NCBI GenBank assembly: GCA_036270795.1
Contig: DATBBW010000111.1
Span: 1-59,036 of the forward strand
Source of the DNA: Gemmatimonadales bacterium
GTDB lineage: Bacteria; Gemmatimonadota; Gemmatimonadetes; Gemmatimonadales; GWC2-71-9
Direction of reading: 5' to 3'
DNA: 59,036 nt
Numbering within the stretch: position 1 is the stretch's first letter; every line of letters begins with the position of its first letter. Position numbers and translations under genes: made by a program. Under the pieces are notes generated by a model that was not told where the DNA came from, did not search any database, and saw only the letters and a program-made list of their open reading frames with translations. Positions 1-59,036 of this stretch are shown here, piece after piece.

Positions 1-80
1 AGCAGGGGGCGCTCGACACCGGGCTCCCCTGGTTCTACGCCGGCGTCGAGATCCGCACCGACCACTGGGCCGGCCCGTGA
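1..80 (+). CDS. 3' end (last 26 codons) of an upstream paralog of the C-terminal-domain family seen in 324..2870 and 4278..5132; the gene begins outside the window
   Basis: Frame 3 reads QGALDTGLPWFYAGVEIRTDHWAGP-stop (TGA 78..80). It is nucleotide-identical to 2791..2870. Confidence 0.8.
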   Translation, partial: QGALDTGLPWFYAGVEIRTDHWAGP

Positions 81-168
81 CGGCGGCGCCGCGGTGCGGT
101 CGCGACGTGCAGCACCGGCCCGCCCGGGGCCGCGCCGTCCGCTGAGCTGAACACCTCGCGGGGTCGTA

Positions 169-198
169 CTGGGCGTCACCACCGGGCGTGACGCCCAG
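169..198 (+). terminator. Stem-loop downstream of the partial paralog (11-bp perfect stem, 8-nt loop, no T-tract)
   Basis: The arms ctgggcgtcac (169..179) and gtgacgcccag (188..198) are exact reverse complements. Confidence 0.35.
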
Positions 199-323
199 CC
201 CCCGGGGCCTGGCTGCTCAGGGTCCCCGCCTCCCGTGCTCCCGGGGCTGGTAGCACCCGTCAACATTGACTGCGGCGCAGCTCGCGCCGCCACACCTTAC
301 GACCTACGTAGGGAGGAACGGTT

Positions 324-2870
324 ATGCCCTTCAAACACAAACTCTCCAAGCGCCTGGCGCTGATCAGGGATTTTGCACTTGGTCTCGCGGTCCTGGTCAT
401 GGCGTGTACTGACCGGTCCGTCACGAGCTTATCGAGCGCATCGAGCGTGTCTCACCTGTCCGGCGCCGTTACACCCTCCTCACCAGGACAGGTCCTCAAT
501 CTCAGCGTCGCCGGTGTGACCCAAACCTCGGTCAGCCTCACCTTCACCGAGGTGGATGACGGCACGGGTCAGCCCGCTCAGTACGACGTCCGCTATGCGC
601 CGCCGCCCTCGTTGTCGAACTACGGCTGGGGCGGGGCACCCAGTGTCACGAGCGGTACCTGCACCACGCCGGTGGCAGGGACTACGATCGGCGCGGTCCA
701 CAGCTGCACGATCACCGGCCTCGCGGCAGGGAAGGCGTACGAGTTCCAACTCGTGCCCTTCCGGGGCACCTATTCCACGTCGTCCACGTCGCTCGTGTTC
801 GGGAGCTTGTCCAACGTCGCCAGCGCCACGACCGCGGCCAGCGCCACGACCGTCGCCGGGCCGCCTGGACAAGTGCAGAACCTCGCCGTCGCGAGCGTCA
901 CATCGACCTCGGTCACGCTGGCCTTCACGGAAGTGACCGACGGTACCGGTCAGCCCGCCCAGTACGACGTCCGCTATGCCCCGGCACCCACCCTGTCGAA
1001 CTATGGCTGGGGCCTGGCCTCGACCGTCACGAGCGGCACCTGCACGACACCGGTGGCGGGGACCACAATCGGCGCGGCACGCAGCTGTACCATCACTGGC
1101 CTCGGGGCGGGGAAAGCGTACCAGTTCCAACTGGTGGCGTTCCGGGGTACCTATTCCGCGTCGTCCACGTCGCTCGTGTTCGGCAGCTTGTCCAATGTGG
1201 CCAGCGCCACGACTGCGGCTGGGCCGCCCGGGACTGTGCAGAACCTTGCGGTCGCGAGCGTCACGTCGACGTCAGTCACGCTGGCCTTCACCGAAGTGAC
1301 CAACGGCACCGGTCAGCCCGCCCAGTACGACGTCCGCTATGCGCTGGCGCCCGCCCTGTCGAACTATGGCTGGGGCCAGGCCTCGAGCGTCACGAGCGGC
1401 ACCTGCGCGACGCCGGTGGCGGGGACCACGATCGGCGCGGTACGCAGCTGCACCATCACCGGCTTGGCGGCGGGGAAGGCGTACCAGTTCCAACTGGTGG
1501 CGTTCCGGGGTACCTATTCCACGTCGTCCACGTCGCTCGTGTTCGGCAGCTTGTCCAATGTGGCCAGCGCCACGACCCCGGCCGGCACAGTCGTGCCGGT
1601 GGCAGCGGTGACGGTGAGTCCGGCGACGGCGAGCCTCTCGAACGGGCAGACGGTGCAGCTGACGGCGACGCCCAAGGATGCGAGCGGGACGCCGTTGAGC
1701 GGCCGCGTGGTGACCTGGGCGATGAGCAACGCGGCGGTGGCGACGGTGAGCGGCAGCGGGCTGGTCACCGGCGGCGGGGCCGGGACGGCCACGATCACGG
1801 CCACGAGCGAAGGCCAGAGTGGCGCGAGCGCGGTCACCGTGACGGTGGTCCCGGTGGCGTCGGTGGCGGTGAGTCCGGCGACGGCGAGCCTCTCGAACGG
1901 GCAGACGGTGCAGCTGACGGCGACGCCGAAGGATGCGAGCGGGACGCCGTTGAGCGGTCGGGTGGTCACCTGGGCGACGAGCAACGCCGCGGTGGCGACG
2001 GTGAGCGGCAGCGGGCTGGTCACCGGCGTGGTGCCCGGGACGGCGACGATCACGGCCACGAGCGAGGGCCAGAGTGGCGCGAGCGCGATCACCGTGACGG
2101 TCGTCACGGGGGGCGTGGTGTTCCAGAGCGATTGGCCCGTGGTCGGCACCACGGCGGCGGCGGTGAGTGACGGTGGCAAATGGGCCAGCTACTGGGAATT
2201 CAACAATGGCACGACCGTGCAGCTCTTGTCGGTCGTCCCCGGTGGCCCCGGGGGTCGCAATGCCCTGCAAGTGATCCAGCGGGGGTCGACCTACGCCGCC
2301 GCCGTGCAGCAGGACAACATCCTGCCGCCCTCGACGGATTTCTACGTCCGCTACTACATGCGGAACGATGACACCTCGCCCGCCGGCGATCACCTGGTGG
2401 TGGCGGGCATCTACTCGTATCAGAATCTCATCTACATGCGCAAGTATAGCGGGGCCACGGGGTGGCAGTTCGTGATCGGGGTGTACGGCTGTACGTACAC
2501 CTACCCCGTCGGCTATTGGGGGCCGAGCGCGCCGCTCAGCCACGGGGCGTGGTACCGCTTTGAGTACTTCGTCCACTATGTCGATGCGACGCACGTCCAG
2601 ATCCATCCCCGGGTGTACGACGTGAACGGCACCCAGATCCTCGGGGATGCGGACTTCCAGCAGTCCGACTACGGGACCGCCGTATGGAACGGGTCGAACA
2701 CGTGGACGCTCGCGTCGTATTACGCCGCGGGCTACAACTTGTGCGTCACCCCGTCGGCCCTCACGAGTTTCTCCGTGGGGAACAACGGGCAGCAGGGGGC
2801 GCTCGACACCGGGCTCCCCTGGTTCTACGCCGGCGTCGAGATCCGCACCGACCACTGGGCCGGCCCGTGA
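324..2870 (+). CDS. Large surface lipoprotein: 3x FN3-like repeats, 2x Big_2-like repeats, and a ~250-aa uncharacterised C-terminal domain
   Basis: SD GGGAGG lies 7 nt upstream of the ATG. There is a lipobox LVMAC (Cys28). The FN3-like units contain LTFTEV.DGTGQPAQYDVRYA...GKAY.FQLV.FRG. The Big_2-like units contain VSPATASLSNGQTVQLTATPKDASG...ATITATSEGQSG. The C-terminal domain is shared with 4278..5132. Confidence 0.85.
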   Translation: MPFKHKLSKRLALIRDFALGLAVLVMACTDRSVTSLSSASSVSHLSGAVTPSSPGQVLNLSVAGVTQTSVSLTFTEVDDGTGQPAQYDVRYAPPPSLSNYGWGGAPSVTSGTCTTPVAGTTIGAVHSCTITGLAAGKAYEFQLVPFRGTYSTSSTSLVFGSLSNVASATTAASATTVAGPPGQVQNLAVASVTSTSVTLAFTEVTDGTGQPAQYDVRYAPAPTLSNYGWGLASTVTSGTCTTPVAGTTIGAARSCTITGLGAGKAYQFQLVAFRGTYSASSTSLVFGSLSNVASATTAAGPPGTVQNLAVASVTSTSVTLAFTEVTNGTGQPAQYDVRYALAPALSNYGWGQASSVTSGTCATPVAGTTIGAVRSCTITGLAAGKAYQFQLVAFRGTYSTSSTSLVFGSLSNVASATTPAGTVVPVAAVTVSPATASLSNGQTVQLTATPKDASGTPLSGRVVTWAMSNAAVATVSGSGLVTGGGAGTATITATSEGQSGASAVTVTVVPVASVAVSPATASLSNGQTVQLTATPKDASGTPLSGRVVTWATSNAAVATVSGSGLVTGVVPGTATITATSEGQSGASAITVTVVTGGVVFQSDWPVVGTTAAAVSDGGKWASYWEFNNGTTVQLLSVVPGGPGGRNALQVIQRGSTYAAAVQQDNILPPSTDFYVRYYMRNDDTSPAGDHLVVAGIYSYQNLIYMRKYSGATGWQFVIGVYGCTYTYPVGYWGPSAPLSHGAWYRFEYFVHYVDATHVQIHPRVYDVNGTQILGDADFQQSDYGTAVWNGSNTWTLASYYAAGYNLCVTPSALTSFSVGNNGQQGALDTGLPWFYAGVEIRTDHWAGP
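477..1580 (+). repeat. Three tandem ~363-380-nt intragenic repeats (FN3-like units)
   Basis: Units start near 477, 858 and 1221. Units 2 and 3 differ at roughly one residue in ten by eye, and long stretches are nucleotide-identical. Confidence 0.9.
1590..2105 (+). repeat. Two tandem ~255-nt intragenic repeats (Big_2-like units)
   Basis: Units start near 1590 and 1845. About 7 of 85 residues differ, and gtgagtccggcgacggcgagcctctcgaacgggcagacggtgcagctgacggcgacgcc is repeated. Confidence 0.9.
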
Positions 2871-2999
2871 CGGCGGCGCCGCGGTGCGGTCGCGACGTGC
2901 AGCACCGGCCCGCCCGGGGCCGCGCCGAACGCTGAGCTGAACACCTCGCAGGGTCGTACTGGGCGTCACCACCGGGCGTGACGCCCAGCCCCCGGGGCC
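2791..2999 (+). repeat. Copy B of the 209-nt duplicated segment (see 1..209)
   Basis: Same as copy A; it covers the last 80 nt of CDS 324..2870 plus 129 nt downstream. Confidence 0.9.
2959..2988 (+). terminator. Stem-loop downstream of 324..2870 (duplicate of 169..198)
   Basis: Identical 11-bp stem ctgggcgtcac/gtgacgcccag. There is no T-tract, so this is intrinsic-terminator-like only. Confidence 0.35.
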
Positions 3000-3206
3000 G
3001 GTCGTATACCCACAATATTGACAGCCGCCGTTTTCACTCTAGTGTTCGGCGCATCAGCTTGAGGCCCCAGGCCACGTCGCCGGGCGGCTGCGCCGCCGTC
3101 CTGCGGTGTGCCGGGCTCACCCTCCATCCCATGTCCCAACTCCGTCCAACTCCGTGACGCCGATCGTCCCTCGACGGGTCGCCCTACCTGAGCCGGCGGC
3201 CGCGCG

Positions 3207-3992
3207 ATGAGCGCCACATGGCTCGAGCAGGCCTACTGGCGGGTGGAGCAATTCGTGGTACCGGGCCTGCAATACTCCCAGGACTCCTACGCCGACGCCC
3301 TCGATGGCCAGGTCGCGGCCCACACCGCGTGGCTGGAGCTCGGCTGCGGGCATCAGATTCTGCCCGCGTGGCGCGCGGCGAGGGAGCGGGCCCTGGTCGC
3401 TCGGGCGCGGTGCGTGGTCGGCGTGGACCGCGTGTCGACGGCCCTCCAGCGGCACCAGACCATTGCGCGCTTGGCCGCGGCCGATATCGCGGAGTTGCCG
3501 TTCCGCGGGGAGCAGTTCGATCTGGTGACGGCGAACATGGTGGTCGAACACCTGCAAGAGCCCGAGCGCCTGTTCGGAGAGGTGTGGCGCGTGATGAAGC
3601 CCGGGGGGCGGTTCTTGTTCCACACGCCCAACACGCTCGGCTATTCCACGGTGCTCGCGAGGCTTGTGCCCGAGTGGATGAAGCAGCCCGCGATCCGGGT
3701 GATCGAGGGCCGCTGGAGTCACGATGTCTTTCCGACGCACTATCAGGCGAACTCCCGCAAGGCGATCGCACGGATCGCCGGAACTGTGGGCTTTGAGGTC
3801 GCGACGATTCAGCTGGTGGACTCCGCCGCGGAGTTCATCCGCTTCCTGCCGTTCGCCGTCCTCGAGTTGTTGTGGATCCGCCTGCTGCGCACGACCAGAC
3901 TCGACGGGTTGCGCACCAACATCATCGCCGTGCTCCGCAAGCCGGCGCCGCCGCCAGCGTCTTCCGAAGGGAGGGGTGCGCCGGTGGCCTGA
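3207..3992 (+). CDS. Class I SAM-dependent methyltransferase
   Basis: Motif I is WLELGCGHQ. Later motifs are VVGVD, FDLVTANMVVEHLQEP and VMKPGGRFLFHTPN, which is Methyltransf_11-like. Confidence 0.8.
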   Translation: MSATWLEQAYWRVEQFVVPGLQYSQDSYADALDGQVAAHTAWLELGCGHQILPAWRAARERALVARARCVVGVDRVSTALQRHQTIARLAAADIAELPFRGEQFDLVTANMVVEHLQEPERLFGEVWRVMKPGGRFLFHTPNTLGYSTVLARLVPEWMKQPAIRVIEGRWSHDVFPTHYQANSRKAIARIAGTVGFEVATIQLVDSAAEFIRFLPFAVLELLWIRLLRTTRLDGLRTNIIAVLRKPAPPPASSEGRGAPVA

Positions 3993-4277
3993 CGGTTGGT
4001 CTACGCCCACGAGAGACGGGGGCGGCACCGGCTCTGTGCCCTCGGCCGCGCGCGATGGCCGCTCGGCGACCCGTCGCGGCCACGCAGCGGGGGCTCGCGC
4101 ACCTGAGGCGAGCACACCCTGGCCTTCAGCATGAAACGTGGCGTCGGGTGCACGGGACTTGCAGCGAGGCACAGGCAGCACACCCCCGAGCCGGCGCGGT
4201 GCCGTCGCCCCGGCCTCGACATTGACCCTCGGTCCCCCTGACGCTCGGTCGCGGGGTCCCGGGGATTGCGGAGTGCC

Positions 4278-5132
4278 ATGGTCTCCATGCGGCTACACCG
4301 ATTACCGCTGGCTGCGGCCGGGGTCGCGTTCGGCCTCGCGGCCGGTTGCTTAGCCGTCCCCTACCACGGCGAGGAGGTGTTCCAAAGCGATTGGCAGACC
4401 GAACTCGGCACGTCCCGTCGCGCCGTGACCGACGGTGGGCGCTGGCACAGCTATTGGGAGTTCAACCATGGCACGCCTGTCCAGCTCTTGTCGGTCGTCC
4501 CCGGCGGCCCCGGGGGCCGCAATGCCCTCCGAGTGATTCAGCGGGGGCCGAGCTACGCCGCCGCCCTGCAGCAGGACAACGTGGTGCCGCCCGCGACCGA
4601 TTTCTACGTCCGCTACTACATGCGCAACGATGACACCTCGACCGCCGGCGATCACCTGGCGGTGGCGGGCATCGCCTCGTATCAGAATCTCACCTACATG
4701 CGGAAGTTCGGCGGCAACAGCGGCTGGCGGTTCGCCGTCAGCTTCTACGGCTGCGGCTATGTCTACCCCATCGGGCACTGGAGTCCGGCGGTGACGCTCC
4801 ACCCCAAGACGTGGTACCGCTTCGAGTATTTCGTGGAATACGTGGATGCGCGGCATGTCCGCGTGCATCCCCGGGTATTCGACGCGAGCGGCACCCAGAT
4901 CCTGAGCGATGCCGATTACCGACAGTCGGACTGGGGCAGCAGCGCCTGGCAGGGGCGGAACACCTGGACGCTGGCCTCCTACTACGCCTCGGGGTACAGC
5001 TTCTGCGTTGTGCCGACCGCGCTCACGAGTTTCTCCGTGGGGAACAACGGGCAACAGGGCGCGCTCGACACCGGGCTCCCGTGGTTTTTTGCCGGTGTCG
5101 AGATCCGGCTCGACCACTGGGCGGGCCCCTGA
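4278..5132 (+). CDS. Lipoprotein consisting only of the uncharacterised C-terminal domain (paralog of 2118..2867)
   Basis: GGAG lies 4 nt upstream of ATG 4278; the track starts at TTG 4266. There is a lipobox LAAGC. The protein aligns end to end with the C-terminus of 324..2870 (VFQSDW...YVRYYMRNDDTS...WYRFEYFV...SVGNNGQQGALDTGLPWF.AGVEIR.DHWAGP). Confidence 0.8.
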   Translation: MVSMRLHRLPLAAAGVAFGLAAGCLAVPYHGEEVFQSDWQTELGTSRRAVTDGGRWHSYWEFNHGTPVQLLSVVPGGPGGRNALRVIQRGPSYAAALQQDNVVPPATDFYVRYYMRNDDTSTAGDHLAVAGIASYQNLTYMRKFGGNSGWRFAVSFYGCGYVYPIGHWSPAVTLHPKTWYRFEYFVEYVDARHVRVHPRVFDASGTQILSDADYRQSDWGSSAWQGRNTWTLASYYASGYSFCVVPTALTSFSVGNNGQQGALDTGLPWFFAGVEIRLDHWAGP

Positions 5133-5221
5133 CGCCGTTGCCGCGACGCCCGGTGGCGCCGCCGATCGTCGCCGCTTGGGGAGACCGCTCGCGAGACGAT
5201 CGGGTCAACCGTGCGGCGTGA

Positions 5222-6508
5222 TCAGGCGCGGCGGGGGATGGCGTCCGCGGCGCGCGCCAACCGCGCCGCCGGCACGGCGGGCCGGCCCAGCAGCCCGTCA
5301 TAGGCCGAGCAGATCCGTCGGCCGATGACGCTCCAGCTGTAGTGCTCGACCGCGGTGCGCCGCGCATGCTCCCCGAGACGCGCGCGCAGGCGAGCATCGC
5401 TCAGCACCTGGAGCACCGCGGCGGCAAACGCCTCCGGTGTGTCCCGGACGAGGATGTTGTCACCGTCCCGGGCGGCGAGGCCCTCGGCGCCGATCGCCGT
5501 GGAGACGACTGCCTGTCCCATCGCCCAGGCGTCGAGGATCTTCAAACGGGTGCCCCCGCCGATCCGGATCGGCACCACGCAGCAACGAGCCTCCGACAGG
5601 GGAGGCCGGACGTCAGTCACGTAGCCCAGCGTGGTGACGCCGGGCTCGGCATTGTAGCGGGCTTGGTCGGACGGGGCGCTGCGGCCGATCAGCCGCAAGG
5701 AGGTGGAGCGGTCCGCGGTGTGGACCTTGGGCCAGATGTCCTGCAGGAGGAACTCTACCGCATCCCAGTTGGGGTGGTTGTAGGTCGGCCCCACGAACAC
5801 CACACGCCCGGCTACGGATTCGCGGCCCGGCTGAAAGTACTCCGTGTCCGTGCCGTTCGGGACCACGACCGTGGTCGCGTGCGGGGCCAGGGCCCGGAGT
5901 CGCCGAGCGTCCAGCTCGGACATCATCACGTTGAGGGCGAGTCTGGGACACACCTCGCGCACTAGGCGCTCGACCCGGTCCGCCTGGAACCGCAAGTAGC
6001 GGCGGAGCACGGTGGACCGCGTGCGTTCAGCCCGCTGCCGCAGCAGCTCGAAATCGATGTCGTGGTGCGTGCACGCCGTGGGGACCGGCGGCAAGGCGGG
6101 CAACCAGCGCGCGAGATCGAGGCTGTCCAGATGCACGAGGTCGGGCCGCCGCCGTCGGAGGACGTCGTGGAGCCGGTCCCGGAATGCGTCGCTCTCATAG
6201 ACGTAGTGGGTGTACGCGCGCCCGCTGAGGACACTGCGTAAGTGATCCCACAGCTTGCGGAGCGCCGAGTGCTCGTGGGGAATCGGCGTGGGTTCGGCGA
6301 CGACCGTGGCGACATCCTGGAGCGCACGCCACGCCGCCTCGCGCGCCGCGCGATCCGGCTGATGGCTCACGCGAGCGAATGCGACGAGATCGATGTCGTA
6401 GGCGAGCTGCAGTTGCCGGAGGATGTTGAACGTGCGGTTCGCCACGCCGCTGTGGGGTGGATAGGGGAGGGCCTGCGCGAGGAACAGCAGGCGCGGTCGG
6501 GCCGCCAT
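5222..6508 (-). CDS. GT-B fold glycosyltransferase (GT4-like)
   Basis: N-terminus is LLFLAQALPYPPHSGVANR. C-terminal signature is PIRIGGGTRLKILDAWAMGQAVVSTAIGAEGL. ATG 6508 lies 15 nt after the stop of the upstream gene. The remainder of the 884-aa track ORF overlaps that gene out of frame. Confidence 0.85.
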   Translation of the reverse strand: MAARPRLLFLAQALPYPPHSGVANRTFNILRQLQLAYDIDLVAFARVSHQPDRAAREAAWRALQDVATVVAEPTPIPHEHSALRKLWDHLRSVLSGRAYTHYVYESDAFRDRLHDVLRRRRPDLVHLDSLDLARWLPALPPVPTACTHHDIDFELLRQRAERTRSTVLRRYLRFQADRVERLVREVCPRLALNVMMSELDARRLRALAPHATTVVVPNGTDTEYFQPGRESVAGRVVFVGPTYNHPNWDAVEFLLQDIWPKVHTADRSTSLRLIGRSAPSDQARYNAEPGVTTLGYVTDVRPPLSEARCCVVPIRIGGGTRLKILDAWAMGQAVVSTAIGAEGLAARDGDNILVRDTPEAFAAAVLQVLSDARLRARLGEHARRTAVEHYSWSVIGRRICSAYDGLLGRPAVPAARLARAADAIPRRA

Positions 6509-6522
6509 CGGACGCCGCCGGC

Positions 6523-7887
6523 CTAGGTCGCGCCGGGTCGCACAGCGAGGCGGCGTCGCGGGTCGTCGGGGCGGGTCACCTTCTGCAGCGCCAGGGCTAA
6601 CGCCGCGAGCGCGTACAGGACGTCCGAATACGCCAGCGACAAGAAGAACCCGCCGACCGCGAATCCGACCAGCGCCGTCATGAGGCTCTGCGCGAGCCGC
6701 GCCGTGTTCTGGGCCGCCGCTCCTGCCTGGAGCGAGCGCCGGGCCACGCGCCGGAGCCCGACGAAGGCGCTCACAATCAACCCCACGAAGAACAGGAGGC
6801 CGGGAATGCCGATCTCGGCGCCCACCTGAAGGAAGCTGTTGTGCGCGGTGGTCCAGGGGACCCCGATGCCGTACTCCTGCCGCCGGGCTAACGGCGAAAT
6901 CGTGCCCTCCGCCACCGGAAAGTTGCCCGCTCCCACCCCGAACACCGGGTGCGCCTCCAGGTACGTGAAGCCGCGCTCCCAGGTCTTGAGGCGGCCGGCA
7001 TCGGACGTCGCGTTGTAATCCTGTTGCGGGTTGATGATGGTCTGCATCTGGGTCCAGTATCGGTCGCTCGCGGTTGTGGCAAGGACCGCCGCGATCACGA
7101 GCAGCCCCACGAACCGCGATCGCGCGGGGAGCGTGGTGAAACGCAGCAGCACGAACGCCGCGACCGCGAGCAGCGCGAGGAAGCCACCCCGGGAGCCCGA
7201 GCGGATCTCTCCCACCACCAGCAGCCCGAGCCCGGCGAGCGCGAGCAGCCGCAGCACGAGGCGGCGCTGCCCCAGCACGAAGTACAACCCGAGCGGCAGC
7301 GCGGTCGCGACCAGCGTCGCGAAATCGTTCGCATCGTAGTTGTACAGGTGGCTGAGGCGCCAGTTGTCCGCGCCCAGCTGGAAGCGCGAGAGCGCGACCC
7401 CCGTGTACACCACGGTCACGCTGAAGTACACGAGAATCAATCGCTCGACGTCGCGCACGCTGCGGACACTGCCCGCGATCACGAGACACATCACGATGGC
7501 CTTCGCGAGGTTGTCGGTCACGATGTGGAAGGCCATCCCCTGGCTCAGCGCACCGGGCACCGACAGGGCGCTCCACACGAGCAGCCCGAGGGCGCAGGTT
7601 GTGGTGGCGGAGCGTAGCCGCTCGATCCGGCGCGCGCCGGCTTGGTGGAGCAGGTACAGGACGACCGCCAGGGCGGCCGCGACGAGCGTGGGCTTGAGCG
7701 CTCCTAGTGCGGGGAACAGCTCGTGCACCCGGCCCACCGCCGTGGCGAGGTAAATCGCCACACAGATGAGCAGGGGATCCCACCGCGCCGTCGTGACCGG
7801 CCGGCGCTCCATCGGGAGCAACCACAGAGCGGGCGAGCCGGGGCCCTCGGCGACCACGGCCCTCGGCGCGCGCCACGGCTCATGCAT
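6523..7887 (-). CDS. O-antigen ligase / Wzy-like polysaccharide polymerase (polytopic membrane protein)
   Basis: The protein has many hydrophobic helices and a Wzy_C-like loop EIRSGSRGGFLALLAVAAF. ATG 7887 overlaps the upstream stop by 8 nt; an alternative start is MERRP at 7812. Confidence 0.75.
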   Translation of the reverse strand: MHEPWRAPRAVVAEGPGSPALWLLPMERRPVTTARWDPLLICVAIYLATAVGRVHELFPALGALKPTLVAAALAVVLYLLHQAGARRIERLRSATTTCALGLLVWSALSVPGALSQGMAFHIVTDNLAKAIVMCLVIAGSVRSVRDVERLILVYFSVTVVYTGVALSRFQLGADNWRLSHLYNYDANDFATLVATALPLGLYFVLGQRRLVLRLLALAGLGLLVVGEIRSGSRGGFLALLAVAAFVLLRFTTLPARSRFVGLLVIAAVLATTASDRYWTQMQTIINPQQDYNATSDAGRLKTWERGFTYLEAHPVFGVGAGNFPVAEGTISPLARRQEYGIGVPWTTAHNSFLQVGAEIGIPGLLFFVGLIVSAFVGLRRVARRSLQAGAAAQNTARLAQSLMTALVGFAVGGFFLSLAYSDVLYALAALALALQKVTRPDDPRRRLAVRPGAT

Positions 7888-9952
7888 ATGCTTGGCTCAT
7901 GCGCTCGGTCGTGCCGGCCCGCGTCGGGGGCCGCGCTGGTGGCAGGTCCTGAGATGCGGCCGCGAGGACCGCGGCCGCCACCGCCGGGTCGTAGCGGCGG
8001 GGCCGGAGGATGGACCATACGGCCGGGGGACGCGCCGACGCTCCGCGAGTGAGCCCGATGAGGCGAGTCAGCACGGTGACGGCGGCGGCTAGGAGGCTGA
8101 TCGGTACCCAGAGCACGCGCCCACGCCAGCCGTGCGCCCGGAACAGGGCGAGGAGCTCGCCCCGCGTCCGGATGGCCGGATCGATCAGGTTGACGAGTGC
8201 CGGCGCGGCGTCGAAGTGGTCGGCACACCACGCCACCACCGCGCCCGCCCGCCCGACTTCGCACACCGCGAAGGGCAGGCCAGGGCGTCCGAGGCCGAGG
8301 TGCCAGCGGCCCAACAGGTGCCGCCCCACGAGTCCCGGGAGCTCGATGTGCTCCCAGTCGATCAACGCGGCCGGCCGAATGATGCGAGCGTCGATCTCCT
8401 GCCGCGCGTGCGCGGCGGCGACCAGTTCCTCGGCGGCGCACTTGCCCCACGTGTAGGGCCCGAGCCGGTGCGGCCGGGACGCGCGCGGGGTCCGCTCGTT
8501 CTGCCGCTCCCACACCCAACGCGGCGGGCGCAGCACCGACAGGGTGCTCACATACACGAGGCGACGTACCTGCGCGCCAGCCATGGCGCGGAGCACCGCG
8601 CGCGTCGCGTCAACGGTGTTGCGTTGATGGGCGTCGAACCCGCCGGCCGTCGCGGCGGCGGCGTGCACGACCACCGCGGCGCCGACCAGAGCATCGGGCG
8701 GAACGATCTCGGCACAGTCGGCGCGCACCCACTCGTGCACGTGCGGATCGTCGGGGCGCTCGGATCGGCCGAGCCCCCGCACGCGGAAGCCGCGCGTCGC
8801 CAGCGCCCGACTGATGGCGCGGCCGAGGAATCCCCCAGCCCCGGTAACCACGGCGAGCGGCCCCGTGGGCGCCTTCGCGGCAGGGGCTCTGAGCCCCGCA
8901 ATCGGGGGAGCGGCGGCGTGCCGCACGTTGGCCCCGAGCTCCTCATGGAGGACGGTGACGCGTCGGAGATGGTCCACCGTGAGCGGCGGGCGACTGCCCG
9001 CCGCGGCGGCGGCGTAGAAGTCCCCGAGGAGCTCCACCAACCCCGGATAGTCGCCTCCGCGCAGGAGCCGCCGGCTGAGACTCGCAGCACTGCGCCATGC
9101 GAGCTGCGCGGATTCGAGGAACGGGTTGGCGATCTTCTCGAGCGGGCTCGTGCCCGCGTTCGCCGTTCCCAGCACGATCGCGCGGACGAAGTCGGCCGTC
9201 AGGCTCCCGTGCGCGCCGACGAGCGTGAGCGTCGACGCGACGGGACGGGCGCGCAGGCTGACGCACAAACGCCCACTCACCTCACCCACCCGGAGCAGCG
9301 CGTGCAGGTCCGTCGCTGTCGCCGTTACGCTGACGAGCTCGAGTGGTGCGGTCGTCGGGCCGACCGCCTCCAACGCCGCCACCAGCGTGTACAGCGGGTG
9401 CGGGAGCACGTCCAGTAACTGGTCAGCCAGCGCGCGCCGGGGCGAGCCATACGGGTCAAGCCGGGGAGGCCGAAACGCGAGGTAGCTGTCGACGAACGTG
9501 ACGGGCCGGAGCTCGGCGGCGCGCTCGAGCACGCGGCGAAAAGCGGCGTCGCGCACGAGTTGGTGGCCGGCGCAGATGAGAAGGCCGCGCGCGCCAGCCA
9601 CTTCGGTCAGCGCATCGGCCTCCGCCCGGGTCTCGACGAACGGCTTCTCGACGTACACGTGAGCCCCGGCGAGCAGGGCCTGGCGGGCGGGCTCAAAGTG
9701 CATGCCCGCCGGCGTGCAGATGTGCGCGACATCTGGCCGCGCCTCCTGAAACAGCGCGGACAGCGTGCGATAGACACCCGCTCCCGCGCGCAGGGCGAAA
9801 GCCTCGGCCGCCCCCGCCCGCACGTCGCACACGCCGACGACGGTATGCGCCGTGGGAACGCGCCGCAGGGCGCGGAGATGGAGGCCGGCCATCTGGCCGG
9901 CGCCGATGAATGCGATTCGCAGCGGTCGAGCGTCGAGAATCACCCCCGTCAT
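7880..9952 (-). CDS. Fusion protein: Gfo/Idh/MocA-type oxidoreductase (N-terminal) plus NAD-dependent epimerase/dehydratase (SDR, C-terminal)
   Basis: N-terminal Rossmann motif is IAFIGAGQMAG, followed by HICTPAGMHFEPA and YVEKPF. The second Rossmann motif is VVTGAGGFLGRAI. AGGAG precedes ATG 9952; the track start GTG 10036 is an alternative. Confidence 0.8.
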   Translation of the reverse strand: MTGVILDARPLRIAFIGAGQMAGLHLRALRRVPTAHTVVGVCDVRAGAAEAFALRAGAGVYRTLSALFQEARPDVAHICTPAGMHFEPARQALLAGAHVYVEKPFVETRAEADALTEVAGARGLLICAGHQLVRDAAFRRVLERAAELRPVTFVDSYLAFRPPRLDPYGSPRRALADQLLDVLPHPLYTLVAALEAVGPTTAPLELVSVTATATDLHALLRVGEVSGRLCVSLRARPVASTLTLVGAHGSLTADFVRAIVLGTANAGTSPLEKIANPFLESAQLAWRSAASLSRRLLRGGDYPGLVELLGDFYAAAAAGSRPPLTVDHLRRVTVLHEELGANVRHAAAPPIAGLRAPAAKAPTGPLAVVTGAGGFLGRAISRALATRGFRVRGLGRSERPDDPHVHEWVRADCAEIVPPDALVGAAVVVHAAAATAGGFDAHQRNTVDATRAVLRAMAGAQVRRLVYVSTLSVLRPPRWVWERQNERTPRASRPHRLGPYTWGKCAAEELVAAAHARQEIDARIIRPAALIDWEHIELPGLVGRHLLGRWHLGLGRPGLPFAVCEVGRAGAVVAWCADHFDAAPALVNLIDPAIRTRGELLALFRAHGWRGRVLWVPISLLAAAVTVLTRLIGLTRGASARPPAVWSILRPRRYDPAVAAAVLAAASQDLPPARPPTRAGTTERMSQAYA

Positions 9953-10053
9953 ATCGCTCCTGGCGAGATTCGTAGCGCGTGGCGCAGTGGATCCCTCGCG
10001 GCATTCCCCCGCGGGGTGTGGCGGCGGGCGTGGCACATAGCGGTTCCCCTCTC

Positions 10054-10069
10054 TGCAAGACGGAAGCCA
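10054..10069 (-). promoter_or_regulatory. Candidate sigma-54 promoter (TGGCTT-N5-TTGCA) for the 9952..5222 operon
   Basis: The minus strand reads TGGCTTCCGTCTTGCA, which matches 8 of the 10 defined consensus positions with GG/GC spacing exact. Confidence 0.45.
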
Positions 10070-10228
10070 CAGCCGGCACCCAGGGGCTCGGACCGGTCAC
10101 GCTGCGGTGTGGCGTCGACGCGACGCTGCGACCCCTGCATGACGATGGCGCCGCGCTGGCGAGCGTTGCGGGGCGTGTCCGGCGCTGTCTCGCGACCGGC
10201 CTGCAAGTTGCGTTGGGTAGTCGGACCA

Positions 10229-11440
10229 ATGCGCGTCTTGATCACGGACGGGAATGAGCGGGCCGCGCTGGCCGCAGCGCGATCGCTGGTCGCCGTGGGA
10301 TACGCGGTGCACGTGGCGGCCCGCGTGCGGCCGTCCCTCGCGGGCGTGTCGCAGCAGGTGCGCTCCCATACCCTCACGCGGGATCCGCTCGCGGACCCAG
10401 CCGGGTACACCGACGAGGTGCGCCGCCTGGCCCTTGACGAGGGCATCGACCTGCTCCTGCCAGTGACCGACGCGTCCCTCGAGGCCGTGCTCGAGCACCG
10501 CGCCGCGCTGCCGCTGGCGCTGCTCCTGCCCGGTCCCGATCTCGCCAGCTATCGGGCCGCCTCCGACAAGGCGCACGTGCTGACCCTGGCCGAGTCGTGC
10601 GGCTTTGGTGTCCCCGAGACACGGATCATTGCCACACCCGAGCAGGCCGAGCGGGCGCTGACGGACGCCGCCACCTGGTTCCCTGCGGTTGTCAAGCCGC
10701 ACCGGTCCGTGGTCCGCGTGGGCGCGGTGCGGCGCAAGCTCCCGGTGACGCTGGTGGCTGACCGCGCCGCGGGCCGTCGCGCGCTCGCCGCGCTCCCGCC
10801 GTCGGCGTTCCCGGTCTTGCTCCAGCGCCGAGTCACGGGTGTGGGAGAGGGATTCTTTGCACTGCGGTGGGAGGGTCGCCCGATCGCGCTGTTTGCCCAT
10901 CGCCGCCTGCGCGAGAAGCCGCCCTCGGGGGGCGTCAGCGTGTACCGCGAAAGCATCCCACTCGACGCGCAGCTGGTCGGCCCTGGACTCTGCCTGCTCG
11001 ACGCGCTGGGCTGGAACGGCGTCGCGATGATCGAGTGTAAGCGGGAACAGTCGACCGGCCGGCAGGTGGTGATGGAGGTGAACGCGCGCTTCTGGGGTTC
11101 GCTGCAGCTGGCCATCGACGCCGGCGTCGACTTTCCGGCCCTCCTGGTGCGCTGCGCGTCAGGGGAGCGCGTCCCCCCAGTCTCGCACTACCGGGTGGGC
11201 GTGCGGAGTCGCTGGTGGTGGGGGGATGTGGACCACTTGTATCAGCGGCTCCGGCGCTCGGCGGCGGAGCTGCAGTTGGAGAACGGGGCCGGTTCCCGCC
11301 TCAGGGCGCTGCGCGACTTCCTGCGCATTGCCCCAGGCCGCGACCGCGCCGAAGTCTGGCGCTGGCGCGATCCCGCGCCGTTCATCGTGGAAACGCTCCA
11401 GTGGCTTCACCTCCTCGGCACCGGCTCGTCCGGCATCTGA
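10229..11440 (+). CDS. ATP-grasp domain protein (carboxylate-amine ligase-like)
   Basis: The protein begins MRVLITDGNERAALAAARSL. It has an ATP-grasp-like core (AVVKPHRS..., LLQRRVTGVGEGFF, GVAMIECK...VMEVNARFWGS). The first 223 codons of the track ORF are an upstream artefact. Confidence 0.75.
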   Translation: MRVLITDGNERAALAAARSLVAVGYAVHVAARVRPSLAGVSQQVRSHTLTRDPLADPAGYTDEVRRLALDEGIDLLLPVTDASLEAVLEHRAALPLALLLPGPDLASYRAASDKAHVLTLAESCGFGVPETRIIATPEQAERALTDAATWFPAVVKPHRSVVRVGAVRRKLPVTLVADRAAGRRALAALPPSAFPVLLQRRVTGVGEGFFALRWEGRPIALFAHRRLREKPPSGGVSVYRESIPLDAQLVGPGLCLLDALGWNGVAMIECKREQSTGRQVVMEVNARFWGSLQLAIDAGVDFPALLVRCASGERVPPVSHYRVGVRSRWWWGDVDHLYQRLRRSAAELQLENGAGSRLRALRDFLRIAPGRDRAEVWRWRDPAPFIVETLQWLHLLGTGSSGI

Positions 11441-11479
11441 GGCAAACGGGACCGCGGTGCACCCGGCGCACCGACCGCG

Positions 11480-13369
11480 TCATTCTGCAAACAGCCGGTG
11501 CCATACGGAGAAGCACAGCAACGCCCACAGGATCCCCTCGCGATTCTGCCGCCCCGTGAGGTGCTCGCGCTGCAAGGCCTCCACGACGGCGGGGTCGAAA
11601 TAGCCGAGGCGCCGGTGGCGCTCCGGCGACAGCTCGTCGCTCAGCATGCCGCGCAGCTCGTGCCGGAGCCACGCTGACGTGGGACCGACGAAGCCACGTT
11701 TGGGCGCCCGCAGATGGGCGGCTGGCACGCGGGGGCGCAACGCGCGTCGCAGTAGCCGCTTGTTCCGCCACCACCGCCCGATCTTCACGCGCTGGGGCAC
11801 GGGGAAGACCGCCTCCACCAGGACGTGGTCCACGAGGGGCACGCGGACCTCGAGCGAGTGCGCCATCGCCAACCGGTCGCTCAGCGCGAGGATGTCGTCG
11901 GGAAGAAACGTCATGTAGTCGAAATACAGGCCGGCGGCGAGGCCCGAGGGACACCCCTGAGCGCGAAACAGCTCCTCAAACCGCGCTCGTGCGGCGCCGC
12001 CGGTGATGTTGGCGCGCAGGCCTGGCGCGTATAGCCCCGGACGCTCGCCGTTCGGGAGCCGGCTCAGCAGGCTGAGAAAGCGGTCCGGAGCGCCCCCGGT
12101 GCCGGAGCGCAGGAAGCGTTTCAGGCGGTCGACGCCGAGGGTGCCGTCCCGGGGTTCGGGGAGCAGGCGACTGGCGGCGCTGGCGACTCGGCGCAGTCCC
12201 GCCGGCAGCTTCGCGTAGTGCTCGGCGGCGAGCAGGCCGATGTGCCGTCGGTACCCGGCAAACAGCTCGTCACCACCCGTCCCCGTCAACGCAACCTTGT
12301 ACCGGCTCCCCACCGCCTGGGACAGGAGCCAGGTGGGGATCGCCGAGTCGTCGGCATGGGGCTCGTCCAAGGCCCGGACGATGGGCTCGAAGATGTTCCG
12401 CACGTCCGGGCGGATGTCGATGAGCGTGAGCTCCGCGCCGTACCGTGCGGCGAGGGTCCGAGCGAGACCCGTCTCGTCGGCCGCCGTCGCGCCGGAACCG
12501 AAGTACTGCGCCGTGAACGCGTGCGGCGGCGCCCCACCCGCCAGCGCCATGCTGGCGACGACGGCTGAGGAGTCGAGGCCACCGCTCAAGAACGCCGCCA
12601 CAGGCACGTCGCTCACGAGGTGCGCCGCCACTGAATCGTCGAGCCACTCTCGCACCCGCACCTCGGGCTGGTGCGGCCCGGCACCCGGCGCCGGCGGAAC
12701 TTGCCAGTAGCGGCGGACGGTGGTCTCCCCGGTCCGCCGCCACACGAGCGTATGCCCCGGCTCGAGCTTGCGCACGTCCAGGAATGGTGAAGCAGGAGCC
12801 GGGATGTACCCCAGCTGGAAGTACGCATCGAGGGCCTCCCAGTCGAGCGCCCGCGACGTCAGGCCCGCGGCGTGCAGCGCCTTGAGCTCGGAGGCGAAGG
12901 CGATCCCCCAGGGAGCGGTGAGGACATAGAGCGGCTTGATCCCAAACCGGTCGCGGGCCAGGAGCAACGTCTCCGCAGACGCGTCCCAAATGGCGAAGGC
13001 GAACATCCCGCGCAGGGGGGTGACGCAGTCGGGCCCGAGCTCCTCATACAGGTGCAGCACCGTCTCCGTGTCGCTGCGGGAGCGGACCGCGTGTCCGCGG
13101 GCGAGCAGACCACGACGAAGGTCTTGGTAGTTGTAGATCTCGCCGTTAAAGACGATCACCTTGGAGCGGTCTTCGTTGAAGATCGGCTGCTGGCCGCCAC
13201 TCAGGTCGATGATGCTGAGGCGCCGCATTCCCAGGCCGACGCCGCCCTGGACCCAGAGTCCCTCGTCGTCCGGGCCTCGGTGCTGCATCGCCGTGCACAT
13301 GCAGCGCACCAGCTGCGCTGACACGGGCTTGTCTCGCTCGCGATGGAGGATGCCGGCAATGCCGCACAT
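11480..13369 (-). CDS. Asparagine synthase (glutamine-hydrolysing) family amidotransferase, EPS-locus type
   Basis: The N-terminal nucleophile is MCGIAGIL (Cys2), which fixes the start at 13369. The PP-loop motif is AAFLSGGLDSS. The protein is 629 aa. Confidence 0.9.
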   Translation of the reverse strand: MCGIAGILHRERDKPVSAQLVRCMCTAMQHRGPDDEGLWVQGGVGLGMRRLSIIDLSGGQQPIFNEDRSKVIVFNGEIYNYQDLRRGLLARGHAVRSRSDTETVLHLYEELGPDCVTPLRGMFAFAIWDASAETLLLARDRFGIKPLYVLTAPWGIAFASELKALHAAGLTSRALDWEALDAYFQLGYIPAPASPFLDVRKLEPGHTLVWRRTGETTVRRYWQVPPAPGAGPHQPEVRVREWLDDSVAAHLVSDVPVAAFLSGGLDSSAVVASMALAGGAPPHAFTAQYFGSGATAADETGLARTLAARYGAELTLIDIRPDVRNIFEPIVRALDEPHADDSAIPTWLLSQAVGSRYKVALTGTGGDELFAGYRRHIGLLAAEHYAKLPAGLRRVASAASRLLPEPRDGTLGVDRLKRFLRSGTGGAPDRFLSLLSRLPNGERPGLYAPGLRANITGGAARARFEELFRAQGCPSGLAAGLYFDYMTFLPDDILALSDRLAMAHSLEVRVPLVDHVLVEAVFPVPQRVKIGRWWRNKRLLRRALRPRVPAAHLRAPKRGFVGPTSAWLRHELRGMLSDELSPERHRRLGYFDPAVVEALQREHLTGRQNREGILWALLCFSVWHRLFAE

Positions 13370-13381
13370 GCCGCGACCAAG

Positions 13382-13397
13382 AGCAAGAGTAGCGCCA
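13382..13397 (-). promoter_or_regulatory. Sigma-54 promoter (TGGCGC-N5-TTGCT) immediately upstream of the asnB-like gene
   Basis: The minus strand reads TGGCGCTACTCTTGCT, matching 9 of 10 consensus positions. The -12 C is 14 nt from the A of the ATG, so the predicted TSS is about 2 nt upstream of the start codon. Confidence 0.6.
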
Positions 13398-13563
13398 CCC
13401 CCGCGTGCTCGGGCCTGACACACGCGGCCGCGCGCCGTGGTGCCACGGACCGGGTGGCCCCCCATGGTGGGCGCCTGGCCTTTCCAGGGTGTAGCGCCAG
13501 CGCGACAGCATCGGTCGCCGCGCCGTGCCAGCGCGACTCTTGCAACGCAGCCGGGGCACACGC

Positions 13564-14679
13564 ATGGCACTCCGATCCTCGCTGTCGCGCACGTTGGCTG
13601 GCCGGCACCTACCGGCGCTCGACGGACTGCGCGCCATCGCCGTCTTCACCGTGATCGTCTACCACTTTGGGATCACCATCGTCCCCGGGGACCTGGGGGT
13701 AAGCGCGTTCTTCGTGCTCAGCGGGTTCTTGATCACCTGGCTCCTGCTCAAGGAGCACCGCGCGACGGGCACGATCTCGCTCCGCCAGTTCTACACGCGC
13801 CGCTCACTCCGCATTTTCCCGGCGTACTACGCGTTTCTCGCGGTGTCCTTCATGATCGATTACGCCCGCGGGCACGAATGGCCCCCGGGATTGACGCGGT
13901 CCGCCGTGTTTTACGTCGTCAACTACTACAACGCGCTGCATGGCCACCCGGTGACCTCAATTGCCCACGCCTGGTCACTCGGCATCGAGGAGCAGTTCTA
14001 CCTCCTCTGGCCGCTGCTCCTGCTCGTGCTCTTGCGCGGCGGTGTCCCCCGTGCCGCCCGGGCCGTAGCAGTGCTCATCGTGGCCGTGGTGACGTGGCGG
14101 TGTGGCCTGTTCCTGGGACGCCACGTGGGCCAGGCGTACGTCTACAACGCTTTCGACACGCGCTTCGACAACCTCGCGGTCGGCTGTCTGCTCGCTCTGG
14201 GTGCCCAGGCCCCGGGGTTCCAGGGCGTCGCCGAGCGGTTGGGGCGATCGGCTCTCGCCCCGCTCGCCTCGCTGGCGCTCCTCGTCGTGTCGCGCACCGC
14301 CCTCGGTTCCACCTACCACTACACGTTGGGCTTCACGGTGGACGCCGTGCTCGTGGCCGTGTTCATCGTGCAGCTGCTGCAGCTGCACGGCTCCCCGCTC
14401 TGGTCGTGGCTGGAGTCGCCGCCGGCGCGATTCCTCGGAGTCATCTCGTACCCGCTGTACCTGTGGCATGTATGGGGGCTGACGGTGGGCCATCGCGTGC
14501 CGGTCGGCGGGTCGCTCGGCAAGTTCGTTGTTGGGGTCCTCGCGTGCATCGTGGCGGCGTGCGGGTCCTACTACGTCATCGAACGACCGTTCCTCGCCCT
14601 GAAGCGACGGTTCGAGCCACGCGCTGCGCCGCCGGCAGCGGCCGCCAGACGCGCCCACGCGGCCGAGACGCCGGTCTGA
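13564..14679 (+). CDS. Acyltransferase family 3 (OafA/WecH-like membrane O-acyltransferase)
   Basis: The N-terminus LPALDGLRAIAVFTVIVYHF is typical of Acyl_transf_3. The protein has multiple TM helices and an internal WSLGIEEQFYLLWP motif. Confidence 0.85.
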   Translation: MALRSSLSRTLAGRHLPALDGLRAIAVFTVIVYHFGITIVPGDLGVSAFFVLSGFLITWLLLKEHRATGTISLRQFYTRRSLRIFPAYYAFLAVSFMIDYARGHEWPPGLTRSAVFYVVNYYNALHGHPVTSIAHAWSLGIEEQFYLLWPLLLLVLLRGGVPRAARAVAVLIVAVVTWRCGLFLGRHVGQAYVYNAFDTRFDNLAVGCLLALGAQAPGFQGVAERLGRSALAPLASLALLVVSRTALGSTYHYTLGFTVDAVLVAVFIVQLLQLHGSPLWSWLESPPARFLGVISYPLYLWHVWGLTVGHRVPVGGSLGKFVVGVLACIVAACGSYYVIERPFLALKRRFEPRAAPPAAAARRAHAAETPV

Positions 14680-15147
14680 GCCGGGGAGCGCGGGGCCTCG
14701 GGAGTTGCTACACACCGTGGCTACGGCCCGCGAGAGCGGCCGCTCGAGCACCACGCCGAGTGTCACAGACGGCGCGACGTGGTGTGGTTGTCGCGCCGCA
14801 CCTGGGGCGAGGTGGGGATTGGCTGAGCCGAGGTGAATATCTGCAACTCGTTGCACCATCTACAGTTGTGAATCAACGCCAGATGGCGCGCGGGGTTCGT
14901 CCGCCTCTTGCGGAGTAGGAGTAAATGAGCCGTCACCGAGCAGCGGGCGAATGATCAGGGCATCCAGGGCAGGGCGATGGGGTTCCGCAACCGCGTACGA
15001 CGGGCGATCGCATCGCACGGGAACCGGAGTCCCCGGACGATCGGGTGAGGCTCCAGGCCGTGCGGCGCCGGACGGGCGCATCACCGACACGCCTCGCGCA
15101 GATGCCGGACGCCCACGGCGTGGGGCGCGGCGCGGCCTCGCTCTCCG

Positions 15148-16311
15148 ATGAGTATGCGCGCGGTCCTGTCGCTTGCGCCGGTCGAGGGCGCCTCCTCCCG
15201 CGGGGCGGACGACGCCCAGGCAACTCGCACGTCCTTGCGGCACGCCCTCGAACTCGGGGCTGCGGCGTGGGACGGATTGCTCCCCCGGGCGGCGGCTCCC
15301 TTCGGCGGCTGGGCGTGGCATCGTGCCTGGACGGACACCGCGCTGGCAGGCGAGGTGAACGCCAGCGAGGCGCTGCTGCTCCACGGGACCGACGGCGCTC
15401 TCCGAGCCGTGCTTCCTGTCCTGTTGCGGCAGCTGCGGTTCCGGCGCGTGGCGGTGCGGGCGTTGACCTGGGCCAGCGGCGATGACGGTTGCCCCGATCA
15501 CCTCGACGTGCTCGCCGACCCCGGTGCCGACCTCGGGGCTCTCGTGCCGGCGCTCGAGGCCATCCCGTGGCAGGTGGCGATCCTCTCCAACCTCGCGGCG
15601 GAGGCGCCCAACGCTGAGCGGCTCTGCGCAGCGCTCGCGCGTCGCGGGCACGCGGTACGACGCCGGACGCTGTGGGAGTGCCCCCATCTGGCGCTGCCGA
15701 GTGATTGGGACGCGTACCTCGCCACGTTGAGCCCGACCCGCCGCCAAACGGTGCGCCGCAAGGATCGCGGCTTGTGCCGCCGCCACGCCGTGACGCTGAC
15801 CGACTATCCGCAAGAGCGGTTCGACGAAGGGTGGAGCCATCTGCTGCGCCTCCACGCACAGCGCTGGAAGGGCGAGGGCGCGTTCAGCAATCCCCGCTTG
15901 GAACAGCTACAGCGCCAGTTCGCCCAAGAAATGGCGCGGCAACAGCGGCTCTGGCTGTCGACGTTGGACGTGGACGGGGAGCCTGCAGCGGCCTGGTACG
16001 GGTTTTCCTCGGATGACACCGTGTACTTCTATCAGAGTGGCCGCGCGCCCCGCTGGGAGCGAGAAAGCGTGGGCCTCGTCCTGATGGCCCGGATGATCCG
16101 CCGGGCGATCGAGCGCGGGTACAAGTGGTTTGATTTGCTGCGCGGCGAGGACAGCTACAAGCGGCAGTGGACCCAGACTCAGCGCCTGACCCAGGAGATC
16201 GTGATCTTCCGGTCGGGGTGGAGCGGTCGCTGGATCAGCGCGTTGGACTGGGCCGCCGAGCTGCGCGGCCGGCTGTGGCCGCGCCCGCCGCACGATGGGG
16301 GTGTCGGATGA
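15148..16311 (+). CDS. FemAB/CelD(BcsL)-like GNAT-fold acyltransferase
   Basis: The C-terminal region is WLSTLDVDGEPAAAWYGFSSDDTVYFYQSGR...LLRGEDSYKRQWT, as in the Acetyltransf_6/CelD family. Confidence 0.75.
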   Translation: MSMRAVLSLAPVEGASSRGADDAQATRTSLRHALELGAAAWDGLLPRAAAPFGGWAWHRAWTDTALAGEVNASEALLLHGTDGALRAVLPVLLRQLRFRRVAVRALTWASGDDGCPDHLDVLADPGADLGALVPALEAIPWQVAILSNLAAEAPNAERLCAALARRGHAVRRRTLWECPHLALPSDWDAYLATLSPTRRQTVRRKDRGLCRRHAVTLTDYPQERFDEGWSHLLRLHAQRWKGEGAFSNPRLEQLQRQFAQEMARQQRLWLSTLDVDGEPAAAWYGFSSDDTVYFYQSGRAPRWERESVGLVLMARMIRRAIERGYKWFDLLRGEDSYKRQWTQTQRLTQEIVIFRSGWSGRWISALDWAAELRGRLWPRPPHDGGVG

Positions 16312-17335
16312 GGACCCGCGACGCACGAGCGGGGCGATGACTGAGCCGCGCACCGCCCGCGGGCGCGAGACGATCGTCGTCGTCTCCATCGACACCGAGG
16401 AGGACAACTGGCGGCCCAGCCGGAACGGCGTGACCGTCGAGAACATTGCTGAGCTCCGGCGGCTGGCGCGGCTCCTCGACCGCTGGGGCGTCCGGCCCAC
16501 GTACCTCACCGCCTATCAGGTGGCGATTCGACCGCGCGCGGTGGAGACGTTGCGCGAGTGCTGCGCGGCGGGGCGCGCAGAGATCGGAGCGCATCTCCAC
16601 CCCTGGAACACGCCGCCGCTCAGCGAACCGCTCGTGCCTCGCAACTCGATGCTGAAGAATCTGCCGGCCGGGCTGCAGCTCGCCAAGCTCGAGCATCTCA
16701 CCACGGCGCTAGAGCAAGCGTTCGACTCCCGGCCCCGCGCGTTTCGCGCCGGGCGCTACGGCTTCGGGCGCGACACCGTCGCCGCGCTGCTGCGCTGCGG
16801 CTACCGCGTGGACAGCAGTGTGAGCCCCTTCGTCAATCTGGAGCGCATGGACGATGGCCCGAACTTCGTCGGCGCGCCGCTCGACGCGTATCGTCTCGCG
16901 CCGGACCGTGACGTGCGGCGCCCGGCCCCCGATGGCAGCCTGTTCGAGATTCCCCTGTCCCACGGCTTCACCCGTAAGCCGTTCGGCGTCTGGGACCGGG
17001 TGCGGCGGATGTTTGAGGCGCGGCCCTGGCGGTGGCTCCACTGTGCTGGGGTGGCCGCCCGCCTGGGGTTGGTGGACCGGCTCGAGTTGTGTCCGGAAGT
17101 GGCGTCGGTCGACGGGATGTTGACGCTGTCGCGCCAGTTGCTCGACCAGGGCGTCCGCCACCTCCAGCTGTCCTGGCACAGTCCGACGCTGCTCCCCGGC
17201 CTCAGTCCCTTCGCCGCGACGCCGGCCGATGTCGAGCGTCTGTACGCGTCCATTGCCACCTATCTCGAAGGCCTGGTGCGGATGACGTCGGTGCGATTTG
17301 CTACGATGAGCGAGGCCGCAGCCCTGTTGTGGTAA
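16295..17335 (+). CDS. Polysaccharide deacetylase-like protein (WalW-type)
   Basis: Motifs are IVVVSIDTEEDNW, GVRPTYL and EIGAHLHPWNTPP. An alternative start is ATG 16337. Confidence 0.65.
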   Translation: MGVSDEDPRRTSGAMTEPRTARGRETIVVVSIDTEEDNWRPSRNGVTVENIAELRRLARLLDRWGVRPTYLTAYQVAIRPRAVETLRECCAAGRAEIGAHLHPWNTPPLSEPLVPRNSMLKNLPAGLQLAKLEHLTTALEQAFDSRPRAFRAGRYGFGRDTVAALLRCGYRVDSSVSPFVNLERMDDGPNFVGAPLDAYRLAPDRDVRRPAPDGSLFEIPLSHGFTRKPFGVWDRVRRMFEARPWRWLHCAGVAARLGLVDRLELCPEVASVDGMLTLSRQLLDQGVRHLQLSWHSPTLLPGLSPFAATPADVERLYASIATYLEGLVRMTSVRFATMSEAAALLW

Positions 17336-17517
17336 CGCGACAGGCCTGGCGGGCGTGTGGCGGGAACGCCACGCCCGCAGGCTAGCGCTCGCCTGCGGAC
17401 TCGCGCCACCGCCGCTACTCGGCGGCCAGCCCAGGGAGGGCGGTGGGAACGGTGCGCCCGACGCCTCGGTGCCCGCACGCCGCGCCGCCGCAGAACCCCC
17501 GTCCGCGAGCATCTCCG

Positions 17518-17533
17518 TGGCACACGCCCTGCG
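17518..17533 (+). promoter_or_regulatory. Candidate sigma-54 promoter (TGGCAC-N5-CTGCG) upstream of the flippase operon
   Basis: The sequence is TGGCACACGCCCTGCG, matching 9 of 10 positions with correct GG/GC spacing. It lies 45 nt upstream of ATG 17577. Confidence 0.4.
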
Positions 17534-17669
17534 AGCCTGTGCGACAGAAACGCCCAGCCCTCACCGGTCGCCGGGCATGGTCCAAGGCCGGCCGCTCCCG
17601 CGCTGCGTGCGAGCGGTTCGAGCGTCCTTCACGCTGCGCGTCAGCAGAGACGCAGGGAAACCGACCACC

Positions 17670-19178
17670 GTGGTTAAGAGTGTCAGCAGCAACTGGGTGA
17701 TCACGTTGGTCACGGTCGCCGCGGCGTACCTGCTCACCCCCTTCACACTCCACCGGCTCGGGGACGCCGGGTATGGTACCTGGAACCTGATCAACGCGAT
17801 CACCGGGTACCTGGCGCTGCTGGTGCTGGGCGTGCCCATGGCGTCGGTGCGCTACTTCGCGCAACACGTGGCCGAGGGCGACGTTCCCAAGTTGAATGAG
17901 GCGATCGGGAGCTGCACGGCGCTGTACCTGCTGTTGGGAGCCGTGGCGTTGCTCGTTGGGGTGGGCCTGTATTTCTTCTTCGACGTCACCTACACCATCC
18001 CGGCGACCCTCAGCCGGGACGCCCACTGGGCCTTCGCCCTCACGGTGCTGTACGTGGCCGTCGGATTCATCGGGCTCCTTCCCAACGGCGTCCTCTCGGC
18101 GCATGACGACTTCATGCCCCGCAACATGATTCGCCTCGGCGGCGTCGTGCTGCGTGTCGTTTTAACGCTCGTGCTGCTGACGTTGCGGGCGTCGCTGACC
18201 GCCCTGGCACTCGTCCAGCTGGCGTGTCTCGCCTTCGATTTCTGGCTGTGTGGGTGGCTCGTGTTGCGGCGCTATCCCGGCACCCGGATCCGGCTGGCCG
18301 ACCTCGACTGGGGCATGGTGCGGCGGATCCTCGGGTTCAGTGTCTACGTCCTGGTGCTGAACGCGGGCGCCCGCCTGTCGTTCGAGACGGACTCGCTCGT
18401 CATCGGGAAATTTCAGGACGTGAGCTCGATTCCGTACTTCACCGTCGCCAACAGCTTCATTCTCTACCTCATGGAGTTCATCATCGCGATCGCCGCCGTC
18501 GTCATGCCGCTGGCCACGCGGCTCAATACCCAGGGGCGCACGGCGGAGCTGCGCGAGGTCTTTCTCAAGTGGTCCAAGATCGCGCTCTCGCTGACGATGA
18601 TGGCTGGATTGTTCCTGATCGTCCTCGGGCCGCGGTTCATCGCGTGGTGGATCGACCCGGCGTTCGAGAGGCCGGCGGGGCAGGTGCTCCAGATCCTCAT
18701 GGTGTCGTACCTGGTGTTCCTCCCCGTGCGCGGGGTGTCGCTCCCGATCTTGATGGGGCTCGGCAAGCCGGGCTTGCCGACGATCGGGTTCCTCGCCGCC
18801 GGGCTTCTCAACCTCGGGCTGAGCATCGCGCTGGCCCGGCCGCTCGGCCTCGCCGGCGTCGCGATTGGCACGGCCATTCCCAACGTCCTGTTCGCCGCCC
18901 TCGTGTTGGTCCACGCCTGTCGGGAGCTGGAGACGCCGGTCGGGCAGTACCTGCGGTACGTGGTGCCGCGGGCGACGCTGGGTGCCCTTCCCGCGCTGGC
19001 GCTGTTGCTCTGGTTCAAGCTCGGCCTCGACGTCAGGAGTCTCGGTGAGCTGGCGGGTGCGGGCGTCGCCATGGTGTTGCTCTTCGGGGTGACCTGGGTG
19101 TTCTTCGTGTACCACAATGACCCGTACGTAGACTTGCGCGGCCGCTGGGCCGCGCTGCGAGTCGTGGGGCGACGGTGA
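17670..19178 (+). CDS. wzx: Wzx-type oligosaccharide/polysaccharide flippase (MOP superfamily)
   Basis: The protein has about 12 or more hydrophobic helices. Its N-terminus SSNWVITLVTVAAAYLLTPFTLHRLGDAGYGTWNL is typical of Polysacc_synt. The start is uncertain (GTG 17670, ATG 17577 or track 17355). Confidence 0.8.
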   Translation: MVKSVSSNWVITLVTVAAAYLLTPFTLHRLGDAGYGTWNLINAITGYLALLVLGVPMASVRYFAQHVAEGDVPKLNEAIGSCTALYLLLGAVALLVGVGLYFFFDVTYTIPATLSRDAHWAFALTVLYVAVGFIGLLPNGVLSAHDDFMPRNMIRLGGVVLRVVLTLVLLTLRASLTALALVQLACLAFDFWLCGWLVLRRYPGTRIRLADLDWGMVRRILGFSVYVLVLNAGARLSFETDSLVIGKFQDVSSIPYFTVANSFILYLMEFIIAIAAVVMPLATRLNTQGRTAELREVFLKWSKIALSLTMMAGLFLIVLGPRFIAWWIDPAFERPAGQVLQILMVSYLVFLPVRGVSLPILMGLGKPGLPTIGFLAAGLLNLGLSIALARPLGLAGVAIGTAIPNVLFAALVLVHACRELETPVGQYLRYVVPRATLGALPALALLLWFKLGLDVRSLGELAGAGVAMVLLFGVTWVFFVYHNDPYVDLRGRWAALRVVGRR

Positions 19179-20362
19179 CCGCGTCGGTGGCGAGCGTCAT
19201 GCTGGCGGCGCTGGTCGTGGCGCTAGCCGTCGAGCTCGGTGCGCGCTGGTGGCTCCAGCGGCGCACGGGCTACTACGTGTGGCCGCCGAGATATCGCCTC
19301 GAGTTGCGACAGTCCCCCGAGGTCAGCCCCCAGATCGAGCCTCGCGTGCGCTTCGAGATCAACGCCGACGGCGAGCGCGGCGGCGAGGTGGACAGGCAGG
19401 AAGCCGGGTTGCTACGGATCCTCGTCGCGGGCGGGAGCGCGGTGGAGTGTCTCGCGCTCGATCAGCCTACCAGTTGGCCGGGCGCGCTCGAGCGGTTGCT
19501 CAACGCGCCGGAGAACCGTCGCATCCTCGGCGCCCGCCGCGTGCACGTGGGCAACATCGGCCGGAGCGGAATCGGGTCCCGGGAGTTGGACTTGATCTTC
19601 GAACGCGTGCTGCCGCGGTACGGTCGCCTCGCAGGCATTGTGGTCATGGTGGGCGCCAGCGACATCCTGGGATGGCTCGAGCAAGGGACGCCAGCGTCGC
19701 TGGGGTCCGCCGCTGCGAGCGCGACGGGGACGTTCGAGTGTCATCCCGAGCAGCGATTCGGCTGGAGGCCGCGAGCGTGGGCCACGCTCGAGGTGGCGCG
19801 CCGACTCCGTCGGTCGTGGTGGCGGCCGCTCGACCTCCGGGATCCAGCCGGGGGTTGGATCGTGGCCGCTCGAACCATGCGCGCCCAGGCCAAGGAGCTG
19901 CGCACGAGCGTGCCCGACCCCACCCCGCCCCTGGAGCGCTTCACGTACCATTTCCGGCGCCTCCTCCAGCGGGCCCAGGCCCACGCGGACCGCGTGCTGG
20001 TGGCGCGGCAGCCATGGTTCGAGAAGGAATACACCGCCGAGGAGGTCGCGCACTTCTGGCATGGCGGTCTCGGCAAGGCGTGGAAGGAGAGGATCACCGT
20101 CTATTATTCCCTGCCGGTCATGAACCGCTTGATGGGTCTCCTCGACGCTCGCGCCGCCGCCGTCGCGGACGAACTCGGGATCGAGCACCTCGACTTAAAC
20201 CGCTCGCTGGCGCCCAGCCTCACGCACTACTTCGATTCCTTCCACTACACGCCGGCAGGCGCGGCCGTCGTCGCGCGCGCGGTCGCCGCGGCCTGGGTGC
20301 ACCGTCCGAGGGCTCCGGGGGGATCGGTGGCACGGCCCATCGCAGAGTCGGCGGCCCTGTAG
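19175..20362 (+). CDS. SGNH/GDSL-like hydrolase (esterase/acyl-transfer accessory)
   Basis: The start overlaps the wzx stop in a GTGA arrangement. Block I-like motif is ILVAGGSAVEC, block III-like is VMVGASDILGW, and block V DxxH is FDSFHYTP. Confidence 0.6.
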   Translation: MTASVASVMLAALVVALAVELGARWWLQRRTGYYVWPPRYRLELRQSPEVSPQIEPRVRFEINADGERGGEVDRQEAGLLRILVAGGSAVECLALDQPTSWPGALERLLNAPENRRILGARRVHVGNIGRSGIGSRELDLIFERVLPRYGRLAGIVVMVGASDILGWLEQGTPASLGSAAASATGTFECHPEQRFGWRPRAWATLEVARRLRRSWWRPLDLRDPAGGWIVAARTMRAQAKELRTSVPDPTPPLERFTYHFRRLLQRAQAHADRVLVARQPWFEKEYTAEEVAHFWHGGLGKAWKERITVYYSLPVMNRLMGLLDARAAAVADELGIEHLDLNRSLAPSLTHYFDSFHYTPAGAAVVARAVAAAWVHRPRAPGGSVARPIAESAAL

Positions 20363-20405
20363 ACGGAACCAGGCGCCTACCGGCTTGGAAAACTGTCAAA
20401 CGGGT

Positions 20406-21599
20406 CTACGCGCTGCCTCGGCCACTGGCGGCCAGCGCTGGCGACCCCTCGGCTGGAGCGATCCGCAGGACGGCGAGAACGGCGTCCGCGATGCGGTCGA
20501 TGTCTTCCGGACTCAGCTCCTGATGGATCGGCAACTCCAGGCAGTGACGGCGCCAGCCCGCGACTTCGGCTGCGAGGTCTGCCGGGCAACTCGGATGCGC
20601 CACATCCCACAGATTCACGCTCTGCACTCCTCGTCGCTCGAGGTCCCGCTGAAATCGTGGCTTGTCCGGAACCATCACCGGCAGAAACAGCGGACAGACC
20701 CCCGAGGGCAGTTCAGTCCATGGTAGTGGGAGATGACCCTGCAGGTGGGCTACGAGCCGCATGAAGTTCCGCCGCCGCCGCACGACGATCTCCGCTGGAT
20801 CGATGAACCGCATGAGCCCGGTAGCCCACGCCGACGCGCCATATGCCAGGAGGCGCGGATCCCAGAGCGCTCCACCCGAACTTATCGTCTGCGTACGGTC
20901 CCACCGCAGCGCCCTCCGGATCCAGCGCGAAACCCGGGTGAGCCATTGCTCCACCCGCCCCCAGGGGGACGCCTGCAGGCCATTGTGGAACAGGTCAAGC
21001 GATTGCACGAGCGTGGACGCGAGGGGCGCTGGCGGCAACGACACTGGAGGACGGGCCTGCTTGGTCAGCAAGAAGCCGCCGTGCGGGAGGGGAGCCGTCT
21101 TGTAGACGGAGAACAGGGCCAGGTCTCCAACCGACCCCAGCCAGGTGCCATGCGCGCGGCTGAACAACGCCAGCGCACAGTCCTCAATAAGCCGCAGCCG
21201 GTGGGCCTCACAGAAGGCCCGGATGTCGTCCAACGGCTGCGGAAACCCGAAGTAATGGATCACATACAGCGCCGACACCGTGTGGTCCAACTGGCGTCTG
21301 GCGTGTGCGAGGTCGATCAAGAGGCGCTCGGTGAGCCGGTAGTAGCGCACGCGATAGCCGGCGGTCAGCAGGGTCTCGATCTCCACGCCCTGGTGATATG
21401 TCGGAACCAAGATCGTACTGCCGTCTGGAAGGCCGAGGCTCGGCAAACCGTGATACAGGGCCACGCGACCGCTGAACGTCCACGTTCCGGCTGGTGCGCT
21501 GAATGGGTACCACTGTTGCCACTTCGTGCGCCGACGCGGCAACCGCCAGAAATGAGCCCCGGTTGGATATACGGGCACCTGCGCATCGCGTGCGTTCAT
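20406..21599 (-). CDS. DegT/DnrJ/EryC1/StrS-family PLP-dependent enzyme-like protein
   Basis: Motifs are GSTILVPTYHQGVE..., LRLIEDCALALFS and GDLALFSVYKTAPLPHGGFLL (Lys in the SxxK context). The ATG overlaps the upstream stop (ATGA at 21596..21599). Confidence 0.7.
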   Translation of the reverse strand: MNARDAQVPVYPTGAHFWRLPRRRTKWQQWYPFSAPAGTWTFSGRVALYHGLPSLGLPDGSTILVPTYHQGVEIETLLTAGYRVRYYRLTERLLIDLAHARRQLDHTVSALYVIHYFGFPQPLDDIRAFCEAHRLRLIEDCALALFSRAHGTWLGSVGDLALFSVYKTAPLPHGGFLLTKQARPPVSLPPAPLASTLVQSLDLFHNGLQASPWGRVEQWLTRVSRWIRRALRWDRTQTISSGGALWDPRLLAYGASAWATGLMRFIDPAEIVVRRRRNFMRLVAHLQGHLPLPWTELPSGVCPLFLPVMVPDKPRFQRDLERRGVQSVNLWDVAHPSCPADLAAEVAGWRRHCLELPIHQELSPEDIDRIADAVLAVLRIAPAEGSPALAASGRGSA

Positions 21600-22786
21600 G
21601 CAGGTGCCCATCGCGCGCGGAACCAGCGCGCCGCTTGCTGCGCGCCTGGAATCCGCTTCGCGTGCTCCCGAAGCCCGTAGCGGATCCAGTAGGCGTAGCG
21701 ACCCGCGGCGGAGGGCGAGAACAAGAGCACGCGGTAGTGACGCCGCAAGCACGGCGCCCAATCACTCTTCCACGTCATGTTCTCGGCCAGGAAGTCCAGC
21801 GCCGCGAACCCATGGTCGCTGCCGTACCGCAGGATGCGGGCGGTGAGCAACTGCCCCGGCGCATAGGGCGAGAAGCCGGGGTCATACGCGGTCTTGAGCA
21901 TAAACAGGGTGCGACCGTGGGTCCGGATCAACTGCGCGGCCACCGTGCGTCCGCCGACGGACAGGGTCGCGACCCACGTCTCCTGGGGCGTCAGCGCCGT
22001 GAGGCGGTCGTAAAATGCCCGAGCACTCGCCCGTTGCCCGATGGCCGTGCCGCGTTCACCTTTCCAGCCGCTGGCCTCGAGGGCGTAAAAGATGTCGAGC
22101 GCCCGGCGCTGCTCGGGGCCCTCCTGCGCGACGGCGAACGTGACTTCGCCCAGCTGCTGCAGCCGACGCTCGCGGTTCCGCAAGTTCGACTTGAACTTTC
22201 GCTTCAGGCCCTCGTCCCAGGGAGCCGGTGGCGGGGGCAGCGGACGCCACGGCGATGCGAACGTCTCTTCGACGACGTGCCTCCACCGCCGTTCGGCGGC
22301 GACCGTGAGCGCCGCCCGCAGCGTGGGCGAATTCTCCGGGAGGTACTCCAACCGGATGACATCCCACTCCGCCGCTTCGCACAGTGCGCCACACAGATAC
22401 GCCGGGATGTCAGGACGGTCGCAGGCCGCGAGGACTTCGAAGCGGGGAGTCTCGACGTTCGTGAGCGACTGGAGCACGACCGTGCGGCGCCCCCCCCAGG
22501 ATTCGGTACCACTCTGGAACGCGCCCAGGCCGACCAGCGTATCCCCTTCGCGTACGCACGCGAGCAGCGGCTCCGGGGGGTGGAACGCGTGAATCCAGGC
22601 GGCGACCCAGGCCTCGTCGACGAACGGCGCGCTGTCCGGGTGGTGCGCGAGGAGCTGGCGCCAGCCAACGCAATCCGTATCGGCAAGGCCCACCCACTCG
22701 CCGAGGGCCGTCGGCGCTCCAGACCCGACTGCCCGCGGACGTGCGTTCGCCACAACCGTGGCCTGGGGAGGCGCAGGCGCTCCCAT
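21596..22786 (-). CDS. Second FemAB/CelD-like GNAT-fold acyltransferase
   Basis: The sequence LSVGGRTVAAQLIRTHGRTLFMLKTAYDPGFSPYAPGQLL...LDFLAENMTWKSDWA is paralogous to 15148..16311. SD GAGAGGGG precedes ATG 22786. Confidence 0.75.
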   Translation of the reverse strand: MGAPAPPQATVVANARPRAVGSGAPTALGEWVGLADTDCVGWRQLLAHHPDSAPFVDEAWVAAWIHAFHPPEPLLACVREGDTLVGLGAFQSGTESWGGRRTVVLQSLTNVETPRFEVLAACDRPDIPAYLCGALCEAAEWDVIRLEYLPENSPTLRAALTVAAERRWRHVVEETFASPWRPLPPPPAPWDEGLKRKFKSNLRNRERRLQQLGEVTFAVAQEGPEQRRALDIFYALEASGWKGERGTAIGQRASARAFYDRLTALTPQETWVATLSVGGRTVAAQLIRTHGRTLFMLKTAYDPGFSPYAPGQLLTARILRYGSDHGFAALDFLAENMTWKSDWAPCLRRHYRVLLFSPSAAGRYAYWIRYGLREHAKRIPGAQQAARWFRARWAPA

Positions 22787-23010
22787 AATGCCCCTCTCGT
22801 GTGTGGTGCGTCGACGACCGATCGCTTGCCGACCGTCTGTTCGCAAGAGCGGGACCGTGGCGCTGCCGCGCCGCAGGGCGTCGCGCCAAGGTGTTCGCGG
22901 ACGTTCGTTGTTGCGTTCCCGCGGCGCTGTTGGATCGGCGCCACGTCGCTCACAGCACTGCCCGCCGTTGGGCGCCCGCGCGCCTGCGCGCCTTAGCGGC
23001 ACGGATCTTG

Positions 23011-24147
23011 GTGCTTCCGAATCCCGTGCTGGTCCTCCATATCATCGCTCCGGGGACGGTCGGGGGTCTCGAGCGCGTCGTCCAGCTGCTGGCCCAGGGC
23101 CAGGCGCAGCGCGGCACGGAAGTGCACGTAGCCGCCGTGCTGGACGACCCCGCGGCCGCTACCCCGCTGCTTGAGGCCTTGGCGGCGACGGGGGTCGTGG
23201 CTCATCGGATTGGGGGGCGCGGCCGCGCTTATTGGCGCGAGCGCGGCGCGACGCGTGAGTTGTGCCGCCGGTTGCGGCCCGATGTGGTGCACACCCACGG
23301 GTATCGGCCCGATGTCCTCGACGCGGGCGTCGCGCGACGGCTGGACATTCCGATCGTCACCACGGTTCATGGTTTCACGGGTGGTGATTGGAAGAACAGA
23401 CTGTACGAGCGGCTGCAGCGCCGCGCCTATCGGGGGTTCGACGCCGTGGTCGCCGTGGCGGGTCCGCTTGCCGCAGAGCTCGTCCGGGCCGGTGTCCCAG
23501 CTGCTCGGGTTCACCTCGTGCGCAACGCGTGGCACGAGACGATCCCCCTGCTTGACCGCGCGCACGCCCGTCGCGCGCTGGGAATCCCTCCGCACGGATT
23601 TCACGTCGGCTGGGTGGGCCGCATCAGCTCGGAAAAGGGTGCGGACGTCCTGGTCGACGCCCTGGCATACCTAGGAGACCGCCCCCTGATGGTATCGATC
23701 CTCGGAACCGGCCCCGAGCGGGCCCCGCTCGAGCGGCGCGCCCGCGCGCTGGGGGTAGCGGCGCGCATCCGTTGGCACGGCGCGATGACGGACGCCGCTC
23801 GACTGTTCGCCGCGTTCGATGTATTCGTGCTGAGCTCACGCACTGAAGGCACGCCGATCGTGCTATTCGAGGCGATGGCGGCGGGCGTGCCCATCGTCGC
23901 GACCCGGGTCGGCGGTGTCCCGGACGTAGTCTCGGCGGCGGAAGCCAAGCTCGTTCCCGCCGACGACCCGAGCGCCCTGGCGGCGGCCATTCGCGCGGTG
24001 CAGGACGCGCCAGCGACGGCCGCGTGGCGCGCGGGCGCGGCACGGGCTCGCCTGGCGCAGGATTTCGGCGTCGCCCCGTGGCTGGAGCGATACGAAACGA
24101 TTTACGCCGCGGTGCGCCGCCGGGCCCTGGCCGCGGTGGGGGCGTGA
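23011..24147 (+). CDS. GT4-family glycosyltransferase
   Basis: N-terminus is VLHIIAPGTVGGLERVV. The C-terminal E-x7-E region is SRTEGTPIVLFEAMAAGVPIVATRVGGVPDVV. The start is uncertain (GTG 23011 or 23026). Confidence 0.85.
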   Translation: MLPNPVLVLHIIAPGTVGGLERVVQLLAQGQAQRGTEVHVAAVLDDPAAATPLLEALAATGVVAHRIGGRGRAYWRERGATRELCRRLRPDVVHTHGYRPDVLDAGVARRLDIPIVTTVHGFTGGDWKNRLYERLQRRAYRGFDAVVAVAGPLAAELVRAGVPAARVHLVRNAWHETIPLLDRAHARRALGIPPHGFHVGWVGRISSEKGADVLVDALAYLGDRPLMVSILGTGPERAPLERRARALGVAARIRWHGAMTDAARLFAAFDVFVLSSRTEGTPIVLFEAMAAGVPIVATRVGGVPDVVSAAEAKLVPADDPSALAAAIRAVQDAPATAAWRAGAARARLAQDFGVAPWLERYETIYAAVRRRALAAVGA

Positions 24148-25328
24148 TGCTGCCGCGCTTGCTGCTGGCCCTGGCTGCGGCCTTCGGCGTGTATACCTAT
24201 CTCGGCTACCCCGCCATCCTGACGTTGGTGAGCGCGCGACGCCGGTCCTCGCGCCCGCGGCACGGAGACGATCCGCCCGAGCAATGGCCCCGCATCAGCA
24301 TCGCGCTCCCGGTCTACAACGAGGCAGCGGTGATTGGCGGGACGCTCGGGGAGATCCTCGCCGCTCCCTACCCGGTCGATCGGCGCCAGATCCTCGTGGT
24401 GTCGGATGCGTCCACCGACGGGACCGACGCAGTCGTCGCGGGCTTTCGCGACCGCGGGGTGGAGTTGCTCCAGCTGCCGCAGCGACAGGGCAAGACCGCG
24501 GCGGAGAACGCGGCACGGTGCCACCTCACGGGCGCGATCATCATTAACACCGATGCGTCCGTGCACATCCACCCCGGGGCCATCAAGCACCTCGTCGCCG
24601 CGCTGCGCGATCCCGACGTGGGCGTCGCCTCGGGGCGCGACGTGAGCGTGGCCAATTTGGAGGCGCACCCCAATGCCGGTGAGGAAGCGTACGTGGGCTA
24701 TGAGATGTGGGTGCGCGACGCGGAGACGACCACCGGCGGGATCGTGGGCGCTTCGGGGTGTCTGTACGCGATTCGTGCGGCGCTGCACGCGGGCCACGTG
24801 CCGGAGGCTCTGAGTCGCGACTTCGCCGCCGCGCTCACCGCCCGGGAGCACGGCTTCCGCGCTGTATCCGTTCCGGAGGCGGTGTGCTTCGTGCCGCGCG
24901 GTGCGTCCTTGCGCCAGGAATATCGGCGCAAGGTGCGCACCATCACGCGCGGTCTCGGCACCCTGGTCTGGAAGCGCACGCTCTTGAATCCGTGGCGCTA
25001 CGGCGTGTTCGCGTGGATGCTGTTCAGTCACAAGGTGTGCCGCTGGCTCGTGCCGTGGGCGCTCCTGCTCGGGCTCGGCGCCCTCGCCGCCGCCGCCCCC
25101 GCGGCAGGCTGGGCCCGAGCCGCGCTCGCCGGCTGCGGGGTGTGCGGGGCGCTGGCCGCGATCGGCTGGCTGTGGCCGGAAGGGAAGCGCACACCGCGGC
25201 TCGTCGCGCTGCCCGCGTACGTGGTCGCGGGCAATGTTGCGGTGCTGCACGCCTGGGTGCGAGTGCTGGTCGGCGCGCGCGCGCCGGTGTGGGAACCTAC
25301 GCGACGGGGCGCCGTGCCGGCGCGCTGA
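24147..25328 (+). CDS. GT2-family glycosyltransferase with C-terminal TM helices
   Basis: The ATG overlaps the GT4 stop (TGATG). Motifs are ISIALPVYNEAAVI, VVSDASTDGTD and QRQGKTAAENAA. Confidence 0.85.
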   Translation: MLPRLLLALAAAFGVYTYLGYPAILTLVSARRRSSRPRHGDDPPEQWPRISIALPVYNEAAVIGGTLGEILAAPYPVDRRQILVVSDASTDGTDAVVAGFRDRGVELLQLPQRQGKTAAENAARCHLTGAIIINTDASVHIHPGAIKHLVAALRDPDVGVASGRDVSVANLEAHPNAGEEAYVGYEMWVRDAETTTGGIVGASGCLYAIRAALHAGHVPEALSRDFAAALTAREHGFRAVSVPEAVCFVPRGASLRQEYRRKVRTITRGLGTLVWKRTLLNPWRYGVFAWMLFSHKVCRWLVPWALLLGLGALAAAAPAAGWARAALAGCGVCGALAAIGWLWPEGKRTPRLVALPAYVVAGNVAVLHAWVRVLVGARAPVWEPTRRGAVPAR

Positions 25329-25337
25329 CGCCCGGCA

Positions 25338-26057
25338 TTACAAGGCGCCGCGCCCGAACAGCATCACGGGCACCGTGCGCACCATGATGCGAAGATCCTC
25401 GGGTGGCGACTGGCGCCGGATATACTCGAGGTCCAGGCTGAGCTTGTTGCGGACGTCCTCCACCGAGCGATCGTAGCCCAAGTTGATCTGCGCCCACCCG
25501 GTGATGCCGGGCCGCACCCGTTGGCGGCGCTGGTAGCCTTCGATCTGCTCGCGCAGGTACACAAAGATGGCGGGCTGCTCCGGGCGTGGTCCCACGATGT
25601 TCATATCGCCCAACAGGACGTTCACCAGTTGCGGCAGCTCGTCCAACCGGAACTTCCGCAGCACGCGCCCGATCGAGGTCACCCGCGCGTCGCCCTGGCT
25701 CGCCCACACCGCGGCATCGCCTGTCGCCGGCTGGACGCGCATGGAGCGGAACTTGAACATCGTGAAGGGCTTGCCCCCAAGGTCGAGCTGGCGCCGGGTG
25801 TTGCCGCCCGCCCGCGACAGCGCCCGGCGGTCGAGGCCGATGCGCGTCTGGGTGAACAACACCGGGCCGCGCGATGTGAGTTTGATCAACAGCGCGATCA
25901 GCAGCATGAGCGGGAGCGCGAGCACGAGGCCCGCGGCGGCCACCAGCACGTTGAGCAGCCGGCGCGCGGCGTGTTCGCGATCGCGCGGGCGCAGCGATGC
26001 GGTGAGCGAAAGCGCGACCGAGCGTCGCGCCGTGTCGAACGTGAGAGAGGTTGCCAT
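25338..26057 (-). CDS. Polyprenyl-phosphate glycosyl-1-phosphate transferase (Bac_transf; priming sugar transferase)
   Basis: Motifs are SRGPVLFTQTRIG, KFRSM and LRKFRLDELPQLVNVLLGDMNIVGPRPEQP. An alternative start is GTG 26093. Confidence 0.9.
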   Translation of the reverse strand: MATSLTFDTARRSVALSLTASLRPRDREHAARRLLNVLVAAAGLVLALPLMLLIALLIKLTSRGPVLFTQTRIGLDRRALSRAGGNTRRQLDLGGKPFTMFKFRSMRVQPATGDAAVWASQGDARVTSIGRVLRKFRLDELPQLVNVLLGDMNIVGPRPEQPAIFVYLREQIEGYQRRQRVRPGITGWAQINLGYDRSVEDVRNKLSLDLEYIRRQSPPEDLRIMVRTVPVMLFGRGAL

Positions 26058-26070
26058 GACCGCTCGTAAT

Positions 26071-26086
26071 TGCAAGCTCCGTACCC
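26071..26086 (-). promoter_or_regulatory. Candidate sigma-54 promoter (GGGTAC-N5-TTGCA) upstream of the priming transferase
   Basis: The minus strand reads GGGTACGGAGCTTGCA, matching 8 of 10 positions. The predicted TSS is about 3 nt upstream of ATG 26057. Confidence 0.35.
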
Positions 26087-26190
26087 GGGCCACTCACGTG
26101 TTTGCGGGGTGTGCTGTGAACGCGCCACATGGCGCCGCGGCCTCGGTCGTAGGAGGGCCGCGACGCGGGCGTGCTGACGGTGTGGCGGAT

Positions 26191-26991
26191 TTAGGGAACC
26201 GGTGTGCCGGCCGGGGCGTCGACGGCGAAGAAAAACCGCGTGCCCCATCCCGGACGGGTCTCGACGTGCAATTCGGAGCGCATGGCGCGCACCAGTTTGC
26301 GGCAGATGGCGAGCCCCAGGCCAGAGCTGGAGAACTGCTGGCGCAGGCCGGACGACGCCTTACGGAACGGCTGAAACACTGACTCGATCGCGCCCGCGTC
26401 GAGTCCCGGGCCCGTGTCGCGGACGGAGAACTCGAGTTGGGTGGGCGTGAGGGGGCGCGCCGCGATTTCGACGAACCCGCTGTCGGTGTACTTGACGGCG
26501 TTCGTGGCGAGGTTCAGCAGGACGCGGGACAACGCGCGCGCGTGCCCGACCCGACGCTCGGGGACCGGGTAGCCGAATCGCACATCGAGCCCATGCTCCT
26601 CGGCGAGCGGCTGGATCATGCTGCGCACCGAGCCGAACATCTCGACCACGGAGAACGGCGCAGGATCGCGCTCGACCAGGCGGACACCGCCGCGGGCCAG
26701 CTCGAGCACGTCACTCGCGGCCGTGCACAAGCACAGGGCCGCACTGTAGATCAGCCCCAGCTGACGGCGCTGCGTCTCGGTGACCGCGCCGCCCTGGCCC
26801 TGCTGCATCGCCTCCGCGAGAAACAAAATCGACGTCAGCGGGGAGCGCAGGTCGTGCGCCATCTCGACGACCAGCTCGAGCCCGTTGGGACCGGCGAGAC
26901 AGGCGCTGAGATCGGGCGGCTCGAGGTCCGGCTGAGGCGCGCGGGCCGGTTGCGGCCGCCACTCGAGTTGCTCCGCCGTGTTGGTTCTCAT
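26191..26991 (-). CDS. Soluble histidine kinase with no recognisable sensor or TM domain (HisKA + HATPase_c only)
   Basis: The H-box is MAHDLRSPLTSILFLAEA, the N-box is LLNLATNAVKYT, and the G-boxes are DTGPGL and GLGLAICRKLV. SD GGAAGGAG precedes ATG 26991. Confidence 0.85.
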   Translation of the reverse strand: MRTNTAEQLEWRPQPARAPQPDLEPPDLSACLAGPNGLELVVEMAHDLRSPLTSILFLAEAMQQGQGGAVTETQRRQLGLIYSAALCLCTAASDVLELARGGVRLVERDPAPFSVVEMFGSVRSMIQPLAEEHGLDVRFGYPVPERRVGHARALSRVLLNLATNAVKYTDSGFVEIAARPLTPTQLEFSVRDTGPGLDAGAIESVFQPFRKASSGLRQQFSSSGLGLAICRKLVRAMRSELHVETRPGWGTRFFFAVDAPAGTPVP

Positions 26992-27010
26992 CCTAGGGCT
27001 CCTTCCCCTC

Positions 27011-28648
27011 TCACGAGGCGGCTCGCATGGCGTCCACGGGCTCGAGCGCGTCCGGTGACGTGGTTGCCTCGGCGGCGTCCGCCGGCGCCGCTGGCTCCCG
27101 CTCCACCACCCAGCCTGCCGTGGGGCTCCGCTGCAGGCTGTGACGTTCCATCAGTCGGTACAGCGTGGTGCGGTCGACGCCCGCGATCCGGGCAGCCTTC
27201 GACATGTTCCCCCCGGCGCGGTTCACGAGCCACGTCAGGTACTGCCGTTCGAACTGCGTGATGACGCGATCGCGGGCCGCGTGGTAGCTCTCCTCGAGCA
27301 GCGTGGCCACGAGCGCCGCGGGGTTGGCCCCGGTCTCGGGGGCAGCAGCGTCTCCGGTGAGCTGCAGGTGCTCGGGACCAATCGACGTCCCCGGTTCCGC
27401 AACGACGGCCAGGTGCTCGACCACGTTCTGCAACTCGCGCACGTTGCCGCGCCACGGATACGCGCACAGCGCGCGGAGCGCGGCGTCCGTCAGCTTGGGG
27501 AACGGCGCCCCTTTGCTGCGGTGCCGGACCCAGTACGTCGAGAGGAAATACTCGGCCAGCAGGGGAATGTCCTCCGGCCGCTCCCGCAGCGCGGGCACCT
27601 GGATCGGGACCACGCGCACGCGGTAGTACAGGTCTTCCCGCAGCGTGCCCGCCTTCACGGCCGCCTCGGGATCGCCGTTCGTCGCCGCGATGAAACGAAC
27701 ATTCACGACCGCGTCGGTCGTTTCACTGCCCACGCGGCGCACCACGCCATCCTGGATCACCCGCAGCAGCTTCGCCTGGATCGGCTTCGACATTTCGATC
27801 AGCTCATCCAGAAACAGCGTGCCGCCATTGGCCGCCTCGAGCAGGCCGGGCTTATCGCGCACTGCGCCGGTGAAGGCTCCCTTGCGGTGCCCAAACATCT
27901 CTGACTCGAGCAACCCCTCGGGGAGCGCCGCGCAGTTGACCGCGACGAACGGCCGGCTGGAGCGGCGGCTGTGATGGTGGATGAACTGCGCGATCATTTC
28001 CTTGCCCGTACCGCTCTCGCCGGTGATGAAGACCGACGCGTCGGTAGGAGCGACCTTGCGGGCCAGGTCGACGGCCCGGCGGAACGCGGGCGCCGTGCCG
28101 AGCAGCGCGATCTTGTCCGAGTGCACGTGCCGGCGCTCGAGCTCGCCCTGCTGCGCGCGTGTCTCCCGGGCGACGAGCAGCGTGTGCACGGCGCGCCCGA
28201 TCAACACCTGGAGGTGCGTGGCCGAGAACGGCTTCGGCAGGTAGTCGAACGCCCCTTGCCGCAGCGCCTCGACGCTCGAATCCACGCTGGGATTCCCGGT
28301 CATGACGACGACGACGGTATCGCGGTTCGTGGCGAGGGCCGCGCGCAACAGCACGAGGCCGCCCACCTGCGGCAGGTAGAGATCGACCAGCAGGATGTCG
28401 AAGGCGCGACGGCGCAGGAGGTCAAGGGCCTCTTGGCCGCGGCCGCTGACGGTCACGTCGTAGCCGTCTTGGCGGAGCACGCTGGCGCAGCTCTCGCGCA
28501 GCGTGTGCTCGTCATCCACGATCAGCACCCGGATCTGGGCCTTCACCTCGGGTCCGATCGGTAGCAGCGCCGCGAGGTTCTGCGCCTCGTCGGGCTCGCT
28601 GGCCCAAGGGGCCTTGTCCTGGGTAACCGGTATCGACATGGCGCTCAT
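27011..28648 (-). CDS. NtrC-family sigma-54-dependent response regulator (canonical REC + AAA+ + HTH)
   Basis: The REC domain keeps all conserved residues (LIVDDE, LLVDLYLP, VVMTG, LPKPF). Walker A is GESGTGKE, and GAFTGA is present. The C-terminal HTH is AARIAGVDRTTLYRLMERH. Confidence 0.9.
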   Translation of the reverse strand: MSAMSIPVTQDKAPWASEPDEAQNLAALLPIGPEVKAQIRVLIVDDEHTLRESCASVLRQDGYDVTVSGRGQEALDLLRRRAFDILLVDLYLPQVGGLVLLRAALATNRDTVVVVMTGNPSVDSSVEALRQGAFDYLPKPFSATHLQVLIGRAVHTLLVARETRAQQGELERRHVHSDKIALLGTAPAFRRAVDLARKVAPTDASVFITGESGTGKEMIAQFIHHHSRRSSRPFVAVNCAALPEGLLESEMFGHRKGAFTGAVRDKPGLLEAANGGTLFLDELIEMSKPIQAKLLRVIQDGVVRRVGSETTDAVVNVRFIAATNGDPEAAVKAGTLREDLYYRVRVVPIQVPALRERPEDIPLLAEYFLSTYWVRHRSKGAPFPKLTDAALRALCAYPWRGNVRELQNVVEHLAVVAEPGTSIGPEHLQLTGDAAAPETGANPAALVATLLEESYHAARDRVITQFERQYLTWLVNRAGGNMSKAARIAGVDRTTLYRLMERHSLQRSPTAGWVVEREPAAPADAAEATTSPDALEPVDAMRAAS

Positions 28649-28883
28649 CCGAAAGTGGTTTCGCGCTCTCTCCTACGCAGGGTTCGGGCCACGCTGTCGC
28701 GACCTCGCAGCACCGCCTGCGCGCGACCGTGGCGCACCAACCTGCGTCACCGGCCGTGGGCGGGTGCACCGATTTGCGGCGGTTCGGCCGGTGTGGCGCG
28801 CCCTGGTGTGGCTGGCTCGCGGTATCGGACTTGCGACTGTGCCGGGAGCTAGCGCCTCATGCCCTAACCAGATCGGAGCCGTA

Positions 28884-31280
28884 ATGATCATGACCCCGAA
28901 CGACCAGCCTGGGGCTCTCGTCGCTGCCCCCCCGCCGCTGCCCCCGCGTCCGGGCCCGCTGGCCTTGGTCGAGCCCCCGTTTGACGTCGACGGGGGCCTC
29001 GATTGGCGACGGGTCGGAACGGCGGTGCTGCGGTTCAAATGGCTGATTCTCGTGGCCACCCTGCTCGGCGGCGTGGTGGGGGTCGCGGCGACGTGGTTCC
29101 TGAACCCCGTCTACGTGGCGCAGGGGACGATCTGGATCGATGAGACGGGACGGGCCGACGGCCGCGCCGCCGACCGCGGTCCGATCGGGCCGGGCCAGCT
29201 GCTGGATCGCGAGTCCTGGGTGGACCTGCTCCGGTCCTTCGCGGTGTTGGACTACGTGGTCCGCTCGCAGCGGCTCTTCCTCACCGCGCTGCCGTCGGAC
29301 AGCACGGCGCTCGCGACGTTCAGCGTCGCGGAGCATTACCGGCCGGGCGAGTACCAGGTGACGGTCGATTCAGCGGGACGCTACACCCTGGCAGACGCGA
29401 CCGGGCGCACGCTCGAACGCGGAGCCGTGGGAGACTCGATCGGGGCCCGGCTCGGGTTCGCCTGGGTCCCGACGCGCGAGGCGCTGGGGCCGGGGCGCGT
29501 GCTCCGGCTGGGCGTCGCCTCGATTCGCGAAGGGGCGCGCCGCTTGGATGAGGCGCTGGACATTCGGGCCGATCCCAACGGGAACTTCCTGCACCTCGAG
29601 TTCCGGGGCACCGACCCGGTGCGCATCACCGCGATCGTGAACGGGGTGGCCGAACGCTATGTCGAGGTGGCGGCCCAGCTCAAGCGCGAACGGGTGTCCC
29701 AGTTGGCGAAGATCCTCGACGACCAACTCGCGTCCGCGCGCGACAATCTGCGCCAGGCCGAGGCCGCGCTCGAGCGCTACGGCGTGCGGACCATCACGCT
29801 GCCGTCCGGCCAGGCGCCCCAGGGCACGGACCGGGTCCCCGCCGTCGGATCATTCTTCGAGGTGCAGCTCGAGCGCGATTCATTGCGACGGGACCGCGAG
29901 GCGTTGCAACAGGTCATCGCGCAGGCGCGCGATTCGGGCCTCTCGGCCAGCGCGCTCCAGACGATTGCGGCCGTGCAGCACGACCCCAACCTCACCCAAG
30001 CGCTGAAGGAGCTGGTGGCCAAACAGGCCGACCTGCGCGTCCTGAAGTACCGCTACGCCGACGCGTACCCGCCGGTGCAACGGCTCACGGCGGACATCGC
30101 GCACCTCGAGCGGGAGACGATCCCGTCACTGGCCCAGGTGCTCGTGGGCGAGCTCAGCGCGCGCGAGAGCGCGGTCGGGCGGCGGATCGACACCAACAGC
30201 CGCGATCTGCGCCAGATCCCGGCGCGGGTGCTCGAGGACGCACGCTTGCGACGCGCGGCGACGCTCGCCGAGAACGTGTATACGACGCTGCAGCAGCGCT
30301 ACGACGAGGCGAAGCTGGCCGAAGCGAGCACGATCCCCGATGTGCGGGTCCTCGACTCGGCGGTCGTCCCGCAACGGCCGGTGCGCAACACGGCGCCGCG
30401 CGTCATCCTAATGGCGCTCGTCGGGACGTTTGGTCTCGCCGTCGTGGGCGCCGTGTTGCGCGATCGGGCGGACCCACGGGTGCGCTATCCCGACCAGGTC
30501 TCCCGCGAGATGGGGCTCCCGATCCTCGGCGCGCTGCCGCACGTCACGCGGCGGGAAGAGCGGGACCGCACCGGGCGGATGGCGGAGGACGTCGCCCAGT
30601 TGGTCGAAGCCCTGCGCGGCACCTGTCTCAACCTCGTGTACGCCTATGGGGCGGCGGGCCCCATGCTCGTGACAGTGACGAGCCCCGGACCGGGGGAGGG
30701 CAAGTCGTTCCTCACGGCGAACCTGGCCCGCACCTTCGCCGAGGGGGGACACCGCACGCTCCTCGTGGACGGGGACATCCGACGCGGGGTGCTGCACCGC
30801 CGCCTGTCGGCCCGGCGGCGACCGGGACTAACGGACTGCCTGCGGGGCGAGCTGTCGTTCGACGCGATCCTGCAGCAGACTGCCTACCCGCTCCTCACGC
30901 TGATCGGCTGCGGCACCCGGGTCCACAACGCGCCCGAGCTGCTAAACTCGCAGGCGATGGCCCAGCTGATCGCGCGGGCGCGTGGCGTCTACGATGTGAT
31001 CCTGATCGACAGCCCGCCGCTCGGCGGCGGGGTGGACCCCTTCATCCTCGGGACCCACACGGGGAGCCTGCTCTTGGTGCTCCGGACGGCGCAGAGCCAC
31101 CGCGATGTGGCGGCGGCCAAGCTGGAAGTGCTGCGGCGCCTCCCGGTGCGGCTGCTCGGCGCCGTGCTGAACGACATCCCCCGGGGAGCGGGGTACCGCT
31201 ACTACGCGTCGTATTCGTATTACCTGCCGGGCTACGAGGCGGAGGACGAGCACGCGACCGGCCGGCCGTTGGCGAGTTAA
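28884..31280 (+). CDS. wzc: Wzc-type polysaccharide co-polymerase fused to a BY-tyrosine kinase
   Basis: GGAG lies 6 nt upstream of ATG 28884. A TM helix is followed by a Wzz-like periplasmic and coiled-coil region. Walker A is SPGPGEGKSF, with LLVDGDIRRG and Walker B VILIDSPP. The C-terminal Tyr cluster is YRYYASYSYYLPGY. Confidence 0.9.
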   Translation: MIMTPNDQPGALVAAPPPLPPRPGPLALVEPPFDVDGGLDWRRVGTAVLRFKWLILVATLLGGVVGVAATWFLNPVYVAQGTIWIDETGRADGRAADRGPIGPGQLLDRESWVDLLRSFAVLDYVVRSQRLFLTALPSDSTALATFSVAEHYRPGEYQVTVDSAGRYTLADATGRTLERGAVGDSIGARLGFAWVPTREALGPGRVLRLGVASIREGARRLDEALDIRADPNGNFLHLEFRGTDPVRITAIVNGVAERYVEVAAQLKRERVSQLAKILDDQLASARDNLRQAEAALERYGVRTITLPSGQAPQGTDRVPAVGSFFEVQLERDSLRRDREALQQVIAQARDSGLSASALQTIAAVQHDPNLTQALKELVAKQADLRVLKYRYADAYPPVQRLTADIAHLERETIPSLAQVLVGELSARESAVGRRIDTNSRDLRQIPARVLEDARLRRAATLAENVYTTLQQRYDEAKLAEASTIPDVRVLDSAVVPQRPVRNTAPRVILMALVGTFGLAVVGAVLRDRADPRVRYPDQVSREMGLPILGALPHVTRREERDRTGRMAEDVAQLVEALRGTCLNLVYAYGAAGPMLVTVTSPGPGEGKSFLTANLARTFAEGGHRTLLVDGDIRRGVLHRRLSARRRPGLTDCLRGELSFDAILQQTAYPLLTLIGCGTRVHNAPELLNSQAMAQLIARARGVYDVILIDSPPLGGGVDPFILGTHTGSLLLVLRTAQSHRDVAAAKLEVLRRLPVRLLGAVLNDIPRGAGYRYYASYSYYLPGYEAEDEHATGRPLAS

Positions 31281-32218
31281 CCGGTCGCCGCCCCGCTCAC
31301 CTCAAAGCGTCGAATCCAGCCCCCCCCTTCCGCTCTCCCGGTGCGCAGGGCGGCTGAGGCGCGCCCCAACAGCTCCACCGGCTCGATCGGCGCATACCCC
31401 ATATTGGCGACCGCCTCGTAGCCGAAGCGCATACCCCGCGGGGTCACCCCCCCGCCGGGGCTCGGGTCGAGCGCGACCTGGAGCGAGCCTGCGAGGCGCT
31501 CCGCCAGGCGGCGCGCACCGGACGCGTCCGTCCCCGGCGCCAGTACCGCAAACTCGGTCGAGCCCAAGCGACCGATCACGTCGGAGCGGCGGGCGGTGGC
31601 CTGGAGCACGTGAACGCCGCGTCCCACGACGTCGGTCGCTCCCCCGGGAGCCGCGCCGGCCCCTGCGGGATCGATCGCCAACACGACGCACGCAATCGCG
31701 GCGTGGTCACGGACCGCCTGCGAACTGAGCTCGCGGGCGCGGCGCGCGAGGCCCTGGCGGTTGTACAACCCGGTTTGCAGGTCGAGCAATCCCTCGGTCC
31801 GCGTGCGGTCGGCCTCGAGCTTGGCGCGGATGTAGACGCTCGCCTTGAGCACGATTTCATCGTGGTCATGCGGCGGCGCGATGCACTCCCAGGCACCCGC
31901 GCGTAACGCGGTCAGCCGTTGCTCTCGGGTAGCGGGTTCCGAAAACGCGAGCAAGATCGGCGTCGTACTCGTGAGGCGGCCGTCGCCTAGCAGCGCGCGG
32001 CACAACTCGATGCCCGTCATGTCAGGCAGCTCGGCAGCGATGATGATCACGTCGGGCCGGGCGGCTTGGGCGCGCTCCAGCGCGTGTCGGGCTGTGCGCT
32101 CGCGCAGCACGACGTACCCTACCTGCTCGAGCAGGCGGGCGAGCCACTGGGTGCGTTCCTCGCGATCATCGGCGAGAAGCGCCAGGGACAAGCCGTTCGG
32201 TGACGTGTCGTCGCTCAT
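31277..32218 (-). CDS. Receiver-like domain plus degenerate GGDEF domain protein (candidate c-di-GMP receptor, not a cyclase)
   Basis: SD GGGGGGAG precedes ATG 32218. The REC-like domain has Ala where the phospho-Asp should be (PDVIIIAAELPDMTG). The GGDEF motif is replaced by GSTEF, while the I-site RRSD sits exactly 5 residues upstream. Confidence 0.75.
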   Translation of the reverse strand: MSDDTSPNGLSLALLADDREERTQWLARLLEQVGYVVLRERTARHALERAQAARPDVIIIAAELPDMTGIELCRALLGDGRLTSTTPILLAFSEPATREQRLTALRAGAWECIAPPHDHDEIVLKASVYIRAKLEADRTRTEGLLDLQTGLYNRQGLARRARELSSQAVRDHAAIACVVLAIDPAGAGAAPGGATDVVGRGVHVLQATARRSDVIGRLGSTEFAVLAPGTDASGARRLAERLAGSLQVALDPSPGGGVTPRGMRFGYEAVANMGYAPIEPVELLGRASAALRTGRAEGGGWIRRFEVSGAATG

Positions 32219-32522
32219 GCAGGAACTCCCCCCCACGGTTTCCACCGATGCGACCGGGCGCCAGGGTGATCTGCCTGCAAGCTCGGGGCCGTAGCGCGGT
32301 GCGCGCGCGCCGCCTGCCGCGGAGCGGGCGGCGCGCTCGGAATGCAGCGTGAGCGCAACGGAGTGACGCCCCGGCGCGGCCCGGGCGGCCCCTCGGGGGC
32401 GCCTGCTAAGCCGTTGTCGGCCCGTGCGCTAGACGCGTGCGACGGGAGGGGTACGCGGGTCAGGCCTCAAACTTGAAGGGACAGAACGCCCGAGCGAGCG
32501 CGTAATCGGTGAGGAATGGCGC

Positions 32523-32744
32523 ATGCTATGCAAACGCTGTGAAGCCCAAACCGGAAGCAGTCCGACGCGACCCCACGCCGCCGAGCGCTATCAGGCGCTC
32601 CGGTGCGATCGGTGCGGCGCGGCGATCCTCACGCTCGCAGGCGTAGTTGTGGGCGTGGGCGACCATATCCTGGCCGAACTGGCCCGATTCGGACTCGCGA
32701 CCCGCGGCAAACCGCTGCTCAAACCCAAGCGTAGGGGGGCCTGA
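32523..32744 (+). CDS. Possible small zinc-ribbon protein (73 aa) immediately upstream of glmS
   Basis: GAGGAA lies 6 nt upstream of the ATG. There are two CxxC pairs (CKRC, CDRC). The stop is 3 nt before the glmS ATG. Composition is otherwise unremarkable, and a sigma-54-like motif overlaps its start. Confidence 0.35.
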   Translation: MLCKRCEAQTGSSPTRPHAAERYQALRCDRCGAAILTLAGVVVGVGDHILAELARFGLATRGKPLLKPKRRGA

Positions 32745-32747
32745 CCG

Positions 32748-34574
32748 ATGTGTGGTATCGTGGGCTACGTCGGATCACGCGACGCCACTCCGGTCCTGTT
32801 GGACGCCCTCGCGCGGTTGGAGTACCGCGGCTACGACTCGGCGGGCGTCGCCGTGCTGAATGGCGGAGGCGTCGAAACCCGGAAGCTCGCCGGCCGCATC
32901 GGGGGGCTGCGCGACCTGCTCGCGCGCTCCCCGCTACGCGGTCATTGCGGCATCGGCCACACGCGCTGGGCGACCCACGGCGCCCCGAACGAGCGCAACG
33001 CCCACCCGCACGCGGATTGCACCGGCACCCTGGCCCTGGTGCATAACGGGATCATCGAAAACGCGGAGCTGCTGCGCGCGCGCCTGGCGCGCACGGGTCA
33101 CCGCTTCGCCACCGACACCGACACCGAGACGCTGACGCACCTGATCGAGGACACCCCCGGCGCGACCCTGGAGGAGCGGGTCATCGCGGCGCTCCCCCAC
33201 GTCGAAGGGACCTATGGCCTCGCGATCGTCGCCCAAAACGATCCCGGGAAGATCGTCGTGGCGCGGCGTGGCTCGCCGCTCCTCATCGGCGTGGGGGAGG
33301 GCGAGTTTCTCGTCGCCTCCGATGCCAATGCCGTGTTGCCGCATACCCGCTCGGTGGTGTACCTCAACGATGGTGACATCGCGGTTCTCACCGCCGCGGG
33401 GTACCGCGTCCTCGATGGCGACGCGCGCGTCCAGGCGCGCGCCGTGGACGCCATCGCGTGGGATCTCGAAACGCTCGGGCTCGGCCCCTACGAGCACTTC
33501 ATGCTCAAGGAAATCTGCGAGCAGCCCGACACCGTGCGGGCGACGCTGCGCGGGCGCCTGCTGCCCGCCGACGGCGACGCGCGTCTCAACGGACTCAACC
33601 TCCCGCCGGCCCGGTGCACGCGGGTCCGGCGCATCGTGATCATCGCCTGCGGCACCTCGTGGCACGCGGGCCTCGTGGGACGCCACGTGCTGGAAGAGCT
33701 GGCCGGCATTCCGGTGTCAGTCGAGTACGCCTCGGAATACCGCTACCGCAAGCGGGTGCCGTTCCCGGGGACGCTCACGGTGGCCATCTCGCAGTCGGGG
33801 GAGACGGCGGACACGCTGGAGGCGCTGCGCGCCGCGAAGGCCGCGGGCTCGACGGTGATCGGGATCGTGAACGTCGTGGGCTCCACCATCGCCCGCGAAG
33901 CGGATGGCGGGATTTACCTGCATGCGGGCCCGGAAGTAGGAGTGGCGTCCACCAAGGCGTTCACCTCGCAGCTCGCCGCGCTGCTGCTGTTGGCGCTGCA
34001 TCTCGGCCGGGCGCGCGGCCTGCCGCTCGCGGCGGGACGTCAGCTCGCCGAACAGCTCGCGGCGTTGCCGGACTTGGTCGCGCGCACCCTCGAGCTCGAG
34101 CCGGAAGTACGGGCCCTCGCCGCGCACTACGCCGACGCGCCCAACGCCTTGTACCTGGGGCGCGGCGTCAACTTCCCGGTGGCCCTCGAGGGCGCCTTGA
34201 AGTTGAAAGAGATCTCCTACATCCACGCCGAGGGCTACCCGGCCGCGGAGATGAAGCACGGGCCCATTGCCCTGATCGACGCCAACATGCCGGTGGTGTT
34301 CGTCGCCCCGAAGGATGAGGTGTACGCGAAGGTGCTCTCGAACATGCAGGAGGTTAAGGCGCGCGGCGGTCGCATCATCGCCGTCACGAGCCAGGGGAAC
34401 GGCGATCTGCGGCACCTCGCGGACCACCAGCTGCGCGTGCCGGCGTGCGCGCCGCTCCTGTCGCCGGTGCTGACGGTGATCCCGCTGCAGCTGCTCGCCT
34501 ATCACATCGCCTTGCTGCGAGGGTGCGACGTGGACCGCCCCCGCAACCTGGCGAAAAGCGTAACGGTGGAGTGA
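32748..34574 (+). CDS. glmS: Glutamine--fructose-6-phosphate aminotransferase (isomerising)
   Basis: The N-terminus is MCGIVGYVG...LEYRGYDSAGV, followed by two SIS domains (SQSGETADT). The protein ends in KSVTVE and is 608 aa. Confidence 0.97.
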   Translation: MCGIVGYVGSRDATPVLLDALARLEYRGYDSAGVAVLNGGGVETRKLAGRIGGLRDLLARSPLRGHCGIGHTRWATHGAPNERNAHPHADCTGTLALVHNGIIENAELLRARLARTGHRFATDTDTETLTHLIEDTPGATLEERVIAALPHVEGTYGLAIVAQNDPGKIVVARRGSPLLIGVGEGEFLVASDANAVLPHTRSVVYLNDGDIAVLTAAGYRVLDGDARVQARAVDAIAWDLETLGLGPYEHFMLKEICEQPDTVRATLRGRLLPADGDARLNGLNLPPARCTRVRRIVIIACGTSWHAGLVGRHVLEELAGIPVSVEYASEYRYRKRVPFPGTLTVAISQSGETADTLEALRAAKAAGSTVIGIVNVVGSTIAREADGGIYLHAGPEVGVASTKAFTSQLAALLLLALHLGRARGLPLAAGRQLAEQLAALPDLVARTLELEPEVRALAAHYADAPNALYLGRGVNFPVALEGALKLKEISYIHAEGYPAAEMKHGPIALIDANMPVVFVAPKDEVYAKVLSNMQEVKARGGRIIAVTSQGNGDLRHLADHQLRVPACAPLLSPVLTVIPLQLLAYHIALLRGCDVDRPRNLAKSVTVE

Positions 34575-34576
34575 CG

Positions 34577-35230
34577 ATGAAACCGCTCGTGCGACTGCTG
34601 TTCGTAGGCTGCACCCTGGGACCCCTCACCGCGTCGGCGCAAACCACCGGCGCACGGAGCGCCCCGTCCTCCGCGACGCTCAGCGGCGAGTTCCAGCTGG
34701 GAGACCGGGTCCAGCTCCAAGTGGAGGGGGATTCCCTGTTCACCGCCACCTTCACGGTCGGGCCCGGACCGGCGCTCACGCTCCCGGCGATCGGCGCGAT
34801 CCCGCTCGCGGGTGTGCGGCGCGCCGACGTCGAGCCTTATCTCCGCCAGGCGCTCGCACGCTACCTGAAGGACCCCGTGGTGCACGCCAAGGCGCTCATC
34901 CGGCTCGCGATCATCGGAGAGGTCGAACATCCGGGCTTCTACTCCGTCCCCGTGGACGCCGTGCTCGCCGACGCCCTGATGCAGGCGGGCGGACCCACCC
35001 GCGAGGCCAGGGTGCCGGGGGTGCGCGTGGAGCGTGAGGGCCAGTCCATCCTGCAAGGGGATTCGCTGCAACGGGTGTTGGCGCATGGACTCACCGTGGA
35101 CCAGGTGGGCCTGCGGGACGGGGATCGGTTCGTGGTGCCGCGCCAACACAACGGGGAGACCCCGTGGCGGATCCTCGGCCTCCTCGTCCTGCTACCGACG
35201 GCGATCTACGGCGTCACGCGAGCGTTCTGA
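34577..35230 (+). CDS. Polysaccharide export protein (Poly_export + SLBB; short Wza-like)
   Basis: GGAG is upstream and the start is 2 nt after the glmS stop. There is a signal peptide. Other features are GDRVQLQVEGD..., LTLPAIGAIPLAGV, the SLBB-like region GEVEHPGFY, and a C-terminal TM helix. Confidence 0.8.
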   Translation: MKPLVRLLFVGCTLGPLTASAQTTGARSAPSSATLSGEFQLGDRVQLQVEGDSLFTATFTVGPGPALTLPAIGAIPLAGVRRADVEPYLRQALARYLKDPVVHAKALIRLAIIGEVEHPGFYSVPVDAVLADALMQAGGPTREARVPGVRVEREGQSILQGDSLQRVLAHGLTVDQVGLRDGDRFVVPRQHNGETPWRILGLLVLLPTAIYGVTRAF

Positions 35231-35234
35231 ATCC

Positions 35235-36452
35235 ATGCGCCTCGTGTCGGTCGTCGGTGCGCGGCCCAATTTCGTCAAGCTGGCGCCGGTGGATCGGGCC
35301 CTCGCCCCGCGCCCCGACGTGGAACACGTCATCGTGCATACCGGCCAGCACTACGACCCCGAGATGTCGGCCGCGTTCTTCGAGGAGCTGTGGATCCCGG
35401 CGCCTGACTACAACCTCGGCGTCGGCTCCGGCTCGCACGCGAGCCAGACCGCCGCCGTGATGGAGCGGCTCGAACCGGTGCTCGCCCGCCTCCGGCCCGA
35501 TCTCGTCCTCGTATACGGCGACGCGAACTCCACGCTCGCCGCGGCGCTCGTCGCGGCCAAGCTGGGGTTGCCGATCGGCCACGTGGAAGCGGGATTGCGC
35601 AGCGGCCAGCGCACCATGCCCGAGGAGATCAACCGGGTGGTGACGGACCGCCTGTCCGATCTCCTGTTTACCTCGTCGCGCGAGGCGAGCGCGAACGTCG
35701 CGGCGGAGAGCATTGCCACCGAGCGCGTGCATTTCGTCGGCAGTGTGACGATCGACGCGCTGTGCTGGGCGCTCCCCCAGGCCCTCGCGCGCCAGGTCCC
35801 CGCACGGTATGGGCTGCCAGAGGGCGGCTACGCGGTGGTGACGCTGCATCAGCCGACCAACGTGGACGACCCCGCGGTGCTCGGGTTACTAGTCGGGGCC
35901 TTCGCGCGCCTGAGCGGCGAGCGCACGGTCGTGTTCCCGATGCACCCGCGCGCCCGGAAACGGCTGCACCAAGCCGGGGAGGCCGTGGACGGCGCCGGCG
36001 ATCTCCGCCTCCTCGCCCCCGTAGGCTACCTCGAGATGCTGGGCCTGATCGCCGGCGCGGCTGTGGTGATCACTGATTCGGGCGGGCTGCAAGAGGAAAC
36101 GACCTTCCTCGGCGTGCCCTGCCTCACCGTCCGGCCCACCACGGAGCGGCTGGTCACGTGCACCCACGGCACCAACCGCCTCGTGCCGCGGCAGGGCGAC
36201 GCGATCGTCGCAGCGGCCGAACGCGCGATCGCGCGGCGGGCACCGGTGCGCCCCCTCATCGAGCGGTGGGACGGCCACGCCGCCGAGCGGCTGGTGGGCG
36301 TCGTGTGCGACGGCGCAGCGTGGGGCGTCGAGGCCCAGGACGAGGCTGGCGTCGTTGGGACGCTGCCACCGGATGCGCTGCCCGACGACCCGGCCGCGGA
36401 GGCCCACGGTGCGCCGGAGGAGGCTTTCGCTGGAGCGACGCAGGCGCGCTGA
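35235..36452 (+). CDS. wecB: UDP-N-acetylglucosamine 2-epimerase (non-hydrolysing)
   Basis: Motifs are MRLVSVVGARPNFVKLAPV, VHTGQHYD, VYGDANSTLA, HVEAGLRS, PEEINR and TDSGGLQEE. Confidence 0.9.
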   Translation: MRLVSVVGARPNFVKLAPVDRALAPRPDVEHVIVHTGQHYDPEMSAAFFEELWIPAPDYNLGVGSGSHASQTAAVMERLEPVLARLRPDLVLVYGDANSTLAAALVAAKLGLPIGHVEAGLRSGQRTMPEEINRVVTDRLSDLLFTSSREASANVAAESIATERVHFVGSVTIDALCWALPQALARQVPARYGLPEGGYAVVTLHQPTNVDDPAVLGLLVGAFARLSGERTVVFPMHPRARKRLHQAGEAVDGAGDLRLLAPVGYLEMLGLIAGAAVVITDSGGLQEETTFLGVPCLTVRPTTERLVTCTHGTNRLVPRQGDAIVAAAERAIARRAPVRPLIERWDGHAAERLVGVVCDGAAWGVEAQDEAGVVGTLPPDALPDDPAAEAHGAPEEAFAGATQAR

Positions 36453-36787
36453 GGCGCGCAACGCTGTCTCTCGAACCAAGGAGGTGCCCCAGGTGACTGA
36501 CGTGGCGATGAGCGGGGAGCGGACCGCACGCCGCTCCCCGCGTCGCCCGGTGTGCCTGCGTGCTCGCTCTGGGCCCGGTGCCACTGGGCCATTTTCGTCT
36601 TGCAGCGGTTGGGGCGATCCGCTGGCCGATCAGGCGGGGAGGCGCACGAGGGGCGGCCACCCCGCCCGTGGTGCGCGCCCGCCCGCACAAGGCCCCAAAC
36701 TGCGGCTGCGGCACACCGAGCACGGCGGCGCCACACCACCGCCTCCCTCAGTGGACAGGTTCCCTGCCTTCCGAGTCTCAGCCTTCC

Positions 36788-36803
36788 TGGCACCACCTTT
36801 GCA
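36788..36803 (+). promoter_or_regulatory. Perfect-consensus sigma-54 promoter with no obvious downstream ORF (orphan)
   Basis: The sequence is TGGCACCACCTTTGCA, matching 10 of 10 defined positions. The next convincing CDS is 520 nt downstream. Confidence 0.6.
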
Positions 36804-37265
36804 ATGACACGTGCCCGAGCTCGCACGAGGACCTGTGTTGATCCTCGAGACGAGCCCCGTGGACCCGCTGACGGCGGGTGATCCGCCGCAGCCCACGGAC
36901 TGCAGGGCAGGGCATGGGTGGGGAGTTCGGGCCGACTGAGTTGACTGCTCGTGGATTGCGTTCCTCGGCTACCCGGGGTGGAGCAGAGGTACCCCGAGCA
37001 GTGGACCGACTCCCCCTCGCCCCGCTCGCGCGTGTCACCGATCCGGATCGCCCCGCCGCGCGGCGGCAGCGGCCGTGCTCGACCCTCTAGCTCCCATCGC
37101 TCGTGAATGTCACGTGAGCGCGGGCCACCGTTGCGCCCAATTTTGGTGCGTGGCGACTTGGCCAGCGCTTCAGTTCGCTGCAGTAGGCCTTGCCGACGAT
37201 CAGGTGTCATTATCGTAACGTGATATAGATCAGTCGCTTACGGTATCAGACGTGGGGAACGTCTG

Positions 37266-37281
37266 TGGCACTAGCCTTGCT
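37266..37281 (+). promoter_or_regulatory. Perfect-consensus sigma-54 promoter of the rsbR-like operon
   Basis: The sequence is TGGCACTAGCCTTGCT, matching 10 of 10. The predicted TSS is near 37292, which is 33 nt upstream of ATG 37325. A 7-bp inverted repeat cagacgt/acgtctg abuts it (37247..37265). Confidence 0.7.
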
Positions 37282-37324
37282 GTGGCGTCGGGGCAACATT
37301 TGTCCCCGACGAGGATCCCGAGCC

Positions 37325-38233
37325 ATGGCTAAGCAACAGCAAGAGCGGACGTCTCCCGCGGCCGGCCTGCCTGCCCAAACGCAGGACACCGTCGCGCTAC
37401 TGCGCGAACTGGTGGCTCACCTGCGCCAGAACCGCACCCAACTGCGCGAAGAGTGGGCCCGCCGTATCACCCGGGCCGAACTGCTCACGGCGATGACAGA
37501 GCAGGAAATCTTCGCCGAAGCGACCTCGGTGTACGACAACTACGTCGAGGCCCTCGAGACGGGGACGTTCGAGGCGTTGCAGGCGTACGCGCGCAACCTG
37601 TCAGAGCGCATCATCCCGCGCGGCGTCGAGACGCACGAAGTCGTCGGGATCGTGCTGCTGCTGCGCGACGTGCTGGCCCGCTCGCTGTTCGCCAAGTACC
37701 ACGAAGACTTCGATAAACTCAACCGCATTCTCGACGCGTACGAGCCCGCCGCGAACCGCATCGCCAACACCGTGGCCGTGGGCTTTGTGCAGGAACGCGA
37801 GCGCATCATCCGCCAGCAACAGGAGGCGATTCGCGAGCTCTCGACGCCGGTGCTCCAGGTGCGCGAACGGCTGCTCATCCTCCCCATCATCGGCGTGATC
37901 GATCCGCAGCGCAACCGGCAGCTCACCGAACAGCTGCTGCGGGCGATCCGCACCAACCGCGCCAAGGTCGTTGTGATCGACATCACCGGTGTGGCGGCGA
38001 TGGACTCCAATGTGGCGAACCAACTGGTGCAAACCGTCGAAGCCTCGCGGCTTTTGGGCGCCACGGTCATCGTCACCGGCCTCTCCCCCGAGATCGCGCA
38101 GACGCTCGTCACCATCGGTGTGGACTTGAGCGAAATGGCGACGGTCGGCGACCTGCAAGGCGGTATCGAGGAAGCGGAGCGGCTGCTCGGCTACAAGGTC
38201 CTGCCATTGGACGAGCTGACCCCGAAGGCCTGA
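37325..38233 (+). CDS. rsbR: RsbR-like stressosome sensor (N-terminal helical/globin-like domain + STAS)
   Basis: The STAS region is LLILPIIGVIDPQR...VVVIDITGVAAMDSNVANQL...VTGLSPEIAQTLVTIGV. Both Thr residues sit in the contexts of the RsbT-phosphorylated threonines of B. subtilis RsbR. Confidence 0.8.
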   Translation: MAKQQQERTSPAAGLPAQTQDTVALLRELVAHLRQNRTQLREEWARRITRAELLTAMTEQEIFAEATSVYDNYVEALETGTFEALQAYARNLSERIIPRGVETHEVVGIVLLLRDVLARSLFAKYHEDFDKLNRILDAYEPAANRIANTVAVGFVQERERIIRQQQEAIRELSTPVLQVRERLLILPIIGVIDPQRNRQLTEQLLRAIRTNRAKVVVIDITGVAAMDSNVANQLVQTVEASRLLGATVIVTGLSPEIAQTLVTIGVDLSEMATVGDLQGGIEEAERLLGYKVLPLDELTPKA

Positions 38234-38260
38234 GCTCGACTCACTCCGGCACCGGAGGGC

Positions 38261-38656
38261 GTGGTGGAAGTTCCGATCCTCAAGCAGGGCCAGTACCTCA
38301 TCGCCTCGATCCAGTCCGCGCTGACCGACGCGGATCTGTCGCAGCTGCGCGAGGCGCTGATCCAACGGGTGGGGAAGTTCCGGGCCCGCGGCGTCATCGT
38401 CGACGTCACCGCGCTCGACGTCATGGACTCGTTCGCCGTGCGCACCCTGCGCGATATCGCCCACATGGCGCGCCTGCGCGGCGCCGAGACCGTCATCGTC
38501 GGGATCCAGCCCGAGGTCGCCTTCGCCATGGTGCAACTCGGGTTGACGCTCAAAGGGGTCGCCACCGCGCTCGATCTCGAGGAGGGGTTGGCCTTTTTGG
38601 ACCGCCACGCCCAAGGCCGTCTCGACCAGGTGAAGGGCCCGATCACCCGTGGCTGA
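38261..38656 (+). CDS. rsbS: RsbS-like single-STAS stressosome scaffold protein
   Basis: The sequence VPILKQGQYLIASIQ...VIVDVTALDVMDSFAVR...GIQPEVAFAMVQLGL...TALDLEEGLAFL is collinear with B. subtilis RsbS as I recall it, including the phospho-Ser in the DSF context. GGAGGG is upstream. Confidence 0.85.
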   Translation: MVEVPILKQGQYLIASIQSALTDADLSQLREALIQRVGKFRARGVIVDVTALDVMDSFAVRTLRDIAHMARLRGAETVIVGIQPEVAFAMVQLGLTLKGVATALDLEEGLAFLDRHAQGRLDQVKGPITRG

Positions 38657-39059
38657 TGCCGTCCGGGTCCCGATCGCGGCCGACGTGGACGTGGTGGACG
38701 CGCGCCAACGCGGCCGCGAGCTGGCAGCGGAAGCCGGGTTCTCGAGCGGGGACCAAACCGTGATCGCCGCCGCGATCTCGGAAATCGCGCGCAACATCCT
38801 GATGTACGCGAAACGGGGCGAGGTCGCGGTCCGCATCGTCGCCAACGGCGACCGCCAGGGCGTCGAGGTGGTGGCGCGCGATCAGGGCCCCGGGATTGCC
38901 GATGTGGCGCGCGCCTTACAGGACGGGTATTCGACGTCGGGCGGCTTGGGCCTGGGCATGCCCGGCGCCCGGCGACTCATGGACGATTTCGACGTCACGT
39001 CGGCCGTGGGCCAGGGCACAACCGTGACGATGCGGAAATGGCGGCCCCTGACCGGCTGA
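38649..39059 (+). CDS. rsbT: RsbT-like serine kinase (GHKL ATPase, anti-sigma-factor-kinase type)
   Basis: The start overlaps rsbS by 8 nt. Motifs are ISEIARNILMYA (N-box), ARDQGPGI and GGLGLGMPGARRLMD. The protein is 136 aa. Confidence 0.8.
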   Translation: MADAVRVPIAADVDVVDARQRGRELAAEAGFSSGDQTVIAAAISEIARNILMYAKRGEVAVRIVANGDRQGVEVVARDQGPGIADVARALQDGYSTSGGLGLGMPGARRLMDDFDVTSAVGQGTTVTMRKWRPLTG

Positions 39060-39688
39060 GCGGCGGGGCGAATGCTCCCCACCTCATCGAGTACGGCGTC
39101 GCCACGCTCGCGCTTGCCGGCGAAACCGAATCGGGCGATCTCCACCTCGTGCAACCCGCCGGCACGGGCGTGCTGGTGTCCGTCGTCGACGGTCTCGGCC
39201 ACGGCCCGGAAGCGGCCGCCGCGGCACGCGCGGCCATCACTGCGTTGGCCCGACAGGCACCCGCGCCCGTGCTGACCCTGCTCCAGGCGTGCCACCAGGC
39301 GCTCATCGGGACTCGCGGCGTGGTGATGAGCCTCGCCAGCTTCGATCGCGCCGATGGCGCGATGACCTGGGTGGGCGTGGGCAATGTCGAGGGGGTGCTC
39401 CTCTACACCGACCCCGGGGCTCGTCAGGCGCACACCACCCTCGTCACCCGCGGTGGCATCGTCGGCGGGGAGCTGCCAAAGCTCCACGCCGAAGTCATCT
39501 CGATCTCCCCCGGCGACACCCTGATCTTTGCCACCGACGGGATCAAGGCCGCGTTTGCCGACGGCCTGCCGGTCGAGCTGGCGCCCCAAGAACTGGCCGA
39601 GCTCATTCTCGCGCGCCACTCCAAGGGAACGGATGATGCGCTCGTCTTGGTGGCCCGGTACACGGGCGGCCTCCGAGGCGCGGCGTGA
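39038..39688 (+). CDS. Stand-alone PP2C/SpoIIE-family phosphatase (RsbX-like)
   Basis: Motifs are [25 protein letters not shown] and IFATDGI. The protein is about 216 aa with no N-terminal RsbU-type domain. It overlaps rsbT by 22 nt. Confidence 0.75.
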
Positions 39689-41097
39689 CGCAATCGGTGC
39701 CGCTGCAATCATCGCCGGCGCCGGCGCCGCCCCAGCCGCCGAGCCCGCGGCTGCTGCAGGTGCTCGTCGTCACGGCCGAGGAGGGGGACGGGCTGCTCCC
39801 GAGTCTGCGCCAGTGGGCGGCCGATGCCGGCGTGGCGGTGCAGGCAGTTCCTGACCTCCCCCGCGCCGTGCGCCAACTCGCCGCCCAGCCTTGGGATATC
39901 GTGCTCGCGATCCTGGGCGAGCGCGCCGATGAAGATCTCACGTGGTGGGCGGACGCGCTGCGGGGGGCCGCAGGCACTCCGCGGCTCCTCGTGGCCGCGC
40001 TGGCGCCGTCCCTGGGGCTGGTGCTGCGCGCCGAGAAGCTCGGCGTGCTCGACCTGCTGTCCCTGCCGCTGCGCCGCGACGACATCGTCCGGGCCTTGGG
40101 CCGGGTGCGCGCCGCGGCCGCGGAAGTGGCCGTGCCGCTTCCGGAGGTGCAGCACCACGCGGTGGGGCCCTACGCCCTGGTGGGCCAGAGCCCCGCCATG
40201 CTCGAGGTCTACAAGCTGAGCGCGCGCGTGGCGGCGAGTAGCGCGACCGTCCTGATCCAGGGGGAGTCCGGCACCGGCAAGGAGGTCGTCGCGCGCGCCA
40301 TCCACGCGAACGGAGCCAAGGCTGCGGGCCCGTTCGTCGCCGTCAACTGCGCCGCCATCCCCGAGAACCTGCTCGAGAGCGAGTTGTTCGGCCACGAGAA
40401 GGGTGCGTTCACCGGGGCCGTCACCCGTAAGATCGGGCGCTTCGAGCAAGCCGCCGGGGGCACGCTGTTCCTCGACGAAATCGCGGACATGGGTCTCGCG
40501 CTGCAGTCGAAAATCCTGCGCGCCGTGCAGGAACGCGAGATCGAGCGGCTCGGCGGCGCCGGGTCGATCCCCGTCGAAGTGCGCCTCATCGCGGCCACGA
40601 ACCGCGACCTGCGCCAGGCGATTGCGCAGGGCCGCTTCCGGGAGGACCTGTACTATCGCCTCGCCGTGGTGACGATCCAACTCCCCACCTTGGCCAACCG
40701 GGGCGAGGACCTCGTCCTCCTGACCGCCTATTACGCCCGCCTCTTCGCCGAGCGCTATGGGAAGCGGCTGCGGGCCATCTCGGATCGCGCCCTGGAGCTG
40801 CTGCGCCACCACGCGTGGGTGGGGAACGTGCGGGAATTGCGCAACGTCGTGGAGCGCGCCGTCATCGTCGCGACGGACGACACGCTGCGCGCGGAGCACC
40901 TGCCGGAGGAGTTGCGGGGTGAGGACACCTCCCACGCCGACGGGCCGCAGGGCACCATGCTCACGCTGGCAGAGCTCGAGGCGCGCCATATCGCCCGGGT
41001 CCTGGCCCACACCGACGGGCAGATCGGCGCTGCCGCGGAGCTGCTCGGGATCCACCGCAACACGCTCACCCGGAAGATGAAGGAATACGGTCTGTGA
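39685..41097 (+). CDS. Sigma-54 enhancer-binding protein with an N-terminal pseudo-receiver domain
   Basis: There is a GTGA start/stop overlap. Walker A is GESGTGKE, and GAFTGA and [15 protein letters not shown] are present. The C-terminal HTH is [21 protein letters not shown]. The N-terminal REC-like fold lacks DD, the phospho-Asp, T and K. Confidence 0.88.
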
Positions 41098-42392
41098 GCG
41101 AGCCGCTCCTCCCCCCGCTGCGCGTCGAAAAGGCGGTCGAGCTGCTCCCCGACGTCGAGGCGCTGGCGCCGCTGCGTGCCCTGCTCGTGTCCATCGCCCG
41201 CGCCGACGAACGCTCCCGTTGGTCGAGCTCCGGTCCCTATCTGACACTGGGGAAGCGCGGGGTCGAGCCCGACGAACTGCGGCGCAGCGTGCCCCACGTG
41301 CTGCATCAGGTCACCGACCACGTGCGGAGCCTGTATGAGGCGTACGTGGGCGCGCTCGACGCGGTGCAACGGGGGGACGTGGCCCGGGCGGTCGCGGCAC
41401 TCCTGCACGCCGGCCGGCTGGAGGAGAGCGTGGGCCGGCTAGCGCAGAGCCGGGCCTGGTACGAGCGGGCGCGGAGCCTGGCCGCGACGCTGCCGGATCG
41501 CCGACCCGAGGTCGAATTGCTCGGCTCGCTCGGTCGGGTGGGGCTCGCGCTTGGCGATGCGGCCGAGGGCGCGCGGTATTTCCAGCGTGCCCTGGCGCTC
41601 GCCGAAGCAGAGTTCGACCAAGCCGGCGCGATCGCGGCGTGCGAGGGACTCGGGGACGCGGCACTGCGGCAGGGGGAATGGGCCGGCGCGCAAGCGTGGT
41701 ATGTGCGGGGACTGCGCCTGGCTGAGGCGTCGGACGATGCCCGCGGCGTGGGACGTCTGGAACGCCAGCTGGGCGCCGTGGCGCGCCGCCAGGGCGACCT
41801 CGTCCGCGCGGGCAACCACCTGCGCCGGGCGCGGGAGCGGCTGGAAGGAGCGGGGGCGGCGGAGGAGCTGGCCCACGTGCTCAACGTCCAGGGGCAACTC
41901 GACGCCCAGTCGGGACGCCACCAGGCAGCGTCGGCTGCGTACCGCGAGGCCCTGGCCTGGATGCAACGCGCGCCGCGCGACCTGGCCCTCGAGCTCGCCA
42001 TTCGGCTCGGCCTGAGCGAGCTACTCCTCGAGGCGACCCGGTACCTCGAGGCCGACGAGGAGCTGCGGCGCGCCGAGCAAGCAGCCATCGCCGGCAACCT
42101 CACCCTCCCCCTGGTGCAGATCTACACCCTGATGGGCAAGCTGCGCGGCGCCCAGGACGACGAGACGGGGTTCGTCTTCTTCGAGCAGGCGGTTGAGCTG
42201 TGCCGGACGCTCGGCCAATCCCTCGAGGCGGTGGCGCAGGTCTACTTCGAGTACGGCCTGTTCCGCGAGCGGCTGGGCCAGCTCGAGGAAGCGCGCGCCT
42301 ATCTCGAGCGGGCCCGCGGCATCTTCGAGTCGCTGGGGGAGGCGAGGGGACGCGACCGCGTGGAAACCGAGCTGAAGAAGCTGTCGGCCTAG
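41094..42392 (+). CDS. TPR-repeat protein (432 aa)
   Basis: There is a GTGA overlap with the bEBP gene. The sequence shows repeated A/L-rich 34-residue periodicity (W..A...Y...L.LA....D..G...). Confidence 0.75.
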
Positions 42393-42435
42393 CGCGCCGG
42401 GCGCCCGCGGCGCGCGCGTCGTTCGAGCCCCTGCG

Positions 42436-42663
42436 CTAATGATTCGTGAGCGGGTTCTTCTGCGTCGTCGTGTCCCGTCGCGCCGCGGTCCGCGCCGGGG
42501 CCTTCGACTTGGACTTCTTCGTCGAAGCCTTCGACCGCGTCGCGGCGGGTTTGGTCGCGTGCCCTGCGGCGCGGCTGTGCGTCGGGGCGGCTTGGGGCTT
42601 GCTGTCGCTGCCGCAGGCAGCGAGACCGAGCAGGGCCAGCGCTAGGAAGAACGGCTTCGACAT
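42436..42663 (-). CDS. Small basic lipoprotein (75 aa)
   Basis: GGAGG lies 4 nt upstream of ATG 42663. The signal peptide with lipobox is MSKPFFLALALLGLAAC. The mature part is Lys/Ala/Thr-rich. Confidence 0.55.
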   Translation of the reverse strand: MSKPFFLALALLGLAACGSDSKPQAAPTHSRAAGHATKPAATRSKASTKKSKSKAPARTAARRDTTTQKNPLTNH

Positions 42664-42719
42664 GGCTCCTCCGACGGCCGGTGGAGGTGCAATATACGAC
42701 ACTGGCCCGGCCCGCGCGC

Positions 42720-43115
42720 CTAGTCGCGCCTCACCGACCACGTGAGGCAGGTCGAGCCCCTCCACCCAGGAGACGCATCTCCCGCCCGGGGAACTCGCAC
42801 GCCTCCACCCCAGCGGGCTCCAGCCGGGACGGCGTTTCGGGGTTGCCGGCGATCGCCATGACCCGGCGCGGCGCGAGACCCAGCACGCCGCAGCCGAGCG
42901 TCGGGAACTCGGCATCCGGCAGCTCGACGAGCTCGATGCCCCGAGCCAGCAGGGCCTTCCGGAACGGCACTGGCATGAACGGCGCGAACATCAAACACCA
43001 GTCGCGGTCGAACGGGCTCGCCAGCGACATCGCGTGGAACACCTCGCTCGGCGTCCCGCACCTGCTTCACGGCGTGGCGCCGCAGCCGCCCCACGTCGCT
43101 CTCGCCGCTCAGCAT
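42720..43115 (-). pseudogene. Remnant (C-terminal half, frameshifted) of an amidinotransferase-superfamily enzyme (DDAH/arginine-deiminase-like)
   Basis: One frame gives FHAMSLASPF...ELPDAEFPTLGCGVLGL...EFPGREMRLLGGG. The expected catalytic-Cys motif GSTCLT continues in another frame after a G-run (about 42765..42775). No N-terminal half is present. Confidence 0.45.
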
Positions 43116-43201
43116 ACGCTCCCCGGCTGGCCACCGTTACGGTGTGGCACCAAGTTTAGCGACGTTCGCCCCAGCCGTCATTGCGCGCCGAGGAGACCTC
43201 C

Positions 43202-44839
43202 ATGAGCGACCGCACGATGAACCGTCGCACGTTTCTCGAGACCGCCGCGGTAAGCGGCGCCGCGGCTGCTGCCGGTTGGGCGGGGCCCCGCCCGGCCGGC
43301 GCAACGCGCGTCGCGGCACTCGAGGTCGAGGAAAACACCATCGCCGAGCTGCAAGCGGGCATGACGGCGGGCAAGTACACCGCCCGCTCGATCGCGGCGG
43401 CGTACCTCGAGCGGATCGAGCAGCTCGACCAGAAGGGCCCCGCGCTGCGCGCGGTGCTGGAGGTGAACCCGGACGCGCTCGCGGCGGCGGACGCGCTCGA
43501 CAGCGAGCGCCGAGGGAAGGGGCCCCGGGGACCCCTGCACGGCATTCCGCTCCTCGTGAAGGACAACGTCGCGACGCGCGACCGGATGCAATCCACGGCC
43601 GGATCGCTCGCGCTGGTCGGGACCACGCCGCCCCGCGACGCCTTCATCGTGGACCGCCTGCGGGCGGCCGGAGCCGTGATCCTCGGGAAGACCAATCTGA
43701 GCGAATGGGCCAACTTTCGGTCGAGCCACTCATCGAGCGGATGGAGCGGCCGGGGCGGGCAGTGCCGCAACCCCTACGCGCTCGATCGCACCCCGTCGGG
43801 CTCGAGCTCCGGCTCGGCCGTCGCTGTGGCCGCGAATCTCGTGGCCGCGGCCATCGGCACCGAAACCGACGGCTCGATCGTCTCCCCGTCTACCAGCTGC
43901 TCGATCGTCGGCATCAAACCGACCGTCGGCCTCGTGAGCCGCGCCGGGATCATCCCGATCGCCCACAGCCAGGACACCGCCGGGCCGATGGCGCGGACGG
44001 TGGCGGACGCGGCCCTGTTGCTCGGGGCGCTCACCGGGGTCGACTCCCGCGACCCAGCCACCAGCGCCGGCGCCGGCCAGTCGCGCACCGACTACCGCGC
44101 GTCGCTCGACGCCGCCGGGCTGAAGGGCGCCCGACTCGGCGTGTGTCGATCGCGGTTCATGGGCTATAGCCCGGCGACAGACGCCCTGATGGAGAGCGCC
44201 CTTGACACGCTCAAGCGGCTGGGGGCCGTGATCGTCGACCCGGCGGACATCACGACGGCGGGGCAGTTCGACGATACTGAGTTCACGGTCCTGTTGTACG
44301 AGTTCAAAGCGGACCTGAACCGCTACCTCAGCGAATGGGCGCCCGGGGCGCCCGCGAAAACGCTCGCAGACCTGATCGGATTCAACGAGCGGAACAAGGA
44401 TCGCGAACTCGTCTACTTCGGGCAGGAAATTTTCGTGCAGGCGCAGGCGAAGGGTCCACTCACGGACCAGGACTACCTGCGCGCGCTCGACAAGGACCAT
44501 CTGCTGGCGCGCCTCCAGGGCATCGACGCGGTGATGGCCGAACACCAGCTCGACGCGCTCATCGCGCCCACGGGCGGCCCCCCGGCCCTCATCGACCTCG
44601 TCAACGGCGATCCGGGGGGTGGGGGGAGCTTTTCGACTCCGGCGGCCGTCGCGGGTTATCCGCACGTCACGGTGCCGATGGGCTACGTCGTCGGGCTGCC
44701 CGTGGGGTTGTCGTTCGTGGGTCGGCCGTGGAGCGAGGCAGCGTTGATCAAGTTGGCGTTCGCCTACGAGCAGGCTACAAAGGTGCGGCGACCCCCGCGG
44801 TTTCTCGCAACGGCCGCCCTGCCGCTCGCCCCGATGTAA
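43202..44839 (+). CDS. Tat-exported amidase (amidase-signature family)
   Basis: GGAGA is upstream. The twin-arginine signal is MNRRTFLETAAVSGAAAAAG. The AS motif is GSSSGSAVAVAANLVAAAIGTETDGSIVSPS. The conserved Lys is in LLVKDN. Confidence 0.9.
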   Translation: MSDRTMNRRTFLETAAVSGAAAAAGWAGPRPAGATRVAALEVEENTIAELQAGMTAGKYTARSIAAAYLERIEQLDQKGPALRAVLEVNPDALAAADALDSERRGKGPRGPLHGIPLLVKDNVATRDRMQSTAGSLALVGTTPPRDAFIVDRLRAAGAVILGKTNLSEWANFRSSHSSSGWSGRGGQCRNPYALDRTPSGSSSGSAVAVAANLVAAAIGTETDGSIVSPSTSCSIVGIKPTVGLVSRAGIIPIAHSQDTAGPMARTVADAALLLGALTGVDSRDPATSAGAGQSRTDYRASLDAAGLKGARLGVCRSRFMGYSPATDALMESALDTLKRLGAVIVDPADITTAGQFDDTEFTVLLYEFKADLNRYLSEWAPGAPAKTLADLIGFNERNKDRELVYFGQEIFVQAQAKGPLTDQDYLRALDKDHLLARLQGIDAVMAEHQLDALIAPTGGPPALIDLVNGDPGGGGSFSTPAAVAGYPHVTVPMGYVVGLPVGLSFVGRPWSEAALIKLAFAYEQATKVRRPPRFLATAALPLAPM

Positions 44840-44986
44840 CACTGCGTCGCGAACGCGCCCGGTTTTGGTGCGCGGATCGGTTCCTCGTGTGCACCCCGCG
44901 CGCAGTCGCGCTGGCCCAACGGCGACGCATCGCGCCGCTGCCGCGTGTGTGCAGCGCGTCGGCCTGGCAACACATCACGGCGCGCG

Positions 44987-45010
44987 TGGCGGGCCTCGGC
45001 GCGACGCCGC
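44987..45010 (+). repeat. Direct repeat 1 (24 nt) upstream of a sigma-54 promoter; candidate activator site
   Basis: The sequence is tggcgggcctcggcgcgacgccgc and contains the dyad cggcg-cga-cgccg. Copy 2 lies 66 nt downstream. Confidence 0.5.
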
Positions 45011-45052
45011 ACGTCCGCCGCGCGTCGACGTCACACCACCCGAGAGCCAGCA

Positions 45053-45076
45053 TGGCGGGCCTCGGCGCGACACCGC
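45053..45076 (+). repeat. Direct repeat 2 (24 nt, 1 mismatch)
   Basis: The sequence is tggcgggcctcggcgcgacaccgc. It ends 67 nt upstream of the TGGCAC at 45143. Confidence 0.5.
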
Positions 45077-45142
45077 GCCCTCGCATCACCCCCTCATCGC
45101 TCCGACCGATGAGTCGCGTGGCGATTCACGACGACGCGGTTT

Positions 45143-45158
45143 TGGCACCGCCCTTGCG
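45143..45158 (+). promoter_or_regulatory. Perfect-consensus sigma-54 promoter of the 45214..46577 operon
   Basis: The sequence is TGGCACCGCCCTTGCG, matching 10 of 10 defined positions. The predicted TSS is near 45169, which is 45 nt upstream of ATG 45214. Confidence 0.65.
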
Positions 45159-45213
45159 TACTCGACCACCGGAGAGGGCAGCAGACGAACTACAAACTCC
45201 GGGAGGCGACATC

Positions 45214-45840
45214 ATGTCGAATCGCAGACACCTCAGCGTCCTGGCTAGTGCTGTCGCGGGGGCGCTCGCGCTGGTTGCCTGTAGCGACCAGACGAACGTC
45301 ACGACGGTGCCCAAACGCCCGAGCTTTTGGGGCGGCGTCACCGAGTGCGTCACCGGGAAGTGGACGGGCGGCGGTCGGATGGACCCGCCCAACCCAGACG
45401 TCCCAGATGGCGCAACGGGAACGAGCACGATGCAGGGGAAGGTCACGTTCGGGTTCAACGTCTTTCTCGGGACGGACCCGGTTAGCGGGCAATGCATCGT
45501 CACCAAGGGTGAGATCCAAGTCAACCACCACCCCTCGCACACCAGCTGGCACGTCTCGATCCACAACGGGGTGGATGACTTCAATGAAACCGTGTTCGCC
45601 GAGATCATCTCCCCGGACGCATCGGGCAGAGGCGTGTGTCTCGTCGTGGGCGAGACGCCCATCACGGCGCGCGTCGACGGGCAAAAAGGCACGGACCAGG
45701 TGCAAATGGAGCTCTGCGACAACGACCCCGACGCCCCGCAAAACAGCCGCACCGATGCGATGCGGTGGATCACCGCGGGGCACGGAGACACGGACCTCAC
45801 GTACTTGACAGGCGGTAACATCGTCGATCACGGGGCGTGA
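45214..45840 (+). CDS. Hypothetical lipoprotein (208 aa)
   Basis: GGGAGG lies 7 nt upstream. The lipobox is ALALVAC. I recognise no family. The first 293 codons of the track ORF are an artefact. Confidence 0.65.
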   Translation: MSNRRHLSVLASAVAGALALVACSDQTNVTTVPKRPSFWGGVTECVTGKWTGGGRMDPPNPDVPDGATGTSTMQGKVTFGFNVFLGTDPVSGQCIVTKGEIQVNHHPSHTSWHVSIHNGVDDFNETVFAEIISPDASGRGVCLVVGETPITARVDGQKGTDQVQMELCDNDPDAPQNSRTDAMRWITAGHGDTDLTYLTGGNIVDHGA

Positions 45841-45902
45841 TGGGCGATCCCATGCCAGCTCACGAGGATCAAGCCTCTTGGAATCGAGGAAGGAGCGCAC
45901 TG

Positions 45903-46577
45903 ATGAACGACATGAGAATACACGGGACGCACCACCTCGCCGCCCTCGGTGTGGTCGTCGCCCTGACCGCAGGATTGGCGGTGGCGGGGACCGCGCAGAC
46001 CGTCTCGGGCCAGGCGTTCAGCACGTACGTCAACACATCGGTCGCGTCCAGCATCCAGTCGCCGCTGGTGGTGCTGCCCGCCGTCTCGGGGACGGATGGC
46101 GCCGAAGCGGATGCAGAGGGCGCTGGGGTGACGGTCGCCAACACGCTGTCATCTGATTTCCTGAACAGTATCACGTCGGGCGAACTCGACACGAGCGCGG
46201 CCGGCGCGCAGAGCACCGCGAGTGCGGCCGATATCAACGTCCTGAACGGGCTGATCACCGCGGATGAAGTGATCGCCAACGCGACGAGCAGCCGCACCGG
46301 GAGCGGGGCCGTCAGCAACGCCGACGGTTCGACGTTCCAGAACTTGGTGGTGGCCGGCGTGGCGCTGACGACGGGCGATGGACCGGTGGCGCCGAACACG
46401 ACCATCGCCTTGTCTGGGGTCGGTTACGTCGTGTTAAACGAACAGACCCTCTCGGGGGACGGCGTCACGACCAGCGGGATCACGGTGAACATGATTCACG
46501 TGTACCTACAGAGCGCCCTCGGCGGCCCGACCGGCGAGATCATCGTCGGTTCGGCGACGACGTCCGTGGGTTCCTGA
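45903..46577 (+). CDS. Hypothetical secreted Ala/Thr/Ser/Gly-rich protein (224 aa)
   Basis: GGAAGGAG lies about 9 nt upstream of ATG 45903. The signal peptide ends in AVAGTAQT. The composition is beta-rich and low in charge, and there is no recognisable C-terminal sorting signal. Confidence 0.6.
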   Translation: MNDMRIHGTHHLAALGVVVALTAGLAVAGTAQTVSGQAFSTYVNTSVASSIQSPLVVLPAVSGTDGAEADAEGAGVTVANTLSSDFLNSITSGELDTSAAGAQSTASAADINVLNGLITADEVIANATSSRTGSGAVSNADGSTFQNLVVAGVALTTGDGPVAPNTTIALSGVGYVVLNEQTLSGDGVTTSGITVNMIHVYLQSALGGPTGEIIVGSATTSVGS

Positions 46578-46753
46578 TCTCGCGCACGAGCGGCGCCAGG
46601 TCTCGCGGGCCCGAGACCACGGAGCGCGGGGAGTAGCGGCTCAGGGGCTTGCCTGTCGCGGATGCAATTCCGCCGTGATGCGAGCGCACGCGGTGGGGAC
46701 CGCGCTGGCAAGTCCCGTTCCCGCTCGGCCGGGGGCGGTGTGTCGGTCGGGCG

Positions 46754-47332
46754 TCAGCGGCGAGCTGCGGGGGACTGGAGCTGGGCGTGGCGAAAGCATT
46801 TCACGAGGTGGTCATTCACCATCCCTACCGCCTGCATGAAGGCATAACAGATGGTCGGCCCGACGAAGCGGAAGCTCCGTTCGATCAGCGCGGCGCTCAT
46901 TTCGTCCGATTCGCGGGACCGCGCCGGGAGCTCCCGCAGACTGCGGCGGCGGTACTGCTTGGGCCTCCCCCCCACGAAGCCCCACAGGAAGCGGTCGAAC
47001 GAGCCCTCCCGCGCGCGCAATTCGAGAAACGCGCGGGCATTAGAGATCGCGGCGTGCACTTTCTGCCGGTTGCGCACGATGCCGGGATCCCGCAGCAACG
47101 CGGCGATCTTGCGGCGGTCGTAGCGCGCCAAGCGCTCCGGCTCGAACCCATCAAACGCCTCGAGGAAACGGGCGCGCTTGTGGAGAATCACGCGCCAGGA
47201 CAAGCCCGCCTGAAACCCATCCAGGACAAGCTTGGCGAATAGGTCCCGGTCGTCATGGAGCGGGACGCCCCACTCGGTGTCGTGATAGGCGACCATCAAG
47301 GGGTCGCCGTCGCCCCAGCAGCGCTTACGCAT
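46754..47332 (-). CDS. tag: DNA-3-methyladenine glycosylase I
   Basis: Motifs are CWGDGDPLMVAYHDTEWGVP, LVLDGFQAGLSWRVIL, GIVRNRQKV and VGPTICYAFMQAVGMVNDH. Confidence 0.92.
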   Translation of the reverse strand: MRKRCWGDGDPLMVAYHDTEWGVPLHDDRDLFAKLVLDGFQAGLSWRVILHKRARFLEAFDGFEPERLARYDRRKIAALLRDPGIVRNRQKVHAAISNARAFLELRAREGSFDRFLWGFVGGRPKQYRRRSLRELPARSRESDEMSAALIERSFRFVGPTICYAFMQAVGMVNDHLVKCFRHAQLQSPAARR

Positions 47333-47382
47333 ACGGAGGCGAATTCTGCACGGGCGGGCCCCCGGCCGGTAGTATAGACGCC

Positions 47383-48342
47383 ATGAAGTTCCTCCACGTC
47401 ACGGAGCAGCAGGGCCGCTACGCCGCCTCGCTCCGCGAGACCGCCATCCCGGTCCCGCAGCCCGGTGAGCTGCTGATCCGCGTCGCGGCGTCCGGCGTCA
47501 ACCGGGCCGACCTCTCGCAAATCGCCGGCCACTACCCCCCGCCCCCCGGGGAGCCCGACATCCTCGGCCTCGAGGTCGCGGGCACCGATGACGCCACGGG
47601 TGCCACCGTGTGCGCGTTGCTCGGCGGCGGCGGGCACGCCGAATACGTGGCGGCGCCCGTGGGGCAGGTGTTCGCGGCGCCGCCGGAGCTCGATCCCACG
47701 GTCGCCGCGGGGATCCCGGAGGCCTTCCTCACCGCGTTCGTCAACCTCGTGATCGAGGGCAGCCTCGCGGCGGGAGCCACCGCGCTGGTGCACGCCGGCG
47801 CGTCAGGGGTCGGGCTCGCGGCGATCCAGGTCGCCAAGTTGTGCGGCGCGCGCGTCGCGGCGACCACCCGCACGCGTGAGAAGCTTCCCGCGCTCGAGGC
47901 TGCAGGCGCGGATCTCGCGATTGACGCGGCGCGAGGGGACTTCGCGGCGGCGATCACCGCGCGCTGGGGCGCGGACCCCGTGGACGTGGTGCTCGATCCG
48001 GTGGGCCAGGCGAGCCTGGCGGGCGACCTGCGGGTGCTCGCTCCCGGCGGCCGCATTGTCTGCATCGCGACCATGTCGGGCGCGAGGGTCGAGCTGGACC
48101 TCGCCCAGCTCATGCGGAAACGCGCGCGCCTCGCTGGCTCTACGCTGCGCGCCCGTAGCCGCGCGGAGAAGGCGGCGCTCGTGACCCGGTTCTGCGCGGA
48201 GATCCTCCCAGCGCTCGCGTCCGGGGCGTTGCGCGTGACGCTCGACTCCGTGTTTCCTCCGCGGCGCGCCGCCGACGCGTTTCAGCGCATGCGCGAAAAC
48301 CGCAACGTCGGCAAAATCGTCATCGCGTGGACCGGCCGCTAA
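47383..48342 (+). CDS. NAD(P)H:quinone oxidoreductase (MDR superfamily, zinc-free type)
   Basis: Motifs are LIRVAASGVNRADL, the Rossmann motif LVHAGASGVGLAAIQ, and the typical ending NVGKIVI. Confidence 0.85.
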   Translation: MKFLHVTEQQGRYAASLRETAIPVPQPGELLIRVAASGVNRADLSQIAGHYPPPPGEPDILGLEVAGTDDATGATVCALLGGGGHAEYVAAPVGQVFAAPPELDPTVAAGIPEAFLTAFVNLVIEGSLAAGATALVHAGASGVGLAAIQVAKLCGARVAATTRTREKLPALEAAGADLAIDAARGDFAAAITARWGADPVDVVLDPVGQASLAGDLRVLAPGGRIVCIATMSGARVELDLAQLMRKRARLAGSTLRARSRAEKAALVTRFCAEILPALASGALRVTLDSVFPPRRAADAFQRMRENRNVGKIVIAWTGR

Positions 48343-48761
48343 CCGAGACTGCGAAAGTACCCCACCACGTCCGCGTTGCGGTAGAAGTACCACGCCGCGA
48401 GCGCGCCGAGCCCGAGGGCCTGCAGCGCCGCCCGCCAGGCGAGCGCCGCGGGGACGCGACCAGTCACCCCGACCGCGACCCCATAGACCGCAACCGTGGT
48501 CCAGAGCACCATGACGACATGCCGAGACCAGCGCTTGCGAGCGCGGAACCCATACGCGATCACCGCCATGAGCACGCCCATGGAGAGGAACAGCGGGCCC
48601 GCTACGCGCAGCCATTCGCCGCTCGTGACCGGTCGGCCGGCGATGCCGAAGGAGCCGACGCCGAGCGCCGCGAGGACCAGCAGCAGGCCGGCCCCCGCGG
48701 CGAACGCCGCCGCGAGCCGCCCGCCGAGCCGCATCAGGAACGGCATCTCCACCGCCGACAT
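48339..48761 (-). CDS. Small membrane protein (140 aa, about 4 TM helices)
   Basis: Only the last 140 codons of the 528-aa track ORF look protein-like and hydrophobic. The rest is antisense to 48825..49943. The stops overlap convergently with qor by 4 nt. Confidence 0.5.
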   Translation of the reverse strand: MSAVEMPFLMRLGGRLAAAFAAGAGLLLVLAALGVGSFGIAGRPVTSGEWLRVAGPLFLSMGVLMAVIAYGFRARKRWSRHVVMVLWTTVAVYGVAVGVTGRVPAALAWRAALQALGLGALAAWYFYRNADVVGYFRSLG

Positions 48762-48824
48762 GATGCTCAATCGGTCCCGTGAACGAGCGGCCGTCAAGAC
48801 TGGGGCGATGTATCTTGAGGGCGC

Positions 48825-49943
48825 ATGAAACTCCTGAGCAACGCCGTCGTCTTCGGCGTGGGGCTCGCGCGGGCGGTCACCGCGGCCGCGCAGACCACCC
48901 AGACCCTCAACATCTACGCGCAGGCGGGGGCGCACGCGCTCGCCCCCGCGGCGCTCCGCGCCCTCCCCCGCGTCTACGTCCCCAACTCGCACGACGGGAC
49001 CGTGTCGGTCATCGACCCCCGGACGTACCGCGTGGTGCGCACGTTTCGGACTGGGGCGCTGCCGCAGCACGTCGTGCCGTCCTACGATCTCACGACCCTC
49101 TGGGTGGCCAACAACCTGGGCAACACGCTGACGCCGATCGATCCCGGGACGGGGCGCGAGGGCAAGAACGTGCCCGTCGCGGATCCCTATAACCTCTACT
49201 TCACGCCGGACGGGCGGTTTGCCATCGTCGTCGCCGAACGGCTGCGGCGGCTCGACTTCCGGGACGCGCGCACGATGGCGCTGGTCCAATCCGTGCCGCT
49301 GTACTGCAAGGGCGTCGATCACCTGGAGTTCACTGCCGACGGGCAGAGCGCCATCGCCACGTGCGAGTTCTCCGGCCAGCTCGTGAAGCTGGATCTGACG
49401 AGCCGCGCCGTGACGGGGTACCTGACGCTCGATCCTGGAGGGCTGGGCCGCGCGGCGATGCCGCAAGACATCCGCTCCGCCGCGGACGGGAAGGTGTTCT
49501 ACGTGGCCGACATGGTGGCGAACGGCGTGTTTCTCGTCGACCCCGTCGCGTTCCAGCGCATCGGGTTCATCGCCACTGGGAAGGGCACGCACGGCCTGTA
49601 CCCGAGCCGCGATGGGCGGCTGCTGTACATCACCAACCGGGGCTGGAACACGACGGCGGGCGGCCGCCACGGGCCGGGCTCGGTGACCGTGCTCGACCTC
49701 GCCACCCGCCAGATTGTCGCCACTTGGCCGGTCCCGAGAGGCGGCAGTCCCGATATGGGGAACGTGAACGCCGATGGCACGGAGCTGTGGCTCTCCGGAC
49801 GCTACGACAACGAGGTCTATGTGTTCGACACCGAGACCGGACGCCTCACCCATCGGATCGCCGTGGGACGGGAGCCGCACGTGCTGTGCGTGTGGCCGCA
49901 GCCGGGACGATATTCGCTCGGCCACACGGGGAACATGAGGTGA
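48825..49943 (+). CDS. Secreted YVTN-family beta-propeller repeat protein
   Basis: There is a signal peptide, followed by repeated motifs YVPNSHDGTVSVID, LWVANNLGNTLTPID, FYVADMVANGVFLVD, LYITNRG...VTVLD and VYVFD. Confidence 0.8.
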   Translation: MKLLSNAVVFGVGLARAVTAAAQTTQTLNIYAQAGAHALAPAALRALPRVYVPNSHDGTVSVIDPRTYRVVRTFRTGALPQHVVPSYDLTTLWVANNLGNTLTPIDPGTGREGKNVPVADPYNLYFTPDGRFAIVVAERLRRLDFRDARTMALVQSVPLYCKGVDHLEFTADGQSAIATCEFSGQLVKLDLTSRAVTGYLTLDPGGLGRAAMPQDIRSAADGKVFYVADMVANGVFLVDPVAFQRIGFIATGKGTHGLYPSRDGRLLYITNRGWNTTAGGRHGPGSVTVLDLATRQIVATWPVPRGGSPDMGNVNADGTELWLSGRYDNEVYVFDTETGRLTHRIAVGREPHVLCVWPQPGRYSLGHTGNMR

Positions 49944-49950
49944 TCACGCC

Positions 49951-50730
49951 ATGAGCCGGATCGCGGGCCAGCTGATCCTCATCACCGGCGCGAGCTCGGG
50001 CATCGGCGCCGCCTGTGCGCGGCGGTTCGCCGCCGAGGGGGCGAACCTCGTGCTGTGGGCGCGCCGTCGGGACCGGCTCGAGCAGCTCGCCGCCGAGCTG
50101 TCGGAGCGGCATCGGCGCGTGACGCGGGTGGCCGCCATCGACGTGCGCGACCGTGCCGCTGTGACGCGCGCCGCCGACGCGCTCGTGGCCGAGGGGGCGG
50201 TCCCCGACGTCCTGCTCAACAACGCGGGGCTCGCGAGCGGCCTTGCCAAGCTGCACGAGGGCGATCCGGACGACTGGGATCGGATGATCGACACCAACCT
50301 CAAAGGGCTGTTGTACGTCAGCCGTGCCATCCTGCCGCACATGGTGGCGCGGCGCCGCGGGCACGTCGTGAACATCGGCTCGACGGCCGGCCACATGACC
50401 TACCCGATGGGCAACGTGTACAACGCCACCAAGTTCGGCGTGCGCGCGCTCACCGAAGGCATGAACCTCGACCTCGCCGGCACGCCCATCCGGGTGTCGA
50501 GTGTGGATCCGGGGTTCGTGGAGACGGAGTTCTCCGAGGTGCGCTTCCACGGCGACCGGGAGCGCGCGCGGGCGGTGTATCAGGGATTCCAGCCGCTCAC
50601 CCCCGAGGACATCGCCGACACGATTGCGTACGTCGTGAACCTGCCCGAGCACGTGAACATCGTCGATCTCATCATCGTGCCCACGGCGCAGCGCAACGTC
50701 TATGTGGTGGACCGCGACCCAGGTCGCTAG
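49951..50730 (+). CDS. Short-chain dehydrogenase/reductase (YdfG-like)
   Basis: Motifs are TGASSGIGAACARRF, NNAG and the catalytic YNATK. Confidence 0.88.
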   Translation: MSRIAGQLILITGASSGIGAACARRFAAEGANLVLWARRRDRLEQLAAELSERHRRVTRVAAIDVRDRAAVTRAADALVAEGAVPDVLLNNAGLASGLAKLHEGDPDDWDRMIDTNLKGLLYVSRAILPHMVARRRGHVVNIGSTAGHMTYPMGNVYNATKFGVRALTEGMNLDLAGTPIRVSSVDPGFVETEFSEVRFHGDRERARAVYQGFQPLTPEDIADTIAYVVNLPEHVNIVDLIIVPTAQRNVYVVDRDPGR

Positions 50731-50746
50731 GGTCTGCGCCGCAGCC

Positions 50747-50760
50747 CCGCAACGTTGCGG
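50747..50760. promoter_or_regulatory. Perfect 14-bp palindrome CCGCAACGTTGCGG, about 175-190 nt upstream of the 50935 sigma-54 promoter (candidate activator site, or a minimal stem after the SDR gene)
   Basis: The sequence is self-complementary over all 14 nt. It lies 17 nt after the SDR stop codon. Confidence 0.3.
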
Positions 50761-50934
50761 CCGTGCCGGGGGTCTAGCGGCGGCCGGTGCGGATTCCGAG
50801 CGGGCGCCGCCTCCGCGGCTGCTTGATTAAAGCGTCTGGCCCGATGCGGCAGTTGAGAACCTGCGGCCTGGCCTCCTCCGGGGAACGCCCGATTGTTGCA
50901 TTCATGCTACAGCCGACGTGGATACCGCTCCGCA

Positions 50935-50950
50935 TGGCGCATAAATTGCA
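50935..50950 (+). promoter_or_regulatory. Sigma-54 promoter (TGGCGC-N5-TTGCA) of the precursor-peptide cassette
   Basis: The sequence is TGGCGCATAAATTGCA, matching 9 of 10 defined positions. The predicted TSS is near 50961, which is 51 nt upstream of ATG 51012. Confidence 0.65.
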
Positions 50951-51011
50951 GCGTCACCGCAGCGGGGTCGCTCATGTGGAGCTCCCAGCGCTTCATGAAG
51001 GGAGGGTAGCG

Positions 51012-51155
51012 ATGCATCCGCAACACGTGAAACGGCCGTTTGTGGCGCCTACGCTGCACCGGGAGGCGTCGCTCGCCAGCGTGACGCTGTGGAGTAGTGG
51101 AGGTGACGCTGGAGTCGAGGAACAGGAACACGAGGGATATGAGGGGTCAACGTAA
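51012..51155 (+). CDS. Candidate RiPP precursor peptide (47 aa) with a lasso-type leader motif
   Basis: GGAGGG lies 5 nt upstream of the ATG. The peptide is MHPQHVKRPFVAPTLHREASLASVTLWSSGGDAGVEEQEHEGYEGST. The segment F-xx-P-x-L-xxx-A-xxxxx-T-x has the spacing of the lasso leader motif YxxPxLx3Gx5Tx. Local GC3 is lower than in neighbouring genes. Confidence 0.6.
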   Translation: MHPQHVKRPFVAPTLHREASLASVTLWSSGGDAGVEEQEHEGYEGST

Positions 51156-51181
51156 GTGATACGAAGCGGTTGCCCCTTGTT

Positions 51182-51211
51182 GCGCCAGCCGCCGCCTTAA
51201 GCGGCTGGCGC
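51182..51211 (+). terminator. Intercistronic stem-loop between the precursor ORF and the kinase gene (attenuator or processing candidate)
   Basis: The arms gcgccagccgc (51182..51192) and gcggctggcgc (51201..51211) are exact reverse complements, with an 8-nt loop. There is no T-tract. Confidence 0.4.
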
Positions 51212-51233
51212 GCGTTCTGCGCCGGGTTCCACT

Positions 51234-52148
51234 GTGCCGACCCCCTTCCTCGTCTGCGACGATGCCCCCCTCCGAGCCAGCCTGACGGCATGGCTTGAGA
51301 AGGGAGGGCTCGCTCCGTCGACCGCCTTGACCCTCGTCGTTCAGGTCGGCGATCCACCGCCCCTCGACGCCGATGATCGCCCGGTGTTCCACCAGCCTGA
51401 CGTCCTCATTCGTTCCGGCCCCCCGCACGGCACGCTGACGCTGTCCTGGGAGCGGGCCCCGGCCCTGGCCGAGATCGCGCCCGGCACGCAGACCGCGCGC
51501 GTGACCCTGTCGCGGCTGGCGGTGGCGCGACTCCAGGAGTGCACCTGCACGTTTTTCATGGCGGTCTTGATCTTCCTCTTGCGGCGCGCGGGCTGGCACC
51601 ACGTGCACGCCGGCACGGCGATCGACCCGGCGGGGCGCGGCTGGCTGATCGCCGGCGATAGCGGGGCCGGAAAGTCGACGACTGCGGCGCTGTTCGCGTC
51701 GCATGGCTGGCAGGTCGGCACCGACGACGCCACGTTTCTCGCACCCGCGGGCGCACAGGTGGCCGCCGTGGCCTACCGCGCCCCCATCGCCTTGCGCCCG
51801 GACGCGCAGCGCGCGCTCGGCCGCTCCGGCGGGATCCCGGTCGCGGGGCGCCGCAAGGCGGCGTACTGGCCCGAAGACCTCGGGGGACGCTGGGCACCGA
51901 AGGTCGAACCCGAAATCGTGGCATTCACATCGGTGGGGGAAGGACCCACTCGGGCGGCGCGGCTCGGAGCGCGTGCGGCCTTGGCGCAGCTGGTGCGCTG
52001 GTCGGCCTGGGTGGTGCTCGAGCCCGACTTGGCCCAGGAGCACCTCGACTTGCTCGCGCGGCTCGCGCGACAGGCCCGGAGCTATCGCGTCAGCTTGGGG
52101 CCCGATCTCTTCACCGACGTGGCCGGCCTCCCCGACCTCGTTCGATGA
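51234..52148 (+). CDS. HPr-kinase-related serine kinase (lasso/RiPP-associated type)
   Basis: The P-loop GDSGAGKST sits in an HprK C-terminal-domain-like context (WLIAGDSGAGKSTTAALF). The protein is 304 aa with a GTG start. Confidence 0.75.
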   Translation: MPTPFLVCDDAPLRASLTAWLEKGGLAPSTALTLVVQVGDPPPLDADDRPVFHQPDVLIRSGPPHGTLTLSWERAPALAEIAPGTQTARVTLSRLAVARLQECTCTFFMAVLIFLLRRAGWHHVHAGTAIDPAGRGWLIAGDSGAGKSTTAALFASHGWQVGTDDATFLAPAGAQVAAVAYRAPIALRPDAQRALGRSGGIPVAGRRKAAYWPEDLGGRWAPKVEPEIVAFTSVGEGPTRAARLGARAALAQLVRWSAWVVLEPDLAQEHLDLLARLARQARSYRVSLGPDLFTDVAGLPDLVR

Positions 52149-52420
52149 CGGATCGCTACCGCCGCCACCACGACCTGCGGCTCGCCGCGCTCGAGGACGA
52201 GGGTGTGATCCTGCACCTGGGCTCGCGCAGCTACTTCACCGTGAGCGAAAGCGGCGTCCTCATCTTTGAGGCGCTCGCGACGCCCCACAGTGTCGAGGAG
52301 CTCGTCGCAGTCCTCCAGGCTCGCTACGAGGTCAATGCCGAGCAGGCCGAGGCGAGTGTGCGCGATTTCCTCGAGCGTTGCCGCGCCGCCGATCTGCTGG
52401 AAATCGAGGCAGGCGCGTGA
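52145..52420 (+). CDS. PqqD-family protein (RiPP recognition element, lasso B1-like)
   Basis: There is an ATGA overlap with the kinase gene. The 91-aa protein reads LRLAALEDEGVILHLGSRSYFTVSESGVLIFEAL...SVEELVAVLQARYEV...VRDFLERC, the typical PqqD pattern. Confidence 0.8.
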   Translation: MTDRYRRHHDLRLAALEDEGVILHLGSRSYFTVSESGVLIFEALATPHSVEELVAVLQARYEVNAEQAEASVRDFLERCRAADLLEIEAGA

Positions 52421-54144
52421 GCGCCTCGGCGTCGCTTCCCTGGGCGTGGCGGCTCCGCGCGGTGCTTACGATGGCAATCGTCCCCCCCCTCCTGCACGTC
52501 ATGTCGTTTGCGCGGATCGCCTCGTGGCTCGGCGGACGTCCGCGGTGGGCCGCCCCCTCCGTCGCTGGGTTGCGCGACGACGTGCTGGCACACTGGGTGG
52601 ATGCGCTGCTGCGGCACTGGCCTCCGCCATGGCGGTATACGTGTCTCAAGCGCGCCGCGGTGCTCTATCATCTGCTGCGCCGGGCCGGTCGGCCGGTGGA
52701 GCTGCGGATCGGCGTGCGGCGTGCCGGCGGCACGGGCGGTGCGCTCGCGGCGCACGCCTGGTTGGTGCGGGATGGCGTTCCCTATCTCGAGCCCCAGTCG
52801 GGACAGCCGTCCCTTCATGCGGTCATCGTCCGTCTGCCGGAAGGAAGCGGAGTGAAATCTCTGGCCGACGATCCTGCGCAACTCCTGCTCGAGACGCTGC
52901 GACTCCAGAGCGAGCGCAGTCGGGACGAGCTGCGCACGGCGTGGGCGAACGCCCGTACGGACGGGCTCGCCCGCCTCGTCGCGTTCGAGGGATGCGCGCT
53001 CTGGTTGGCGCACCGCCTGGCGCGGATCGACGCGCGCCTGCTGTTGCCGTTCGACTTCGCGAACTGGTTGCAGCGGCGGGTGCGCAAAGAGGTTGCGCGC
53101 AATCTGCTCGTCGGCGCCCAGGTGGACGCGCTCGCCGGCGTCTTCGCCGCCGACGGGATTCCCTACGTACTGCTTAAGGGCGCCGCCCGGCAGGCGTTAG
53201 GGGATGCCTTAGCGTACGCCGCGGTGCGTTCGATGCGCGACGTCGATGTCTTGGTGCCGGCGGCCCGCGCCCCGGAAGCCTGGCATCAGCTGCGCCGCCG
53301 CGGCTACGAACGCGCCGCTCCGCCGGGCGCGACCCCGACCCTCCACCACCACTTCCCGCCGTTATGGGATCGGGCCCGCATTACGGTCGAGCTACATACC
53401 TCTACCTCGCGCCGCCTGCCCCCGCTCGCGGCATGGCGCCGCGCGATCTGCGCGGCGCGCACGGTGGAGCGTGAGGGGCGTACCCTTCCCGTCCCTTCAG
53501 ACACCGAGCTGCTATGGCATGCGATCACCCACGGGCTCGATCAGCAGGCGCGCGCCTTTCGCCTGCAGCCACTCCTCGACGTGGCGCTGCTCTGCGCGAG
53601 CGGCGCCGAGATCGACTGGGGAGTGATCGTGGCACGGTTCGCCGGGGACGAGATCGAACACCATCCGCGCGCCATCGCCTGGCTTCGCGCGGCGAGCTGG
53701 CTCGTCGGTCGACCGCTACCACCGGAACTCTCGACGGGGCTCCCCCCGTTCGAGTTAGGGCGCGCGCTGCGGTGGCGGCTGGCGGTGTTCAGGCACACCG
53801 ACGCCGGCAGTCGGAGCGGCGAGCGGTTGTTAGAGGAAGGCATGCGCTGCGAGATCGGGCTTGGCTTGTCGCCCGCCGTCCGCGGTGCCGGGATCGGCCA
53901 GCGAACCCGTGGCCACGTCGCGGCCTCCGCGGCGCAGGGTATGTACCGTGCGTGGCGCGTCGCCGAACGCCTAGCTCGACCCGAGGCGCCACTGGTGCGC
54001 CAGCCGCACGATACCGACGCCCTCCGCCTCGCTGTGGCTCACCCGGAACCGGGCCGCACGCTTCACAACGAACATGGGCCTTTGGGCGAGACGATGCTCG
54101 AGCACCAGCACGTGCAGCGCGTAGACACCGCGGCTCAGGCTTAG
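52417..54144 (+). CDS. Fusion: lasso-type B2 transglutaminase-like cysteine protease (N-terminal) plus uncharacterised nucleotidyltransferase family (C-terminal)
   Basis: There is a GTGA overlap with the PqqD gene. The B2 part is RYTCLKRAAVLYHLLRRAG...ELRIGV...AHAWLVRDGVPYLEP (Cys and His). The NTase part is IPYVLLKGAA...MRDVDVLVP...HHHFPPLWD...VELHTS. Confidence 0.75.
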   Translation: MSASASLPWAWRLRAVLTMAIVPPLLHVMSFARIASWLGGRPRWAAPSVAGLRDDVLAHWVDALLRHWPPPWRYTCLKRAAVLYHLLRRAGRPVELRIGVRRAGGTGGALAAHAWLVRDGVPYLEPQSGQPSLHAVIVRLPEGSGVKSLADDPAQLLLETLRLQSERSRDELRTAWANARTDGLARLVAFEGCALWLAHRLARIDARLLLPFDFANWLQRRVRKEVARNLLVGAQVDALAGVFAADGIPYVLLKGAARQALGDALAYAAVRSMRDVDVLVPAARAPEAWHQLRRRGYERAAPPGATPTLHHHFPPLWDRARITVELHTSTSRRLPPLAAWRRAICAARTVEREGRTLPVPSDTELLWHAITHGLDQQARAFRLQPLLDVALLCASGAEIDWGVIVARFAGDEIEHHPRAIAWLRAASWLVGRPLPPELSTGLPPFELGRALRWRLAVFRHTDAGSRSGERLLEEGMRCEIGLGLSPAVRGAGIGQRTRGHVAASAAQGMYRAWRVAERLARPEAPLVRQPHDTDALRLAVAHPEPGRTLHNEHGPLGETMLEHQHVQRVDTAAQA

Positions 54145-55182
54145 CCGCTGATACGCGAGCTCAAGCGTCACCGTCTCACCCGCCCGGGCAGTGATCTCGA
54201 TGCCCTGGCGGTTCGAACGGGTGCCGTGCAGCACGTGCCAATCTCGAGCGAGCTGAACGCCGACCACCGCGCCTCGCACGGCGCGCACCGCTCGTAGGCG
54301 AATCCGCACGGTGAGCGGCTGGTCCACGGTGTAGACCGGCGACGCTCCTCCTGGCGCATCGACGAGGTCGACGGCCTCGATGACCAGAGACGCGTGGTTT
54401 GGGTCGCCTTCCCCGGCGAGCGTGTGCGCAGCCGCGGCGTCGGCCTCGATCACGCGGTCGTACACTTCAAACGCCTCCTCCGGCGTCCCCGTGCGCGCGA
54501 CCCGGCCTCGATGCAGGAGGACGGCTTGGTCACACAACTGCTCGATGAGATAGCGGTCGTGCGAGACGAGCACGAGCGTGGTGCCGCCTGCCTGGAACGC
54601 CAGGATACGCTCGAGACAGCGGTCCCGAAACGCCGCGTCGCCCACCGCGAGGGCCTCGTCGATGAGCAAGATGTCCGGCTCGACGTGCGCGGCGATGGCG
54701 AAGCCTAGCCGCAGCGACATGCCCGCGGAATAGAACTTGACCGGGACGTCGGCGAACGCTTCGAGCTCGGCGAAGCGGAAGATCGCGTCGAGCTTGGTGC
54801 GCAGCTGGTGCCGGTCCAATCCCAACACCGCGCCTTGGAGGAAGACGTTCTCGCGCCCCGTGAGATCCCCATGGAAGCCGCCCCCCAGATGCGTGAGCAA
54901 CGCGAGGCGGCCCGTCACGTCGATGGTCCCGCGGGTCGGCACCATCATCCCGGCGATCAGTTTGAGCATCGTGGACTTGCCAGAGCCGTTCGCGCCCATT
55001 ACGGCGCAGGTCGTGCCCCGCGCGATCCCGAACGACACATCCTCGAGCGCCCAGAAGGCGCGGCGCAGCGGTGCCACTCCGTCCCCGCGCCAGGGCCACA
55101 GGCCCAACGTCAGGTCTCCCAACGAGCGACCGCGCAGGCGGAAGCGCTTCCACACGCCCACGGCGGCGATGGCATCGGTCAT
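53971..55182 (-). CDS. wzt: ABC transporter ATP-binding protein, Wzt/TagH type, with a C-terminal beta-sandwich extension
   Basis: Walker A is GANGSGKST, the signature is YSAGMSLRLGF, and Walker B is ILLIDEALAVGD. A C-terminal domain of about 150 aa follows the NBD. Confidence 0.88.
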   Translation of the reverse strand: MTDAIAAVGVWKRFRLRGRSLGDLTLGLWPWRGDGVAPLRRAFWALEDVSFGIARGTTCAVMGANGSGKSTMLKLIAGMMVPTRGTIDVTGRLALLTHLGGGFHGDLTGRENVFLQGAVLGLDRHQLRTKLDAIFRFAELEAFADVPVKFYSAGMSLRLGFAIAAHVEPDILLIDEALAVGDAAFRDRCLERILAFQAGGTTLVLVSHDRYLIEQLCDQAVLLHRGRVARTGTPEEAFEVYDRVIEADAAAAHTLAGEGDPNHASLVIEAVDLVDAPGGASPVYTVDQPLTVRIRLRAVRAVRGAVVGVQLARDWHVLHGTRSNRQGIEITARAGETVTLELAYQRLSLSRGVYALHVLVLEHRLAQRPMFVVKRAARFRVSHSEAEGVGIVRLAHQWRLGSS

Positions 55183-55185
55183 GCC

Positions 55186-56019
55186 CTAGACGGACTCGGG
55201 AAAGAAGGGCTCGGTGACGCGGAACAGCAGCACGCCCACGACCAGCAGCACGGTCCCCGCCCCGAACGGATAGAGCAGACTTGCCAGGGCCGGCGGGCGT
55301 CCGCCGAAGAGCGCCGTGCGCGCGCCTTCGAATACGGCGACCAGTGGGTTGAGATCGTACAGTGCGCGGTAGTGCGTCGGCACAGCCGAGGACGCGTAGA
55401 CGACGGGGGTTATCAGCAGCCAGAGACGGACACCGACATCGACCAGGTGGCTGAAGTCGTGGTAGAAGACGTTCAGGGCCGAACAGATCAGCGTCAACCC
55501 AGTGACGATCATCACGAGCACCACGGCGACGGGGAGCAACCACAAGGCCGCGAAGGACGGGAGCGCGGTGCGGTAGGCGATTAGGAGCACTGCGAGCAGC
55601 AGACCCGCGACCATGGCATCGACCATGGCTGCCGCGAGGGCCGCGAGCGGAATCGTCGCCTTGGGGAAGGGCGTGCGCGATACGAGCGCCGCGTGGGCCG
55701 TGATGCTGCGCGTCCCGCGCGGCAGTCCGCCGGCCACGTAGGTCCACAGGACAACCCCGGTGTACGCGAAGAGGGGATAGGGGATGTCGCCGGAAGGCGC
55801 CTTGAGGAAAGAGCCGAAGACGATGACGTAGACAACGAGTTCTCCCAGCGGTCGGCCGAGTGCCCACAGCGCGCCGAGGAATGTCTGGCGGTAGCGCGTC
55901 TTCAAGTCCCGCACAGTCAACTGATAGGTCAGAAAGGCGAATTGCGAAATGGTTGCCACGCGGGCTTTCACAGGCGGCACGATTCGACCAAAGCTAACAG
56001 CCGAGCGAAGACCGTACAA
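55186..56019 (-). CDS. wzm: ABC-2 type polysaccharide/polyol-phosphate export permease (Wzm)
   Basis: The N-terminal motif is LTVRDLKTRYRQTFLGALWALGRPL, followed by 6 TM helices. The stop is 3 nt before the wzt ATG. The start is uncertain (TTG 56019 or GTG 55971). Confidence 0.85.
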   Translation of the reverse strand: MYGLRSAVSFGRIVPPVKARVATISQFAFLTYQLTVRDLKTRYRQTFLGALWALGRPLGELVVYVIVFGSFLKAPSGDIPYPLFAYTGVVLWTYVAGGLPRGTRSITAHAALVSRTPFPKATIPLAALAAAMVDAMVAGLLLAVLLIAYRTALPSFAALWLLPVAVVLVMIVTGLTLICSALNVFYHDFSHLVDVGVRLWLLITPVVYASSAVPTHYRALYDLNPLVAVFEGARTALFGGRPPALASLLYPFGAGTVLLVVGVLLFRVTEPFFPESV

Positions 56020-56169
56020 ATGCAGGACACTCGGCTGCTTCGTCCGCGCCGCGTGGCGTAACCCGTGGTGAATCGAATGGCCAGGCAGAGACTCGAAGGG
56101 GACATCGAGATCGAGGGGCGACGGGCAGGCCGTGACAGTCGTGTCGCGCGACTCGGGTCGGCGGCCACG

Positions 56170-57180
56170 TCACGTGGCGGCCGGTGCCCGACGGGAACTC
56201 GCGGCGCGGGCGGCCGCGGCGAACCGCTGCACAATCTCCCCCGTCGGCTCAATGCTCCTAATCCCGCTCACGCTCTTGCCGGCCTGCCAGTAATCCTTGG
56301 ACGACGGCCCGGCGACGTGGCCCCGCTTGAGCCGCCACGCGGAGTTGAGCGCGTAGAGGGCCCGCATCCAGTGCTTGGTGCGGCGGCCGCGCAGCAGCCA
56401 GCGCGCCAGCGGACCGGCCTTCAGGCCCACGCGCGCCACGTGCGGCGTGCGAATCACGGCGAGCGGGACGCCGGTGACGCGCTCGGTCAGCACGATGTCG
56501 TCCTCTGCGGCGGCGACAATGGCGCGTTTGTAGTCGAGGTGGGCGGTGCACTCGGTCGTCGCGATGAAGCGCGTGCCGAGCTGCGCACCGGCGTACCCCA
56601 GCTCGAGCGCCGCGACGAATCCCGCGGCATCGCCGATGCCGCCGGCGCACACGAGCGGCACCCCCAGGTCCCCGAGCTCGTCGCGCAGCTGCTCGGCGCT
56701 GCGCGGCCCCGCGTGCCCGCCGGCCCGGTTATTGACGGCGATGAGCCCCCGCACGCCCGACTCGAGGCCCTTGAGTGCCCACTTCCGCTCCGTCACGTCG
56801 TGGTAGACGAGCCCACCGACCGGGCGGACGTGATCGACCACCCAGCGTGGCTTGCCGAGCGACGTAATAAAAAAGCGCACGCCTTCCTCAAGCGCGACAT
56901 CCACCCACCGCTTCATCCGGTCGAGGTACAGCTTGGACGACTGCTCGATGAGCACGTTCATCCCGATGGGCCGGGACGTGAGACGCCGGATCAGCCGCAG
57001 CCCCTCGCGCAGGTCGTGGCCATGCACATACACCAGGGAGAGCGGCTGCACGATGCCGATGCCACCGGCCTCCGACACGGCGGCCACGAGCTCGGGATTG
57101 GAGCACGGGAACATGGCGCCGCCAATGAGCGGCACGGCCACCCGCGCGTCCCGCGTGAGCGGGGTGTCGAGCGAGATCAC
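56170..57180 (-). CDS. Nitronate monooxygenase / FabK-like FMN oxidoreductase family protein
   Basis: Motifs are [39 protein letters not shown] and [11 protein letters not shown]. The GTG start overlaps the upstream stop (GTGA). Confidence 0.8.
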
Positions 57181-57665
57181 GCCGGCGGCACCGGCCCGAT
57201 GCGCCACCGCACCGTGGCGCGCGCCACGACGTCCCCCGCCGCATCCGTGATGACCGACGGGTAGTCGTACTCGGCTGCGCGGGTGGCGGCGGGCGCGGCA
57301 CAACGCGCTTCGGCGGTGAGCGTGCCCCGCGCCTTCTTCAAGAACGTGATCGAGAGCGCGATCGGGATGCCCCGCACGGTCGCCGGCAGGCCGAGGGTCA
57401 CTGCGAGACCGCTCGTGACCTCGGCGAGGTTCGCCAGCGCTACGGCGTGCACCGAGTCGAGATGATTGCGGACCTGTCGGCGGTCCACCATCTGGACCTT
57501 CGCATACCCCGGCGCGAGCTCGAGGACCCGGGGGCGCACGGTCCCGGTGTAGGGGACCAGGCGGCCGAGCAGCCAGCTGAAGAGCCGCCGGCCCCCGGGC
57601 AGTGGGGCGAGTCGCTCCCACCAGACGCCGAGCCGCGTCGCCGGGCTCGCCCGAGGCGTGGTCAT
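57177..57665 (-). CDS. Hotdog-fold (DUF4442/PaaI-like thioesterase) protein
   Basis: The protein is 162 aa. Motifs are [24 protein letters not shown] and GTLTAEARC. Confidence 0.65.
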
Positions 57666-57747
57666 GGGCGAATTCTAAGCCACAGGGAGGATGTCCGAGC
57701 GGCGGCCACCGCCCAGCGGGCACCCCGGCGCCCCGCGTGGCGCGCTG

Positions 57748-59036
57748 CTAAGGGGTCCGGGCCGACACGCCGTTGCCCAGCAGGTAGCGCTCGACGAACA
57801 ACAGCGTGGCGTAGAACTGGAAGTCCTGGTTCGCCTTCTTGCGGAACCCGTGACCCTCGTCCTTGGCCATCAGGTACCACACCGGCACCCCGCGTTGCTT
57901 GAGCGCCGCCACCATCTGTTCGGACTCGGTGCGGGGGACACGAGGGTCGTTCATTCCTGCGACAATGAACAGTGGCTTCGTCACCTTGGCGACGTTGGTG
58001 AGCGGCGCCGTGCGCTCCATCCACGCCCGGATCGTCGAGTCACGCTCGTCGCCATATTCGACCCGCCGCAGGTCCTGACGGTAGCCCGAGGTGTGCGCGA
58101 GGAACGTCGCCAGGTTCGACATCCCCACCACGTCCACCGAACAGCAGATCCGGTCGTCGTACCGGGTGGCGGTCACGAGGGTCATGTGGCCGCCGTAGCT
58201 GCCCCCGGTGATGAGCACGCGGTCGGCGTCGAGCTCGGGCCGCGCCCGGATCCAGTCGAGCAGGGCGCCGATATCGCGGTACGCGCCTTCGCGGAGCACG
58301 CCGTTGTCGAGCTTCACGAAGGTCTTGCCGTAGCCCGTCGAACCCCGGATGTTGGGGAAGACGAGGGCGACGCCGAGCTCTTGCAGGTAATAGTTGTTGC
58401 GACCCAGGAATCCCGGCCGCGACTGGCCCTCGGGCCCGCCGTGGATGTTCACGATCACCGGCCGGCGTCCCGAAAACCGCGCCGGCGGCTTGTAGAGGAA
58501 GCCCGCAACGGCGTGGCCGTCGAAGCTCGTCCAGTGGACCAGCTCGGGCCGGGCGAAGCCGCTCGGCTGGAGCCCGGCCGTCTCGCTCTCAGTCCAGCGC
58601 ACCAGCTGGCCGCGCGCCAAGTCGAGGGAGTACGCATCCGCGGTGGTCTGCGCGGAGCTGTAGGTGAAGCCGAGCTCGGCGCCGCTGCGGCGCCAGCGCA
58701 GCCCGCCGATCAGCCCGGGGGGGAGCGTCGGCACCCGCCGCTCCACCCCGGTCTGGGCGTTCGCCACGTGCAACACGCTGCTCCCGTCCTCGTTGGTCAC
58801 GAACGCGATCAAGCGCCCGTCGGGCGCGACATCGAACTCCTCCACGTCCCACGGGATGGCGGTGGTGAGGAAGCGGTAGCGCCGGGTGCTGAGGTCCAGG
58901 TAGGCGAGCCGGTGGAACTCCGCGCCGAGGTCCGTCGTGAGGTAGAGACCCGCACCGTCGCGGCTGAAGCGGGGGGCACCGTAAGCGACGGTGTCCGCGT
59001 CCACGGGCGCCGTGAGCAGGGTCTTCTCGCCCCGGT
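57748..59036 (-). CDS. S9-family serine peptidase (beta-propeller + alpha/beta-hydrolase); 5' end lies outside the window
   Basis: The catalytic Ser motif is ITGGSYGGHMT. Other features are IVNIHGGPEGQ, the Asp in AGMNDPRVP, and GHGF. The frame stays open to the window edge. Confidence 0.88.
   Translation of the reverse strand, partial: RGEKTLLTAPVDADTVAYGAPRFSRDGAGLYLTTDLGAEFHRLAYLDLSTRRYRFLTTAIPWDVEEFDVAPDGRLIAFVTNEDGSSVLHVANAQTGVERRVPTLPPGLIGGLRWRRSGAELGFTYSSAQTTADAYSLDLARGQLVRWTESETAGLQPSGFARPELVHWTSFDGHAVAGFLYKPPARFSGRRPVIVNIHGGPEGQSRPGFLGRNNYYLQELGVALVFPNIRGSTGYGKTFVKLDNGVLREGAYRDIGALLDWIRARPELDADRVLITGGSYGGHMTLVTATRYDDRICCSVDVVGMSNLATFLAHTSGYRQDLRRVEYGDERDSTIRAWMERTAPLTNVAKVTKPLFIVAGMNDPRVPRTESEQMVAALKQRGVPVWYLMAKDEGHGFRKKANQDFQFYATLLFVERYLLGNGVSARTP

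Follow-up and report, generated by a model that had tools for sequence, protein, structure and literature searches.

A conserved precursor-peptide gene of a probable cyclase-less, lasso-derived RiPP pathway in Gemmatimonadota

Results

A small ORF precedes a peptide-modification operon

The window, the 59-kb stretch of DNA analyzed here, contains a short ORF whose translation is MHPQHVKRPFVAPTLHREASLASVTLWSSGGDAGVEEQEHEGYEGST followed by a stop codon. Starting 78 nt downstream of it is a translationally coupled operon that codes for an HprK-like kinase (K), a PqqD-family recognition element (B1) and a lasso-type B2 protease fused to a nucleotidyltransferase (NTase) domain (Table 1). The overlapping start and stop codons at the two junctions (ATGA and GTGA) indicate that these genes form a single operon. 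They are the only genes between the ORF and a convergent Wzm/Wzt pump, the Wzt gene of which overlaps the end of the B2/NTase gene. A reading of the region as a defense system was dropped, since PADLOC gave only generic P-loop and ABC similarities.

Table 1. Features of the precursor locus (positions in the window)
Feature	Position	Strand	Details
Shine-Dalgarno sequence GGGAGGG	51000..51006	+	5-nt spacer TAGCG, then ATG
Precursor peptide gene	51012..51155	+	47 aa and stop; annotated only as hypothetical protein in the source MAG
Leader, residues 1-26	51012..51089	+	F10-x-x-P13-x-L15, E18-A19-S20-L21, V24-T25-L26
Predicted core, residues 27-47	51090..51152	+	WSSGGDAGVEEQEHEGYEGST; S28 at 51093-51095; S46/T47 form the C-terminal hydroxyl pair
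Perfect 11-bp GC-rich hairpin	51182..51211	+	arms 51182-51192 and 51201-51211; between the precursor and kinase genes
HprK-like (ScmC-like) P-loop peptide kinase (K)	51234..52148	+	H123/H125, G141-x4-G146-K147-S148-T149, D164-D165
PqqD-family recognition element (B1)	52145..52420	+	Pfam PqqD E 1.4e-16; ATG overlaps the kinase stop (ATGA)
Lasso-type B2 cysteine protease fused to NTP_transf_5 nucleotidyltransferase	52417..54144	+	likely start GTG 52417, overlapping the B1 stop (GTGA)
Wzt-type ABC ATPase with Wzt_C domain	53971..55182	-	ABC_tran 6.6e-18, Wzt_C 8.5e-13
Wzm-type ABC-2 permease, partner of Wzt	55186..56019	-	ABC2_membrane 1.5e-13

The strong Shine-Dalgarno sequence with a 5-nt spacer, pointed out in the initial annotation of the ORF, is indeed present. 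Scans with promoter and terminator consensus sequences around the precursor gene gave no match, and neither did Rfam at the gathering threshold or a tRNA scan of the entire window. The hairpin between the precursor and kinase genes presumably acts as an attenuator or a transcript stabilizer. Across the related loci described below, the spacers at this position are more structured than shuffled sequences in 29 of 42 cases (median z -2.8).

The cassette enzymes

Matches of the kinase to Pfam Hpr_kinase_C and to the NCBIfam HprK-related models all fall below the respective cutoffs, and it is therefore a distant relative of HprK rather than HprK itself. A profile of the kinase (A1) matches HPr kinase in the PDB at E 0.005. 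Its AF2 model (pLDDT 90.6) has a PEPCK-like fold; the Foldseek search with this model matched PEP carboxykinases (E 2e-6, TM 0.45) and returned no HprK among the top 50 matches. HprK and PEP carboxykinase share a fold, and we take the Foldseek result as suggestive of the superfamily fold only. The residues of the window kinase match those listed as conserved for BsfK (PMC10368454). The BsfK form of the Walker A motif, GxxGxGKS, fails in most related loci, whereas the plain pattern H...GxxxxGKS[ST]...DD is intact in all 54.

For the B1 protein the match to Pfam PqqD is clear (61 bits against a cutoff of 23.4), and three lasso B1 proteins, TbiB1 (8e-07), 9x90_B (3.5e-06) and TfuB1, are its nearest relatives of solved structure; with the two NCBIfam lasso PqqD models it stays below the cutoff (45 against 80 and 39.5 against 70). 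The protease domain of the third gene is recognized by the lasso_biosyn_B2 model NF033537 (55.8 bits, cutoff 33) and by Transglut_core3 (9.6e-14), with the catalytic codons for Cys at 52642, His at 52753 and Glu at 52789. Its NTase domain matches NTP_transf_5 (6e-33) and has the K-G motif at 53176 and the D-V-D motif at 53239-53247. A PDB sequence search with the fusion protein produced no useful match. Within the family, all 48 of the 48 sequences compared keep the B2 Cys, His and Glu (His+12), and 48 of 49 have the D-x-D motif of the NTase. In 45 of 46 other loci B2 and NTase are separate, overlapping genes.

Related cassettes in Gemmatimonadota

We found related cassettes at 54 Gemmatimonadota genome loci and on one contig labeled Rokubacteria, the organisms bearing them being uncultured MAGs. 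The gene order A-K-B1-B2-NTase, with A the precursor, is conserved, with K found in 54, B1 in 50, B2 in 47 and NTase in 48 of the 54 loci. One to three small ORFs with the family leader are present at 43 loci, amounting to 57 distinct ORFs; all of them lie on the kinase strand and all but one (at locus L015) upstream of the kinase gene. A profile search for the precursor returned 436 protein clusters. Homologs of Wzt were detected at 27 of the 54 loci, with Wzm next to Wzt at 21, and at 17 of the 37 loci assessed for it the NTase gene is immediately followed by a convergent Wzt homolog with 50% identity or more. At locus L008 an MsbA-type pump takes the place of Wzt/Wzm.

The evolutionary record of the ORF confirms that it is a real, conserved precursor-peptide gene. 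In the family alignment, nucleotide identity of the leader at the three codon positions is 0.71, 0.75 and 0.41, a three-periodic pattern that has to be read with the caveat that the alignment rows were chosen by a protein regex. Synonymous and nonsynonymous codon differences number 10099 and 9525 in frame, as opposed to 1928 and 17229 or 1175 and 18095 in the other two frames. Of 58 family ORFs, 52 have a Shine-Dalgarno-like site and a start codon located 4-15 codons ahead of the Phe. By contrast, the loose lasso motif [FYW]xxPx[LIVM]xxx[AG]xxxxxTx, although matched only by this ORF in the six-frame translation of the window, would turn up by chance about 0.57 times in a 59-kb window and so is not significant by itself; the weight rests on position and conservation. 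The same expectation is what would allow the ORF to be dismissed as a chance motif in an intergenic region. This view is effectively refuted by the number of homologous ORFs and database clusters, their codon periodicity and excess of synonymous change, the retained start and ribosome-binding signals and the nearly fixed position upstream of the kinase. The earlier proposal of a genuine precursor gene thus stands.

The leader follows the lasso register

In lasso precursors the leader has Y at -17, P at -14, L at -12 and T at -2 (PMC10368454). F10-x-x-P13-x-L15, encoded at 51039-51056, corresponds to positions -17, -14 and -12, while T25 and L26 correspond to -2 and -1. The initial annotation had placed F10, P13, L15, A19, T25 and L26 in this way, and all six residues are where it put them. 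What the alignment of small ORFs beside the homologous cassettes adds is that the motif is retained and each column of the register is conserved family-wide, with Phe in place of the usual Tyr or Trp. The family consensus reads (K/R)P-F-V-x-P-x-L-x-E-E-A-S-L-x-x-V-T-L, followed by a hypervariable core. Among the 57 genome-derived precursors the columns hold F in 54 (Y in the other 3), P in 54, L/V/I in 57, A in 52 (G in the other 5), S in 55, L in 57, T in 57 and L in 57; the family regex also fits 120 of 120 metagenomic clusters. Given the lasso Thr(-2) rule and the intact B2, cleavage is predicted to occur after L26.

The core lacks ring-forming residues but retains a junction serine

A lasso ring calls for a small residue at core position 1 and Asp or Glu at positions 7-9. 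The window core has W1, D6 and E10/E11 instead, its Asp/Glu residues being at positions 6, 10, 11, 13, 15 and 18 and the peptide ending in G-S-T. Likewise, none of the 120 family cores tested combines G/A/S/C at position 1 with D/E at 7-9, so that the non-lasso character of the core, first noticed in the window, extends to the family. Many cores of the genome set are devoid of acidic residues or just six residues long, and position 1 is usually Ile or Val. The core tail ranges from 6 to 40 residues and is highly varied in composition beside an invariant junction.

Some features that seemed characteristic of the precursor turned out to belong to the window alone. The acidic core beginning with Trp is present as described; however, with a net charge of -6 it is the most acidic among about 175 cores and its Trp at position 1 is unique, so it represents no family trait. 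Low GC3 had been thought to fit a precursor gene. For the window gene we obtained GC3 values of 0.81 (leader) and 0.48 (core), but the family means are 0.79 for leaders and 0.76 for cores, so that the window core is an outlier and low GC3 cannot serve to mark precursor genes.

Within the core, conservation is highest for a Ser/Thr at position 2 (S28 in the window), three residues after Thr25. This position holds Ser in 49 and Thr in 5 of the 57 genome precursors, and Ser in 115 and Thr in 5 of the 120 metagenomic clusters. Its register coincides with phospho-Ser3 of LPP, the linear phosphopeptides discussed below, and is one position off the phosphorylated Ser of BsfA (PMC13381572, PMC10368454). 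We propose S28 as the probable phospho-acceptor by analogy with these two systems, although the conserved Ser could instead be a determinant of protease action or recognition. The other candidate is the C-terminal hydroxyl residue, which had been compared to that of paeninodin. The window peptide does end in S46-T47, and C-terminal Ser/Thr is found in 30 of 57 genome precursors and 98 of 120 metagenomic clusters. As a family-wide feature, however, it fails: 19 of 43 loci lack any precursor with a terminal Ser/Thr, and the kinase motif is nevertheless intact in all of them, which rules out the C-terminal residue as a universal acceptor.

No cyclase was found near the precursor genes

The only Asn_synthase protein in the window is encoded at 11480-13645, in a polysaccharide locus 38 kb from the precursor. 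It scores 417 bits with the asparagine synthase model TIGR01536 (cutoff 267) and 194 with the lasso cyclase model NF033535 (cutoff 525). This protein is ruled out as a lasso cyclase; it is a true AsnB of the XrtA/PEP-CTERM amidotransferase type. Searching with tblastn revealed no AsnB-like match within about 5 kb at any of the 54 loci, the query being a bona fide AsnB, with which a divergent lasso cyclase could be missed. Pfam likewise detected no Asn_synthase in 16 sampled flanking ORFs. In line with the missing cyclase noted at the outset, none was detected in the window, by the AsnB search of the family loci or in the flanking sample. The flanking ORFs code for efflux pumps, a kinase, purine enzymes, GH127, FadL, SelA and similar proteins.

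Discussion

Proposed pathway and alternatives

The ORF is probably (we estimate roughly 60%) the precursor of a cyclase-less, lasso-derived RiPP pathway, widespread in Gemmatimonadota, that gives rise to a linear Ser-phosphorylated product. We read the cassette as an undescribed B2-dependent variant, with an FxxP leader, of LPP-like linear phosphopeptides; a linear, serine-phosphorylated peptide rather than a lasso is the most likely product. All of the chemical steps, like the cleavage site, the acceptor and the exporter's role, are read from homology and register. Under this scenario, F10-x-x-P13-x-L15 would dock on the PqqD-type B1, in the manner of the Y/WxxPxL leaders of lasso and LPP systems, and the B1-bound precursor would be presented to the HprK-like kinase. 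The kinase would phosphorylate, possibly repeatedly, the junction-proximal S28, and the C-terminal residue may also be phosphorylated in the subgroup ending in Ser/Thr, to which the window belongs. There is a precedent in BsfK, which phosphorylates Ser3 of its core in a reaction that B1 speeds up (PMC10368454). The NTP_transf_5 domain might further decorate the phosphate. In pseudomycoidin a homologous NTase adds a hexose to the phosphate, and NTase-B2 fusions occur in paeninodin and pseudomycoidin clusters (PMC8498205). LppN, on the other hand, was inactive in heterologous expression (PMC13381572), which makes the NTase step the weakest link. No macrolactam ring would be formed: the B2 cysteine protease would cut after T25-L26 to leave a 21-residue linear core, and the convergent Wzm/Wzt ABC-2 pump may export the product. 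Against such an exporter role, Wzm/Wzt pumps normally move lipid-linked glycans and a homolog was detected at only about half of the loci.

The choice of acceptor is where the strongest challenge to this pathway arises. In a paeninodin-like system, the kinase would (poly)phosphorylate the C-terminal Ser/Thr (S46/T47), and the junction Ser would matter only for recognition by the protease and the RRE. PadeK-type kinases do target the C-terminal Ser and show little selectivity toward the remainder of the precursor (PMC8498205), both precursor sets are enriched in C-terminal Ser/Thr, and the window falls into a subgroup with long cores and a Wzt/Wzm link, where most cores have a terminal Ser. This enrichment (98 of 120) suggests that PadeK-like C-terminal phosphorylation may be the main event in the long-core subgroup. 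Nevertheless, loci lacking such a terminus keep their kinase motifs, the association between C-terminal Ser/Thr and Wzt is weak and non-significant (Fisher p 0.10), the window peptide ends in Thr rather than Ser, and it is the junction Ser that shares the register of the LPP phospho-Ser (PMC13381572). We thus consider a paeninodin-like pathway unlikely, though a serious contender. It is also conceivable that the peptide is mainly a scaffold or primer, in which only the x-Ser-Gly-Gly junction matters and little depends on the variable tail; the NTase and other enzymes would build a phospho-linked glycan on the Ser, and the O-antigen-type Wzm/Wzt would handle the conjugate. This fits the tails, variable in length and composition beside an invariant junction, the glycan-end-binding Wzt_C domain of the ATPase, the polysaccharide locus in the same window and the location of LPP and paeninodin clusters in capsule loci (PMC13381572). 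It fits less well that a Wzt/Wzm homolog was detected at only about half of the loci (L008 having an MsbA-type pump instead), that no glycosyltransferase is conserved within the cassette, and that tandem diversified precursor copies are more typical of bioactive RiPPs. On balance the scaffold idea appears distinctly improbable. Slightly less so, if still speculative, is a broader view that the cassettes define a phylum-wide, undescribed RiPP class with lasso leader/B2 machinery uncoupled from the ring, in which a phosphate-linked (glyco)modification of the junction Ser, and not the hypervariable tail, is the tag that Wzt_C recognizes. If true, a phospho-glycan-tagged peptide would be exported by polysaccharide machinery, possibly as part of the cell envelope or matrix.

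Two further alternatives concern the fate of the peptide and of this particular allele. That the ORF is a true lasso precursor whose cyclase is encoded elsewhere in the genome would agree with the lasso-type leader register, B1 and B2, and MAGs are incomplete, so that a distant gene is conceivable. We regard this as very unlikely, not only because no cyclase turned up in the window, in the AsnB search around the 54 loci or in the sampled flanking ORFs but also because none of the 120 cores tested pairs a small first residue with Asp/Glu at 7-9, many cores being very short or devoid of acidic residues and position 1 usually being Ile or Val. In the window, the allele might be decaying or frameshifted: a duplication would have put a second GTGACGCTG copy 22 nt downstream with the frame shifted, so that the odd acidic core took the place of a typical basic one (VTL-ESRNRNTRDMRGQRK). 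An exact 9-mer repeat does exist at 51081 and 51103 (VTL codons spaced by 22 nt), and in the +1 frame EVTL-E-S precedes a tail rich in Arg/Asn that resembles other family cores. Together with the low-GC3 outlier core, whose charge and Trp1 are unique in the family, the repeat suggests that the window allele may be recently rearranged. Yet W-S-S-G-G of the current frame is nearer to the family consensus x-S-G-G than E-S-R-N, a 9-mer repeat may arise by chance in GC-rich DNA, an independent Logan assembly has the identical sequence, with the precursor gene called there too, and the enzymes are intact. Decay of the allele is accordingly an improbable explanation, and a linear phosphopeptide precursor remains our preferred reading of the window gene.

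Relation to known systems

Among the closest parallels is LPP, the LppA/K/B/S/D/N system of Paenibacillus alginolyticus (Popov et al., Nat Commun 2026, PMC13381572). Common to both systems are the HprK-like kinase, the discrete PqqD-type RRE and the NTP transferase, as well as the lack of a macrolactam cyclase; each has 1-3 precursors, conserved at the N-terminus and hypervariable at the C-terminus. The LPP logo is YxxPxVLxHQxIxFETxxS, the final Ser being Ser3, which LppK polyphosphorylates (PMC13381572). The two leaders share the spacing aromatic(1)-P(4)-hydrophobic(6)-hydrophobic(12)-T(16)-S(19), while the other consensus residues differ: LPP has YxxP and HQxIxFET, whereas FxxP is almost invariant here and is combined with EEASLxxVTL. 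Cleavage is predicted one residue further on than in LPP, which puts T at -2 instead of -1. The leader peptidase of LPP is a signal peptidase I of archaeal type (LppS), in contrast to the lasso B2 of the window cassette, and its pump is MsbA-like, as opposed to a Wzm/Wzt ABC-2 pump or none. Finally, LPPs were reported to be restricted to Bacillota (PMC13381572), whereas the hosts here are Gemmatimonadota.

The Bsf system of Bradymonas sediminis (bsfA-K-B1-B2-C-D-N), which makes phosphorylated lasso peptides (PMC10368454), resembles the family in other respects. It too is a Gram-negative cluster with K, B1, B2 and N, an aromatic-xxPxL motif at -17 to -12 and the same conserved kinase residues (H, P-loop G/K/S and DD). 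Its kinase, stimulated by B1, acts on a Ser beside the cleavage site, and the proposed S28 is junction-proximal as well, although the acceptor is Ser3 in Bsf and, by prediction, Ser2 here. Bsf differs in having a cyclase and a core with Gly1 and Asp8, where we found neither a cyclase nor ring-forming residues, and in having Ile at -2 in place of the invariant Thr. In paeninodin and pseudomycoidin (PadeK, PsmK, PsmN; PMC8498205) the kinase is likewise an HPr-kinase homolog that acts on the linear precursor, the NTase is sometimes fused to B2 as in the window, and a C-terminal Ser is common to many of our family members. Those systems nevertheless include a cyclase, use WxxP leaders, phosphorylate strictly the C-terminal Ser and are found in Bacillota, whereas here the C-terminal hydroxyl appears dispensable at 19 of 43 loci and is provided by Thr in the window. 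A more remote resemblance is that to HPr-rel-A (TIGR04352/TIGR04353) and to SynChlorMet ScmC/ScmD, which also pair an HprK-like P-loop protein with a PqqD-family protein. Matches to all of these models are weak, the kinase scoring about 20 bits against cutoffs of 125-200, and no radical SAM/SPASM partner is present.

Implications

Lasso peptides are defined by a trio of functions: leader recognition (B1), leader proteolysis (B2) and cyclization (C). To our knowledge, the only cyclase-less relatives described are the LPPs of Bacillota (2026), in which B2 is replaced by a signal peptidase. The literature searched yielded no Gemmatimonadota or B2-dependent cyclase-less system, an absence of evidence only. 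The retention of B1 and B2 with an FxxP leader, where no cyclase was found, suggests that the leader-processing module of lasso systems has been put to new use for linear phosphopeptides on at least two occasions, in very distant phyla. On this reading, the family would provide a natural test of recognition by B2 and by the kinase when no ring is made, and FxxP would join YxxP and WxxP as a third aromatic variant for studies of RRE specificity. There is also a practical side: genome-mining rules that require a cyclase are expected to miss these precursor genes, of which there are hundreds, small and unannotated, in soil bacteria that are abundant and for the most part uncultured.

The tails of the precursors differ in character as well, being His-Gly-rich or Arg/Asn-rich in various family members and acidic in the window. 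Such compositions hint at possible metal-binding or matrix-related functions.

Conservation of the precursor gene

A loose lasso leader pattern is expected by chance about 0.57 times per 59 kb, and its only match in the window is the ORF at 51012-51155; the decisive evidence for this small ORF is comparative, not the motif alone. The protein collection contained at least 414 relatives of the neighbouring kinase at 50-65% identity, and a scan of species-representative genomes yielded 54 loci, all in Gemmatimonadota. At 43 of these, a leader regular expression retrieved 57 distinct small ORFs, all on the kinase strand, in one to three tandem copies per locus and upstream of the kinase except at one locus (L015), where the precursor lies downstream of the nucleotidyltransferase gene. 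Among the 11 loci without a match, the sequence available ahead of the kinase is shorter than 300 nt in seven, and three (L006, L007 and L009) are reduced cassettes lying between tRNA genes, with the precursor ORF absent. In those three, tRNA-Val(cac) and tRNA-Met(cat) genes flank the kinase homolog and the cassette is reduced or rearranged, which may reflect a remnant or an integration hotspot. The same cassette with a precursor occurs on one contig labelled Rokubacteria. A profile of 28 precursors matched 436 protein clusters (E <= 0.01), all of them unnamed, the few organism-labelled ones being from Gemmatimonadales or Gemmatimonadota.

Counting back from the last leader residue (-1), the 57 genome-derived peptides have Phe (54) or Tyr (3) at -17, Pro at -14 (54), Leu, Val or Ile at -12 (57), Glu at -9 (54), Ala at -7 (52), Ser at -6 (55), and Leu at -5, Thr at -2 and Leu at -1 (57 each). 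Conserved columns coincide exactly with the lasso-precursor positions Y(-17), P(-14), L(-12) and T(-2) (PMC10368454). Leader nucleotide identity is three-periodic (0.71, 0.75, 0.41), and in-frame codon differences show a slight excess of synonymous over nonsynonymous changes (10099 vs 9525), synonymous ones being rare in the other two frames; this codon-periodicity test is not fully independent, because the rows were chosen with the protein pattern. A Shine-Dalgarno-like site with a start codon lying 4-15 codons ahead of the Phe accompanies 52 of 58 ORFs. Since the leader is conserved and codon-periodic, and its Shine-Dalgarno site and start codon are kept across loci, ORF 51012-51155 is, judged by sequence comparison, a translated gene under selection. 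The initial annotation had proposed it as a precursor gene, and the motif on which that proposal turned survives alignment (57 ORFs, 43 of 54 loci).

The ORF translates as MHPQHVKRPFVAPTLHREASLASVTLWSSGGDAGVEEQEHEGYEGST, and the residue positions quoted earlier for this 47-residue peptide all proved right on the translation. The G+C content of the window is 70%; GC3 is 0.81 over the first 26 codons of the gene and 0.48 over the last 21. The gene is also called on an identical Logan contig, NCBI labels its product a hypothetical protein and nothing more, and the source annotation of the kinase protein names a Gemmatimonadales MAG. Precursor-kinase spacers (loci L002-L055) fold better than mononucleotide shuffles at 29 of 42 loci (median z -2.8), the window's own spacer less strongly (z -1.1 to -1.7). 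An imperfect palindrome at 50981-51010 (18-nt arms, 78% complementary) overlaps the precursor's Shine-Dalgarno site and could sequester the ribosome-binding site.

Features of the cassette and its surroundings in the window
Feature	Position	Strand	Remarks
Polysaccharide locus: Wzy_C O-antigen ligase-like protein; oxidoreductase/epimerase fusion; Polysacc_synt flippase; sigma-54 response regulator; GNVR/CbiA chain-length tyrosine kinase	6523-31280		
XrtA/PEP-CTERM-type asparagine synthase	11480-13645		member of polysaccharide locus
SDR; YncE-like propeller			upstream outer genes
Shine-Dalgarno GGGAGGG	51000-51006	+	5 bases 5' of ATG
Precursor, 47 residues	51012-51155	+	
Perfect 11-bp hairpin	51182-51211		inside 78-nt spacer between precursor stop codon and kinase gene
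P-loop protein, 304 residues	51234-52148	+	weak, sub-threshold matches to HPr kinase, HprK-related and ScmC families
PqqD-family protein, 91 residues	52145-52420	+	Pfam E 1.4e-16
B2 protease and NTP_transf_5 in one long ORF	52417-54144	+	domain searches
Wzt ATPase with Wzt_C domain; Wzm ABC-2 permease	53971-56019	-	convergent on operon end
Nitronate monooxygenase			downstream outer gene
162-residue ORF	57177-57665		downstream outer gene
418-residue ORF	57748-59004		downstream outer gene

A lasso-type cassette without a cyclase

The kinase, PqqD-type B1 and B2/nucleotidyltransferase genes make up an operon in which stop and start codons overlap at both junctions (ATGA at 52145, GTGA at 52417). 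The nearest solved structures of the PqqD protein are the lasso B1 protein TbiB1 (E 8e-07), 9x90 (3.5e-06), titled "lasso peptide biosynthesis PqqD family chaperone", and TfuB1. The B2 domain matches NCBIfam NF033537 (55.8 bits vs a cutoff of 33) as well as Pfam Transglut_core3, and its Cys, the His of AHAWL and a Glu 12 residues past that His are invariant in 48 sequences; in McjB, an Asp occupies the place of this Glu. The nucleotidyltransferase part (NTP_transf_5, E 6e-33) retains K-G...D-x-D. AlphaFold2 models the kinase with high confidence (pLDDT 90.6), and the model best matches PEP carboxykinases in the PDB (E 2e-6, TM 0.45), the fold group to which HPr kinase belongs. The kinase His, GxxxxGKS[ST] and Asp-Asp are intact at 54/54 loci and correspond to the conserved residues given for lasso precursor kinases (PMC10368454). 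The outer genes on both sides were detected at none of the related loci, which places the borders of the cassette at these genes. The B2/nucleotidyltransferase ORF and the convergent Wzt gene (53971-55182) overlap by 174 nt at their 3' ends, and at some loci the apparent homology over the last ~60-110 residues of this ORF may reflect conservation of Wzt on the opposite strand instead of true coding sequence. A large polysaccharide locus shares the window with the cassette; LPP (linear polyphosphorylated peptide) and paeninodin clusters have been reported within capsule loci (PMC13381572).

The leader and B2, and probably B1, are common to this family and lasso systems; of the two lasso-making features, neither a cyclase nor a ring-competent core was found. 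The only Asn_synthase-domain protein of the window has full glutaminase domains and an XrtA/PEP-CTERM amidotransferase as its best match; it passes the asparagine synthase model (417 bits vs a cutoff of 267), fails the lasso cyclase model (194 vs 525) and belongs to the polysaccharide locus, at a distance of 38 kb. A tblastn search with a bona fide AsnB as query, which could miss a divergent cyclase, found no AsnB-like sequence in the 54 loci, and 16 sampled flanking ORFs of related loci contained no Asn_synthase. A cyclase may be encoded elsewhere in these mostly incomplete genomes, but the core sequences argue strongly against it: residue 1 is mostly Ile or Val, many cores have no acidic residue, some are only 6 residues long, and a small first residue combined with Asp/Glu at positions 7-9 occurs in 0 of 120 cores tested. 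Going by sequence, the predicted family cores cannot form lassos, in agreement with the initial annotation, which had read the window's core as non-lasso and its cyclase as missing.

Candidate phosphorylation site

In paeninodin-type clusters, the Ser that ends the linear precursor receives a phosphate from an HPr-kinase homolog, and in pseudomycoidin a nucleotidyltransferase, an enzyme sometimes fused to B2, adds a hexose to the phosphate (PMC8498205). For BsfK, from the bsf lasso cluster of Bradymonas, the target is core Ser3, and the reaction is faster with B1 (PMC10368454). Clusters of the LPP family of Bacillota lack a cyclase; their signal-peptidase-like enzyme cleaves behind T(-1), LppK polyphosphorylates core Ser3, and the leaders share the logo YxxPxVLxHQxIxFETxxS (PMC13381572). 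In spacing, this logo and the leader of the Gemmatimonadota family agree: aromatic 1, Pro 4, hydrophobic 6 and 12, Thr 16 and Ser 19. Position 19, which is S28 in the window peptide, is Ser or Thr in 54/57 and 120/120 family members, and in the three without it a Ser stands one or two residues further on. Many precursors also end in Ser/Thr (30/57 and 98/120). Because the position-19 Ser is conserved in the LPP register and the C-terminal Ser/Thr is missing from every precursor at 19 of 43 loci, all 19 with an intact kinase, S28 is favoured, by analogy, as the common phospho-acceptor of the family; in the long-core subgroup the C-terminal pair S46/T47 might be phosphorylated as well. Where the peptide is cleaved, which residue is the acceptor, what the nucleotidyltransferase makes and what Wzm/Wzt does are likewise predicted.

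Like LPP, the product would be a linear peptide phosphorylated at a serine. Unlike LPP, the Gemmatimonadota cassette lacks two LPP-defining components, a signal-peptidase-type leader protease and an MsbA-like pump, and the family sits in a phylum other than Bacillota. The most fitting label is that of a new variant: a relative of phosphorylated lasso peptides that is B2-dependent, has an FxxP leader and lacks a cyclase; the literature searched contained no description of such a system, which is not proof that none exists.

Core diversity and the outlying core of the window

At 17 of 37 assessable loci, the gene next after the nucleotidyltransferase encodes a Wzt homolog in convergent orientation (identity at least 50%), and the cores are long (median 29 residues), basic or His-Gly-rich and mostly Ser-ending; at the remaining 20, which lack this homolog, cores are short (median 12 residues). 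At L008 an MsbA-type pump takes the place of the Wzt homolog. The window combines Wzt/Wzm with a core of 21 residues. The window's core is an outlier within the family: it is the most acidic of all cores seen (net charge -6), it alone begins with Trp, and its GC3 is 0.48 vs a family mean of 0.76. The B2-nucleotidyltransferase fusion is found only in the window and at L012, 45 other loci having separate overlapping genes.

The 9-mer GTGACGCTG, encoding V24-T25-L26 at 51081-51089, is repeated exactly 22 nt downstream (51103-51111), and the second copy, translated in the +1 frame, gives EVTL-ESRNRNTRDMRGQRK followed by a stop (alternative ORF 51085-51159), like typical basic family cores. The repeat, the basic-core-like +1 frame and the low GC3 of the current core suggest a possible origin of that core by frameshifting duplication.

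Two or three tandem precursors with the same leader and differing cores occur at L020, L021, L024, L028, L030, L032, L037, L038, L043, L051, L052 and L054. Many cores contain runs of (His-Gly)n with ...GHNS or ...GHSS at the C-terminus (e.g. at L005, L034, L036, L041 and L056, from 5905), and others are rich in Arg, Lys or Asn; such compositions suggest that the peptides may bind metals or polyanions. One sub-clade has, next to the cassette, a FadL/TodX-type outer-membrane channel (7 loci, e.g. L021 2-1513, minus strand) and a DUF4097 protein (13 loci, e.g. L021 8909-9784, plus strand), which may be accessory transport components.
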